NCBI GenBank assembly: GCA_040143965.1
Contig: JASJQH010006884.1
Coordinates: forward strand, 1-58,853
Source of the DNA: Basidiobolus ranarum
Lineage: Eukaryota
Length of the DNA: 58,853 nucleotides
Direction: 5' to 3'
This document shows, piece by piece, positions 1 to 58,853 of this stretch (the first letter of the stretch is position 1; each line of letters begins with the position of its first letter). The notes beneath the pieces were generated by a model. It ran no database searches and was not told where the DNA came from. It saw only the letters and a program-made list of their open reading frames with translations. The position numbers and the translations under genes are program-made.

Positions 1-573
1 TTCTTGATTTCTTCCAACTCCAAAGCATATCTTGAAAGACAAAGTTAGCGTCACTATTTAATAAACAGTGGCCAATACGAATCTAGAGATTTACCTGGTA
101 GGCATGATGTGGTTGTAGTTGACAACCTTGATGAAAGGCTTGACCTTGGAGCGCTTGGAGATACGCTTCTTACCCATGGACTTGTTCACCTTAAGGGGAT
201 ATCTTTCAACACCAGCGACGATGGCATGACCATAGTTACGTTCCTTGGTACCTTCATCGAAATGTAAAAACAAAAAAGCAAAAATCAAGCATATAGGTCA
301 TTTAAATCTTTGAGAAGCAGTTGGGTTGGCATATGGTGCAATTCAGAAATAAATCAATATAAAATAAGGCTTTCAGACAATTAGAATTGATTGGTATTTT
401 TAACAACTACGACTTTCTTGCCAGCATAACGGCCTTGGAGAACGATAGCAACCTACGTTTAGTGGGGAAAAGAAAGTAAATGTTAATTTTATGTGTTCTC
501 TTCATGTATTTAATGGATGGATGCCACTTGAACAACGAGGATTTACCTTGCCTGGTTTGATGAATTTGACCAT
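1..573 (-). CDS. RPL27: 60S ribosomal protein eL27 (3' end runs off the window); includes an AT-AC intron at 264-397
   Basis: Spliced translation [53 protein letters not shown]...[28 protein letters not shown] at 573. Confidence 0.97.
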
Positions 574-664
574 TTTAGTGCGAGGTATCTGCCAAAAGAT
601 AGAGGCCTTTCCCCATACTCATCATCGTTACCTTTAACTGATTCCTGGGATCCTAATGATCATC

Positions 665-676
665 CCCTAACCCTAA
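665..676. promoter_or_regulatory. Telomere-like CCCTAACCCTAA box (candidate Tbf1-type site) in the RPL27/eIF4A-III divergent promoter
   Basis: Two tandem CCCTAA units ~90 bp upstream of the RPL27 ATG; Tbf1 is known to regulate ribosomal protein genes in some fungi. Confidence 0.45.
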
Positions 677-944
677 AATCATTAGCCATCCATTGGGTCC
701 GAGTCAGCTTCGATGATTATTGATCTAAAAAATGGTTTACTCAAGGCATATATATTGGTGGATTGATGTGGTATATAATATCGGTTATTTTAACTAAGAA
801 AAAAATCTGATTAAACAGCACATAGTAAAATTTCCCGAATCTTTTTTTTTTCGTGACAATAAGCTTGATGTAATATACAAGTGTTGAGGCTATGCTTTGC
901 TATTTGAGTTCTTTCATTACACAAACCAAAAGAAAGTGAAAAAT

Positions 945-2275
945 ATGTCTTTTGACCGTAAATTGGATGAGAAGCTCAATTTTGAGACCAGTGAAAGTGT
1001 CAAAGTAATCTCCAACTTTGATCAACTTGGTCTCAAAGAGGATCTTCTACGTGGTATTTATGCTTATAGTAAGTCTACCAATATCTTATGCATTCAATGG
1101 ATCCACTTATATTTTCGTGTCTAACATTTTCTCAATTTATAGATTTTGAAAAGCCTTCTGCTATCCAGCAACGTGCGATTGCCCCCATTATCAAAGGACG
1201 TGATGTGATTGCCCAAGCCCAATCGGGTACCGGTAAAACTGCCACTTTTTCCATCTCCATTCTTCAATCGGTCGATACCGCGGTTCGTGAAACTCAGGCT
1301 TTAGTTCTTGCCCCTACTCGTGAACTTGCCACCCAAATTCAAAACGTCGTCTTAGCATTAGGAGATTACATGAACGTTCAATGTCACTCTTGCATTGGTG
1401 GTACCAGTGTTGGTGAAGATATTCGTAAACTTGATTATGGACAACACGTTGTTACCGGTACACCAGGAAGAGTTTATGATATGATTCGTAGACGTAATCT
1501 TCGTACGCGTAATATTAAAATGCTCATCTTAGATGAAGCTGATGAACTTCTTAATCGTGGTTTCAAAGATCAAATTTACGATGTATATAGATACTTGCCA
1601 CCCTCTACTCAAGTGGTGTTACTCAGTGCCACACTTCCACACGATGTTCTTGAGCTTACAACCAAATTCATGACTGACCCCATTCGTATTTTGGTCAAAC
1701 GTGATGAGCTTACCCTGGAAGGTATTAAACAATTCTTCGTTGCTGTGGAGAAAGAAGAGTGGAAATTCGATACCCTGTGCGATTTATATGATACTCTAAC
1801 TATCACTCAAGCAGTCATCTTTTGTAACACTAGAAGAAAGGTAGATTGGTTAACTGAGAAGATGAGAGAAGCCAACTTTACTGTCTCATCCATGCACGGA
1901 GAAATGGCTCAAAAAGACAGAGATGCAGTTATGCAAGAATTCCGACAAGGTGCTAGTCGTGTATTGATTACTACCGATATTTGGGCTCGTGGTATTGATG
2001 TTCAGCAAGTCTCGTTAGTTATCAACTATGATCTCCCATCCAATCGTGAGAATTACATTCATCGGTAAGTTTACTCACAATTCATTATATTCATCTATTC
2101 CAAGAGAGAGAAACTAATGGATTTCTTTAGTATTGGTCGTTCCGGAAGATTCGGTCGTAAAGGTGTTGCCATCAATTTTGTTAAAAGTGATGATATCAAG
2201 ATCTTACGCGATATTGAACAATACTACAGTACACAAATCGATGAAATGCCAATGAATGTCACTGATTTGATTTAA
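945..2275 (+). CDS. FAL1: DEAD-box helicase eIF4A-III (exon junction complex core / Fal1)
   Basis: [20 protein letters not shown] motifs; eIF4A-III-type DIWARG; GT-AG introns 1069-1142 and 2065-2130. Confidence 0.95.
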
Positions 2276-2715
2276 TCTCAGACGTTGACTTCATTCCGTC
2301 ACCGTCGTCCAATATCTTACTCGTTTTTCTGCATACTCAGAGTACCCTCCCCTTTTACACACGAAACCTGATTTCCACTCCATTTGAAATCCCCTCAGTT
2401 CTTTATCTTCTACTAAAAAAGAAAATGACCAAGGTTCGGTGGTTGGACTATGTACATTAATCGGAGACAATAAAAAGCAAAAAATCATTTACAAGTAGCA
2501 CCGAACTGTGAGGAAGTACATGCATTGATGTGTAGTGTCTCCGAGAAGAGTTTTATTCAAAGGGATGTGAAGATGGGTCGAAATCAGTGCCCTTAGCTTG
2601 AGTATGCTATGTATGCTGAAATACGAAGAATGAAATGGAGAGAATGATGATTGATGAAATGAAGAACATAGAAATGTACAAAGATACACCTCTTTTTTGA
2701 CATCATCTTGGCTCC

Positions 2716-4363
2716 TTAATTTTCTTCGAGTTCACCAATCTTTTGTCCGACGCGAACTGTTTGGTTTGGCTCAAGCGTAAACTTGAAGTTGCTAGGGGCC
2801 TCGAACACTAATACAACCGTAGATCCAAGTCGGAATCCACCCACTTCATCACCTGAACGAAGTGGATATCCTCCCAAGCGATTGCTGTAGCTTTCGTAGG
2901 ACACTTGGGTGTAAGTGCCCTCAGGAATGATCTCTTTTTGATTTGTACGCAGTTCCTAAGAAGTGGTTCAGCTTATTGTTTGAATGACAAATTATATTAA
3001 GAGAATATTTAGTTACTTTATCAAAGTTGATCTTGATCGAGCCAACATTAGTGGCACCAACGGGAGCCATCGCAAAGAATCCATGACGCCATTGTCCTAA
3101 CAATACCACACGTTCGTTAAGCACAAACAGATTGGAAAGAAGCTTGACCATGTATGGAGAAACTGAGAATAGTTCACCTGAAATGTATAAAAGTAAGTAC
3201 ACTAATTAAATCGATAAAAAGACGCAACCTATAGTTACCGGCAAAGTGACGTCTATTTTGAACTACCCAGTTGGTGGGTGAATGGAAGCGATGATAATCT
3301 CCAGGGGCAAGATAGATGACACAAAAGAAAAGTTGATTTCCTTCTTTCAATGGTGGAATATGATATTGTTCAGACTTGGCGCTCTCGGTCGATTGTGGCG
3401 CAACCTCACCCTCTTCACCCAAAAGTTTATCAAGCGAATAAGTGATTCCATTGACGTTTGCAAACTCCTCCTCATCTGTAATGCTGCCAACTGGAGTATC
3501 TATCCACTCAGTGTCTTTGCCATTACCGTTTCCAATAAAGGCATCAAGGTTATAGGTAAATCCTTTAATTTGCTCAACCATACGGCCTTGGACAACGCCG
3601 AAATGAAGGACTTTACCATCCGATGGACTTACCTAGGTAGTTGCATGCTCTGTTAATTACTTAAAACCTTCAATTCCAACACTTTTCATGAATGATAACG
3701 TACCATAATTCCATCATCAATAGGTCTGGCACCGGGCTTCAAAGTTCGATAAAAAAAGTCACCCAAGTTTGGATAAGATTTGAGGTCAGGGTTCTCCATC
3801 TCCTCCAAGTTACAGCCAAACACCCAACTATACAACTTATATCCAGGTTCTCGGAGCCAAACAGGTAGAGTGACCCCATTAAAGGAACCAAAAAAACGAG
3901 ATAGAGCTCGTAATGGAAGTGCTCCAAAAACATGCACCTTTCATTAAAGTTCAGCCGTTAAAACATGAAAGTGAGGATAACTAATGAATGGGATGTTAAT
4001 ACCTGCCAAGGTCCAACTACAACAGGTTTTTTAAACTCGCTAGACTCTTCTTGCTTCTGGATCTCTCGTTCGCGAATATGTGTATACTGTTGGAATCCAA
4101 TGTATGCCAAACCTAAACCAACAGGAATAGGTGCCCATTCAATTGGTGTATCCTTGATTTTCTGTCGTAATGAGGCTAAACAAGTTGACAAGTTTGTTGA
4201 ATACAAGAGAAAATAAGCAAATTGCTTCATATAAATTGAATATACCGAAATTTTGTTTGGCACTGTATTTTGGTACGGTGGAGTTAAATTTTCGGATTGG
4301 TGTCAAAATGGTATGACGCTTGACAGCTCGAAGGAGCAGGCCCTTATTACTATATCTCAACAT
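2716..4363 (-). CDS. PSD1: Mitochondrial phosphatidylserine decarboxylase proenzyme
   Basis: N-terminal Arg-rich targeting peptide; [22 protein letters not shown] and LGST autocleavage motif; 5 GT-AG introns. Confidence 0.95.
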
Positions 4364-4944
4364 TACTGATAAGTTTCTGTAAGCCTGGTAAGACCACTTT
4401 TTTGTGGTTGAAAGTCTCAAGTTTTTCACCAAAAATTTCGAATCTCTCAAAGCTAAAATATCACCAAATTAAACCTCTAATGTAAAACATAGCATTTACA
4501 ACCTACACCATGGGATTTATAAATTTTATCGATTTATTTTGCAACTCCGATAATTAAGCTACCACATATTTCTTGGTACTTCATATGTTACCGACATTTA
4601 AGATTCCAATTTAACAAATGGCTTAAACTACACGATTGAGGGAGAAAGAAATTTCTATACTAGGGTTGGTTATCCTCCATAAATGTCTAATAAAACTCAC
4701 CCCTTGAAAGATCTGCTCTATGAAATTGCGTCACTAGGAATCATTGATATATATATATTACAAAACCACCACATAATGCAGTTTTGACAAGGTGAAAAAA
4801 AAATGAAATTTTTTTATGTCCATTCCAAATTCACCTAGTCCAATCAAATTCTTGTCGAATGCTCTATAAAGTTAAAGAGATACTTGTCATCTTTCTTCTT
4901 GCTTTCTTCTGAAACGTTTCGAAGTACAGTTACCTTTCTTTATA

Positions 4945-5554
4945 ATGGCTTTCCGTCGTCCTGGACATAATATTTGCTACAACTGTGGTGGTTCCGGCCA
5001 TCAAGCTAAGGATTGCACCAAGACCGAACCCGTCTGGTAATATAGCAACTACTTTAATCTCGTTAAAGTCTACATCAAATTAACACAACATATATAGCTA
5101 CAACTGCAACCAAACTGGTCACATCAGCCGTGAATGCAAAGAGCCTGCTGCCGCCAAGACCTGTTACAGATGCGGTGAGAATGATCATCTTGTAAGTATT
5201 AACGTACCTTGTTCTGTTACTCCTTCACATACTCAACGCAAAATTATATAGTCTCGTGATTGCCCTAAGACTCTTGCTGAGGGTCCTGAATGCTACAAGT
5301 GCGGTCAATCTGGTCACATGTCCAGAGCCTGCCCTGAAAACGCCAACAGTGGCCGTAATGCTGGTAAGAGCTGTTATTCTTGCGGTGGTGTTGGCCATAT
5401 GTCCCGTGATTGCAGCAAGGGTAGCAAGTGCTACAACTGCGGTAACACTGGTCATATCTCTCGCGATTGTACCGAGAAGTCCAACCAATCTTGCTATGCA
5501 TGTGGTGGACAAGGTCACATCAGCCGTGATTGCCCTGACAAGGCTCAAGCCTAA
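4945..5554 (+). CDS. GIS2: CNBP/Gis2-like nucleic-acid-binding protein with 7 CCHC zinc knuckles
   Basis: Seven C-x2-C-x4-H-x4-C repeats after removing introns 5037-5097 and 5192-5251. Confidence 0.9.
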
Positions 5555-6113
5555 ATTTCGTCAAATTATGTTTGATTAGTTTAACTATAAAATAGTTGGT
5601 GCTGAAATAGGGGAGTAAAAATGTATACCTTAAATTTTCTCAAACACTTTGTGGACCTGACATTTGGTTTCTTTCTCTTACCCTTATCGTTGAAAAGATG
5701 TCGTACATATGTACTATACAGTTTTCCTCCTTTTGTAGATTCTCTTTCATCACCAATTTGCTTATTTTTTTACTTTATTTAGTCTGAACCAACATTATAA
5801 ACAATTAATTTCCAAAACTGTTCATTTATTTTGTTATATTATGCTGATCGATTTGTTCTCGTTCCCAGTGCTAGGGAAGCTAGTAGCTGTCAAGTATAAA
5901 CAAATCGTACCCATTATTGCATAAAATGCACCAAGTGAATTAAACTGAGCATAGATTTATAATCACCTTAGGCACCAATGATAACCAATATATTCTCGAT
6001 ATATCCAGCCACTCAAATGAAGTTACGTCCTTGGGTGGATATTTATGAAATAAGCTAAGAGGTGCTCTAGTCTGTTTCTTAGCTGTTGTTTTCGTACTAG
6101 AAATCTTTGAAAA

Positions 6114-6572
6114 ATGGGAGTTGTACCAGCTGTGAAAAAACTTCTTTCAAAGTACCATTCAGATACTCCTCAAAGTCTGAAGCTTATAGATGCTTATTTA
6201 GTTTACATTCTGTTTACTGGCATTTTTCAATTCGTCTATTGTGCTATTGTTGGTACATACCCATATAATGCCTTTCTTGCTGGTTTCATATCTACCGTGA
6301 GCTCTTTCGTGTTGGCTGGTAATTAATCCTGTCATTTTATTGATACGTACACGTACATAGTTAACTAATTTCTTTTCTTTAAAAGCCAATCTTCGCATCC
6401 AAACCAACCAGAAGAACAATGACTTCCCCTCAATCTCCAATGAAAGGTAGGAACTTGTATGTAAATTTTGTTTGAACTTCTTCATTTTAAACAATTGATA
6501 TCTAGAGCATTTGCCGACTTTGTTGTTGGGAACCTTGTAGTGCATTTGATTGTTGCAAATTTCCTTGGTTGA
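6114..6572 (+). CDS. OST2: Oligosaccharyltransferase subunit DAD1/Ost2
   Basis: LKLIDAYL...[28 protein letters not shown]...ERAFADFV...NFLG; 2 introns. Confidence 0.95.
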
Positions 6573-7032
6573 TCCGAAGATATGCGCACATATATCTTAT
6601 CTCTAGCTACATTCAAACACCCTTTTGCAAAATGAATACCTCCTACCTTATTTCTTTCTCAATTGTTCTTCAACTTTAGAAAGACGGTTGAACTTTGTGA
6701 ATGTGTTGTTTTTGAATTTACCTATGCAATATCTCGCAATAAATCTTACTAGTTACAAGTGATTTTCTTTTAATGTAATAAACTAATATGTATATTCTAA
6801 TTTCTAACGATAAAAGGTATTCTTTGATGATAACTGTTACTGAACATTAGATTCCAGGATAGTATTGACGCTACTGACTGAGTAGCTATTCTGGGGATGA
6901 AAAATTCAAGGTATCCAGGAATTTAGAGAACTGATAAAATACTGGATTCAAATCCGGACCCGTTCCCGAGCTATGCGACCATTATATATAATAACGAACA
7001 TTTCGTTCTAATTTCTCAAATAAAAGTTTAAA

Positions 7033-7362
7033 ATGGCCTTTACTTGGAGAGCTGCTAACATTAGGTACATTAATATATATAATATCATCCTACGAATATA
7101 TAACTGAAAGTTACCATTTTCCAAACAGTTACCTTCAATACAGTCAAATTTGTGCTAAAGCTGTGCGTAGTGCTTTGAAGCAAGAGGAGCGTCTTGTAGC
7201 ACAGAAATGCGAGGAGCAAGGACTTAAGTTCTCTAAATGGGTTAACGGAAAACAAGGTGATTTGGTAGGTTTCGACAGTGTATTTCAAATATCGCAAAGT
7301 ATAAATCAGTTAACGCTATTACATAGCAACCTGTCTCCTCTGAAGTTCCGAAGTCTGTATAG
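7033..7362 (+). CDS. ATP15: Mitochondrial F1 ATP synthase epsilon subunit
   Basis: MAFTWRAANIS|YLQYSQICAKAVRSALK...FSKWVNGKQG; 2 introns. Confidence 0.92.
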
Positions 7363-7744
7363 CCTTCAATTCTTGTTTCTTGACACTGAGCCAACGGTTC
7401 ACTTCAATAACTAAAATAGTAACTTATTCTTTAACAACTTTGTGTTTATTTTTGTCTTTCATTTGTATATTTATTCAATCAAAGGAGAATAAAAGAAATA
7501 TCTATTATAATGAAAGTCATTACTTTATGAAATATTAGCAAATTATACATACGAGTTACCTCCATAACCGTATATTTTACGATGTCCTACTTCATCTAAC
7601 TGTTATAAAGGTGTTACACACATACTACCAATTTCGGTTTATTTTTGTTTTTCTGGATTCAGTAAATATCAACTGAGGCTTTTTAGATAGGGAATTGAAA
7701 GTTACAAACTCAAGCAAAGTATATTCTGTAGGCTTTGCGATACC

Positions 7745-8026
7745 TCAAGGACCTTCACTGAAATCGGGTTGTTTATAATTAGTAGCTAGAGTAGCTTTCA
7801 TGAGCCCCAAAGTTCCCAAGCTCAAGATAGAGACCATAGCCATTGGTGTAAACAATCCTTTAGTTTTTAATTCTTGGTTCTGAGCATGTCCACCGCTTAT
7901 AAACCGACGGGAAATAATATTGCGTGTCAATAGAGCCTTATAAAAGAAAGGTTTAGAGTAGTGATGTAGACTATTTTCAAAGCAAAGTTACAGTACCTTG
8001 GTGCGTGGTGATGTGTTGCGTAGCAT
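7745..8026 (-). CDS. 73-aa putative mitochondrial single-pass microprotein, unknown function
   Basis: Exons 7997-8026 and 7745-7936 with a GT-AG intron; Arg-rich acid-free N-terminus (MLRNTSPRTKALLTRNIISRRFIS), one hydrophobic segment; TATAAA ~45 bp upstream. Confidence 0.65.
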
Positions 8027-9134
8027 AATGAGGAATGTGACTGGCAAATTGGCAGTCGTTATGCCATATTTATAGTGGATAGAATATTGATTTTAGCTAT
8101 GATTTACTAACCCTAAATTTCAACGAATCCCCCACAGATTAAATATAGGGTTTGTTTCACTCTATCACATCATTAGAGACATTTTATCAAGGGACCAATT
8201 GCATAATATTCTCTCTATGTTGACTTAACAAATTATGACCTACACTTGCCTTACCTAGTCCATTTCGTATCTTGAAATCTGTTTGGTTCGCATAACTAGT
8301 AATGGTTGTTGGTTATAATAACTATTATCACTAGTAGGAAAGGAGTTAACACAGGCTCAGAGGTGGGATGGATCATGATATTATACAGATGATAGGTCAG
8401 AAAACCTGAAACAGGTTTTAGATGGTATTGCGAAATAAATACTATAAAAATCCTTAATATAGAGTAATTGGCGTACAAAGAGCATTCATTGCAAGTATCT
8501 ACATTATTTCTGCAATAACAAGGACGGGTCAGAAACATAACGATCTTGTCCCGGGTAATTCGTTTTTCTCACTTCCTATCTACATCTTCACACTGAATAT
8601 GTCACCACTACGAACTTCAAATTATCGCTATATTTCGCTTTCGAATACTTAGAGGCAGAGAAGTTCCATCAACATTCAGTATAATGGATAGGAATATTCA
8701 GGCATCAGAGGATAATGTTCCCAAAGTGACCCTCGTTGGTATGTGCGATTGCTTTAATAAAGCTTTTGCAAGAGCTTTACAATCCCGAGCGGATTCAGAT
8801 TCTCACATCATGAACTTGACGGTTTGGAAGTGCCGTACTTTTACCAACCACTGAGAACTTTCCAAAGAAACTGAGCAAGGAGAGATCGTTTTAAGCAGCG
8901 TGAAAATGGATATAAGTGATTGTTACATATACAATAAGTTTGGTTCCTTTCCAAATGCTTAACTAAAGCAGGATAACGAGTTGGACTATACCAAGGTTAT
9001 TATGGATATCATTCTCACAAACTTCTCTGCTCAGATGGTTCAATATTTAAAATGATGTTTAATGTTTATTTCAATATGTATCCTATGTTAATGTTACGGT
9101 GATGGTTAAAGGTTTTAGATTAATGATTTTTACA

Positions 9135-9819
9135 CTATTTGGCTAATCCACATTCGATAGAGATTTTCTTTGCAAGAGGTTTGTGCAAATCCAATTTTGG
9201 TACATGAATAAACAGTACTCCATCCTCATACACTGCACGGACATCTTCCACCTCTACTTTGACTGGGAAAACAAAGGATCTTTGAAAGCGAGCATGTCTA
9301 CTCTTTTCAACATCAGCTAACCAAGGGGAGCCAGCATTAGTTGGAATTAACCCCATCGACGTAGGTTCTTCGGTTTCCTTAATTCCCAAGAAACTGTCTA
9401 AAATTTTTCCACGTCTTTCAACTGTACCAAAAACAACCATAGTTGTTTCATCGACAAACTCTAAATTGATATCTTTCTTCCGAACACCCGGAAGTTCAAC
9501 TTGAATGAAATAGGAGCTGTCATTTTCTGTAAGATTGAGGAAAGTTAGCCTTGTGGAAGTAAACACTAATAACAGTATGTCAGTACTTACCTGAAAGCTC
9601 CACTGCTGGCTTTAAATGATTTTCACTTTCACTTTCCAGTTCTTGTTCTATGGGACGAAGAATGGTTGGCTTTGTTAGGTGAATTGAGTGGTAGTTTGTC
9701 ATAGGTCGATAATGAGTGTGGCCAGCACGCCTATGGGCAGTAGCAGATAAAGGCTCATCCAAGATGGCTACAGCATGACGTACACCAGGAACAACAGAGG
9801 AGAAAACTCGAGAGAACAT
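9135..9819 (-). CDS. Small heat-shock protein (Hsp20/alpha-crystallin domain)
   Basis: ELPGVRKKDINLE...RFQRSFVFPVKVEVEDVRAVYEDGVLFIHVPK; one intron; N-terminus resembles a targeting peptide. Confidence 0.88.
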
Positions 9820-10477
9820 CGCTTCTCTTAATCTAATGAACTGAAAACGCAATATGAAATGGTGGAAGCAGAAGAAGTATGATAAGAATCTAATTTCATT
9901 CCACGATGAAGTAAAACAATTATGTTTCTCCTACTCCGCTCAATATATATATAGCCAGAAATCTAGTTAAACCCAGTTTCACACCGCAAGTCTTGAGAAA
10001 GAACGGGCTAGAACGATGCAAGTCATTCTTTGTAATGGTATACCGGAGGCAGTCACATATTAATGTGATACAGACTACCCCCAATCGAAGTGACGCCGGG
10101 GTTTCTTATTACTTCTCTACTTCAAATGCTGTAACACACATCCAATTTGATGACTTCTAGCGCGCCACATGTAAAAGGCCTGGACTTAATGAGAATGATC
10201 TTGAGTATCTCCGATTTATCAGATTCCCAAGTGATCAGTATAAAATTAACCATAGCAGTACAGTTGTGAGAAGAGGGCGCTCTTCCAAACGTCATCCGGC
10301 ATTTAACCGTTCAAATATTCCTTGCAGGCGCACATGGTTAACAGGTCATAGGATTGTTTTTTATTTACACTCATCACAAAGGCTGTATATCTCGCATCCG
10401 AAGGGCACCGATGAATGCTCAGCATAAGAGAAATGGTAGCATTAAAAGAGCATGTACAGATAAATATTCATCATATA

Positions 10478-11120
10478 TTATGGTGATGATGGAACAAAAT
10501 GGAATACAATCACGTCGCCACTTTGTAATACGCTCAAATCTTCATCCTCTAATATGATCGAGGCGGTACTCTCTAGAAGTATGGCCTTGACTTTAGTGAC
10601 CTCCTTATCTTCATACAATTTTTCATAAGCCAGGTCTATCAAATCATTCAAATTTTGCTTATTTATGTTGAATTTTATCGTACGCCGCCAAGGCAATTCA
10701 TAATCCTCTACCACTTTTGTTGCGTGTTGAAGTGCTAAGCGTATCTCCCCGTTATCATACGGGAGTACAGAAGAATCGATACTTTGTCTTCTGACTACAT
10801 CGTAAGTAGACTCGCTGTCTTCGCTAAGTTCAGTGCCAGACAATGCATCTTCAACAATAAAACGCGAGTTAGCTCAAGAGAATAAGAGAAAAGGGAAATA
10901 TTTAAGTAGAAAGATACTTACCTTGTATATGAGTATAGTTACGCTTATGTTTTTCGGTCTTTTCGTGCTTTAATATAGAAAGGGAATCTAAAGTGCCTCT
11001 GAGTTTTATACTTACTTCACATACTTTACAACTGACAAGTGAGTCTTTCTCAACCTCAAATACATCTGGTTTCTCCAATACTACGCGCTTCCATCGTTCT
11101 TCTGGTGTTAATTTCGGCAT
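10478..11120 (-). CDS. Orphan protein: N-terminal C2H2/BED-like zinc finger plus C-terminal putative beta-grasp domain
   Basis: CKVC-x17-H-x5-H in exon 1; GT-AG intron 10849-10921 joins in frame to the 10478-10848 exon. Confidence 0.7.
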
Positions 11121-11584
11121 AACAATAATATAACGAACAAGAGGTTCAAATTTAATGATCTATACAATATGCGTCTCTATACTATCGTAATGAACGTGAC
11201 CATAGGTATAAAAGCAAGTTTGGGATGATTCGGCTAAAGCCGATGATTTTCCGGCCTGAAAAACCAAAGAAGTAATTACCACTTCTAACCTCGTGTCTAT
11301 TCCTCTTTTATCTTTCGTGACTCTGTATATATAGACAGAGTAACGAATATTACAGAAAGTGAATCCACAAAGAGGCATCTTCCAAAAATTTATTATACAT
11401 TAATTATACTATAGTACATGGCCTTATGAGAGAACGAAATGAAATGGTCACATAATATCGAAAGATGAGATAATATTATTCTTTCTATAATGCAGAGATT
11501 CAAACTATAAATCGATCAATATGGCAATGGAGAAGGTAGAGCAACATTGCCGTATGCTTACAACACTTGGAAACTAATACATAC

Positions 11585-12632
11585 TTACGGAGTCAAGTAA
11601 CCGTTGTTTGGATGAGGATGAGGATGAGGGATCATATTAAGTGTATTTGGGATTTCAGGAGAAGAAAGGCTTTCTTTCGGTGGGGAATTTAACAAGAAGG
11701 ATAAGGAGCATTGAGTCTTCCTTTTCTCAACAAGAGATCTATTTTCATGTTGGCGATCTACCATACTTCCATGAACTGGGCTCTTACATCGTGCTGAGAA
11801 CGATTTGACTTTGTATGGTGAATATCTAGGGCACTGAGCTGGCTTCTGTGTTGATTTGATTTCAAATGAACCCACCTTGGGTCTATGTGAGGATATTTGA
11901 TTCTTGAGAAAAGTCTCCCAACGATTGAATATACTTTCGGGGATCAATAGTTGATAGTCAATTAACTTCAAAAATGTCATTTCAATACAATTGACTTCCG
12001 CTACGCTAACTCCCATTATGTTTGCCCAAGTACGATTCTTATAGTTCTTGTCCTGAGTAAACTTTGAAGCAACCATTAACGAAGCCATAAACATTCGTCT
12101 TCCACATCGTGCGAAATCCATAAAACTAGGCTTTTCAAAGCAGGCTCCTTTAGGGTTAAGCCTCAAAAGATATAACAGTCCTAAAGACCAAACACCCAGC
12201 GTCACTTTAGAGCGCTTAACTGTCTCCAAGATAAATTTCGCGAGTGGAACCACTTGATCAACTTCTGAACCAAACTTTTTAGACCACACACCATTTACAA
12301 GATTCACAGTGACATCTAAAGAGAAAAAAAGATATTAGCAAGAGAAATTACAAATGTGTGCAGAAAGTAGATTTTTTTCTTTATGAACACAAAATAAACT
12401 ATAAAGCGTGTTGCTTACCAGTGAGGCATTCTAAAGTATATGTATCCATTGGGGTTGGTGGTGTATCAATGATAGGAAGAGAGCAGACGGTATTGATAGA
12501 AGGAATTGTGACGGCATTAAGTGAGTGTTCGGGTGAAGTTGTTAGACTGTTGTCACAGCTAGAAGGGGGAGTGACATAGTTTGAAGTTGGGTTTTGTACA
12601 CTAGAATTTCCTACTTGCATTAGAGACTCCAT
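11585..12632 (-). CDS. Pho85-type cyclin (Pcl5-like)
   Basis: Cyclin box ...LLYLLRL...CGRRMFMASLMVASKFTQDKNYKNRTWA...EMTFLKLIDYQL; Ser/Pro/Thr-rich first exon; one intron. Confidence 0.85.
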
Positions 12633-13606
12633 TAAACGAACTATACAAGAGGCTCAAAGGAATTCAGTTGATCACTAATGAAATCAAGAGGTGCCCATTG
12701 AGACTTATATACTGGGAACATCCAAGCTGAATGCGAATATCAAATAAGAAATATGGCACAATTTCTGACGTCTTAAATTAGCTAATGAAAGTCACATCTT
12801 CATAATATATTATATGATTATTGGGAAAATCACACCTTTCCAGTTCCTACTTGATACGAGAGCACACTAAATATAATCATAGAAATTCTGTTACATTGGA
12901 ATCCCCTAGATTCGTCACGTACCACCTGCCACTATCGAGCGAAATTCTCCTTAAGCGACTGCTGAACAGGTAAACTTTGCAAATACTTGACACCCTCTAT
13001 GGCGGGAGTTCGAGCATCGATGATGTGCTCAAGGCTAAACCAATCAAATCAGATCTGGAGCACCTAAAAGGTGGTGAAAGTAAATGGTTGTCTCAGGTAA
13101 CCAATCGCCCAAGGAAGTAAACTAAATATATTCTAATTATTTCATTCAATCCTAAAATCACGCAATCACGCAATTTGTGGATTGCACAATTCTTCACCAT
13201 TGCTCACTTACCAATTATGGTATTTCTGGAAAAACCATTTGTTTGTATACCTAGATCATGAGCCCTAATAATCATGAGTGAAGAGTCTGCAAGCAACGTG
13301 AACCCTTGTACCACTTGGACTCAAATCACGCAAGATCACATCGTTATGCATAAACCATCACCGTTACCAAATCTGGGGAATAGGGATTAACATTTAACCA
13401 TACTGGTTTTCCTTTGAGTCTCCACAACTTCTTTGCTTTGCTATACATCCATTATATAATCAAGTTCTCTTTGGCATTCCTTGTTATCGATGTTTCTATC
13501 CCAACAATTAGTCAGTAACCCTGGGATATTATCCGATAAGTAATCGAGATTTCTAATCAGGCCAATTAACCATCTATAGATCAAGCCATCAAAATACATG
13601 CTATAA

Positions 13607-13639
13607 TAGCGTTAATAGTAGCGTTAATAGTAGCGTTAA
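13607..13639. repeat. 12-bp tandem repeat TAGCGTTAATAG, ~2.8 copies
   Basis: Read directly from the sequence. Confidence 0.85.
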
Positions 13640-13994
13640 CCAAAATTAATATTTCAGTGTTTGGTTCTACTGCTTATTCATTTATTAATGAAAGTTCCAT
13701 TTTATTTTCTGCTATGCCTACAGAGATGAATCTTTACCTAAAACGAGTGAAAATACAAAGAATATGAATGGATGGAGGAAGGGAATTATAGTACTATTTG
13801 TTAAAATATAAAGTATTTGTATAATGTTGACAAACTAGTCAAAATGTATAGTTCATAGTTAGAGTTGAAGCCTTGCTTTCTTGCTTTTGTTCAACATCAA
13901 AATGTGAAATCCTGGGCTTGGAAGTTTACGAAAAGTGCCCTCATGCTCACAAAAAAGATATGGAGTGGAGTAATATTCATCACAGAATGCGATT

Positions 13995-16900
13995 TCACAT
14001 CTGTCCTTGTAATATCATCTCGATGACACCGTTTATATAATCTTTTCGCGGAGTGAGATCTATATTGAACGTGCTACTTAGCTGCTCTCTAACTTGCTTC
14101 TTTGTGATTCGCATTAAGTTCGCATTTTGAAGGATTCGCTTCGTTTCTGCAACTAGTTCATCGTCACTAGGAAGGATTACCGAGGTGTTTTGTGCCATAT
14201 AGGGAGAATAAGGATCCATCTCACTCATAGGCCGAGAAACTGGAGGGACATAAGGTGAGGCTACAGTATAGGGTGATATAATCTGTTGGCCATAGTTATG
14301 TGTTCCAGTCATGTAGGAGCTTCTAGGCTCGGAAACTGCGTCGTGAGGATATGGAGAATAACTGCTTGGATAATATTCAGAGCCCGGACCATAACCGCTT
14401 ACTACAGATCCGGCATATCCGGGAGGAGCGGGTGATCTTGAGCGTGATGGTGATCTGCCTTGCTGAACTGAATGATGTGCAGAGAGAGCAGAGCCACGAA
14501 CTCTAGAGTGTTCTCTTGGGTGTGGCTCTAGTTGAGAACCATAGGGACCATAATGTGAACCACTATGGTTGGAGATCACATCAAGTTGACTTCCTCCGAA
14601 TTGCTGGTGCGAGTTACGTGATCCGTAGGAATCTTTAGACACAGTTGATCCCGCTTCCCAAGCCTCTTGCTCAAATTGACTCCATTTTTTCTTTGGTATC
14701 GACTTTGGATCAAAAGGTGCCTCATTAGAAATGACTTTCTTCTCGCCTTTATCTCCCAATACAACACGTGTATTTCCCCAACTGAAATCATCGAAATGCC
14801 AGAAGGAATATAGAGGGATAGCAAAGGAGAATAGAGGCATAGCTAAAAGATATATGATCATCCAGCCTATGTGTTGCCATTGTCGTTTCAATATGAAAAT
14901 TATAGCTTGCAAACCATAAACTACTCCAAACATGATCAAAGCTACTTTGCTCAAGTCACTGATATGGAATATGGCAGCGATAATAAGATAAAATAGATAC
15001 ACCACGGTAGCCGGCATGATAAGTGTTCCAAACAAATCTAAGAAAACCACAAAGCGCATAGAAAAGCAGCAAAAACCACAGAGATCCGGAAGGAATAGCA
15101 GCTCGAATAGATTATGAACCGTGGAGTTAATCCAACGACGACGTTGCGATAACAAAATTTCCCATTTTTCTGGTGCCACTGTTAAGCACACAGCATCAGG
15201 TGTAAATTTCATCTTGTATTGGGGGAAGTGTTTTAGCATAAGAGTCGTCAGGTAGCGATCTTCGCCTAAGGAGAGAAGATTTTTCTTGTGAAGTGTGTCT
15301 ACGTTGTTTTCAGAGTATTCTTCAATGACTTGGTTTGCAATAATTAACGGAGAGCCTTTGGTTGTTCGGATTCGATACATACAGAAGCACCCAGGCAAAC
15401 AAGTTACACTTCCAAAAAGACTCTCAAATGCCTTCGCAAGGTGATGAGAGATGTAGTATTCATATACTTGAATCATGGTGGCCCAAGAAAATCCTTCGTT
15501 TGCAAGTTGCGTCTCTCCACACAGGCCAATAAGGCGAGCATCATGAATCATACATGCTATAAGTCGAGTCATTGAGTCTGGGAGCACCTCTGTGTCGGCG
15601 TCAACCATTAAAATATATTCATAGAAAGCTGGATTGACTCCTATTACATTTTTGATGTGATGATAGATTTCGAGATCGAGAGGGGACATTTCATCATCGA
15701 AATGGACTCGGTTTAAGAAGTTCATCAAAATAATTTGAGAGTCACGCTTTCCTCTGTTACCTGGTCTACTGCGTTCTGATGGCTTTCCAACTTTCGCAAC
15801 AACAACATATGGAACCACATGTCCCTCATATTCATAGAGACCTGAGTAAACCTTGCCCATGTTATGTTGGGAGTTCCCTTCGCCGATACTTTGGAAGCTA
15901 AAGGGATCTGGGTCGTAATTGGGATCGACTCCTAAAATATCACACACTATCTTGGGAGTAGGACGGTCGTTGCCACTACCGATAATCATGCCGTCAGCAA
16001 TAATGAATAAAAGTTTACGTTTATCGTCGTAGTCCAGCCCCGCAAGTGAATCGATAGTCTTTCGTAAAGAATCCTCTCCTTCAGTATAACAGGGAACCTG
16101 GCAAATGACAAACTTGTCAAGATCTTCGGGTCTACGTTTAGAACTTAACTGAAGGGCAGCAAGGAATTTGATTACGATAACAGCGCAAAGAATTGCCGCA
16201 AAGCCTACAGGTATCCAGTATGCTACCATGCATTGAACACTTTTGCGGGTATCAACAACTCCAATATAAAATGCCTTATTCAAGCAATTCATTGTCAAAG
16301 CTCTAGTTTGTGCATCCATTTTCACTTTTTCTTTCCAAACTTTGGTGACGTCGGGCCCTAATTCAGGGTTCTTAAACATCTGGTATACTTGGTTGTCAAG
16401 AAAATGAAAATCGGGTACACCAGCGCTAGGAATAGAGTTCTTATCCAGTGTTAGAAAATAGAGCGAGAGATCGTAGACTTTGCCATCGATAATTCCCCAC
16501 TGTCGATTTCCTGCTTTCGCAGCATCAGCAATGTCTTTAATCTCGAAAGCTATATCCCCCTTTTCCATCATTTTCATCTTTGGCAAAGCAACATCATAAA
16601 ACCATGTCGTGCTAGCCAAAGCACTAGAACGATCTGGTGTCTTTGAGCCAGTCACATGTGGTACTAGGTCAACGGTTCCGTTCGTTGTAAGTTCCATTCT
16701 CTGATCCGTGACAAGTCCTTCACACATAGTGCTCAGGGGAATGGAGAATGCATTGCCCACATCTAAGCCACCATAGGCCTCCATTTGATCGTAGCGGGCA
16801 CCGGTCGGATTTTGAATATTTTTACCATGGTTTTGCATAGCAAAGTCCGATATATCATACACTTTCCCCTTCATGTATACATACAAATCACCTTTGCCTG

Positions 16901-19858
16901 TATGGTATGCAACATCTGTCTCGTTGTAATAATAAACTCTAGGACAGAGCAGTAAACCTAAGCCTATGATGAAAAACATCATAATTCCCCAAAGAAATAG
17001 AATGACAAGGCAGAGAGCGACTTTTTCTCTCCAAGCTATTTGGATATCAGGACGTTTTAAACCACAGGCTGACATCAAAAATGTAGGAATCCACCAAGTA
17101 AGAGCCCATGTAGTACCTAACCAGCATTTTCGAACCCGTGTAACTGGTATTACCTCGATCACTTGTTCATTTGATTTTATACCAGTTTCGGAATTGTCTA
17201 CTTTGGTTAATTCAATGCCATCGTTTGCGTATCTAAGAAGTTATACAAATTAGAATCTATGGGAATTTAGTTGGATTTAAAGAAAGTTGCTCATACTTTG
17301 TAGGTTGATTTTTGGAATCATATTCACTACTCATAACACTGTGATCATCATCTCCATAATGTCCGTATGTTCCATGGAGATTACGCCGGTTCTCGTAAGG
17401 TTCCTCACTAATATAACTGGCACCATCATCATAGTATCGAGGGTGAGGAGAAAGTATTTGACCTGGATGATTTCCAGGAGTTTGGAATTCACTCATATGG
17501 CGATTGTTGAGACCAGACATCAGAGATTCATTGTCCCCTGAGACTCCTTTTAATGCCGCACGCTGTTCTTTTTCCACCGTTCGCAGGCTATCCTCAAGTC
17601 TTTTCCAGGCATTTTCACTCAAGAAAACTTTGTTATTACTACCGAGACAAACATCGATGTCGTCCCACCCGCTGATGGCTTTTACAGCTTCTATTTTCTG
17701 AACGTTACTTCTATTTTCATCAAGATCAAGTTGCTCAAATACTGTTTGGTATCTATCAAGAAATTCCGAGAAATCGTAGCTGGTAGTAAAGTAAATGGCT
17801 AGTCGCTTTGCAATATCAGTTAGAGAAAACGCTTTGACTTGAGCTTTAACACTTCTATCATCAAAAATGGCCTGATCCTCGTTCGGTTTGATATGAATGA
17901 TATGCCATACTTTTGTCTCTTCAATTGTGGTAAACAACTCATTTAAAGCGGAGTTTAATTGGGCGATAACTGTGGTGGCTTTGTTTGCTTTCTTACTAGT
18001 GGGTTTTCTAGCACCCTCAGAGTTTTTGTATCTACGGCTTGGTTGCCTCATGGGTTTCGTCGGATGTTGAGCTGAAATCACAGTATTCTTATTGCGAGGG
18101 TGACTTTCAACAGCTACAGCGGCACTGCTAAAGAGTTCGTTCATGAAGGGATTGGAGCTAGAAGAGCTTCCTCGAAACAAGTTGACAAAATCTGGGGATA
18201 GAACATCCATATTTTTTTCATTGAAAGATTCAGTTGAATACTCTATCGAGCCCGCAAAATGTCTTATTCCGAACTGTGTGCCATCAGTTCCTGCAAGAAA
18301 TAAGGAGGGATGACTTTTGAAGGAAGTCTGAATAAAGGATCCCAGCGAATTTTTGGACTCTTGTTGATTTTCATCATGAGAATACTCCTCCAGAAGGGAT
18401 ACTAAATTTTTATCAGATTCCTTGTCACTTGTACCGCATAGAAGTTCGGTACATTGAATGTTGTTGACATAGTTTACGTGTGGTATTTGAATTCCCTCAC
18501 TAATCAACTCGGCGTTTATACCATATGAATCATCGAAGATGTGCTTTAAAGTATATTGCTCCAACTTTTCATTAGCAAAATTAATGCAAAATTCTTCAAA
18601 GTAATTCTCTTGCGAATGTTGAAATCCAAACTGGTCTAATATTCCAATGAAGTTGGCCACTTTATCTCTGCAGATACGCCCGTTAATTGCCTCAACGAGC
18701 CAGCTGAAAAGCAATGAGTAAAATCCACGTGCCAAAGAATCCCGTTGTTCTTTGGCACTTTTAGCGTCGAGAAACACTGTGCATATGTCTTTGCCAATCA
18801 TGACAGATTTGAAAGTCAAAGCATCACTAAGTGAAGTAGATGAAATACCCAAGAATTCGGCTATAGTCTCCAGTATGTCTTGGTTTCTTATGGTGCAGGA
18901 TTCTTGCGCTTCATGATCAACAAACTCTAAGTTTCCTAAGTGAAGAATCACCGAGAGAAGACGAAAGATTTGGAGTTGAACTTTCGTCTTCAGACCAAGG
19001 ATTTTCATCGCATCCTTTAGATCAGCGAAACGTGACTGATCATCCACATCATGAATTCGAAGGCATTGGGTTCGCGATAAATAGTTGTAGTGGCTGGGCT
19101 CTTGGAGGTGTAAATGCGCCTTTTCTTCGGAGGTAGCTCCCAATAACAAGTAGTAGAATATATTGAAATTTCTTTCCTCTTTAGCAGCACTAGTAACACG
19201 AGATTTCTCCAAAAGATATGTCAACGTTTTCGTTCCAATAACCCTACCCCGTTCATTATACTGGACTTCTTGGAACATTCCATATCGAGACGCATTGGAG
19301 TTCTGCAGTGTCTTCGCATTACCGAATGCTTCCAGTACAGTTTGAGCTGTTTGAATTTGTTCATGGACTTTGGAGTCCTTTTTCGAATGCGAGGTGAGGC
19401 TACATAGTTGTTTAAGAAGGAGCTTATAGGACTCGGTCTTTCCACTTCCGGTCATTCCACTGAAATAAGAGAAATGGTTTAAGTATAATTATTAGTAAGT
19501 AAGTGTAGGCAAAAAGAACTCACTTGAGTATTACAGCTTGATCCTGTCCCGTCCTACGAAGATGTAGATACGCTTTCGCAGATAGTTCAAAGATGTGGCA
19601 TGGCAAAGACTGTGGATTTCCTGTAGTATTTCGATAACATGCTTCCACATACTTCTGAGCAATTTCATCAGAGTAGATGTCCAACCTTTGTAATGGATTA
19701 ATTGACACCAATACGGAGCTGTTTATCTTGATGTAAGGATTTCCTAATTCATACTGCTGTTTCAAGGACTGAACTACAATGTCATCTGAGAGATTTTCCA
19801 ACGCCGATAGATCTGACTGAGTATTGTGGATTTCTGGAGAAAACTCCGCTCTAGACAT
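13995..19858 (-). CDS. Myosin motor-chitin synthase fusion (class V/VII type) with cytochrome-b5-like and C-terminal DEK domains
   Basis: Myosin P-loop GMTGSGKT and NSNASRYG; CHS motifs LGEDRYLT, QRRRW, VDADT; DEK-C-like ITKKQVREQL; 2 introns. Confidence 0.95.
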
Positions 19859-21049
19859 TGTATTCTCAATTCAGATAACGGTGGAATTAACAAGGGTATA
19901 CTGAAACAGAGAATATTTTTGAGAGCAAAGTTGTGAGAAAGATGAGCGGGTTGAGAAAAACAATAAATTGAAGGCGGGTATTGAGATAATTATATTAGTT
20001 CGGACGGAAGGATTGTAATATAGAAGAGTTACAATGAATAAAAATCTATTATGGGCCTGATACGGTACGAATAGAGGGAAAATAAGGGTTGTAGTAAATA
20101 TGAGGAAAGGGAGAACGATGACTGGATAGGAGGGAGTAACAGTTTTAACCAAGACAAAAAGGAGATCCCCGAATGGAACAGTAGAATCGGACAGGTGCAG
20201 ATAGAATGAAAATAAGGGTTAAGGAGTAAAGGGCATTTGACTACATATGCACTTTAGTATTCTCACATTATTCAAGAAGATCCGGTAGTTGACCTTAAAC
20301 CAGAATCAGAGTATGTAGCAGTTAGGCTATATTCTCCTTACCGATGATTACTTGAGATTCGAACACCACAGATTAGCAATACTTAAAAGCCTTACTAAAG
20401 ATCCGGAAGCAAGAGAAAGGAGACTTAGCTACAATCTTGTTACTATTCATTACTGCGTACACAATAGAAAATGCTACTACTCATCACTGCGTTGAAATAG
20501 ATTGCCTCCATCTAGCGCAACTATTATTAGAGACATCAACTATATGCTCTGGAGAATTTAAGCTGATCACCATTGTTGACATTATCTCCGAAGCCCGGGA
20601 CAGCTACCACATGGACTATTTCATTCAACTGACAGTTTATTCAAGATTTTGTAAATCAACATATATATTATATATATATACATTTATACTTCCCTTTTGC
20701 CATTGATTTGATCTTCGTTTAAGTTACAAGGCCCTTGTATGAATGTAAAAGATCAGAAATCCCTATTGTCCATACTCATGTCTGATGTGCATCTAATGTA
20801 TCTGAATTAAAAACAACACCAATATTCCTAATATCACTTAACTTTTAGGTAATAAGAAACCAAGGGGGCTGCTTAACCGCATTTAGTTACATCTATCTGC
20901 ATTCATTCATTCTTGATGACTCCTTTTTATCAGTACTGATGAAGCGTTTAAACTCTTTGCTTCTTATCTTTCAATATTTGCGCCTTTGACTATAAACTTA
21001 TACCACAAACTGTCTAGTGTGAACAGCCCTTCAGCATCTCGCCGCGACC

Positions 21050-22265
21050 AGTGAGTTACAACAAGAGTGAGCCTCTCTATAACTAGTTCTATTTATTGAA
21101 ATACATATATATTGATCTCACTTTGGTTAGTGTCAGCTAAACTTAGTAAAGAGGACCCCTTCCCTCCACAGAATCCAATCACGCCTATTCGTATAGCTCT
21201 TCTTGTTCTGATATTTGCATTTCTGTCGGGATACACTTACTTTCTTATCTTGAAGCGAACCGACTCCTATTATACCCCGTTAATTCAACGACTCGTATAT
21301 GAACCTGTGTATTTATCACCGCCTGGTATGAAAGGTTTTATTTGTGCTTACATAATGGAATAATGATTGATTGGTAATCCCTGGGGAGAGTGCAATTCAG
21401 AGAGAAAGGCTTCAAACTAACAATACTTCTCACTTTATTAGACGTACGTATTTGCACAGAAGCACAACTGAGTTTGGATTTAAGTGTAAACTACGGGCCA
21501 GGGGACCTCGGTGTTGGATTTTCAGCAGCTGAAATGTTTGAAAATGAAATAGCTAACGAAACTCAGCCATGGCATCATTGTTATCTTCTTCGTCCAAAAG
21601 TCCCACTTCGGTTGACAAAAGAGAATGTCGGGAAATCGATGATTCGAATCATTTTGAAATTACAGTCTTCTCTAAATGAACCGGAAACGAATCAGTTTTA
21701 TCTCGGAATAGGTACTGATAGAGTCATACCCACACCTATACCAATATATCAATCTTGGCTTGTGAGTTATTCACAGACATTACACACTACTCTTAGTAAT
21801 ACCACTACCAATCAATACTTCTATACTCTATTCCCTACAACATTTCTTACCTCCACTTCACAAATTGGCACTCTTGACATAGCTCCTCAAACATTTTCTG
21901 TCGTTCATACAATCGAACGTCCTGGTTTTCTGAATGTCGAATTTCTCGGTCACATATTTAGTGGACTGCTTTTCAGCCTTACCCTCTATGTGATATTATT
22001 CGGCTTAGGACGGTATAGAAGTTGGGGAGTAGTACAATCGGTATTAAATAGAAATCCAGTATCAAATTTGATGAACACTGACCCATTAGCTTACAGCGAA
22101 AATGGTGCAGGTCAGTAAGAAATTGAACCTTTGCGAAAGATAATTACTAAACAATCTTTTGTAGAACTTACTCTAGAGCTTCGACTGGAGGAAATTGAAA
22201 GACTCATGTGTCTGTACCTCTCTAAAGCCGATAAAGTAGTCAAACCCACTAGAGCTGGATACTAA
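21050..22265 (+). CDS. Two-transmembrane protein with large extracellular loop, unknown function; start codon split by intron 21051-21130
   Basis: A|TG TCA GCT; TM1 IALLVLIFAFLSGYTYFLI; TM2 ending LFGLGRYRSWGVVQ; C-terminal LELRLEEIERLMCLY; 3 introns. Confidence 0.65.
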
Positions 22266-22590
22266 TGATTTTTTATCGGTCATCTATTATACTTCGATCT
22301 AACAGTAATCGAAGATTCTTTCATTGAGTTTTATAGCTATGCTCTCTTATCTCCAGTTATAGAGGTAATTTTGAAGATAAATTCTTGCACATGGAAAATG
22401 TCTATTTACTGTTGTGATCAAGACAAAAAATCCATTTTTTATTTTCTATATTTAAATACTTCCTCTTAAAATTAAACGATAAGAGATTATGGAGTAGGAG
22501 AGAAGACGCATCGAATTAATATATATTCAAGAACAATGATTGGAAATGGGTCGACTAAGAGTAGTGTTCTCAGTGCTTCTTTACACAATT

Positions 22591-25266
22591 CTATAGAAAG
22601 TCTCCAAATAGTTCTGGAACTTTGAGTTCACCTTTGTTGATCTTCTCGATGGCACGTATCAAGTCGTAGTTAATTTCCTGTGAAACGTGAGAATCGTGTT
22701 TGTAGTCTGGATGTGTTCGGATGAATTGGCGGATCCAAGTGGCAGCGGTCATCAAAGTACCTATTGTCGAAGATATTCTCAGTACACTCACATACACTAA
22801 ATACATCGATATAACGTGTCTTTACCATCAGCACGGCACTTGATGAAATCAAGGTAGCGTCCAAGAGTGCGACGAGTCTCAATGTCCACGTTGAGAGAGT
22901 TGAGGTAAGAGTTAACGATAGGAATGAGTCCTGGGAAGCCATCATCCTGAAAGAATATTAGATTAGATCAGGAGTTTCATAGACTACTTCTTCGTAAAAT
23001 CTACCTTTCCATTGATTATCTCATTGATGGTCATGAGTTCATACTCATCATCAACAGTGGAGTTAGTCTCACTATGGCTCTCATCTTGGAAGACATGCTT
23101 TCTGAAGTAAAACTTGTGCTCAAGAACTGCGGCTCTCTTATGGGCAGTCTTCATATTCTCATCAACCTAGAAGAACTATCAATGTACGCCCAAATGATCG
23201 GATCGAATACCAGACTAACCTTAGAGATGGGAATATAAAAGTTAAGACCAAAACTAAGAATGGCGCGTGTAAGCAGGACAATGAAGATAGCAAAAGCTGC
23301 GTTTTCAAAATCAGTAATTTGAATCTCCATCGATCGAAACTCAACTCTCCAACCAATAGGAGAATTTGGTGGAGGGGGTTTAAAGCGCATTGTTTGCCAA
23401 TTAGTAGATTGAAGATTCTATTTTAGAAGAGTATATAGAAGAGTATATGGTTAGTTCTCTTGATCTCCAACAATTGACCAACGCTCATGAATACCTCAAA
23501 ATGATCCGAAGAAACCTCGTCATCTTGTTCTAAAAGCTCTTCAAAAATAACCAAAGGGTCCCGTATAAAAAGATGTGCAACGTGACGCGCTAATTGCTCA
23601 TCGACGCCTGGATAAAAAATTCTTGGTCAGTTTTGATACAGCTTGGTCTCTAGATCAGTACAAAAATCTGACCATTGTCCATAAGCTCCTTGCAAATATC
23701 TTCGTCGATTACTAACGGAATATCATTATACTCTGGTTTGTACAATTTGTCGGTTGACAAGTAGCTGTCGATTGAATCATAACGAGATTTGGGGATAACG
23801 AATTTGCTATTATTCAGTGGCTATTAATCAGACAACAATTAATATATATGCAAGTAGATTATTTAAATTAAACTAAATATACTCGACCTCCAAACCGCGT
23901 TCTTCACGAGTACGATCGTCTACACTTTGAGCAATAACATTCCAACGGCAATCAACATCGGCAAGATATCCACGATAAACTGGAGCAGCGGCTGTCAAGG
24001 CAAGCTAATAGAAATAATTTAACACATGAGATTCAAATTTTGGCTTTTTCTGCCCTTCACTAACCATGATTGGGCCTACAGTGGCAAGATGATCATAAAG
24101 TTTTCTGGCCTCGTCAATATTGCAAGCCTGGAAAGTTATCTGGAGACAACTACAACCCATTCCAAAGCACATGGAGTCCATATAAATATGATCAGGAAGC
24201 GCAGCACCTTCCCCAGCCTCTTTGTCTTCGGGAAATACATCTCTATCATGAGGAATAGTAGGGTCAATAAAAGGCTTGGGAGTGTTGGTGTCATGGAAGA
24301 TAGGCATGTTGATAGCAACTTTAGCTTGGCGACGTTTTCTAATATTTGCGGTAAGGGTGCTAAATAAATTTTGATTTGAAGAAATTTAGAGACAATATAA
24401 TGAAACGGTTGTCTGACATCTTTGAACTCTTACGGGAATCTGGCATGTGGATTGATAACTTCGTCGGGAACGAACATGCTTCTAGTAGCAAGGCCTGTTG
24501 GCTCATAATGAGGAGTTAAGAATTCACCGGGACATCCAAGTCGGGGGAAACTAGTAATAGTAATAGGGAACTCGCCCTCCTTCATATATTGCATAACGGT
24601 GTTTCTCCTAACATTGGTAAAGTCCGTTTATGGTAAATACAACAATATCCAAGGATTGCCCATACATTTTGTTATATAAAACATACCGAAGAATCATATT
24701 GGCCTCTACCGACAATAAATCATCCAGTGTGCCACCATAAGGAGCACCAGGCGTACCTGTTGATATTGCAAAATTCATTTAGTAGGTATGTCTGGATTTC
24801 AATTTACTTCGAAAAAAATACCTTCAAGCATGTAACGTCCGTACTCGGGTCTCCAAGAAGTTTCTACGACGATACTTTATGACAAATAGAATAAATACCA
24901 TGAAAATACGAGAATTCCTTAAAAACATATATTCACTCAGGATTAGTAGCAGCTTCGATTTCACTCTTCTGGAGTTCGTTAATCAAGTCGAATGCACGAA
25001 GCGAGAGACGAGCATTTTTGTTCTCATGGTCATAATCCACTACCATATATTCAATCTTAAGGAGAAGAAATTTAGCTCACCTGAACCGATATTAGAAAAT
25101 AAGAACAAGTGCAAACCTCATCGCCCCATAACAAGTGGTCCTTCTTGCGGTCCTTCAGTTTGTTATAAATAGAAAGGAACTGCTTGATTCCATGGCTACG
25201 AACGTGATCAGCGTATTTCTTTGCCTCTTCCCATTCTAAGGGAGTACCAAGTGAAAGAAGACCCAT
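22591..25266 (-). CDS. GSH1: Glutamate-cysteine ligase catalytic subunit
   Basis: [46 protein letters not shown]; many GT-AG introns. Confidence 0.97.
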
Positions 25267-26336
25267 TGCACAAAACTAAACGAAATGAATTTAAATATCC
25301 TGTACATAAATTTTTAATGTTTTTACCATGAAAACTTACAAATTACTGAAAGAACGTTTGCTCGGTGGGCAGTTGGACTAAGGGTGTGCCTCTTAAAGAC
25401 GATTTTTGATGACTAAAAAATCCAGCCTGCTCAGAACGAAATCGAACAATTCGGGCTTGATTTGATATCAAAATTTGAGATATTTATAGTTAGGTTGCTT
25501 ATTAATGTGAAATTTTGATCTAACGAGGTTGAAAATATGTTAACCCTTAGTTTTTGTCTTCTATTTGGCAACGAAGCTATCTTAACCCGTTTATTCAGCT
25601 TATTTTGTTGAACGCAGATATCATATGAAAACTGTGTCTTGGAAGGTTTTAAAGATAACCACAAGCACTCTTTACCTTACTTGTAATCATCGACTTGTAA
25701 ACATAAGAATAACGCCATGGAATCATCCTCTAACATCATTCTAACAATATCTTAACTCACCCTTATTTGGATGGCCCAGTTAAGTAGAAAGAACGATTTA
25801 ACAACGATTATCTCATCTGATCAATACATGCCATTTTTGAATAATTATCGATATTTCCAAATTGGTGACATTTAAATGAATACACTGGCAGCGAATTTAA
25901 GGTATGGAGTTGAGTTATTAAGAATTTGATAGAATGCGGGATTGATTGGCTAGAAACTTTAGCATTTCGAATTTCAACATCAACACTAGCTGATAAGCTT
26001 AACCAATATGTTGTTGTCACTAAGTATCAGCTAAGGCATGTAGCATTTCTGCAGGTATGGGCGAGCTACGGTGAGCTATTTATATTGTTATTATTCGAGA
26101 GTCAACAAGGGATTCGAGTAAACGGGTTGAAAAACAATTTATCCGAGACTCGTTAACCCAATACTGAGATTATCAGTTGTATTTGTCATATCTATTATAA
26201 CCATAACTAACTCATAGCTAACTGGTAACTATGACAGGTTAAATATTTGATTGATACATCCTGGTACGAACTATATTTTCGGTGAACACTTCGGATTTCG
26301 GCCACAGGACGAATGAAAGATGATCATCCCCAGAAA

Positions 26337-26366
26337 GATAAGATTTGGGGACATTGATAAGATAAG
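26337..26366 (+). promoter_or_regulatory. Cluster of three GATAAG (GATA-factor) sites upstream of ADE2
   Basis: GATAAG at 26337, 26356 and 26361, ~90-115 bp before the ATG. Confidence 0.35.
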
Positions 26367-26451
26367 ACTGATTGCAAAATAAGCTACTATAAATTGCTAA
26401 AACACTTTGGTTGTACTGTAAAAAAAGTTCTCATTTTACTATATTCCCACA

Positions 26452-28345
26452 ATGGACAATCGAACTGTTGGTATTTTGGGTGGAGGCCAGTTAGGACGCA
26501 TGCTTATTGAAGCTGCTAGTCGTCTCAATATCAACGTTGGCATTCTAGACTCCCCGGATGATGCCCCAGCCAAACAGATTGCTGCTAATCAATTTCACGT
26601 TCGAGGTGATTTCAAGGATCCAGCCAAGATTTCCGAGTTGGCTTCTAAAGTAGACGTTCTTACGGTGGAGATTGAGCACGTAAACACCGAAACACTCGAA
26701 GCTCTTGAGAAAGAAAAGAACATCAAAATACAGCCATCTCCTGCTACTATTCGCCTTATCCAAGATAAGTATGTTCAAAAGGTTCACCTGAGCAAATTTG
26801 GTGTTCCTTTGCCTGATTATAAGGAAGTAAATTCAGTTGAGGACCTTACGAGTGTTGCTCATGAGTGGGGTTATCCTGTTATGCTCAAATCTAAGACTCT
26901 TGCTTATGACGGGCGTGGGAATGCTGTAGTCCGTTCGGATGCTGATGTTAGCGTAGCTATTGAAAAGCTTGGCGGGGTTAGCAAGGGTCTGTATGTCGAA
27001 AGGTGGGCCTCTTTTGTCAAAGAGCTTGCTGTTATGGTCACCAGATCCGTCGATGGAACCGTCAGCTCATATCCTGTCGTTGAGACTATTCAACGTGATA
27101 ATGTATGTCACCTTGTTATCGCTCCTGCCCAAATTGATGGAGCTGCTGCTAAAAAGGCCAAGAAAATCGCCGAGGATGCTATCAAAACTCTTGAAGGAGC
27201 TGGAATCTTTGGAGTTGAAATGTTTTTAATGGAAGATGGTTAGTGAATTCTTTATTTTCTCTCTAATACTGACGAAATTGCTAAATCTGAACAAAACAGG
27301 GGATATTCTACTGAATGAGATTGCTCCTCGTCCTCACAATTCTGGTCACTATACTATAGAAGCTTGCCATACTTCTCAATTCGAAAATCACCTGCGAGCC
27401 ATTCTTGGATTACCCCTCGGGTCCACTGAACTTAAGGTTCCAGTTGCTGCTATGATCAATATTTTAGGAAGCGATACTCTTCAGGAAACTCTTCGCCCTT
27501 GTGCTGTTTCACTTACTACTCCAGGGGCTACTGTTCATCTCTATGGTAAGAAGGAGAGTCGTAAGGGAAGAAAGATGGGACACATTACTGTGGTTGCTGA
27601 CAGTATTCAACAATTGAACGAACGTATTCGACCCATTCTTGATACAATTCCACCTGCTGAAGATGGTTCCCGTGATGCTGATTTGGCTGTTACCCCTATG
27701 GTCGGTGTAATAATGGGATCTGACTCTGACCTCCCAACCATGAAAGCTTGTGCAGATATTTTACGTGACTTTGATGTTCCTTTTGAGCTGACTATTGTTA
27801 GCGCTCATCGTACTCCAGATCGCATGATTGAATATGCTAAGACCGCCCACGAGAGAGGAATTAAAGTAATTATCGCTGCTGCTGGCGGCGCTGCTCATTT
27901 GCCAGGTATAGATATAGTACGATTCCTATATTTGGCGGACTGTAACTAAACCAGCTTCTCTTTTTCAATACTGTATTAGGTATGGTGGCTGCTGTGACTC
28001 CACTTCCTGTCATTGGTGTTCCAATCCAAGGGAAGGTGCTAGACGGCATGGATTCACTTTATTCTATTGTTCAAATGCCTGTAAGTTTCTAACCTAACCC
28101 TAAGTGTAAACCCAAGTGAAACCTTCGTATACTCAACTGTTTCTCATCAATCTCACTAGCGAGGAGTCCCTGTCGCCACCGTTGCCATTGGTAACTCCAC
28201 TAATGCTGCTTTGTTAGCCATTCGCATGTTGGGATCCTTTATTCCCGGCTACCTTGAAAAGATGATCAACTACCAGAACACCATGGAGTCTGAAGTCATG
28301 GCGAAAGTTGGCCGCCTGGACGAAATTGGCTGGGAGAAGTACTGA
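26452..28345 (+). CDS. ADE2: Phosphoribosylaminoimidazole carboxylase (PurK-PurE fusion)
   Basis: [52 protein letters not shown]; 3 introns. Confidence 0.98.
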
Positions 28346-28582
28346 GTGTCGGAGGTGTTGAAGGTATTTGGTTCAACAGGAGATGCTCTTGAAAAACAAT
28401 GTACAGCTCGCCTCTTCTACATGACATCATTCTCAAGCATATAGAATAGACCATTGATTGATTTTTATATAAATAATTGAATCCAAGATACACTATATGA
28501 TCTAATAATCTAATCAATATATCCAAATACCAATACCAATCGTATGTTATCCAATCCACTACCTAGCCCTGCTCCGTTGTTG

Positions 28583-28878
28583 AATATCTCGGCTGGTGGT
28601 AAGCATGAGTCAATTAGTGACACTGATATATGCTAGCCAAGCCACCCAAACTATGATGTGCAGTGTAATTTTATGATACGAATTAAACCAGATATTGAAT
28701 CGAATAGGACCTAGACACATGTGAAGTGTGCCTTGAGTCCAACTCTAAATGGACAGCTCTCAACGGCACTCTATACTTTGTTAGACAGTGTTAGAGGACG
28801 CCACCGAACCGTGTCTAAGGCTGAGAGCGTAGGCCCTCCCGTATCTAATCCTATTACGCCATTTAGAAGGGTACCTAT
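28583..28878 (-). ncRNA. Candidate structured non-coding RNA (unassigned)
   Basis: Nested inverted repeats of 9, 7 and 7 bp plus further hairpins; G-U wobble pairs favour the minus strand. Confidence 0.3.
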
Positions 28879-29063
28879 AAAAGGAAGATATTGAGTAACA
28901 CCAAGACTGGATTTAGTACTTTTATCGAGAAACAATTGTCACCCGACCTCAGAAGTTCCAAAAAGGGAGATCTAATGTAACATAGCTGGGAGATAATGAT
29001 GATCCAGTTGTATTCTTTGTGAGGAATGAATGTCTTTCTTTTACACGCAAAATGTTGACAAAG

Positions 29064-29071
29064 TGACTCAT
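29064..29071 (+). promoter_or_regulatory. AP-1/Gcn4-type site TGACTCAT
   Basis: Exact match ~110 bp upstream of the PRTase-like ATG; a TGAGTCA site also lies at 30912-30918 upstream of the M17 peptidase. Confidence 0.35.
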
Positions 29072-29180
29072 CCAAGGTCAGATAGACCTAAGGATTACTA
29101 TTTGAGATTTGCCAGGGTATATATTGAGCTCAGAAGTCCATAGCATCGCATATCTCCAGACTTCCATTTTTAACTTCACC

Positions 29181-30001
29181 ATGAAAGCTTTATCTTATCA
29201 CGCCAGAGTTGGTACAATTCCAAATGAGCTAATTGGTGTTCATAATGACTACCGTGTCAAAAATCATTGCCTATTCCAATCACCAGCAGAAGCTGCTCGA
29301 GTACTTTCGCAAAGACTAAAAGAATATCAACATTCACCCAACACAGGTATGTCGCTCTTACTGTTCTACAGTTGATTGTCGATTCTAATTATCTTTCAGT
29401 GGTTGTTACTGTTTCTTCTCATCAGTATGCGGTCGAGAGTGAAATCAGTGATTACATAAGCGAATCCTTAGGTTTGCCACAGGAGAAAATCTTCACCAGA
29501 AAGGTCATTCATCCAACGAACAGACTCCCCATCGCTACAGTGATATCTGGAGGCAAAATTGTTTATGAGAAGGAGGTTTTGAAGGGATTGAACTTGCCCG
29601 AGGAACAAATCAACACGTTGATTGAACAAGAAGTATGATTATCATGGATCATTTATTTATAAATGAGAATTGCAGTACTAACGTCTCCATTCACTTAGAA
29701 AGCGTTGATGAATACTGACTTTGAGAAATTCCAAATCCCATCCGTTTCATTCCCAGATGTTGAAGGGAAAACTTTAATTCTTGTCTCTGATGGGTTATGC
29801 TATGGCTTTACCATGCGCTCAGCAATCAAGGCTATCAAAGACTCCGGTAAACCTCACCGTATAGTTATTGCCACTCCAGTAGCGGGAGCTGATACTGTGA
29901 GACAAATGATGAAGTATGTTAATGATGTAGTTGCATTGGAAATCCCAAGAAACCTTGGTTCAATCGCACATTGGTACAGTCAGAATGTTAATTTCGATTA
30001 A
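29181..30001 (+). CDS. Degenerate type I phosphoribosyltransferase-like protein (COG1926-like)
   Basis: LFQSPAEAARVLSQRLKEY...RKV...EGKTLILVSDGLCYGFTMRSAIKAI...RIVIATPVA...DVVALEIP...SIAHWY; 2 GT-AG introns. Confidence 0.8.
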
Positions 30002-30978
30002 CAATATCAAAATCACTGTATGTATAATGACTATCTCCTGCACCTACTAATACTCTTGATCATTGTGTATTTATTTGTATAGTTTATTGATTTTCTATGG
30101 TTGTATTGAAATTGCATATTTATATAAATCATGGACAAATTGAGTTTATGCTGACAATATTATTACCATCAGAAACGAAGCGGAATAACAAGGATGAATA
30201 GAAACAGATACTGGAATATTCTACACTCTATTATGCAGATCAGATGGTCCCAGAAGATGTGATTGTAGAGTCCGTACAATGCAATTAAGCTGGATACCCT
30301 CGTACCACATTGAACCAGTCCCCGTTGGCCCCACCAAGCTGTATTCAAAATACTGGGACATTTATGGAAATGATAAATCCGAAAACAAATCTGCATTCGT
30401 GGGAAAGGGACAGTTGTGCAATGTCAAAAAAGACCATGCACAGGTATAATCCTTCTTGTAAGCTGAATTGTGAGCCGTTAATACCAATATTACTCCCACA
30501 TTCAACATGTGGGAATCCACAGCACGGGATTTATGATGAATGTATTGTAATCCCGAGCTCTGGAAGAACACCAATATTCCCTTTGTGTTAGTTTCCTGCT
30601 TTTGGGTGATTTTATTCATTATGCGAATTATTCTCTACTCTTCTACCAGAAGATGATGGTCAAAGAACCCATGCCGAGAATTTTAGCCGGATAAGCAAAA
30701 AATTGAATTTTTTGAACTTGGAATACTTCGATATTAAATTTGATTGGATTTAAACGGAAATGTTACTAAAATTATCGTCTTTCTTTTTGAGATAACATCA
30801 GTATATCTCAAGATCGTAGATGATTAAAATTGACTCTTCATAATGAAATGAACTAGTTCAGGAGCTGCTAGTTATATGTATGTAGATGACGAAATCAGAT
30901 ACGTATATAATTGAGTCATTAACGTTTTCCTTTAGTTGAGAAATATTTTTTTAACTTCTCTCCCTTTTCTCTATTATA

Positions 30979-32668
30979 ATGGGTGTTCCAAAAATTACAA
31001 TCCTTTCTTCCAGCCAAGATTTGGCTTCGTCTAGTTATGACGGCCTCGTTCTTCTATTTACCGATATTAAGAAATTGTCTCCAGAGGTTTTGACCTTAGA
31101 CTCTGCTGCCACTATCGCTGCTTACACTCAAGCCGATAAGAGTGCCGGCTCTCAAGTCTCTTTCTTTGTTGACTCCAAAGCTCCCGGTGGCAGAATTATC
31201 TTGGCTCCTACCGGCTCATTGTTTGGTGATACCGACGATGCTCGTAAAATTGGAGGTACTTCCTTTCTGTTTTTTTCATATTGTCAAGTAATTGTTACTT
31301 AAAAAATCCCTTTTCGAAATAGAAACTGCTACCAAGGCTGTTCAACGTGCTCGTCAAGCTGGAGTAACCAATCCTCTCATTCACTTTGTCGATCCACCCA
31401 AAGACCACCCTGAATACAAACGTTATTTGGAAGTTGCTCTTTTGGGCGCTCTTGAGGCCTGTTACGAATATCTTGAATACAGAGAGCATATCGAGAAGAT
31501 TGGTCAAGCTTCTCCCGAAAGTGTCAAGGAATTCGGTGTGTTAGCAACCGATATTGATACTGCCAAGCTTGAAGTCATTGTCAAGAAAGTTCTTGATATT
31601 GAACAAGGAAGAAGACTATGCAGAGATGTTGGTAGTCCCGATCCTGAACGTATGACTCCTTTGAATTTCGCCAAATATGTTAAAGAATCCCTCGCCGGTG
31701 CTAAGAACACCACATTGACTATCATCGATGATTTGGATACTTTGAACAAAGAATATCCCCTTCTTCATGCTGTAGCCAGATGCTCTCTAGATGTTGAAAG
31801 ACACAAGCCATGTGTAGTCCGTATTGAATACAAATCTCCCGAGCCATCTAAAGTTAAAGAAAACCTTTACTTTGTCGGTAAAGGTGTCACATATGATACT
31901 GGAGGTGCTGATTTGAAGGTAAACGGTGCCATGAGAGGTATGTCACGTGATAAATTGGGAGCTGCTGCTGTCGCCGGTTTCATGAAGACTGTTGCTGAAC
32001 AGCAACCTACCAATGTAAACATCATTGCTGATTTGGGTATGGTTCGTAACAGTATCGGTCCTGATGCCTACCTCAGTGACGAGATTATCTACTCCAGAGC
32101 TGGAGTTAGAGTCCTTGTTGGTAACACTGACGCTGAAGGCCGTATGGTAATGACCGATCTTTTGTGTCATATGCGTGAACGTGTGATGGAATTACGTGAG
32201 AAGGGAGATGAGACACCCGCTAGATTGTTCACTGTTGCCACTCTCACTGGTCACGCTATTAGAGCCGCTGGTCCCTATACCTGCTCTCTTGATAATGGAC
32301 CTGCACGTAAAGACAAGATCTCTAACCGTCTTTTCAACGCCGGCGCTGAATGGGCTGATCCTTGTGAGATCTCTACCTTGCGTAGAGAAGATATGGCCGT
32401 TGTCGCTCCCGGTAGCTCACGTGAAGACGTAGTACAAGCCAACGATAAGCCCAGTACTATGACCAACCGTGGTCATCAACTCCCCGCTGCTTTCATGGTC
32501 ATTGCCTCAGGACTCGATAAACACGGGTTAGATGCTGAACCTAAGAAGCAAATTGCCTACACTCATCTTGATATTGCTGGTTCCGCCGAAGGAGATGCAC
32601 ATGGACTTAGTCTTCCAGATGTCACTGGTAGACCTATACCCTCCTTTGTTGGTGCCTTCTTGGAGTAA
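30979..32668 (+). CDS. M17 leucyl aminopeptidase family protein
   Basis: VGKGVTYDTGG, MSRDK, NTDAEGR, ATLTG, HLDIAG motifs; one intron. Confidence 0.93.
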
Positions 32669-32989
32669 TTTATTCCGGTCTGGTATCTAATATAATCACG
32701 TGTAAAAGCAATTTTTAAAAGGAATTCGAAGCAAATAGTATAGTTATTTGGATTCATTCCCAATTGCAACACCTTTACTACATTGAAAGTAATCATGATA
32801 CGAAACCACTGTAAAGAGAATAAAATTTCATTATATATTGTTCACATACTGCTCTCCATAGTAAGGACGGATTTGGTATGTAATATAATTACTCACTTTC
32901 ACCGCAATGAGGATGATTTTACTATGTATATTTATTCACTTTCATGTAAGGATGGACCTACGATGTATATTCACTGGATAGATACACCA

Positions 32990-33970
32990 CTATAATTGAC
33001 AATCCAACAAGATATTATCGATTAAACGAGTCTCACCAACTCTAATGGCACCAGACAAAATAGCACCGTCTTCATTAACGGTGTCAAGCTCGTGTAGTTG
33101 ATAAGGATGGGCGATACTGATGTAATCGAAGGAAACACGTGGTTCGGATTTGATAACATCTTGAGCAATTTCAATCAATTTCTTAGCGTCTTTGATACCA
33201 GAAGAGTAAGCATCCTTAGCAGCAAGAAGTCCTTTGTATAAAATCACGGCATAACTACGCTCCTCTTGAGTAAGATAACGATTACGACTACTCAATGCCA
33301 AACCATCTTCTTCACGAACGATAGGACCGGCAATCATTTCAATAGGAAGGCATAAATCGGTGATCATCGTACGTATCACTACACATTGTTGAGCATCTTT
33401 CTGACCAAAGAAAGCCATATCAGGTTGAATAATATTGAAGAATTTCAATACAACCGTAGCAACACCACGGAAGAAATGTGGTCTAATACTTCCTTCCATT
33501 TGTAATGATTTTCCTAATACTTCCACGAAAGTCCCTTTTTGTTCGCTAACGTTTAAAGTGATACCACTTGGATACATTTCTTGAACTGAAGGTACAAGTA
33601 CTACATCACAACAACCAGTCTCTCCTAATAATTTTATATCGTCTTCTAAAGTTCGGGGATATTGGTCAAGATCTTCGGTAGGTGCGAATTGCGCTGGATT
33701 AACGAAAATACTCATAACTACCATATCATTCTTGGACTTGGCAAGTTTAACCAAACTAAGATGACCAGAGTGTAAGGCACCCATAGTAGGTACAAAACCT
33801 ACTTTTTTACCTTCTAGTACCATTTGATGTCTCCATTTTCTATAATCAGCAAAGTTATAGAATACTTGTGGTTTGGTAACTAAAGTTTTTTAAGAAATAT
33901 AAGGTTATTATACTGGAAGTATATCAGTAATTTCTTTACTACTCTTACCTGTCACTGGAATGTCGGACAT
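32990..33970 (-). CDS. PAN6: Pantoate-beta-alanine ligase (pantothenate synthetase)
   Basis: GFVPTMGALHSGH, SIFVNPAQF, RPHFFRGV, FGQKD, GLALSSRN, RLIDN; short first exon MSDIPVT. Confidence 0.96.
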
Positions 33971-34481
33971 ATTGTATGTTCAATACTTAACAAAATTGGT
34001 AGAAGACAACCTAACGATGTTTGAATGATTTCTTTCGAAAAGATTCCAATGACTGGTATCGAAATAGGTTAGTGATTATTATATATATGCACCTTATATA
34101 GATCCACATTTGGCTTTATCTTCAAGAATAATTCCATGCCACTTGATGGTTACTAGTAATTTCCCATTTTGGGGGGGGGATAGAATTTTCCCGAGAGCCA
34201 AGTCTTTCTCATCTAGAAAAATAATTATCTATATGTTATCAATTCATTGGATTCAATGGAAATTAATATCAGAGTTCTCATCATTAGGTTGGTTTTTTTC
34301 AAGAATTTTATCGATTTTATATGCAAATTGAATTAATGGAGAAAATTGAGATGGTAAAGCCAATACGACCAAATACTTTTACGAAAAAAACAAATTACTT
34401 GCTATACAATGTCACGTGTATGAGTGAGAAGGGGGAGAGAGGAGGGGATAAATTTAATTGGTTGGGTGAATGAGTGACAAT

Positions 34482-36664
34482 TTAAGCATCATGCTTAAGT
34501 ACGAGTGCAGTTCGACTAGGGATGTAGACTTGGATATGATTGGGTCGGCCATACCATTCCTCATTAACTGAGAAGAATTCTTGATTTGGATTGATACGAT
34601 CGTGTCCACCGAATACGGGGCTATCAGTATTCAGTACAACGGTGTACTTGCCGGCCCATCCAGTACCAATCTTGTAATCACTGAAGCTCTTACTAGGGTG
34701 GAAATTGAAGATCCAGAGAAGACCTGCTCGCTCGAACGCAATGATCTTATCTTCTTCGTGTTTATGGGAGACGTAAGCTTGGGGGGCTTCTAACCAACGG
34801 TACTCTCCTTCCAAAGTATTCATAGCGCGATCGAACTCATTAAGATGCTTGAAACGGAGTAAATCATCCTGTACCAAGTTGAACTGACGTCTGGCATACT
34901 GGAAGCTACTACCATTACCATCTCGTGGGAAATCAAGCCATTCTGGATGTCCAAATTCATTTCCTTCAAAGTTGAGGTAGCCTTCACCACCGAGGCCTTG
35001 GGTTATTAAGCGGATTAGTTTGTGAAGCGCAATTCCACGATCAATGATAGGGGTCAAGGGGGAAAGGACTGACATGCAGTCATACATTTCTTTGTCCATC
35101 AACCAGAAAGCAATGGTCTTATCTCCAACTAATGCTTGATCGTGAGATTCGCAATAAGTGATGGTCTTCTCCATATGGCGACGGTTGGTTAGAGTGAATA
35201 CAATATGTCCCATCTTCCAATCGTCGTCACGTACTTCCTTCAGGAGTTCGATCCACATATCGGGGACTGCCATACTTAAGCGGTAGTCAAAGCCAACACC
35301 ACCCTCGGCAACTGGGCGACAGAGACCTGGCATGCCAGATACATCTTCCGCTATGGTGATGGTTTCGGGATACAACTTGTGTAGCATGTGATTACCAAGC
35401 ATTAAGTAAACAACTGCTTCCTCATCAACATTCTCATTGAAGTATTCATGGTAGCCTCCGCTGAAGCCAGTACCAATTCCATGATGAACATACATCATGG
35501 AGGTAACTCCATCGAATCGGAACCCATCGATTCTAAACTCCTCCATGTAAAAGCGGAGATTAGAGAGCAAGAAACGAAGCACTTCATGGTTGCCGTAGTT
35601 GAATAGACGACTGTTCCACAGCTCATGACGGCCCTTGGTACCTTCATGGAAGTAACAATGGTCAGAGCCATCAAATTGGTTCAAACCGTCAAGTACATTG
35701 TTGGAGGCGTGTGAGTGAACCATATCTAAGAGAATGTAGATTCCCATTCCGTGGGCAGTGTCGATAAGTCTTTTCAAGTCTTCAGGTGTACCATAGCGAC
35801 TTGAAATGGCGAAGAAGCTAGTGACCTGGTAACCGAAACTAGCATAATAAGCATGCTCCATAATGGCCATCAATTGAATAGCATTATAACCAAGTCTAGC
35901 AATATGAGGTAAGACATTCTCGGTAAATTCATTGTAAGTGGCAACTTTAGGCTCGGGGCTAGAGATACCAACATGCGCCTCGTAGATCTTAAGATCAAGG
36001 GGCTTAGGAGGAGCCTTATTCTTCCAGACATATGGTTTCTCGGGATTCCAGAACCGAGCATCATATATAGGACTAACGTTCAAATCTTGGGTAACGCGTT
36101 TAGCCCAAGCAGGGAGACGATCAATGCGGTCACCTTGTTGTGTAGTCATGGAGATTTTGATTCTACTATCATGTGGAATGGCCACTGTACCGTCGGCTTT
36201 GTTAGGAACGAGAGTTTCCCACACACCGAACTCATCCTTCTTCATAGGGTTGGCTTGATGGTCCCAGTTATTGAAGTCACCAATAAGACTAGCAGCGACC
36301 GCGGTAGGCGCCCATTCACGGTAAACAACGCCTTTAGGAGTTACATTCAAACCCAACTTCTCATAACCACGGGAGAATTTGTCAAAGCCGCCTTCATACT
36401 GCTCAATTTTGTCACACCATTCTTGGAACTTGGCATATCTACATTTAATGGAATACAAATGACAGAAGTTTAGTAGAAGTTTGAAAGAACATTTCCTTTG
36501 TAGTGGATGCATTACCTCTTTGCAAGTGCAGGAGCATATGGTTTAAGCCAAGGATCAATTTCAACGATGCCAGTGCCAGGTGCAGAGGGTTGTGGAGTTT
36601 CCTCAACAGCAGGCTTGGTCTTAGTAGATTGAAGGGATTTTTGATTCATGGGAACAACAGTCAT
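34482..36664 (-). CDS. GLC3: 1,4-alpha-glucan (glycogen) branching enzyme, GH13
   Basis: [30 protein letters not shown]; one intron; start could instead be the ATG at 36649. Confidence 0.96.
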
Positions 36665-37633
36665 AACTATACGATGAAATAAGGTTGACTGAGCAGTAAC
36701 CACAGCTTTCGCAACCGTACCGTTTATAAATAAGATTTGATGGGGAAACGGGAATCGAATGGCATTGTCTCAACGCTGTACGAAATCTCGGTCAGATACA
36801 TCAGATTAGCATGGCAGTCACGAGAATGGAATGAGAAGGTATCAGAGAATCGATTACACGCAAGATTAACATTTGTTATGGGGAATAGTCCTTTTTTGTG
36901 CTAATTGGCTCAAAAACATAACCATTGCCAGCAACGTAATCTCCAATGATCTTGATCCTGATCCAGACCCGGATTCTCCAATTGCGAGAAGCAGACACCC
37001 ACGTACACGTAGAAGTGAGCATGTGTGATATAACCGATAGCCATGCCCAACTATGCCATAAATACGTCAATAAGAGGCAAGAGCCTTAGATACGACAGTG
37101 AGAAATGCTAGTTGAAAGTCAACTTTACGTCATCTTGCTATCGTCAGTTATTGATCCGGGAATTCATGGTCTTTGGGGCTATGACGAATTGGTGGGCAGT
37201 GGCTTGTTGGAAGCATCCAAATTTTGAATCAAGAAAATACTTGTATACGAGCCATCCACTCGCAATCTACTCGCCACCAATGCCTAATTTGGTTCTATGA
37301 TTATCTATGATCAGCTATGAATTGTAGCACTGGCAGTGATGGCGAACTTGGTTAAAGTGAATCTCAATATCACACTTGCCCAGCGTTTCCATTCTGGAAG
37401 TTAATGGCTGTAAGATCATGGTTTCTCCAGGGTATAAAGGGCTAGAGCTACGATAAGAGCATCGGACAATGGGCAGTGAGTGATGGATGATACGTACTAC
37501 ATGACAACAAAATATGGGGGCTTATTTACTATGAGTAGATATCGGTAGATCACATGATATTACTAATAGATAGATTTCGAACTAGTGACAGCAATTGGAA
37601 ATCCTGGCTCTGTCAAGAGCTGTTCGAAGCTGC

Positions 37634-38679
37634 TCAAAAGACAGTTGTTTGTACAAGACCAGGGAGGTAGTCTGGTGGCTTGATTAATGCAGTCTCATAT
37701 GCTGGTGGCATTTCTTCTCTCTCGTTGAGCTTGTTGGAAAATATATGTACAGGTAATTGAACAGTCAGAAATCGCTTTTTCCTCAACAAATCGATCAAGC
37801 TGATCTGTACCTCTACAAAATGCCATAAATGAATGTATTTCGATTTACTGTCTGCCCTTACTGAACCTTGTCCTTTTGGGACCTTCAGAATAAGTGCTTG
37901 CTCCCACCAACCAGGCGTTTTTGGCCTCCAAACACAAGAGACTCTATCAATCATCTCCTCATGTGTATCTGACCATTCTTCAAAGAAAGTTCGGTATCTC
38001 GTGGCTTCCTTTAGTCGAAAATGAACTTTGAATATTTTGATTCCACAAGATAAAGGTTGAATCCCTAACATGATGGGTATTTCATGTCCAACAATAACAC
38101 GAGGACATGGTATTTCCACAGAGAATTTCATCTGTCCGTGAACATCTCCGGTACGTATCCTCAAGGGCTCTAAATCAGTAGATATGGGGCCAAATGAACG
38201 CTCAACATGTACATATCGTTCACTTTCAAGACTTGTACGAAATCCTGACTTATGAACAACTGCTCTGAACTGATAGCTAATATATCCCTTCTGTGTATGA
38301 ACTGTTTCCGGTATATTCCCATTTAACGGCATTTCGAAATGATACTCGTATCTCCCTTTCTTAAATAACTTGGAGTTCTCGGTCTCCTCGGTAAAACACC
38401 AATTCTTTTTAACTATCGTGTTCTTATATGGCTTTGTTTCTAGTAAGGTTTATAAAGTTAAAAACCTGAGGCAAAAAAAGTGTAGATATAAATAGAAATA
38501 GTACCGTGAATGAGAGCATGTCCAGCAAAGTTTAGTTCGATGGACTTTATTTTGATAGAGTGACAGATCTGTAACAGTAAGTATCCTCGAAGGACGCAAC
38601 CGGCAGATTCTTGGCTAGTTCCACGCAAGATTATGTGGTCATTCTCCAGGTGAATGGAAAGAGAATTTCTGTAGAACAT
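37634..38679 (-). CDS. Alpha-arrestin-like protein with PY motifs
   Basis: N-terminal LRG...LRGYLLL...KIKSIELNF, YEYRFEMPL...IPET...GYISY; C-terminal PPAY and PPDY; one intron. Confidence 0.88.
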
Positions 38680-39880
38680 GATATTTTCAGGAAAGTTTTC
38701 AGAATATTTGATTATTCAAATAGAGTGTAGGTAGCAGTAAAGCTTCTAATATGAAATTCTACAGAGTTTAATAAAACTATTTAATATCTGTATGGGTTTC
38801 AAGAGCGTCTTGGTTTTAGTACGTGGGAAGAGGTTTAATGAGAATGGTCGATGTAGCGTTAGTTGGTTCTAAAGATTAAATTCGAAGTAACATGTACAAG
38901 GAGTAGTGGTGCTATTACATCGGCCCGAGTGACCATTTTATGTTGATGGTAGTTGCACTTGCACTCGTGAAAGGAGTGGACTGTCGTTCATTCTCGACCA
39001 CTGATATAGTAACATGGTGCAGATTTCTCACTTTTGACCCTTTCAACTTAATTAAGGACATTGTATCACGTTGATGTCAGTTTAGTTACCAAATTAAAAA
39101 GCTATTAAGTGATGTCCAGTTTGTGGAGGAATTGTTGTTGCTATTATGCGAGGTGAATTCCTCTATTTTCCGAGCAATGGTTATGTATATTAAAGCCACA
39201 TTAACCAGCCAAGCTATCTAGTGGGGTGTGTCTCAGACGCTTAGTGTTTATCTGTTTCTTGGAGCTAGTGTTTGTGTTCAGATCAGAAATGCTTATACTG
39301 GATTAGCCGATATTCACCGTTCATACCTAAAGTAATGAATTGACGTCCCGAAATCAGTCAGCAGGTCCATATAGGGGATATAGGTAATATTATGCTACTT
39401 AATGCACTAAGATCAATAGTGACATCTCATTTTACCAACAGCAGGTACAGTTGCTAATGAAGAGGGCACGGATCAGTTAGGCAAACTCGCTTTATATTCC
39501 GCTTTATATCGTGACCAATGCGGCCTATGTTGACTGCAGGTTTGATATGTGAGAGCGATGTGGAAGCGATATCCAAGCGTTAATTGATTGTTGAAAATGG
39601 TAAGAGCGCTCACGAAATATATACCATAATTTACCGCTAGATTAAGAGACCAAGCCATACCAACCTTGACGACGTATTTTGAACTTGGTGTCAACCCAAT
39701 AGCAATATCGCTGATGAAGGCTATATGGAATAATAACTATCGATGTATAATAAATATCAGAGAAGAGGCAGGAGTTTTCAAGTATAATCTTTGATGTTTT
39801 AATAGACTATTTGACCTGGTTCTTGCTGAACAATACAGGTGTTAAGAATATTGATAAGAGTACTCAAGAAATGATTCAAT

Positions 39881-40252
39881 TTAAATGGGAACTGATCCAC
39901 CCTTGTGTTCATACTTCTTGTACCCAGTTTGTTCGCCTTCGAGCTCTACACTTGGCCCATCTTGATACTTGACTCGTGCAGCCTTCTTCTTGTGCGCTTG
40001 TGCGGTGTTCAAGTTGTTATGGTTTCTGGTGATAGTGAGGAATTTTTGCTTCAGAAGTGGAGCAGCACCAGTCTCATCATAGACAGGTGCTGCTTGAGTT
40101 GCTTGACCTAAGCAGTAGATACCTGGGCGAACACAATTGATCCGGGCGTATCTTGTCTGAACATTAGGACCCTCAGGATAGACACTCACGGGGAGTGAGT
40201 TGGTCAATTGAATTGAGAACAAAATAGCGACAGTGAGAGTAGGGAAGAGCAT
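39881..40252 (-). CDS. Small secreted basic protein (123 aa), unknown function
   Basis: Signal peptide MLFPTLTVAILFSIQLTNS-LP; one Cys pair; TATA-like element ~100 bp upstream. Confidence 0.7.
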   Translation of the reverse strand: MLFPTLTVAILFSIQLTNSLPVSVYPEGPNVQTRYARINCVRPGIYCLGQATQAAPVYDETGAAPLLKQKFLTITRNHNNLNTAQAHKKKAARVKYQDGPSVELEGEQTGYKKYEHKGGSVPI

Positions 40253-40604
40253 TGCTACTAAGTACAGGTAAATGGATAAGGTCAAGAGTCAAGAAAGGCT
40301 TCTTAGAAGGTAAGAACGCTGATGCTTGAATAATTGACTGCTGGTGTGTATTTTATATGTCGGATTTTTCGATGCGAAAAGAAAGATTCATTATATTTGA
40401 CTCTTTCATTCAAGCATACCGAATAGATAATGGATCGTTCTTTTCTCACCACGATAAACCTAGTCTCTATCCCGCGCAAATTCTTCAGAAATACATGTAA
40501 GCGCTATGTGGCTTTTTCCATAGTAGCTTGTTTTATTAAGGCTGATATATTTTGCACCACAGGGGCAGGGGATTAATTTATATTAAATGGATTTGAGTGT
40601 TGAA

Positions 40605-40705
40605 TTCATTAGTTAGCATTTATGCTGTGTAGTTAGCATGTAAACTAAGTTCATTAGTTGGCATTTATACCGTGTACTTAGCATGTATACTAAGTTCATT
40701 AGTTA
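40605..40705. repeat. 45-bp tandem repeat, ~2.2 copies
   Basis: TTCATTAGTT starts at 40605, 40650 and 40695, with near-identical intervening sequence. Confidence 0.85.
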
Positions 40706-40827
40706 TGGTCTTGTGTGTGTTCATTAGTCATGTGAGGAATATAGAAACGAATCACCTCTCAAATGCCTTTTTCACCAATTTTATTATTTTTATACAAAGA
40801 AACCAAGGCAGAGTTGAGGTCATAAGG

Positions 40828-42859
40828 TTACAAAGAAATTTTAAGTACTTCGTCCGAGTTGACATTTTTGGCTAGATCCCAATAATGTTCAGCTCTACCC
40901 TTAGATAACCATTCTCGGGCGTGATTCTCCGATTCACATCGTCTAAATCTAAATCCTTTAAAGCCCCGCTCTTTAATTTCTCCTTCCCAAACAAGATGGC
41001 AATAGTTCTTCGCGCTTTCAGGAGCACTCTCTTCGTCGTCTGACTCATCTGACCATTTGATACGACGAAGCATCAATTTCTTGTAAGCTTTTATGCCTTT
41101 GGGGCCCCCCTCCACAATGACAAGGTTGAAATCCGGATTGAAAATTGCCGTTCCGGTAAGGCACAGTTGCTGGGCGTTCATCTCGACTTTGAATTTCTTT
41201 TGAGGATGTGTCAAGTCTTTGATTCTAGTTGATGTGAAGGAATAGACTCATTAGCACCAGCAAATATCTGATAATCATTCACGTCCACTTACTTGAAAAC
41301 CGCCACATGGGATATTTGACTGGTATCTTCATTCAATTTTCGAGCCTTCTTCTCTCTCTTTTGTTCATCTGTTAGTTTCCGTTCGGCATTTTGTCGCAAA
41401 TGAGCATCTTGTCGTTTGTTGATTTGAGCTCTAACTTGCGCTTCAACCTTGGAAGGATCCATGACAGCTTGCTCACCGAGCACTCTCATGAAATTACTCA
41501 TTTTCACTGATAAATAAATCTATTTAGCTCAATGCATTGCAAATGGTGCTATATTTCATTACCTTTAGGTTCTTCGGGTGGTAAAAGACCCAATCGAATC
41601 TTGTCTTGCTTTTCTTTTTGGAGTTCAAGACGTCTTTGTCTTCTTAATTTCTTGCGCTCCTAATAGTGTTGAGCGTCGAAGTTAGACCAATTCAAATGCA
41701 AAGGATTTCATTTTCACTTTACCTTCTTTGTAAGCATTAATGGCTTTGGCTTTGGTGCATTGGAGTCAACTGGTGGTTCAATGGGCACTGGATGTTGAAT
41801 ATAACTTGTGATAACTGAGTTTTCGCCTTCCACTCTAGCTTCTCCATTATCAAGATCTTCGTAAGATCTATTGGTCAGTAGCTGAGCATCCCACCACTCG
41901 ATAGCTGGCGGTATATCACGTTTGATAGCTTTATCTGACATCAAATCAAGCTCTTCCATACCGGCCTTCTTGACTCCCTCAGCAATCTCTTGCTTGAGTT
42001 TCTCCAGATGCACCTAGGGAATAGTACCAGTGTGAGCTAATTTGGCACAATTCGAAATGGTTCTAGATATATTCATATATACCTGTGCTCTAATCTCCTC
42101 TGCTTGTGCAATGAATTTACCCTTCTCATTGAATCGAAGTCGCTTGGGTGCACGAGACTTTGGCGCAGCGTAATCTGTACCCAAACTAGGGTCGAAATAT
42201 GGGTTTTTACTGACATCTGAGAACTCAACAGGTGCACTCAGTAGTTTCAATTCTTTTTTGGATGTTTGTGATGCAACACGTTGATTAGCCTAAGATAGAT
42301 ATTATTGGTTTACTTCTACGTGTACTATGGAATATATGTGTTGAATGTAGCTTACCTTCACCGTAGCAAAATTGGCTTTGGGAATAAGCTTGGAGCCTTT
42401 TTTGAAGTTTCCAAATTGATCAACCATAAGTACTGGATGCGCTGGTACTTGTAGACCACCTTTGGGTTTTACAAGCGACTCACCACCTTTGGAAGAAGAG
42501 GGCTACATGAATAGCTCGTTAGATGAAGTAAAACGTCGTATGTATATTGATGTGATGGCTACCAAGTAAGGGTTTTTGGCAGTCTGTGCTGCTACTCGTT
42601 CTTTAGCCTCTTGAAGTCTACGTAATATTTCGGCGGAGGGGGGTACAACTGGTGGTGCTGCCGAGTTATTCGAAAGATTCTTAAGCTTGGCAGCGATCTC
42701 CTTTTGCTTTTGTGCTATCATGGCAGCAATCTATTAAAATACTATAGTAAGCATTGAGAATCCTCTATAGAAGTGGCAATTGAGGTACTAGAAACTCTAT
42801 CATACCTGCTGCTGTGAAGGGGCAAGTGTATTCCCATCGCTATTTCCTTGATCTGACAT
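40828..42859 (-). CDS. PRP3: U4/U6 snRNP protein Prp3
   Basis: IEWWD, ITSYIQHPVPIEPP, KIRLGLLPPEEPKVKMSNFMRVL, VEGGPKGIKAYKKLMLRRIKW; multiple introns. Confidence 0.95.
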
Positions 42860-43228
42860 GGGGACGATGAGAAAAGTTCTAACTTTACGCAAATGGTTAT
42901 TGCGTTAAGACACGACTTTTATGAAAAGGTTCGTTTGTAAAAATAATTAACACAAAAAGAATTTCCGTGTAAATTATAGAAATAAATTGGAAGATAAAAT
43001 GAACTTGAAATTTGGTTTATAATGCGGAAATTGAATGAATTATTGATTTGAAAAATAACTATCATGTTGATTATTCTTTTCCCTGTCAACTAAGTAAAAC
43101 GTTTCATTGGATCTATATGTAAATATTCTAGATTATATACAATTTCATCAATATTAATCCTGAGTTAGAGTAAGTCAACTTATTATCAACACATCGTTCG
43201 CTCAACTTCAAGCCACTTCGACTCAAAG

Positions 43229-45208
<1,980 letters not shown>

Positions 45209-45581
45209 AGTCATCTATTTCAAGGGAATCTTCCATATTTTTGATGGGTTGTAAAATGCGATAAATTATCACATCAAATGTCTATTTTATATGTATTCTT
45301 ATCGTTTCTATTTTCATACCCTTTCTCTTCTGTTATGCATACTCAGCTTCAGTAATGCTTCATGTTTGAGATGGAACTACATTGTATCTTTATAATTTGT
45401 ATTCTAGAATATTAAACACTGGATACAATAGTGTTTGGAATGATTGATTTGTATGTGGATGCTATCTGATTGAAATCCCGATCGTAACCTCTTTAACACC
45501 AATATCCTGAGAGAAGGAATCTGAAAAGGTATTCAAAATAAGAAAAGGTATTCAACGACATAAAATAAGAAAAAGTATTTC

Positions 45582-45900
45582 ATTACCTGGCAGATCCTAT
45601 CATTTCAGCCTTGATATTTACATCATCTTCACCTCTCTGAATTATGAACAAATCAAGAGAGGTTTCACCTTGAGGTTAGTACTATTCATGATTGTACCCT
45701 CAAATGGTTTCCGAAGTTGAACCCGAGGATGAATCTCACATCCACATTCCTCGGGGGAATTTCGGCACTATACACAGGAAGTGGAAATCTGAGTGGCTTG
45801 CTGTGTTCAACTCTAGTCACGTATATACCTCATAGCATCGAGTACACGGATTGGCCTAAGTTTGGGAGCATTGATTTAATAGGTTTTAAGTCTGCCCTGA
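45582..45900 (+). ncRNA. Candidate structured non-coding RNA with some U1-snRNA-like motifs (unassigned)
   Basis: Five or more consecutive hairpins enclosed by GGCAGA/TCTGCC; G-U pairs favour the plus strand. Confidence 0.3.
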
Positions 45901-46051
45901 TCTGTTGCTCTTATTTATTAACCGCATGAAGCTTAGCTCTCTGAGGTACCGATCAACGGGATGACGTGGCGTAGCGAGCACAATATATATAAACAAACAC
46001 AAGTGCGTCCATTATATCGAAGCACACAGATCCATTTAACATAAAGCAAGA

Positions 46052-49000
46052 ATGCCAAATACTCAATGCCCATTCCAAACAGGGGATACCAAGCAAGAGT
46101 CTGTCAAAAGCACCGCCACTGACAACGTCGAAGCTAGAACATCCAACAAAAAGACGAAAGTAATAGTGGTCGCCTTCTCAGGGCAAGATATAGAAAAAGA
46201 TGGAGTTGTCGTCAAGTTGCAGACTAACTGGGATCTCGATGATGTGAAGCAGGATTGTGGAGAGAAACTGAATATTCCTGGATATAACAATATAGAATTC
46301 AGCAATGAAGAAGGAGAAAAGATAACATCATTTGGCCAGCTTATGGATAACGATGAAGTCTATATTCTAGGGAATGATTCTTGCCACCAGGAAATTCCCA
46401 CTCCTCCTACAAGTGTTTTCTTCGGTACACTCCCTCAACTCTTACCGGATATCCCTGGATCTCTTAAACGATTCTATAAAGAATACAAAACTCCGATTCT
46501 TCAAATCTACATGTTCTCAACCAGAGTGATTGCCACAAACCACCCAAGCATTGCAGAGGTGATTTCACAAGAAAGTGAGTACTTCACTAAGAGGGTGACA
46601 GCCCAATCTTCCGAGGTAAAAGCCATAGGTGGCGAAGGACTCTTTACTACAAGCTCAGATGAGAATGTGTGGAAGCTTGCACACAAATTGCTAATCCCTG
46701 CATTCTCCAACTCTGCCATGAAAGGCTATGCAGAGGATATGGGTCATCTGGCTTTAAAATTATCCAACGTATTAGGAAGTTTCAAGCCAGACGAACCCTT
46801 CTTGGTGACTGATTGGATGACTAGAATTACTTTTGAAACCATTGGAATGTTAGGGTTTGGATATGATTTTAAATTACTTGATTCTAAAGATTCTCCACTG
46901 CATCCATTTATTGACGCCATGTCATTTTGCTTGACCGAGTTAAAGACAAGGACAAGTCGTTCTCAATATTGGAAAAAACTACCAATCTGGTCCAATTATA
47001 AATTTGATCGAATGATGGACTTGATGAAAAACACTGTGGACGAAGTGATAGCTCAACGCAAAAAGGACGCCGCTCATAACGAGACATTCACCGATCTTCT
47101 GGCATTCATGCTGGATGCACGCGACAAATCTACAGGAGAGAAATTGACCGACGACGTCATTCGCGACCAAGTGCTGACTTTCTTAATTGCTGGCCATGAG
47201 ACCACCTCAAATACACTTTCCTGGTGCTTGTATCTACTGGTTAGACATCCAGCTGTCATGAAGAAAGTCATTCAAGAGATAGTCAACGCCGGTATCGATG
47301 GTGAAAACCCTCCTACCATCGCTCAAGTATCCCAACTCAAGTACGTCAATCAAGTCTTGAAAGAGACTTTAAGGATGTATCCTCCGGTTGCGGCTGTTCA
47401 GAAATATTGTATCAAGGATTGCATTCTGCCATTTGGATATAAAATTGAAAAAGACACTGCAGCTCAGATCAGCATCTACTCTTTACACTATAATCCAGAT
47501 ATCTGGACTGAACCAGAAGTATTCAATCCTGATAGGTTTAGTTCGGCTGAGGAATCCAAAAGATCCCCTTATGCGTGGCTACCTTTCTCCTCTGGACCTC
47601 GCGCCTGTATTGGTATGCAGTTTTCCTTGCAAGAGGCGAAGATTGTCTTAGCAACCATGTTGAGGAGATTCGAGTTTCATTTGATGGATGACAAACCAGT
47701 CTTCTATACCACCGCCTCTGCTACTCTGAAGCCCGAGAATTTGCACATGAGAGTCACTCCTAGAACCGATCTACCCGAGTCGACCTCTCAGTCACCCTCT
47801 GATTCCTTGACCCCCAAAACTGAGCTGACCGCTCCATTGATCACCAAACAACTTTCATCTGATATCGTACTTCCGAAACTCACAGTTTTGTTTGGAAGTA
47901 ACATGGGGCTTTCAGAGGAGTATGCAAACAAAATTGCCAAGTATGCCGTTGAACTTGGCTTTAAAGAGACAGACATTTCCTCACTAGACGAATGGGATGT
48001 TTTAAAAGCTGGTAGATATGAAGGACAAGAAGTAAAGAGCCCCAATAAAATCCCCATGATTCTCGTAGTCACAAGTACTTACAACGGACTGCCACCAGAT
48101 AATGCAAAAGATTTTGACCGATTCATTAGTGCTAAGAGAGATGAATCCGATAAACCATTAAAAGGTCTTCGTTATACAGTGTTTGGGTGTGGAAACAAGC
48201 AATGGAGAACCTATCAGGTCTTCCCTAGCAAAGTCAATGAGGCTTTGGAACGCCTGGGAGCTGACCAGATATTCCCTGCTGGAGCCGGTGATGCAGATGG
48301 TGATATCGATGCTGCTTTTTCAGAATGGTTGGCTAAATTGTACACCTCGTTATTAACTGACTTGGGAATGGAGGGCTCCGGTTTGAATCTTCTTGGCACT
48401 ACTGCCTCACAAGATCCCACAGTTGGCGTTACCTTACGGTACATCTCTCCTGACTGCTCAAAGGAAGTTGATATTGCTAAATGCAATATCCGCAGTACAC
48501 CTCAAGCCCACATCATTGAAAACAAGGAACTCCAGATAATTGAAAAGAGCCATCGTAGTACGCGTCATCTGGATATTGAATTACCTGAAGGTACTGATTA
48601 TAGCGCCGGTGATCATTTAGAAATTGCTCCTGAAAACCAAGCCAGTCTGGTTGAAGAGATAGCAATCGCGTTTGGCTATGCATTAGATGCAGTCTTTGAA
48701 GTTAAAATAGATAGCTCTACAAACAGTTCGATTAGCTCTCGTTCGCTGGCTGCGGTTATCAAAGGACCATGTACTATCCGAAATGCTCTTACTTATTATG
48801 CAGATCTCTTGGCAGTTCCGTCCCGTCAATTCCTTGGTGTTTGCGTTTCAGCCATTTCTGAAGAATATCCGGAATTGGAAAAAGGATACTTGGAAGGAAT
48901 ATGTCAAACTGGAGAGGAGGGAAATAGAATTTATGCCAAGTTCGCGAAAAAGAATCGAACTTTACTTGATTTGATTCACAATTATCCTATGATCAAAAAG

Positions 49001-49720
49001 CTTGATTATCTGGCTTTCCTCTGCGCTATGCCCGTGATGTCGAAACGTAGGTACTCAATCGCTAGTAGTCCACTGGTAAGTAAGAAAATAGCCCAAATTT
49101 GTGTAGGAGTTGTTGAAGATTCTGGGTTTGAAAACAAAATCTATCCAGGCCTTTGCTCCAGCTTCCTTGCTAATTCTAAACCTGGAGTGGCAATACGTGC
49201 CAACGTAAAACCAGCCAAAGATATATTTCATTTACCAGAGGACCCTACTGTCCCAGTAATCATGGTCTGTGCAGGTACCGGGATTGCTCCTTTCCGAGGT
49301 TTCCTCCAAGAGCGTCAGTATTACGGATTGAAATCCATTGAAAAAGGAGGTAAATCCACTACTCATCTATTTTTTGGATGTCGTTCTCCCGAACAAGATT
49401 ATATCTATCGTGATGAACTTGAAGGATTTGTGAACGATGGTACCCTTGATAAACTACATCTCGCGTGCTCTCGCGTCGGTGGCGCCAAAAAGTATGTCCA
49501 ACACGAACTTCTTTCGTCAGCTTCGTTGGTGTGGGACCTTTTACATAACCAAAAGGGGGCATTCTTTGTCTGCGGATCAGCTTCTGGGATGGCTAAAGAA
49601 GTTGCATCAACACTCATCACAATTATTAAACAAATCGGAGGCATCAACGATCAAGAGGCCAACCAATATTTCCAAAAATTACAAGAAAATGGGAAATATA
49701 ATGAAGATGTTTGGGGCTAA
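46052..49720 (+). CDS. Self-sufficient cytochrome P450/NADPH-P450 reductase fusion (CYP102/CYP505-like) with N-terminal extension; intronless
   Basis: TFLIAGHETTS, ETLR, heme motif PFSSGPRACIG, FMN FGSNMG/STYNG, FAD RRYSIASSP, GTGIAPFRGF, terminal EDVWG. Confidence 0.96.
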   Translation: MPNTQCPFQTGDTKQESVKSTATDNVEARTSNKKTKVIVVAFSGQDIEKDGVVVKLQTNWDLDDVKQDCGEKLNIPGYNNIEFSNEEGEKITSFGQLMDNDEVYILGNDSCHQEIPTPPTSVFFGTLPQLLPDIPGSLKRFYKEYKTPILQIYMFSTRVIATNHPSIAEVISQESEYFTKRVTAQSSEVKAIGGEGLFTTSSDENVWKLAHKLLIPAFSNSAMKGYAEDMGHLALKLSNVLGSFKPDEPFLVTDWMTRITFETIGMLGFGYDFKLLDSKDSPLHPFIDAMSFCLTELKTRTSRSQYWKKLPIWSNYKFDRMMDLMKNTVDEVIAQRKKDAAHNETFTDLLAFMLDARDKSTGEKLTDDVIRDQVLTFLIAGHETTSNTLSWCLYLLVRHPAVMKKVIQEIVNAGIDGENPPTIAQVSQLKYVNQVLKETLRMYPPVAAVQKYCIKDCILPFGYKIEKDTAAQISIYSLHYNPDIWTEPEVFNPDRFSSAEESKRSPYAWLPFSSGPRACIGMQFSLQEAKIVLATMLRRFEFHLMDDKPVFYTTASATLKPENLHMRVTPRTDLPESTSQSPSDSLTPKTELTAPLITKQLSSDIVLPKLTVLFGSNMGLSEEYANKIAKYAVELGFKETDISSLDEWDVLKAGRYEGQEVKSPNKIPMILVVTSTYNGLPPDNAKDFDRFISAKRDESDKPLKGLRYTVFGCGNKQWRTYQVFPSKVNEALERLGADQIFPAGAGDADGDIDAAFSEWLAKLYTSLLTDLGMEGSGLNLLGTTASQDPTVGVTLRYISPDCSKEVDIAKCNIRSTPQAHIIENKELQIIEKSHRSTRHLDIELPEGTDYSAGDHLEIAPENQASLVEEIAIAFGYALDAVFEVKIDSSTNSSISSRSLAAVIKGPCTIRNALTYYADLLAVPSRQFLGVCVSAISEEYPELEKGYLEGICQTGEEGNRIYAKFAKKNRTLLDLIHNYPMIKKLDYLAFLCAMPVMSKRRYSIASSPLVSKKIAQICVGVVEDSGFENKIYPGLCSSFLANSKPGVAIRANVKPAKDIFHLPEDPTVPVIMVCAGTGIAPFRGFLQERQYYGLKSIEKGGKSTTHLFFGCRSPEQDYIYRDELEGFVNDGTLDKLHLACSRVGGAKKYVQHELLSSASLVWDLLHNQKGAFFVCGSASGMAKEVASTLITIIKQIGGINDQEANQYFQKLQENGKYNEDVWG

Positions 49721-51078
49721 AGATGTTTAAAATGCTCAAAATGCTAAAAATGCCACCTCAATAAACACAGCCAAATGGAAAACATGGTATAGTTATTGTG
49801 GTTACGAATACAATACAACAACGTATCTAATATGTCAGATTAGTGCAGACTTGTTTTAGTAAATAAATCAACCAAACTTATCCACCCCATTTACTACTAA
49901 TCGTCTAATCGTTGAATCGTCGAAACGTGGAACATGTATTTACTATTTCAAGATCGAGACTGTTGATCGAGTTGGATAAATTCGAATGTTCAACGAATAA
50001 CCGTTCATTCACTATTATTACATTTGCAAACTTTAATTTTGACAGTTGCATTTGGGGTTTCACTACCAATATGGAAATTGCATGGATTGGCAAGAATCTC
50101 ATATCTTGGGTCATTGTTACTACCGCCCTTGGGTATCATTAGGGTTAGTACCAGTAGCCGGATACACTATCTATGTTACACATCATGCTAGTTACACGCC
50201 ATAATGACATGGATTTTCAAGGGTTGAGGCAGGGTCAAAGTCAGGGAAATGAGCAATTGACAATCGATAGATGGTTTTGCATCAACAGATGCAATAGATG
50301 TGATTTAGAGATAAACAATCTTCTTGCCATGCGCTTATCTTGAGCATCCGGATACTCAAGTTCTTGATTATAATGTTAGTCCATATCTGTCGTGATTCCT
50401 TAGTTGGGACACATACAATACATATATAAACCGAATTAGCTCCACATTGCTATATCGCGAGAGACATATGCGCTCATTATCATCTCATCTCCGAGCTTTG
50501 ATAGTAGAAATCTGGGTTGGTGATCGTCACATATGGCAACTGAGTTTCTCAAATAGGCAAGAAAAAGAAAGATCGGAGTTCACTTAAGCGGAAAAAGAAA
50601 TAACTGCCTATATCAGGAATATTTTTCAACAAGCATGCCATATTTGTGATATTGCTAACGTGCTATCCCAATTTAATAACATTAGGTGAATATTGGTAAT
50701 ACTTGGCTCCATTCGTATCTTAAGAGCGAATGAGTTGGCATCTATGCCCTATGCCCCAAATTCACTAATTCAAACCAAATTGATACAAACACGACCCCTT
50801 CTAGGCAAAGGTTCATGATCCAGTAATGGGTTTGTATTGGTGGACAAGTAAGCATTTTCTGAGATATTCGGATAAATCCTCACAAGCAACAACATTATCG
50901 ATTGCGAGCCAGATTAAGGGCAAGATATCTGGGCTACAAAAAATTCTTGCTGAGTTTACTAAATTAGAAATGACTTATCATGATTGTCACATTGCTGTTA
51001 GATATATAAGTCGGTGGGTGAGCGGTTGAGTGTGTCTCACCAAGCTTTGATATTCACTATTCGATAGATACCCACTAA

Positions 51079-52098
51079 ATGAGTCCTAAACTCCAAATTG
51101 AATTAGATCAGGACACTTTTTACAAGAGTGGTCTTGAAGAAGATAACTCCGCCTCTATCCTTAAAGGAAAACTCATTTTTAGCCCGTCCACATCCGTCAA
51201 GGTTTTGTTCATTACTCTTTGCTTTCGAGGAAAATTGCTATTGAACAGAGGTTTTCAATCCACACGCAAAACTCTGTTCCAGCACACATGGACCTTCCAC
51301 AGAAATGTCGGATCCACCGTTTTCGATGCACAGAAAACCTATACATACGATTTCGAACTTCCCTTACCTTCTGATCTTCCAGAGTCATGTGTCGCTGACT
51401 ATGCCAAGATCCAGTACAGTCTGAAAGCATCCGTGGAAACACCCTTGTTTTCTTCCAACATCAGAACAGACAAAGCTGTCTTTATTCACCAGAACAATAG
51501 CCAAGTCTTATCAGTTGCCTACAATACTCACATTCAGAACTTATGGAAAGACATGGTCAACTATGAGGTGATCATTCCTAGCCATGAATATATCCCTGGC
51601 GATAGTTTCCCTGTCACATTCAAGCATCAAGCTCTGGACACCAAATGCAAAATTGTCAGCGTCTGGGCTGGCTTGAATGAAAAAACCACATACAATAATG
51701 GCGATGGTAACTCAGCGGATGAAGGTTGCCTGGTAAAAAAATGGTTACAAACTGCAGGGGGTGAAGTTGCTGATGGAGACGATATGAGCTATCTGTCACT
51801 AACCGTTCCCAAATCCTGCAAAAATGTGCATTACGACTCGAATACACCCTACGTACAAGTGGTTCACAGTCTTTCCACAAGAATCGATGTAGAAATCAAT
51901 GGAGAAATCCAACAAATTCGCTCCATACTTCCAGTTTGCATCGTTCATCATACAACAGCTCCTTCCTCCTTGAATGAGGTATATGAGCAGTTGCCAACCT
52001 ATGAGATAATCCGACTCGATTGTCCACCCACTTACGCAACAACAAAGGGTGTTATCACTGAAGCCCCACCTGCTTATCAACATGAGCTCACCGCTTGA
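51079..52098 (+). CDS. Alpha-arrestin-like protein, intronless
   Basis: ILKGKLIF...YTYDFELPLPSDLPES...IQYSLKA; C-terminal LPTY, PPTY, PPAY. Confidence 0.88.
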   Translation: MSPKLQIELDQDTFYKSGLEEDNSASILKGKLIFSPSTSVKVLFITLCFRGKLLLNRGFQSTRKTLFQHTWTFHRNVGSTVFDAQKTYTYDFELPLPSDLPESCVADYAKIQYSLKASVETPLFSSNIRTDKAVFIHQNNSQVLSVAYNTHIQNLWKDMVNYEVIIPSHEYIPGDSFPVTFKHQALDTKCKIVSVWAGLNEKTTYNNGDGNSADEGCLVKKWLQTAGGEVADGDDMSYLSLTVPKSCKNVHYDSNTPYVQVVHSLSTRIDVEINGEIQQIRSILPVCIVHHTTAPSSLNEVYEQLPTYEIIRLDCPPTYATTKGVITEAPPAYQHELTA

Positions 52099-52335
52099 GG
52101 CGGGAGTCCAAACAAATGTACATTTTAATCCTCATTCCACATATAAATAATAGAGAAGTGATAGATATTCCAAATAACATACATAGCCAAATAAATTTTT
52201 TAATCAACAATCATCATGGTATTTAGTGAGATATATTCGCAATTAGCTGTTCGCTATTCGCCACATTATATAATCATGTATTGACTGTGACTGACAGTTT
52301 AAATCGTTATCTTTATACCGTAATTGACTATTTCT

Positions 52336-53150
52336 TGTTGAAATTAGCTTTGCCTAAACACCTATATAGTCATATATAGCTTAGTATTTAGTTATCCTAT
52401 ATTGAACTAAGATATCTCCCATTATTCGATATTGGAATTTACTGTTGAAATTAGCATTGCCTAAACACCTATATAGTCATATATAGCTTAGTACTTAGTT
52501 ATCTTACATTTCACAAACATATTACCCATTATTCGATATCGGAATTTACTTGGAATATTTTCACCAACTTAGAAGTTCTCAGATATATAGATTTTGATAA
52601 CTTGTGCTAAAAGCCCCAAACTTTGCACACATGTTCCTGGGACCTTCCTTAACATATTCTACACATTATTTTGCTTATATCTTGACAAAAGTATAAATGT
52701 CAACTTTCACTCAATAAATCAATAAGTGAAAACTACCAATTTCTCTAATTCTCCAAACTACTTCCAACAGGCTCTGAAATACTTTAACATAATTATATAT
52801 TCTGCAGTATTGGTAATATTTATGTTGAAACAAACATAGCTTAAGCATCTATGTAGTCATATATAGCTTAGTACGTAGTTATACCATACTGAGCAAAGAT
52901 ATCACCAACTATTCTCAATTGAAATTTGCTTAGAAGTTCTCAGATATATAGGCTTTGATAGCTTGTGCTAGAAGCCCTAAAGTTTGCACATATGCTCCTG
53001 GGACCTTCCTTAACACATTCTACACGTTTTTCTGCTTACATCTTGACAAAACTATAAATGTCAACTTTCTACTCAATAAATCAATAAGTGAAAACCACCA
53101 ATTTCTCTAATTCTCCAAACCACTCCCAACAGGCTCTCACATACTTTAAC
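52336..53150. repeat. Compound local duplication: ~106-bp unit x3 and ~225-bp unit x2
   Basis: GTTGAAA...TAGTCATATATAGCTTAGTA at ~52338, ~52444 and ~52824; CTTAGAAGTTCTCAG...ATACTTTAACA at ~52568-52790 and ~52929-53150. Confidence 0.9.
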
Positions 53151-53852
53151 ACAAAATCACAAATACTTCAACATTTAGGATCAACTATATGGACAATAGC
53201 GCATAAGCTTGATATTAAGTAAAGTAGAAAGAGGATATGCTTCGTAACATAACATAATATACCAGCCATTCTAGATAGGTAACATAAAGTCTTTAGCTAC
53301 CAGATCAGGCTTTTCCCCTAACCCTAAATATGAACCTATAATGTAGGGTTATCATGTATCAGATTTCAATAGGAAAATTTATCCGATGATGGGGCTGAGA
53401 GTCAGTGCTCTCCGAGAAAAAAAGGTATACTAATGAGGTTGCAATTACCTGGATCCAGATTTACTGGCCAAGGATAGTCACAGATTTATTGCATCACTGA
53501 ATTTGGTAAAAAAACATGACCAACACGCTCACTAAATCTGTATCTTTAGCTGAACAAACATTATGGAATAACCGAGTAACAGGCTTTCGCATGGCCTTTG
53601 CACGATGTTTTCTTGAATTTAAGCATTAAAAGTAAATCAACGTGTAGAGTATATTAAGGGATTCCAGGAATACGTTGAATAATTTATCCAATATCCAGAA
53701 TATCAATTATATTAAAAATTATTGATAAAGGGGAATCGTGCTAAAAGATAGTCAAATCACTGGCGAATGTTGCCAAACAATAATGTTATTTCATCAAATT
53801 GTGGGAGAATATACGATTCGGCTAATTTTTTATATATTATGGGCTCAATTCG

Positions 53853-56501
53853 TTACCAAAAATTGTGCTCCCGAAGCCACTTTTCAGCAATTTTGGAATT
53901 GTGTTGGAGCCATTGAATATTTAGTAAAACAGGCTTCCGGATGTTATTCCAACTGTCGATGTATTGTGCAGGCTTACTGGCAAAAAAAAGATCCCACCTG
54001 TCAAGATCGGCTTGTGAATCGACAAACTGATACATATTAGATATGTAATAATTCAAAACTTGAGAACCTTGTGGCTGAGATTCCACAGCGTGAAAATCCT
54101 GGAGAATACGCTTGGTCAGACGGTCTCGTGTTGGCGGGTTGATCGAAATTGTCTCCATCACACCGACCAAGTCGCTGGCAGAAATAGTTCCATTGAGTAT
54201 CATGTCAAGAAATTGGTCGGATGCTACCTGCTCTTGCACCGCTGCGCTAGCTATTGCCAATAGACTGCGCATTTCAGAGTCTCGGGCGGCTAGATAGAGC
54301 TTCATGACTTGATCAAACGTTTCCTTCCCGGAATCCATGACGTGCATCCAAAGTGAGAATGCTAATAGGTTCATATTAAGTGCAGTGGTATCACCGGCAA
54401 GATAACGTTGTGCGCGTAATTGTGAATCACGTTTGACCTCTGGTGAACGACTACTGATTGCACCAATGAGTCTGACGGTGCGTAGCGCTATTTGGTCTGC
54501 TGTCTCATTGGATGGAAAATCCCAGTTTGACGAGGAGTAATAATGGCCAAATATTCTCCATATGAGGTGACGAATCGCTTCTGTGTTTTCTACCCCTGGT
54601 GTCATACGACGCCCGAAACGCAGTAGAAGCCAGTTTAGTCGATACATCACCAAGGGATCAGTTTCATTGGTTAACGCAAGTGAGTACTCAAACAATTGAT
54701 CAGCTGTGTACTCGCCACTCTCTGAAAGGGCTAAATAATCATATGCAAGTGCAACCCGGTCGTCAGATGAGATATCGGCCTCACCATGTTTTATCGCACG
54801 AGCTATTGCATTGACATTATCTTGAGGATACCAAATCAGGAATGGACTCCCGGCGTCTTTGTTAAGTAGGTAATAGGGCTTGGTAGCCATTTGAAGATTT
54901 TGGGAACTGGTGTTGAAGATGGTTGGAGCAGTGGCATTATTACCAGTAGTGATAGGAATTTGCCATATCGTCCTGTCCTTACTGCTGGCCGCTTCACTAT
55001 TTAATGCATAGTAACGATGCTGGTTGAGAATCAACTTGTTATTATCGGCTTTTACGGTGACTATTGGAGACCCCGGATGATTAAGCCATGCATCAACGAG
55101 TTGACCAACATCATGACCAGTGATTTGACTAATAATATACACTAGATCAGCTGTACGCACATTGCGAAGCTTATATCTTGAAAGGAGCTGATGAAGCGCA
55201 GTACGAATGGCGTCAGAGCCTAGTGTATGCACAAGCATTTGAACCACAGAAGAACTCTTATCATTCACAATGCCACTGAACGCTGTGTCACTTCTGACTG
55301 GCTGTGTATCGTTGAAGCGATCAGCCTCAATGCTACCTTGCCAGCGACCAGGTGCGCCTCCCATGCCAGCGACGAACCATGAGTTCATCTGTGACTTCCA
55401 TTCGGGCATCACGGTTGCCATGGCTCTTGTTTCGTACCAATTAGCAAACCCATTACTAAGCCATAGGTCTTTCCATTGCGCTGGTGTAACTAGGCCTCCT
55501 AACCACTGATGTGCCATTACACGTGCTACGTTAAGTGCAGCACTTTGGACGTCAAACAGGGCCCATGTCTTCAAATTGAAAAGCAGCGTGATTTCATTAT
55601 AGATTACTAAGCCCCAGCCAAGAGAAGTAGAAGCAACATTTGGTAGAGCAATCTGATCATACTTCTCTAATGGGAATGGCAACTGAAACATTTGTTCATA
55701 GTATCCTATGAGTCGATCAGTAATATCAAGTGCTAACTGACCGTCATATACACTGTCAGCCACCGAATAGAGGCGTAAGCGAACAGGCTTATTGGTTTGT
55801 TTACTGTTCTGCTCAAGATATCGGAATTTACCCATTGCGAATGTCAACAAATAAGTCGACATTGGTGGAGTGAGCGTAAATTGGATTTGTTTGAGATCAG
55901 AATCCGGAACATCGTTTTCACTCAACACTTGCGTGTTAGTAATAGCCATTAGTTTACGTGATATAATGACAGTATTGTTGAATGTTGCCTTGTATTCAGG
56001 ACTATCCCAGCCTGGAACTATCCACCGGAACCCCTCACGCCCCGATTGCGACACAGCTGCTCGATGGATCGTGCCATTCGTATCCATATACTCAACCCTT
56101 TTGAGGCCTCCACCTTGACTCAATATTGGCGAAGTAAAGTTAATTCCAAGCACAACATCCTTGGCCGATATGACTTTGTTAAAGGTTGCGGTCGCAGTTC
56201 CTGCCTCATCGTTGATCTGGAGTGAAGTAGCATGATTCTCTTCGGAGTCGGCCATGGATATAAAGGCGTTATGAAGAGTGATGTTTTTTGCATCAAACGT
56301 TAATTTATTGCTCTTTTCGTGTACTCGAAGGTTGATCTTGACAAATCCTGGGCATTCCCAGCTATCGAGATTAGGCTGGAGAACAACCTCATAGTGAGTT
56401 GGCGTTACAGCAACTAGCAGCACTCCTGGAAGCGAGCCGATAGCAATCACAAAAAGTAGCATATGTAGGAACGAGTAACTCATGGCGTATGAATGAGACA
56501 T
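53853..56501 (-). CDS. Secreted M1 aminopeptidase-fold protein, predicted catalytically inactive; intronless
   Basis: TPPMSTYL, FPLEKYDQIALP, AHQWLGGLVT...LWL; ERAP-like C-terminal region; hydrophobic N-terminus; HEXXH reads RVMAH. Confidence 0.9.
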   Translation of the reverse strand: MSHSYAMSYSFLHMLLFVIAIGSLPGVLLVAVTPTHYEVVLQPNLDSWECPGFVKINLRVHEKSNKLTFDAKNITLHNAFISMADSEENHATSLQINDEAGTATATFNKVISAKDVVLGINFTSPILSQGGGLKRVEYMDTNGTIHRAAVSQSGREGFRWIVPGWDSPEYKATFNNTVIISRKLMAITNTQVLSENDVPDSDLKQIQFTLTPPMSTYLLTFAMGKFRYLEQNSKQTNKPVRLRLYSVADSVYDGQLALDITDRLIGYYEQMFQLPFPLEKYDQIALPNVASTSLGWGLVIYNEITLLFNLKTWALFDVQSAALNVARVMAHQWLGGLVTPAQWKDLWLSNGFANWYETRAMATVMPEWKSQMNSWFVAGMGGAPGRWQGSIEADRFNDTQPVRSDTAFSGIVNDKSSSVVQMLVHTLGSDAIRTALHQLLSRYKLRNVRTADLVYIISQITGHDVGQLVDAWLNHPGSPIVTVKADNNKLILNQHRYYALNSEAASSKDRTIWQIPITTGNNATAPTIFNTSSQNLQMATKPYYLLNKDAGSPFLIWYPQDNVNAIARAIKHGEADISSDDRVALAYDYLALSESGEYTADQLFEYSLALTNETDPLVMYRLNWLLLRFGRRMTPGVENTEAIRHLIWRIFGHYYSSSNWDFPSNETADQIALRTVRLIGAISSRSPEVKRDSQLRAQRYLAGDTTALNMNLLAFSLWMHVMDSGKETFDQVMKLYLAARDSEMRSLLAIASAAVQEQVASDQFLDMILNGTISASDLVGVMETISINPPTRDRLTKRILQDFHAVESQPQGSQVLNYYISNMYQFVDSQADLDRWDLFFASKPAQYIDSWNNIRKPVLLNIQWLQHNSKIAEKWLREHNFW

Positions 56502-57051
56502 AGATGAGTTGCATATTTATACTTATGATATGCCAATGAATCGAACTGCAATGGAGCCAGTAAAGAATATTGGAAAAACCAATTGCTTGGCGTGCTGACA
56601 AATAACCAACAGTTTTTCCTTCGTTTTTCCGTGCTTAGGCTAGTCTAGCACACTGAATATCGAAAACAATTCTTGACAACAACTTCTAAGGTATGCCCCA
56701 CTATGCGCATTAGAATTACCAATTACCTAAATTCTACTATTGTTAGTTGTACACTTGATAATAACGCTCTCTGATTAGTTTGTTAACTTCAATAATGATG
56801 AATATAGCTTCAACAAGCAAGGCTTGCAACACAAGTCCCTATATTCTAATTGAGAATTTCTCTATATCTCTTTAATTAGGATGGCTTGCTACACCCCCTT
56901 ATCTATTATTTTCTATTACACAAACTCCAGATTATCTCAAACCATTGATTTACATCTCTGCCCTCTTAGTCAGGTGCCTCGTATTTCTACTCGTTTATTC
57001 CGCAACGACATACGAAATCAATTGTACGAAAGTGTTGCAGTTTGAATTGTC

Positions 57052-57115
57052 ACATCTAGGATTGTGGATAGACAGGTACATCTAGGATTGAGGATAGACA
57101 GGCACATCTAGGATT
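57052..57115. repeat. 26-bp tandem repeat, ~2.5 copies
   Basis: ACATCTAGGATTG(T/A)GGATAGACAGG(T/C). Confidence 0.85.
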
Positions 57116-57326
57116 CAGTTTATGCTTAGAATATAGTTGTGAGTAAAAATTCACTATTCATGGTTCATTTGTTTCACTACCTCCACACACATTTTGTGCG
57201 AAGAGTAGAACATCTTTAGTAAATATCTCCTCTAATAGAACCTGTAGGCACATAAGCTCACTGCTAATGCTCAAGTGATATGTGATAATATAGATGATTT
57301 TTGGCTTTATAGTTTACTAAAGTGCG

Positions 57327-57386
57327 AATAGCTATACCTAAACAAATAGCTATACCTAAACAAATAGCTATACCTAAACAAATAGC
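57327..57386. repeat. 18-bp perfect tandem repeat, 3.3 copies
   Basis: AATAGCTATACCTAAACA. Confidence 0.9.
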
Positions 57387-57495
57387 CTAGTCATAGAACA
57401 CAAACACAATATTTAAATAAATATACCTACTTCCAATTACAATCAAAATCCATCCACAATCTGTATAATCCGGACAAACAAACATATATGGATGA

Positions 57496-57570
57496 TTGCT
57501 TAATCAGATTAATTGATTTAATTTGCTTAATCAGATTAATTGATTTAATTTGTTTAATCTGATCAATTGA
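57496..57570. repeat. 27-bp tandem repeat with palindromic core TTAATC-A-GATTAA, ~2.8 copies
   Basis: TTGCTTAATCAGATTAATTGATTTAAT. Confidence 0.85.
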
Positions 57571-58522
57571 CTTGCAGCGACACTTTTCCTTGAAGGGTAG
57601 CGTGGAGTAATTAAGCACATGCATTGAGCGCGCTAGTCAAGTCCTTCACAACGAATTGGAATATATATCATCCACTTCACATCCTGAAATTATTCCGACT
57701 GTGGCGTGTTTATCTACTGGTGATTGGTATTAATTAACTGCTAGTTGAACTCGCCATTTTACTTTTGTTGCTTGTACTTTGTCCCGAATCCACTTGATTA
57801 TATAGGAGTACTTAGAGACAGAAATCTGATTAAGCATGTCAGTCACTGTCAAATTCAAATTAGTTTGACCTGAAGAATTTATTTCAGCACACTGAGTCGA
57901 AGGCAATCCTACAATTTTATCTATGAGAGGTTAGGTTGTACATGTAATATGCTATTAGCTGAGAATTGTTAAATCATACTGCATACTATGAGTCAGGCTT
58001 AATCCGATTTTTTCTCGAAGTTTTGTCGTATATTCATGTTTGAAATTCACTTGTGGCGTTAGCTCTATATAGTTCGGAGCTTTCAAACCACACCTGATGG
58101 GGAAAGCTACTTAGTTGGCCTAAGCCCGCACAAGGCCCCTTGATTAAAATGGGTCTGCAAGTTTAAGACTCCTATAGATTTGGTAAGAAGTCGACGATTG
58201 AAACGATGCAAACTTCACAATAATCTATTATTTATCAGACAGATATGTATACTTCTAAATAGAGAGTAGAAATATAGGGTAAAACAGTGAATGTGGGGTG
58301 GGAGAATGTTAATTCTAAACATTTGTACCTTGACCCCATGCATACGCATCTCAGATATAGGAGTAATAATAATTCTGTCAGTAAGGGGTAAAAAATGTGA
58401 TAGATCATAGATATACAAGAATATAAATAGTGACCATCAGTTCATCCAAAACATTATCCACAGGTTTTCTTTAGATTTTATAGAACCCACTTGATACTTT
58501 CTACAACACTACAACTCCTAAA

Positions 58523-58853
58523 ATGAAATTTTCCGCTCCTAAGTTACTATGCCTTCTTTCTGGAATTGCCGCCATTAATGCAGCTGCACTAAACCCAAGA
58601 TTACAAGCAAGAGGGAATGGAGCATACGACGTTAAGGATCTTTTTAACGGTGGTGCTGGAAATGGAGGAGATAATGATAATGGCGGTAATGGAGCTGGTG
58701 CCTACGACTCTGGCAACGGTGAAAACGGTCCTGGCAATGGCAACGGCGGTAATGGAGCAGGTGCCTATGACTCTGGCAATGGTGGAAACGGCGGTGGTAA
58801 TGGCGGTGCTGGCAATGGTGGAAACGGTGGTGGTAATGGCGGTGCTGGCAATG
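58523..58853 (+). CDS. Secreted Gly/Asn-rich repeat protein (partial, runs off the window)
   Basis: MKFSAPKLLCLLSGIAAINA-AALNPRLQAR then GNGAYD...GGNGAGAYDSGNG repeats; TATAAA at ~58422; absent from the ORF track because no stop falls in the window. Confidence 0.85.
   Translation, partial: MKFSAPKLLCLLSGIAAINAAALNPRLQARGNGAYDVKDLFNGGAGNGGDNDNGGNGAGAYDSGNGENGPGNGNGGNGAGAYDSGNGGNGGGNGGAGNGGNGGGNGGAGN

Follow-up and report, generated by a model that had tools for sequence, protein, structure and literature searches.

To our knowledge, almost all AT-AC introns are either U12-type introns or, rarely, U2-type introns whose 5' splice site is otherwise good. U12-type introns follow the consensus RTATCCTT at their 5' end, where TCCT at positions +4 to +7 pairs with U11 and U6atac, and TCCTTRAY at the branch site, which lies at a short distance (about 10-20 nt) from the 3' end and is not followed by a pyrimidine tract. 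AT-AC ends, a phase 1 position and deep conservation are typical of introns of this type. The major spliceosome can also use A at position +1 together with C at the last position, as is known from yeast genetics. For the U2-dependent class, called type II, Sheth et al. 2006 (PMC1557818) require that the 5' site be otherwise of good U2 type, with a PWM score of at least 75 with A at +1; that source lists human SCN4A and SCN5A as experimentally known cases and fungal xylanase genes as proposed ones.

We found an AT-AC intron that sits uneasily in both classes. It interrupts the gene for ribosomal protein eL27 (RPL27) of the fungus Basidiobolus ranarum, at the start of a stretch of 58,853 nucleotides (contig JASJQH010006884.1), which is called the window here. 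With U12-type AT-AC introns it shares the termini and phase 1; it is likewise deeply conserved, and its host genus is rich in minor introns. Unlike these introns, it has neither the ATATCCTT 5' site nor a conserved TCCTTRAY near the 3' end, but a long pyrimidine tract and a candidate branch box 34-69 nt upstream. With the type II introns of SCN4A/SCN5A and the xylanase genes it has in common the termini, the pyrimidine tract, the upstream branch region and the absence of a U12 5' motif, and in both cases the borders are conserved over long evolutionary distances. It departs from type II at positions +4 to +6, which read NCA and match the U2 site poorly, and its use of U1, U2 and U6 is presumptive. 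A literature search, with supplementary tables outside its scope, yielded no description of an AT-AC intron in RPL27, nor of a U12 intron in this gene.

The AT-AC intron of the Basidiobolus eL27 gene

As read from the window sequence, the eL27 gene lies on the minus strand and begins with exon 1 at 547..573 (MVKFIKPGK), followed by an ordinary GT-AG intron of 94 nt at 453..546 (GTAAAT...ACTAAACGTAG) and by exon 2 at 398..452, which terminates in GTT GTT AAA A. The AT-AC intron occupies 264..397, starts with ATACCAAT and ends with TTTTTAC. Exon 3 (95..263; AT TTC GAT GAA ... ACC AG) leads to intron 3, again an ordinary GT-AG intron (31..94, 64 nt; GTAAAT...GCTAAC, 13 nt to ...AAG), and of exon 4 the window contains only the start (1..30). 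The reading frame is open in all four exons, and the coding sequence is intact. The AT-AC intron splits codon 28, within the KOW motif, after its first base and is thus in phase 1, as the initial annotation had stated; its length of 134 nt, noted there as greater than that of most introns in the window, also exceeds the 64-94 nt of four nearby introns verified by their reading frames. Comparisons with introns of the window use these four, since a heuristic search with 156 candidates proved noisy and biased.

To locate the excision, every donor/acceptor pair between 452 and 95 was tried on the minus strand. Only three junction registers gave VVVKNFDEG together with an open frame, namely 397/264 (AT-AC), 396/263 (TA-CA) and 395/262 (AC-AT), and these represent one and the same excision, which is ambiguous because of an AT repeat at the junction. 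The 57 in-frame GT-AG or GC-AG pairs in this interval each delete at least nine conserved residues of the KOW motif, and none of them restores VVVKNFDEG. The earlier claims that the intron at 264..397 is obligatory, and that no GT-AG pair recovers eL27, thus withstood an exhaustive trial. Translation through the intron from exon 2 meets a stop after five codons (KNTNQF*), and intron retention would therefore give a nonsense transcript.

The AT-AC-spliced product is identical, letter for letter, to P0124, a 93-aa partial B. ranarum model, which we found in the 90% cluster of the best match to exon 3; the deposited annotation therefore already uses the 397/264 junction. P0124 matched the Pfam family PF01777 (Ribosomal_L27e) with 68.3 bits (cut-off 24) and the KOW motif at residues 7-32 with 24.5 bits (cut-off 22.3), and this combination of PF01777 with an N-terminal KOW motif identifies the host gene as eL27. 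A search with exon 3 returned a B. meristosporus eL27 at 98% identity and a B. ranarum eL27 at 96%, with Mortierellaceae proteins next (81-87%). Among the protein matches, the short contigs that resemble transcripts included none from Basidiobolus or Mortierellaceae. Basidiobolus carries at least 3-4 eL27 paralogues per species, and KNFDEG was present in all seven eL27 models of the genus that we saw (four of B. meristosporus, three of B. ranarum). Sequence evidence thus confirms a genuine, obligatory spliceosomal AT-AC intron in an expressed-type eL27 gene of Basidiobolus, with a junction that is placed by protein conservation and by deposited gene models.

Two other explanations of the excised segment were considered and rejected. 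A stwintron (nested GT-AG introns) would demand an excised segment that begins with G, while the three registers begin with A, T or A; moreover, the two letters after ATA differ between lineages (CC, GC, GC and AC), which leaves no common inner donor. A transposon with TA duplication was rejected on sequence logic.

Several neighbouring genes were seen as well. An eIF4A-like DEAD-box helicase gene (945-2275, plus strand; Pfam DEAD and Helicase_C) is transcribed away from RPL27, from which about 370 nt separate it, and has two ordinary introns, at 1069-1142 and 2065-2130 (GTAAGT...CTAAC/CTAAT...TAG). A frame of 152 codons at 3174-3632 (minus strand) looks, by translation only, like part of a phosphatidylserine decarboxylase-type gene. 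At 46040-49720 (plus strand), an uninterrupted frame of 1226 codons fuses a cytochrome P450 with a flavodoxin and an FAD/NAD reductase, a P450-BM3-like self-sufficient architecture that is intron-free in an otherwise intron-rich window.

The intron position in other fungi and the origin of the AT-AC state

A metagenome scan with exon 3 yielded 80 loci, which were sorted by their junction region. The sequence was continuous, without an intron, in 39 of them; another 29 had an AG acceptor about seven codons upstream of the junction, and two (L008 and L009) had a phase-0 intron one codon downstream of the window position. Ten loci carried an intron exactly at the window position, three of them on the AT-AC side (L001-L003) and seven ending in AG. 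The three AT-AC loci are the closest relatives (81-85% identity), and the junction peptide of L003 was found exactly in a model from Benniella (Mortierellaceae; P0011). An orthologous intron in relatives, which the initial annotation had proposed to look for, is thus present in three Mortierellaceae loci, with AT-AC ends and at the same phase-1 position. With ^ marking the splice junction, the introns of all three end in TATTAC^ATGTCGATGA (TATTAC^ATGTC). L002 has the donor AAAA^ATAGCAAACC and L003 the donor AAAA^ATAGCATACC, in introns of 634 and 648 nt, so that both have the form AAAA^ATAGCA(A/T)ACC...TATTAC^ATGTC; L001 shows the 3' end only, its 5' end lying beyond the contig.

The GT-AG introns of L005, L006, L025-L027 and L060 lie where the window intron lies and share its phase, each splitting the codon behind the conserved Lys after its first base. 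Their donors read GTATGC (L005), GTATGT (L006), GTTAGT (L025, and by likeness to it L026 and L027) and GTACTT (L060), while the seventh locus, L069, is known from its AG acceptor only. In contrast to the AT-AC intron, these introns have CTAAC/CTAAT branch sites 10-25 nt from YAG and no long T tract. Since the ten loci share the position, it is an old one in fungi, and it exists in two states, of which AT-AC is one.

Deposited proteins extend the AT-AC state within the Mortierellaceae. We considered all 34 eL27 models of this family among the best 120 protein matches (P0007-P0119). Ten are clean proteins of 136 aa with KN[VI]D[ED]G, 11 read through after KN into NNPTT, SNPTT, SKPTS, NKPTS or SKSTA, and in the remaining 13 residues are skipped or the N-terminus is replaced. 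The read-through residues, [NS][NK][PS]T.., back-translate to AT A[AG]Y AA[YR] [CT]CN ACN and thereby point to the same intron 5' end (ATA[AG]YAA..) as in L002 and L003. In total, 24 of the 34 models fail at the AT-AC junction, because gene predictors insist on GT-AG. The faulty models read through into the intron, lack VKNVDE, start with a false N-terminus or are fusions, which reach 325 aa.

The Basidiobolus and Mortierellaceae introns share signals along their whole layout. The upstream exon ends in AAAA, and the intron starts with ATANCA, as seen in the window (ATACCAAT, 390..397, minus strand), in L002 (ATAGCAAA) and in L003 (ATAGCATA); the two letters after ATA are CC, GC, GC and AC in four lineages. 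At the other end, the window and L001-L003 all finish with TTAC followed by AT. This end is preceded in all four introns by a T-rich tract of 31-66 nt with 74-80% pyrimidine, no AG and a sole, terminal AC. In the window, the tract lies at 264..294 (minus strand), is 74% pyrimidine and 65% T, and is free of both AG and AC up to the terminal TTTTAC.

Upstream of the T tract, both lineages carry an ATGACCT box with the consensus GATTnnnATGACCT. Just 5' of the tract, GATTCGTATGACCTG is invariant in L001-L003, and the candidate branch region of the window, GATTTAAATGACCTA (294..308, minus strand), matches it at 11 of 15 positions. Shuffled sequences gave a match this good in 57 of 5000 cases when mononucleotides were shuffled and in 15 of 1000 when dinucleotides were (p about 0.01); homology of the box between the window and L001-L003 thus appears likely, if not certain. 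When the window intron was compared with the tails of the Mortierellaceae introns by a looser 16-mer test, the similarity did not reach significance (93-225 of 300 shuffles). From the A of TGAC to the intron end, the distance is 34 nt in the window, 37 nt in L001, 69 nt in L002 and 52 nt in L003. As the tract of L002 has no other A before TTTATTAC, the box is the natural branch candidate in that intron.

Further sequence similarities were observed outside these signals. Directly upstream of GATTCGTATGACCTG, the Mortierellaceae introns contain a hairpin (L001:384-414, L002:1882-1912, L003:799-829) with the sequence GTTTCC-TCGCATT-GGAAAC, or TTTCCC...GGGAAA in L001, and with ten predicted pairs, two of which show compensatory changes. 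The rest of these introns (roughly 550 nt) is unalignable, and the hairpin has no counterpart in the Basidiobolus intron. In intron 3 of the window, AGATTCGTAT at 77-86 (minus strand) equals the first ten letters of the Mortierellaceae intron box, and the GT-AG intron that L005 has at the AT-AC position contains CCAGATTCGT as well (at about 645-654), possibly by chance. The 8-mer AGATTCGT, found in L001, L003, L005 and intron 3 of the window, showed no overall enrichment.

How the two lineages came to share the AT-AC state was considered with a tree of 41 chosen full-length eL27 proteins; other exon 3 matches, including truncated or fused models, were left out of it. Basidiobolus and the Mortierellaceae form separate clades (SH-aLRT 95 and 97), Basidiobolus lying nearer to Kickxellomycotina and Glomeromycotina (support 88), in a tree whose backbone is poorly supported. 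Given the separate clades, there is no sign of gene transfer between Basidiobolus and Mortierellaceae. We consider it probable, on comparative sequence grounds, that the AT-AC state was inherited rather than convergent, because so many details are shared by both introns. The alternative, that AT-AC ends arose twice independently from GT-AG, once in Basidiobolus and once in the Mortierellaceae, is less probable but deserves consideration: the clades are separate, the lineages in between are GT-AG or intronless, and the shared box is only modestly significant. However, each of the two origins would require coupled changes, from G to A at the first position and from G to C at the last, and together they would have to account for the sharing of ATANCA, the AAAA exon end, TTAC^AT, a T tract free of AG and internal AC, and the ATGACCT box. 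An ancestral AT-AC intron that was converted to GT-AG elsewhere would fit a U12-type origin and the known U12-to-U2 route.

Recognition and removal of the intron

We infer that the intron is most likely a substrate of the major, U2-dependent spliceosome, which would treat it as an atypical type II AT-AC intron. The 3' half of the intron is U2-like: a pyrimidine tract (74-80% pyrimidine and free of AG across the four introns) follows an upstream branch region, whose candidate ATGAC is yUnAy-like, unlike the local CTAAY. An AT 5' end combined with an AC 3' end is seen in the window, L002 and L003, and the AC 3' end in L001. The 5' splice site is the atypical part. Judged by consensus matching, it is not a good U2-type site apart from the A at +1: ATACCA and ATAGCA agree with ATAAGT/ATAAAT at only three of six positions, and the conserved C at +5 and A at +6 stand against G/A and T in the four verified local donors (two GTAAGT, two GTAAAT). 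The 5' end had been described earlier as fitting neither class well, and the counts bear this out, with one of four positions at the U12 TCCT and three of six against local U2 donors.

Removal by the major spliceosome could proceed as follows. The ATGAC box would supply the branch adenosine, and the strong pyrimidine tract could make the first step AG-independent, with the 3' half of the intron being used as it normally is by U2AF and U2. For the second step, the first AC downstream of the branch would be chosen, a choice that is suggested by the zone free of AG and AC that precedes it; AC could serve here because an A-C pair between the first and the last nucleotide would take the place of the usual G-G contact. 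Pairing of the A-rich exon end (AAAA) with the U-rich loop 1 of U5 may help to hold the weak 5' site. The AT-AC ends themselves might have been left over, as a frozen relic, from a U12-type intron whose U12 motifs have since been lost.

The intron could instead be a divergent U12-dependent AT-AC intron, removed by a minor spliceosome that tolerates ATANCA and a weak branch site. This is unlikely, but several features speak for it. The termini, the phase and the deep conservation are those of U12-type introns, and the C at +5 agrees with the U12 consensus. The window intron also contains TGCTTGAT, which matches the U12 branch consensus at six of eight positions. The genus has, moreover, an active minor spliceosome (PMC10639083, PMC11347168): Basidiobolus is credited with the highest density of minor introns of any known fungus, with 249 of them in B. 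meristosporus (Larue and Roy 2023, PMC10639083), and for the same species 237 minor introns are reported together with genes for U11, U12 and U6atac (Olthof et al. 2024, PMC11347168). For the Mortierellaceae, the literature search yielded no report of minor snRNAs. The GT-AG state occurs in lineages that include Dikarya, which are among those said to lack minor snRNAs (PMC10639083), and this distribution would fit a U12-to-U2 conversion.

The splicing signals, however, argue against U12 dependence. ATACCAAT agrees with the U12 5' motif at five of eight positions overall and at one of four at +4 to +7, and the Mortierellaceae sites do no better (four of eight in L002, five of eight in L003), so that TCCT, the part that pairs with U11 and U6atac, is matched at only one or two of four positions across the window, L002 and L003. 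The branch-like CTTGAT motif pointed out in the initial annotation is indeed present at 284..289 (minus strand), within the TGCTTGAT match, and has its A at -22, counted from the 3' end, but it is not conserved: no equivalent is present in L001-L003. What is conserved is the box, at a distance of 34-69 nt from the 3' end, and after it the long pyrimidine tract, a layout that is U2-like. The proposal of a divergent minor-spliceosome substrate made at that stage is therefore not supported by our comparison.

The window as a whole was also surveyed for minor-spliceosome features. Rfam revealed no snRNA genes in it, and we found neither a genuine U12 intron nor a second intron of the AT-AC kind within its bounds. 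RTATCCTT occurs twice, which is below chance; both sites were considered as U12 introns and rejected, as neither is an intron and one lies antisense to the P450-reductase ORF. ATACCAAT is mildly over-represented, with seven occurrences where 3.25 are expected (seven being reached in 4 of 100 shuffles), including a tandem overlap at 28527-28540 (plus strand), and the sites other than that in RPL27 lack an intron context.

A further reading takes the odd signals as marks of a regulated intron, deliberately inefficient or specially recognised, with the box as a regulatory site; eL27 feedback, or a protein or mixed set of snRNPs that binds the box, would be examples. We regard this as improbable on the whole. 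The paralogous introns of L002 and L003 have kept a block of about 55 nt, consisting of the hairpin with its two compensatory pairs and of GATTCGTATGACCTG, amid some 600 nt that are unalignable; part of this block recurs in Basidiobolus, and the stop reached after five codons would turn retention into a nonsense transcript. Against this, folding of the window intron revealed no significant structure (z = +1.45; 187 of 200 shuffled sequences folded equally well or better), Basidiobolus lacks the hairpin, and Rfam searches of the window, of positions 1-1000 at a permissive threshold and of L001-L003, L005 and L006 gave nothing relevant and no hosted snoRNA. A pairing of the box with the 3' junction predicted by RNAalifold was rejected, as it showed no covariation and was no better than in shuffles (100-516 of 1000).

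More speculatively, the arrangement AAAA^ATANCA ... GATTnnnATGACCT ... long U tract ... UUAC^AU might define a distinct and ancient AT-AC subclass. Its recognition, in what seems to us an outside chance, would be neither standard U2- nor U12-type, but for example U1-independent or based on mixed components, and it is equally conjectural that such a subclass would have been kept in eL27 since before the split of Basidiobolus and Mortierellaceae.

The least probable explanation is an artefact, with either the intron ends misassembled or this RPL27 copy dead. It could appeal to the single DNA copy of the Basidiobolus locus and to the several eL27 paralogues of the genus, but it is already close to refuted, since both intron ends would need to be wrong together, the same AT...AC ends recur in three metagenome loci of independent origin, 11 independent genome annotations point to them as well, and the four exons are open, with an exon 3 that is 98% identical to the B. 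meristosporus protein. Two of the events that the initial annotation had named as able to overturn it, assembly error and a dead gene copy, are thus unlikely, given conservation in independent assemblies and an intact coding sequence.

Significance for eL27 and for AT-AC introns

In practical terms, our results are a warning that public Mortierellaceae eL27 models are wrong at the AT-AC junction in 24 of 34 cases. In biological terms, we describe an AT-AC intron that fits neither known class, although every eL27 paralogue seen from two old lineages has retained it, and this in a gene that needs efficient splicing. The intron may serve as a natural test of how little information a 5' splice site has to contain, given a terminal A-C pair and a strong pyrimidine tract. 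It is also a candidate for a "frozen" intermediate of U12-to-U2 intron conversion, which would have persisted in the eL27 genes of Basidiobolus and the Mortierellaceae.

Follow-up and report, generated by a model that had tools for sequence, protein, structure and literature searches.

The model self-sufficient P450s, P450 BM3 (CYP102A1) and its relatives in fungi, are mainstays of biocatalysis, and their accepted architecture has two parts, a heme domain and a reductase. BM3 works as a dimer, and the CYP505 enzymes of Dikarya start directly with the heme domain. Fungal P450-diflavin reductase fusions (CYP505, P450foxy) have been described as self-sufficient sub-terminal fatty-acid hydroxylases resembling BM3, and in the parts of that account drawn on here, CYP505-type fusions consist of an N-terminal heme domain and a C-terminal reductase, with no mention of an extra N-terminal domain (PMC4950769). 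The CYP505 clan is known from four fungal phyla, according to the portion of the source used here (PMC4122930). A literature search confined to the main text of openly available papers turned up no account of an extra domain at the N-terminus of such fungal fusions.

Here, we analyzed a gene for such a fusion in the window (the whole stretch of Basidiobolus DNA that was studied, 58,853 nucleotides), in which the first 339 bases had been flagged as encoding an additional domain ahead of the heme domain. The features are as follows.

46037..46039, + strand: upstream in-frame TAA, 15 nt 5' of the ATG; the 5' limit of the open reading frame unless there is an unseen upstream exon
46052..49720, + strand: whole gene, P450-NADPH reductase fusion with N-terminal extension; intronless, stop codon at 49718-49720
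46052..46156, + strand: leader, residues 1-35, polar and predicted to be disordered (pLDDT <50 for residues 1-32)
46067..46072, + strand: Cys6-Pro7 motif in the leader (from sequence and the enrichment of CP in leaders)
46157..46375, + strand: predicted ubiquitin-like beta-grasp domain, residues 36-108 (AlphaFold2 models, fold searches, family alignment)
46376..46393, + strand: hinge, residues 109-114, running up to the conserved I-P-x-P with which the heme domain starts (pLDDT, conserved columns)
46394..47761, + strand: P450 heme domain of the CYP102/BM3 type, residues 115-570 (Pfam p450, PDB matches, Foldseek)
47762..47872, + strand: Ser/Thr/Pro-rich linker from heme domain to reductase, residues 571-607 (sequence, Pfam boundaries)
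47873..49717, + strand: diflavin reductase (FMN flavodoxin, FAD, NAD(P)H), residues 608-1222 (Pfam)

Gene structure, catalytic parts and the N-terminal extension

The gene was a single unbroken open reading frame of 1222 codons, with no internal stop or frame break and with an A at position -3 of the start ATG. A B. ranarum protein aligned to all 1222 residues without a gap, at 84% identity. As in CYP102/CYP505-type fusions, a P450 domain (Pfam p450 at residues 116-562, E 3.7e-94) was followed in the same polypeptide by C-terminal FMN, FAD, and NAD(P)H domains (Flavodoxin_1 at 612-759, FAD_binding_1 at 818-1038, and NAD_binding_1 at 1071-1185, all above the curated cut-offs). In the stretch FSSGPRACIG (residues 512-521), which we take to be the heme-ligand loop, R517, C519, and G521 were invariant and F512 nearly so across 56 rows, and T384 in AGHETT (residues 380-385), presumably the I-helix motif, was a family-invariant column. 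Sequence matches in the PDB to CYP102 fusions reached E 3.5e-83, and the modelled heme domain superimposed on that of BM3 in Foldseek with a TMt of 0.94 and an rmsd of ~2.1, at 34-35% identity. We are highly confident of the identity and anatomy of the protein as described.

Alignments with solved CYP102-type chains began at residues 4-7 of those chains and at residues 113-115 of the query, and ~112 N-terminal residues are therefore additional; the BM3 heme domain covered only ~465 of the 580 modelled residues. No significant Pfam family was found for residues 1-116. A membrane anchor was also considered and rejected, since the 19-residue Kyte-Doolittle mean peaked at just 0.81 over the first 140 windows. 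The original prediction of an anchor-free segment of ~110 residues ahead of the P450 start was thus accurate, the strings it quoted (TKVIVVAF... and IPTPP..FFGTL) are present where it placed them, and its intronless gene was also found. Codon usage in the extension agreed most closely with that of the remaining gene when read in frame 0 (log-likelihood per codon of -3.96, against -4.46 and -4.40), and this, together with the conservation and the profile matches presented below, indicates that the extension is coding and did not arise by chance.

Fold and family of the N-terminal domain

An AlphaFold2 model of residues 30-120 had a mean pLDDT of 82.4. When the heme domain was attached, pLDDT was 87-94 over the domain and hinge, and only residues 1-32 fell below 50. 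DSSP assigned the order strand-strand-helix-strand-strand-helix-strand, that of a ubiquitin-like beta-grasp fold, in two models. The top Foldseek matches were all ubiquitin-like proteins, SUMO, NEDD8, doublecortin, or PB1 domains (best E 2e-3). In a VIA-align comparison with 48,161 chains, the doublecortin C-domain 5ip4_D came out on top, with 75 of 80 residues aligned at 17% identity (Z 9.8, rmsd 2.7). Its runners-up were Ufm1 and ELMO (both Z 9.2) and the RalGDS RA domain (Z 8.8). A Z of at least 8 was reached by 21 chains, and every fold among the best 50 rows was ubiquitin-like of some kind (ubiquitin-like, RA/RBD, PB1, CIDE, DCX). The lead of 5ip4_D was less than 1 Z unit over the runners-up and ~1 to 1.5 over most other ubiquitin-like domains (Hub1 and BAG6, for example), and we therefore assign the fold class alone. 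The models and structure searches confirm that residues 36-108 are predicted to fold as a ubiquitin-like beta-grasp domain, in agreement with the beta-grasp module first proposed at this position. Disorder of the extension, which the original prediction had named as evidence against itself, was predicted for residues 1-32 but not for residues 36-108.

The domain was acidic (15 D/E versus 6 K/R) and had conserved polar columns at E48, G51, R/K66, E71, K72, D80, G88, and D95 in the family alignment. In the same alignment, conserved columns at the hinge were I111, K112, and I115-P118. With pLDDT values of 88 for residues 101-110 and 93 for residues 111-120 in the AlphaFold2 model with the heme domain attached, there was no low-confidence linker between the two domains.

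The original prediction had assigned the domain to KHA, a family known from the C-terminal end of plant Shaker-type K+ channels or from KCTD9. The window's own sequence did not match KHA (PF11834) in Pfam at E<=10. KHA was nevertheless the most frequent Pfam family among 43 related N-termini, although it was weakly matched by just 4 of them (best E 0.0011), and neither KHA nor any other ubiquitin-like Pfam family was matched by a further 40 full-length relatives. The other families weakly matched among the 43 were DCX2, RA_2, USP7-UBL, UCH_UBL1, Ufm1, and TUG-UBL1; DCX2_DCDC1 was matched by two relatives at E of at least 0.016, and no DCX match in Pfam was found in the window's sequence. In the ESM Atlas, the window's domain retrieved a KHA cluster first (0.94, with 190 of 256 features shared), DCX clusters second and third (0.89), and CIDE-N at 0.86, and the Mucor domain gave no usable match. 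When the family-alignment profile was compared with PDB sequences, ubiquitin was the best match at a nonsignificant E of 0.083, and searches with the single domain sequence gave only chance-level Pfam matches and a best PDB phmmer E of 0.13. A phmmer search with the domain against 1.84 billion representatives retrieved only two proteins, P0003 and P0121, and no K+ channel or KCTD protein. P0121, a 1961-aa bacterial repeat protein, was judged from its sequence to be a compositional false match. At the level of sequence, the links to any named ubiquitin-like family are below significance. The ubiquitin-like fold of the original prediction held up, while membership of KHA was not established.

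Distribution and descent in fungi

Among the 120 best homologues, 103 had an N-terminal extension of 60-160 aa that aligned into one family, and for none of the 120 was a Pfam domain recorded on the N-terminus. Extensions of this kind were found in Basidiobolus, Mucoromycota, Kickxellomycotina, chytrids, and Blastocladiomycota. A profile built from 96 non-Basidiobolus N-termini matched all seven Basidiobolus N-termini (E 3e-13 to 4e-7 at Z = 1e6) and none of 147 reversed or shuffled controls. Three relatives apparently lacked the domain (P0067, P0117, and P0120), which suggests that it is dispensable in some lineages. Among longer proteins, the profile found seven matches, all of them P450-reductase fusions; as only the 8000 candidates sharing most words were scored, this is weak evidence on other architectures. 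No second copy of the domain was found within the window, where the next-best match had an E of 0.074. About a hundred relatives in early-diverging fungi share the domain, and the architecture is hence overlooked rather than unique. The original prediction had called it undescribed, and had regarded frequent occurrence among annotated CYP fusions as counting against this. It is indeed missing from Pfam at these N-termini and from the papers searched, but it is common in deposited proteomes, with 103 of the 120 best homologues carrying it.

Residues 36-108 were 84% identical to the B. ranarum orthologue, close to the values of the heme domain (82%) and the reductase (88%), while the leader was only 51% identical. 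Compared to a Mucorales protein, the domain was 29% and the heme domain 50% identical. In a tree of 105 catalytic parts, from which the domain was left out, the seven Basidiobolus rows formed one clade with a support of 100 and the other groups followed fungal taxonomy. The domain has thus been inherited vertically.

These data also bear on whether the extension could be an annotation artefact with translation starting downstream, or the gene a recent bacterial transfer or a retrocopy, the latter two having been suggested in the original prediction. There are in-frame ATGs at codons 98 and 154, and the gene has no intron. However, Met98 falls within the beta-grasp fold and Met154 within the P450 domain, the domain matches the catalytic parts in conservation and is present in most of the best homologues across several phyla, and codon usage in the extension fits frame 0. 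As for transfer, the close relatives are all fungal and share this fungal-only domain, and solved bacterial CYP102 chains have no such domain; since the tree of catalytic parts follows fungal taxonomy, neither a recent bacterial transfer nor a retrocopy is supported. Retrocopy hallmarks were looked for and rejected, with no poly(A) tract found 3' of the stop codon, and the neighbouring housekeeping genes are likewise single open reading frames (686 and 887 codons). We consider an artefact, transfer, or retrocopy extremely improbable.

Our main reading, to which we give a probability of roughly 0.6 when it is taken as a whole with the catalysis and interaction role proposed below, is that the 339 bases in question code for the genuine N-terminus of a complete, self-sufficient P450 of the CYP102/CYP505 type, and that this N-terminus is made up of a disordered leader of ~35 residues, an acidic ubiquitin-like domain of ~73 residues, and a short hinge. 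In this reading, the domain is a separate sequence family of the ubiquitin-like fold, with KHA and doublecortin as its nearest named relatives and membership in neither established, and it is carried by the majority of P450-reductase fusions in Chytridiomycota, Blastocladiomycota, Zoopagomycota, and Mucoromycota.

Possible roles and comparison with known systems

By homology, electrons would pass from NADPH via FAD and FMN to the heme, as in P450 BM3, and a fatty-acid-like substrate may be hydroxylated, a substrate class suggested solely by the 34-35% identity to BM3. The extra domain is expected to be non-catalytic and would be rigidly mounted at the N-terminal face of the heme domain, an arrangement suggested only by model confidence (pLDDT, and a pTM of 0.87 for the model of domain plus heme domain, a value dominated by the large heme domain). 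In BM3, the substrate-access channel lies on this side. The conserved charged surface of the domain could be offered for protein-protein contact with a second subunit, a cellular partner, or a compartment, and such contact might set the assembly state or location of the enzyme. We tentatively propose, as a possibility short of even odds, that the extra domain is an interaction module.

Alternatively, the domain could be an intramolecular accessory on the heme domain that has no outside partner and aids folding, gates the substrate-access channel, or gates docking of the FMN domain. The confident hinge (pLDDT 88-93 across residues 101-120, with no low-confidence linker), the pTM of the joint model, the rise in pLDDT of the domain from 82 alone to 87-94 with the heme domain attached, and the conserved hinge columns are all consistent with this. 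Yet relatives without the domain exist, and the faster divergence of the domain than of the heme domain, as seen against the Mucorales protein, fits a peripheral module; we find an intramolecular role unlikely, if worth serious consideration. That the domain is a true KHA domain driving homo-oligomerization of the fusion into a dimer or tetramer is distinctly unlikely: although BM3 itself works as a dimer, and KHA shares the fold class, heads the ESM Atlas list, and is the family matched most often in the 43-row alignment, KHA is not matched by the window's own sequence, by 39 of those 43 members, or by any of the 40 further relatives, the Mucor domain and the phmmer search do not lead to it, and an N-terminal position on an enzyme is unlike the known contexts of KHA.

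The leader points to another potential role, in which leader and domain together provide heme-responsive control, with the Cys-Pro motif binding labile heme and tuning the stability, maturation, or assembly of the P450. Cys-Pro signatures have been described as the heme regulatory motifs of heme oxygenase-2, in the part of that work considered here (PMC2742820), and C6-P7-F8 lies in the segment with pLDDT <50, in keeping with the sequence pattern of such a motif, Cys-Pro and a hydrophobic residue in a flexible segment. The CP dipeptide was ~40-fold enriched in the long leaders, with 15 occurrences in 24 leaders versus 0.36 expected from the 11 CP in 28,263 positions of the same proteins. It occurred in 11 of the 24 leaders, from Basidiobolus, Kickxellales, and Blastocladiomycota; the following residue was often hydrophobic, and a His lay within 2 to 3 residues in five of the 11 proteins. 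Against this, the 11 proteins are related and represent only ~3 independent lineages, the leader is shorter than 12 residues in 79 of the 103 domain-bearing proteins (any Cys being present in only one of these 79), and the motif is absent from four of the seven paralogues in Basidiobolus. Heme-responsive control is very improbable. Also quite improbable is a more general picture of a 'regulated BM3' of early-diverging fungi, in which the Cys-Pro leader and the domain beside the substrate channel would sense heme supply or redox state and switch stability, subunit assembly (and hence inter-subunit electron transfer), or location, and which would have been lost in the CYP505 enzymes of Dikarya and never present in bacterial CYP102.

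Our results show that most such fusions in four early-diverging fungal groups have, directly ahead of the heme domain, a conserved ubiquitin-like domain as a third part, for which Pfam records no domain. For enzymologists, this defines a construct boundary, with the choice of cutting near residue 112 or retaining the domain, and since relatives with and without it both exist, a natural comparison set is at hand. It also raises a testable question about the control of oligomeric state, location, or stability of P450-reductase fusions, and places ubiquitin-like domains akin to KHA and doublecortin in an enzyme setting that is new for them. No long-standing problem is resolved, and many other genes share the architecture of the window's gene.

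Compared with described systems, the leader resembles the heme regulatory motifs of heme oxygenase-2 in having Cys-Pro in a disordered segment of a heme-related enzyme, but the likeness is one of motif alone, heme binding is putative here, and most family members are leaderless. The domain shares the ubiquitin-like fold class with KHA, from which it differs in protein context, in its position at the N-terminus of a P450 fusion, and in that the window's sequence and the 40 further relatives are unmatched by PF11834. Doublecortin provides its best solved structural match (5ip4_D), although the domain stands singly here instead of in tandem and nothing points to tubulin binding. The order of heme domain and FMN/FAD/NADPH reductase in one chain is that of CYP102A1 and other bacterial CYP102 enzymes, whereas the solved CYP102 chains begin at the equivalent of residues 113-115, with no leader or ubiquitin-like domain. 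Finally, the protein is a fungal P450-diflavin reductase fusion like the class VIII enzymes CYP505 and P450foxy and, unlike these as portrayed in the part of PMC4950769 drawn on here, carries an extra domain ahead of the heme domain.

The N-terminal extension and its gene

The P450-reductase fusion gene is one ORF of 1222 codons, with an in-frame TAA 15 nt 5' of the ATG and an A at position -3. Its layout, with Pfam assignments for the catalytic parts, is as follows:

46052-49720, + strand: the whole gene
46052-46390, + strand: N-terminal extension, residues 1-113
residues 116-562: p450 (E 3.7e-94)
residues 612-759: Flavodoxin_1
residues 818-1038: FAD_binding_1
residues 1071-1185: NAD_binding_1

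The Pfam search found no significant family in residues 1-116. Solved CYP102-type chains begin to align (at their residues 4-7) at query residues 113-115, and in a fold search the heme domain of BM3 (CYP102A1) spanned approximately 465 of 580 modelled residues (TMt 0.94, identity 34-35%). Residues 1-113 are thus a real extension before the heme domain, as originally predicted. It has no hydrophobic segment (highest 19-residue Kyte-Doolittle mean 0.81 over the first 140 windows). When scored against codon usage in the remainder of the gene, its codons fitted best in frame 0 (-3.96 per codon vs -4.46 and -4.40). Further in-frame ATGs lie at codon 98, within the predicted fold, and codon 154, within the P450 domain. 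The closest protein, a Basidiobolus ranarum "hypothetical protein", aligned gap-free across all 1222 residues with 84% identity, divided into 51% for the leader (residues 1-35), 84% for residues 36-108 (here called the domain), 82% for the heme domain, 73% for the inter-domain linker, and 88% for the reductase. The window is accordingly assigned to a Basidiobolus-type fungus. The domain occurs once in the window.

A ubiquitin-like fold and its relation to KHA

AlphaFold2, using a 43-row alignment of the N-terminal domain, modelled residues 30-120 with a mean pLDDT of 82.4 and the element order strand-strand-helix-strand-strand-helix-strand. The top solved Foldseek matches were all ubiquitin-like (a bacterial Ubl at E 2e-3, SUMO, NEDD8, the doublecortin C-domain, and PB1), and no match to the domain model reached E≤0.001. 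VIA-align against 48,161 representative chains placed the human doublecortin C-domain (5ip4_D) first, with Z 9.8, rmsd 2.7 over 75 residues, and 17% identity; Z was at least 8 in 21 chains, and all 50 of the 50 rows among the matches listed were ubiquitin-like, RA/RBD, PB1, CIDE, or DCX domains. A second pass on Foldseek's top 997 chains gave the same picture (Z at least 8 in 135 chains). Best Z values of 7-8 are often reached whatever the model, so only the fold class is assigned; at that level, the models place the domain securely among ubiquitin-like folds.

A model of residues 1-580, built from a 56-row alignment, had a mean pLDDT of 90.2 and pTM of 0.87. Residues 1-32 were its sole segment below pLDDT 50, while the domain scored 87-94 and blocks 101-110 and 111-120 scored 88 and 93. 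From this pattern, the leader is predicted to be disordered, and the domain to be folded and joined to the heme domain without a flexible linker.

The prediction had named the domain KHA/ubiquitin-like; its fold-level part was borne out by the models, Foldseek, and VIA-align, and KHA membership was not. The window's own sequence gave no Pfam match to KHA at E≤10. KHA was the Pfam family with the largest number of matching members in the 43-row alignment, namely four (best E 0.0011), and was absent from the other 39; DCX2_DCDC1, RA_2, USP7 UBL, UCH_UBL1, Ufm1, and TUG-UBL1, also of the ubiquitin clan, matched one or two members each. A search of 40 more full-length relatives, most of them Mucorales, gave no match to KHA or to any ubiquitin-like family, with HMMER filters that drop most hits above E ~0.1. 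The profile of the 43 rows found ubiquitin first among PDB sequences (E 0.083, not significant). In the ESM Atlas, the window's domain fell closest to a plant KHA cluster (0.94, 190 of 256 features shared), followed by DCX (0.89) and CIDE-N (0.86), and a Mucor domain gave no usable match. A phmmer search with the domain against 1.84 billion representatives returned no channel or KCTD protein. Five stretches of P0121, a 1961-aa bacterial protein of ~70-residue repeats, were matched at E 1.7e-09; owing to its repetitive sequence, this was judged a compositional false positive. We read the domain as a distinct sequence family that shares the ubiquitin-like fold and whose nearest named relatives are KHA and DCX.

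Distribution and descent

The best 120 of 1659 matches to a heme-part query were P450-reductase fusions of about 1190-1220 aa, plus one unrelated insect protein. They came from Basidiobolus, Mucorales, Umbelopsis, Endogone, Jimgerdemannia, Calcarisporiella, Kickxellomycotina (Dimargaris, Dispira, Linderina, Dipsacomyces), many chytrids, Blastocladiomycota, and Sorochytrium. Among these 120, 103 carried 60-160 residues before the P450 start, alignable as one family; two (P0063, P0108) had shorter extensions with part of the pattern visible by eye, three (P0067 from Bifiguratus; P0117 and P0120, Umbelopsis-type) had only 6-15 residues, 11 were N-terminally cut gene models that could not be judged, and one (P0034) had a different architecture. 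When the 96 N-termini from outside Basidiobolus were made into a profile, it recovered all seven from Basidiobolus, with E between 3e-13 and 4e-7 at a nominal database size of one million; of 147 control sequences, reversed or shuffled, it recovered none. The architecture is thus widespread and not unique to the window.

A FastTree of the catalytic parts, with the N-terminal domain excluded from the alignment, covered 105 of the best 120 (of 1659) proteins; 15 odd or truncated rows were dropped (P0008, P0034, P0057, P0060, P0063, P0068, P0070, P0078, P0101, P0111, P0112, P0114, P0116, P0118, P0119). The seven Basidiobolus proteins formed one clade (support 100) of two subclades, with the window's gene beside P0002 and P0003. 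Kickxellomycotina and Blastocladiomycota lay nearby, and chytrids and Mucoromycota each formed a clade. Deep nodes are unsure, as the fast-method tree is unrooted and has long branches (Linderina, Paraphysoderma, Dimargaris). A lineage-specific expansion was also seen in Basidiobolus, with seven proteins (P0001-P0007) among the matches listed in two well-supported subclades. The domain-less P0067, P0117, and P0120 fell within the Mucoromycota clade, which points to loss or mis-annotated starts; as natural domain-less forms, they would be useful comparators.

The neighbours are ordinary eukaryotic genes:

34482-36542, - strand: glycogen-branching-type alpha-amylase-family enzyme, single ORF of 686 codons
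37634-38449, - strand: arrestin-domain ORF, about 7.6 kb upstream of the P450 gene
44265-44810, + strand: AAA ATPase ORF just upstream of it, matching only profile positions 44-131
51079-52098, + strand: arrestin-domain ORF, about 1.4 kb downstream
53853-56516, - strand: M1 aminopeptidase, single ORF of 887 codons

The AAA ATPase ORF probably represents a single exon of a gene with introns. The two arrestin-domain ORFs, on opposite strands, matched Arrestin_C at E 9e-13 (37634-38449) and 1.3e-17 (51079-52098). As the aminopeptidase and glycogen-branching-type genes are single long ORFs, intron-free coding stretches are not unusual in the window. Solved bacterial CYP102 chains have no ubiquitin-like domain, and no poly(A) tract follows the stop codon of the P450 gene. 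Together with the tree and the neighbours, these observations leave the suggested bacterial acquisition or retrocopy unsupported as a recent event. The simplest reading is that a gene with three parts, which would be old within fungi, descended vertically.

Possible roles and known systems

R517, C519, and G521 of FSSGPRACIG and T384 of AGHETT were invariant across the family in the 56-row alignment, and F512 nearly so. With these residues conserved and all three reductase domains present, homology to BM3 suggests BM3-like catalysis. The domain is acidic (15 D/E vs 6 K/R), with conserved polar columns at E48, G51, R/K66, E71, K72, D80, G88, and D95. We tentatively propose, with a probability of about 0.35, that it may be a non-catalytic interaction module: fixed next to the heme domain on its N-terminal side, it would present a conserved charged surface for contact with another subunit or with a partner in the cell. 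As the main rival, the domain would act only within the molecule, stabilising or gating it; we consider this unlikely, and the model with no linker supports it and the interaction module equally.

The leader holds a further motif:

46067-46072, + strand: Cys-Pro motif, C6-P7

Of the 24 family members whose leader has at least 12 residues, 11 carried Cys-Pro, 15 times in total; the frequency at the other 28,263 positions of the same proteins would give 0.36. Besides the window's protein, the bearers were P0002, P0003, P0060, P0092, P0099, P0101, P0105, P0110, P0113, and P0115; three of the 11 are from Basidiobolus (only the subclade holding the window's gene), two from Kickxellales, and six from Blastocladiomycota. 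As these rows are related, they amount to about three independent observations. Short leaders were found in 79 of the 103 members, just one of them with a Cys. In heme oxygenase-2, Cys-Pro signatures serve as heme regulatory motifs (PMC2742820), and the motif in the predicted disordered leader resembles them in sequence alone; by this analogy, a heme-responsive role would be conceivable, and we regard it as improbable.

The enzyme class itself is well known, and a review describes the CYP505 fusions of Dikarya as an N-terminal heme domain with a C-terminal reductase (PMC4950769). The architecture had been put forward as undescribed. This holds insofar as the precomputed Pfam lists record the N-terminal domain in none of the best 120 of 1659 homologues and no N-terminal ubiquitin-like domain was described in any paper reached by searches outside subscription journals; it fails insofar as the architecture is plain in about a hundred deposited proteins. 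It is neither a first-rank surprise nor special to the window, and should be of use to P450 enzymologists and students of ubiquitin-like domains. Among known domains, KHA is alike in the weak family matches of a few relatives and the top ESM Atlas cluster and differs in that the window's own sequence has no profile match. The doublecortin C-domain is the best solved match to the domain model in VIA-align, by a narrow margin and at low identity.
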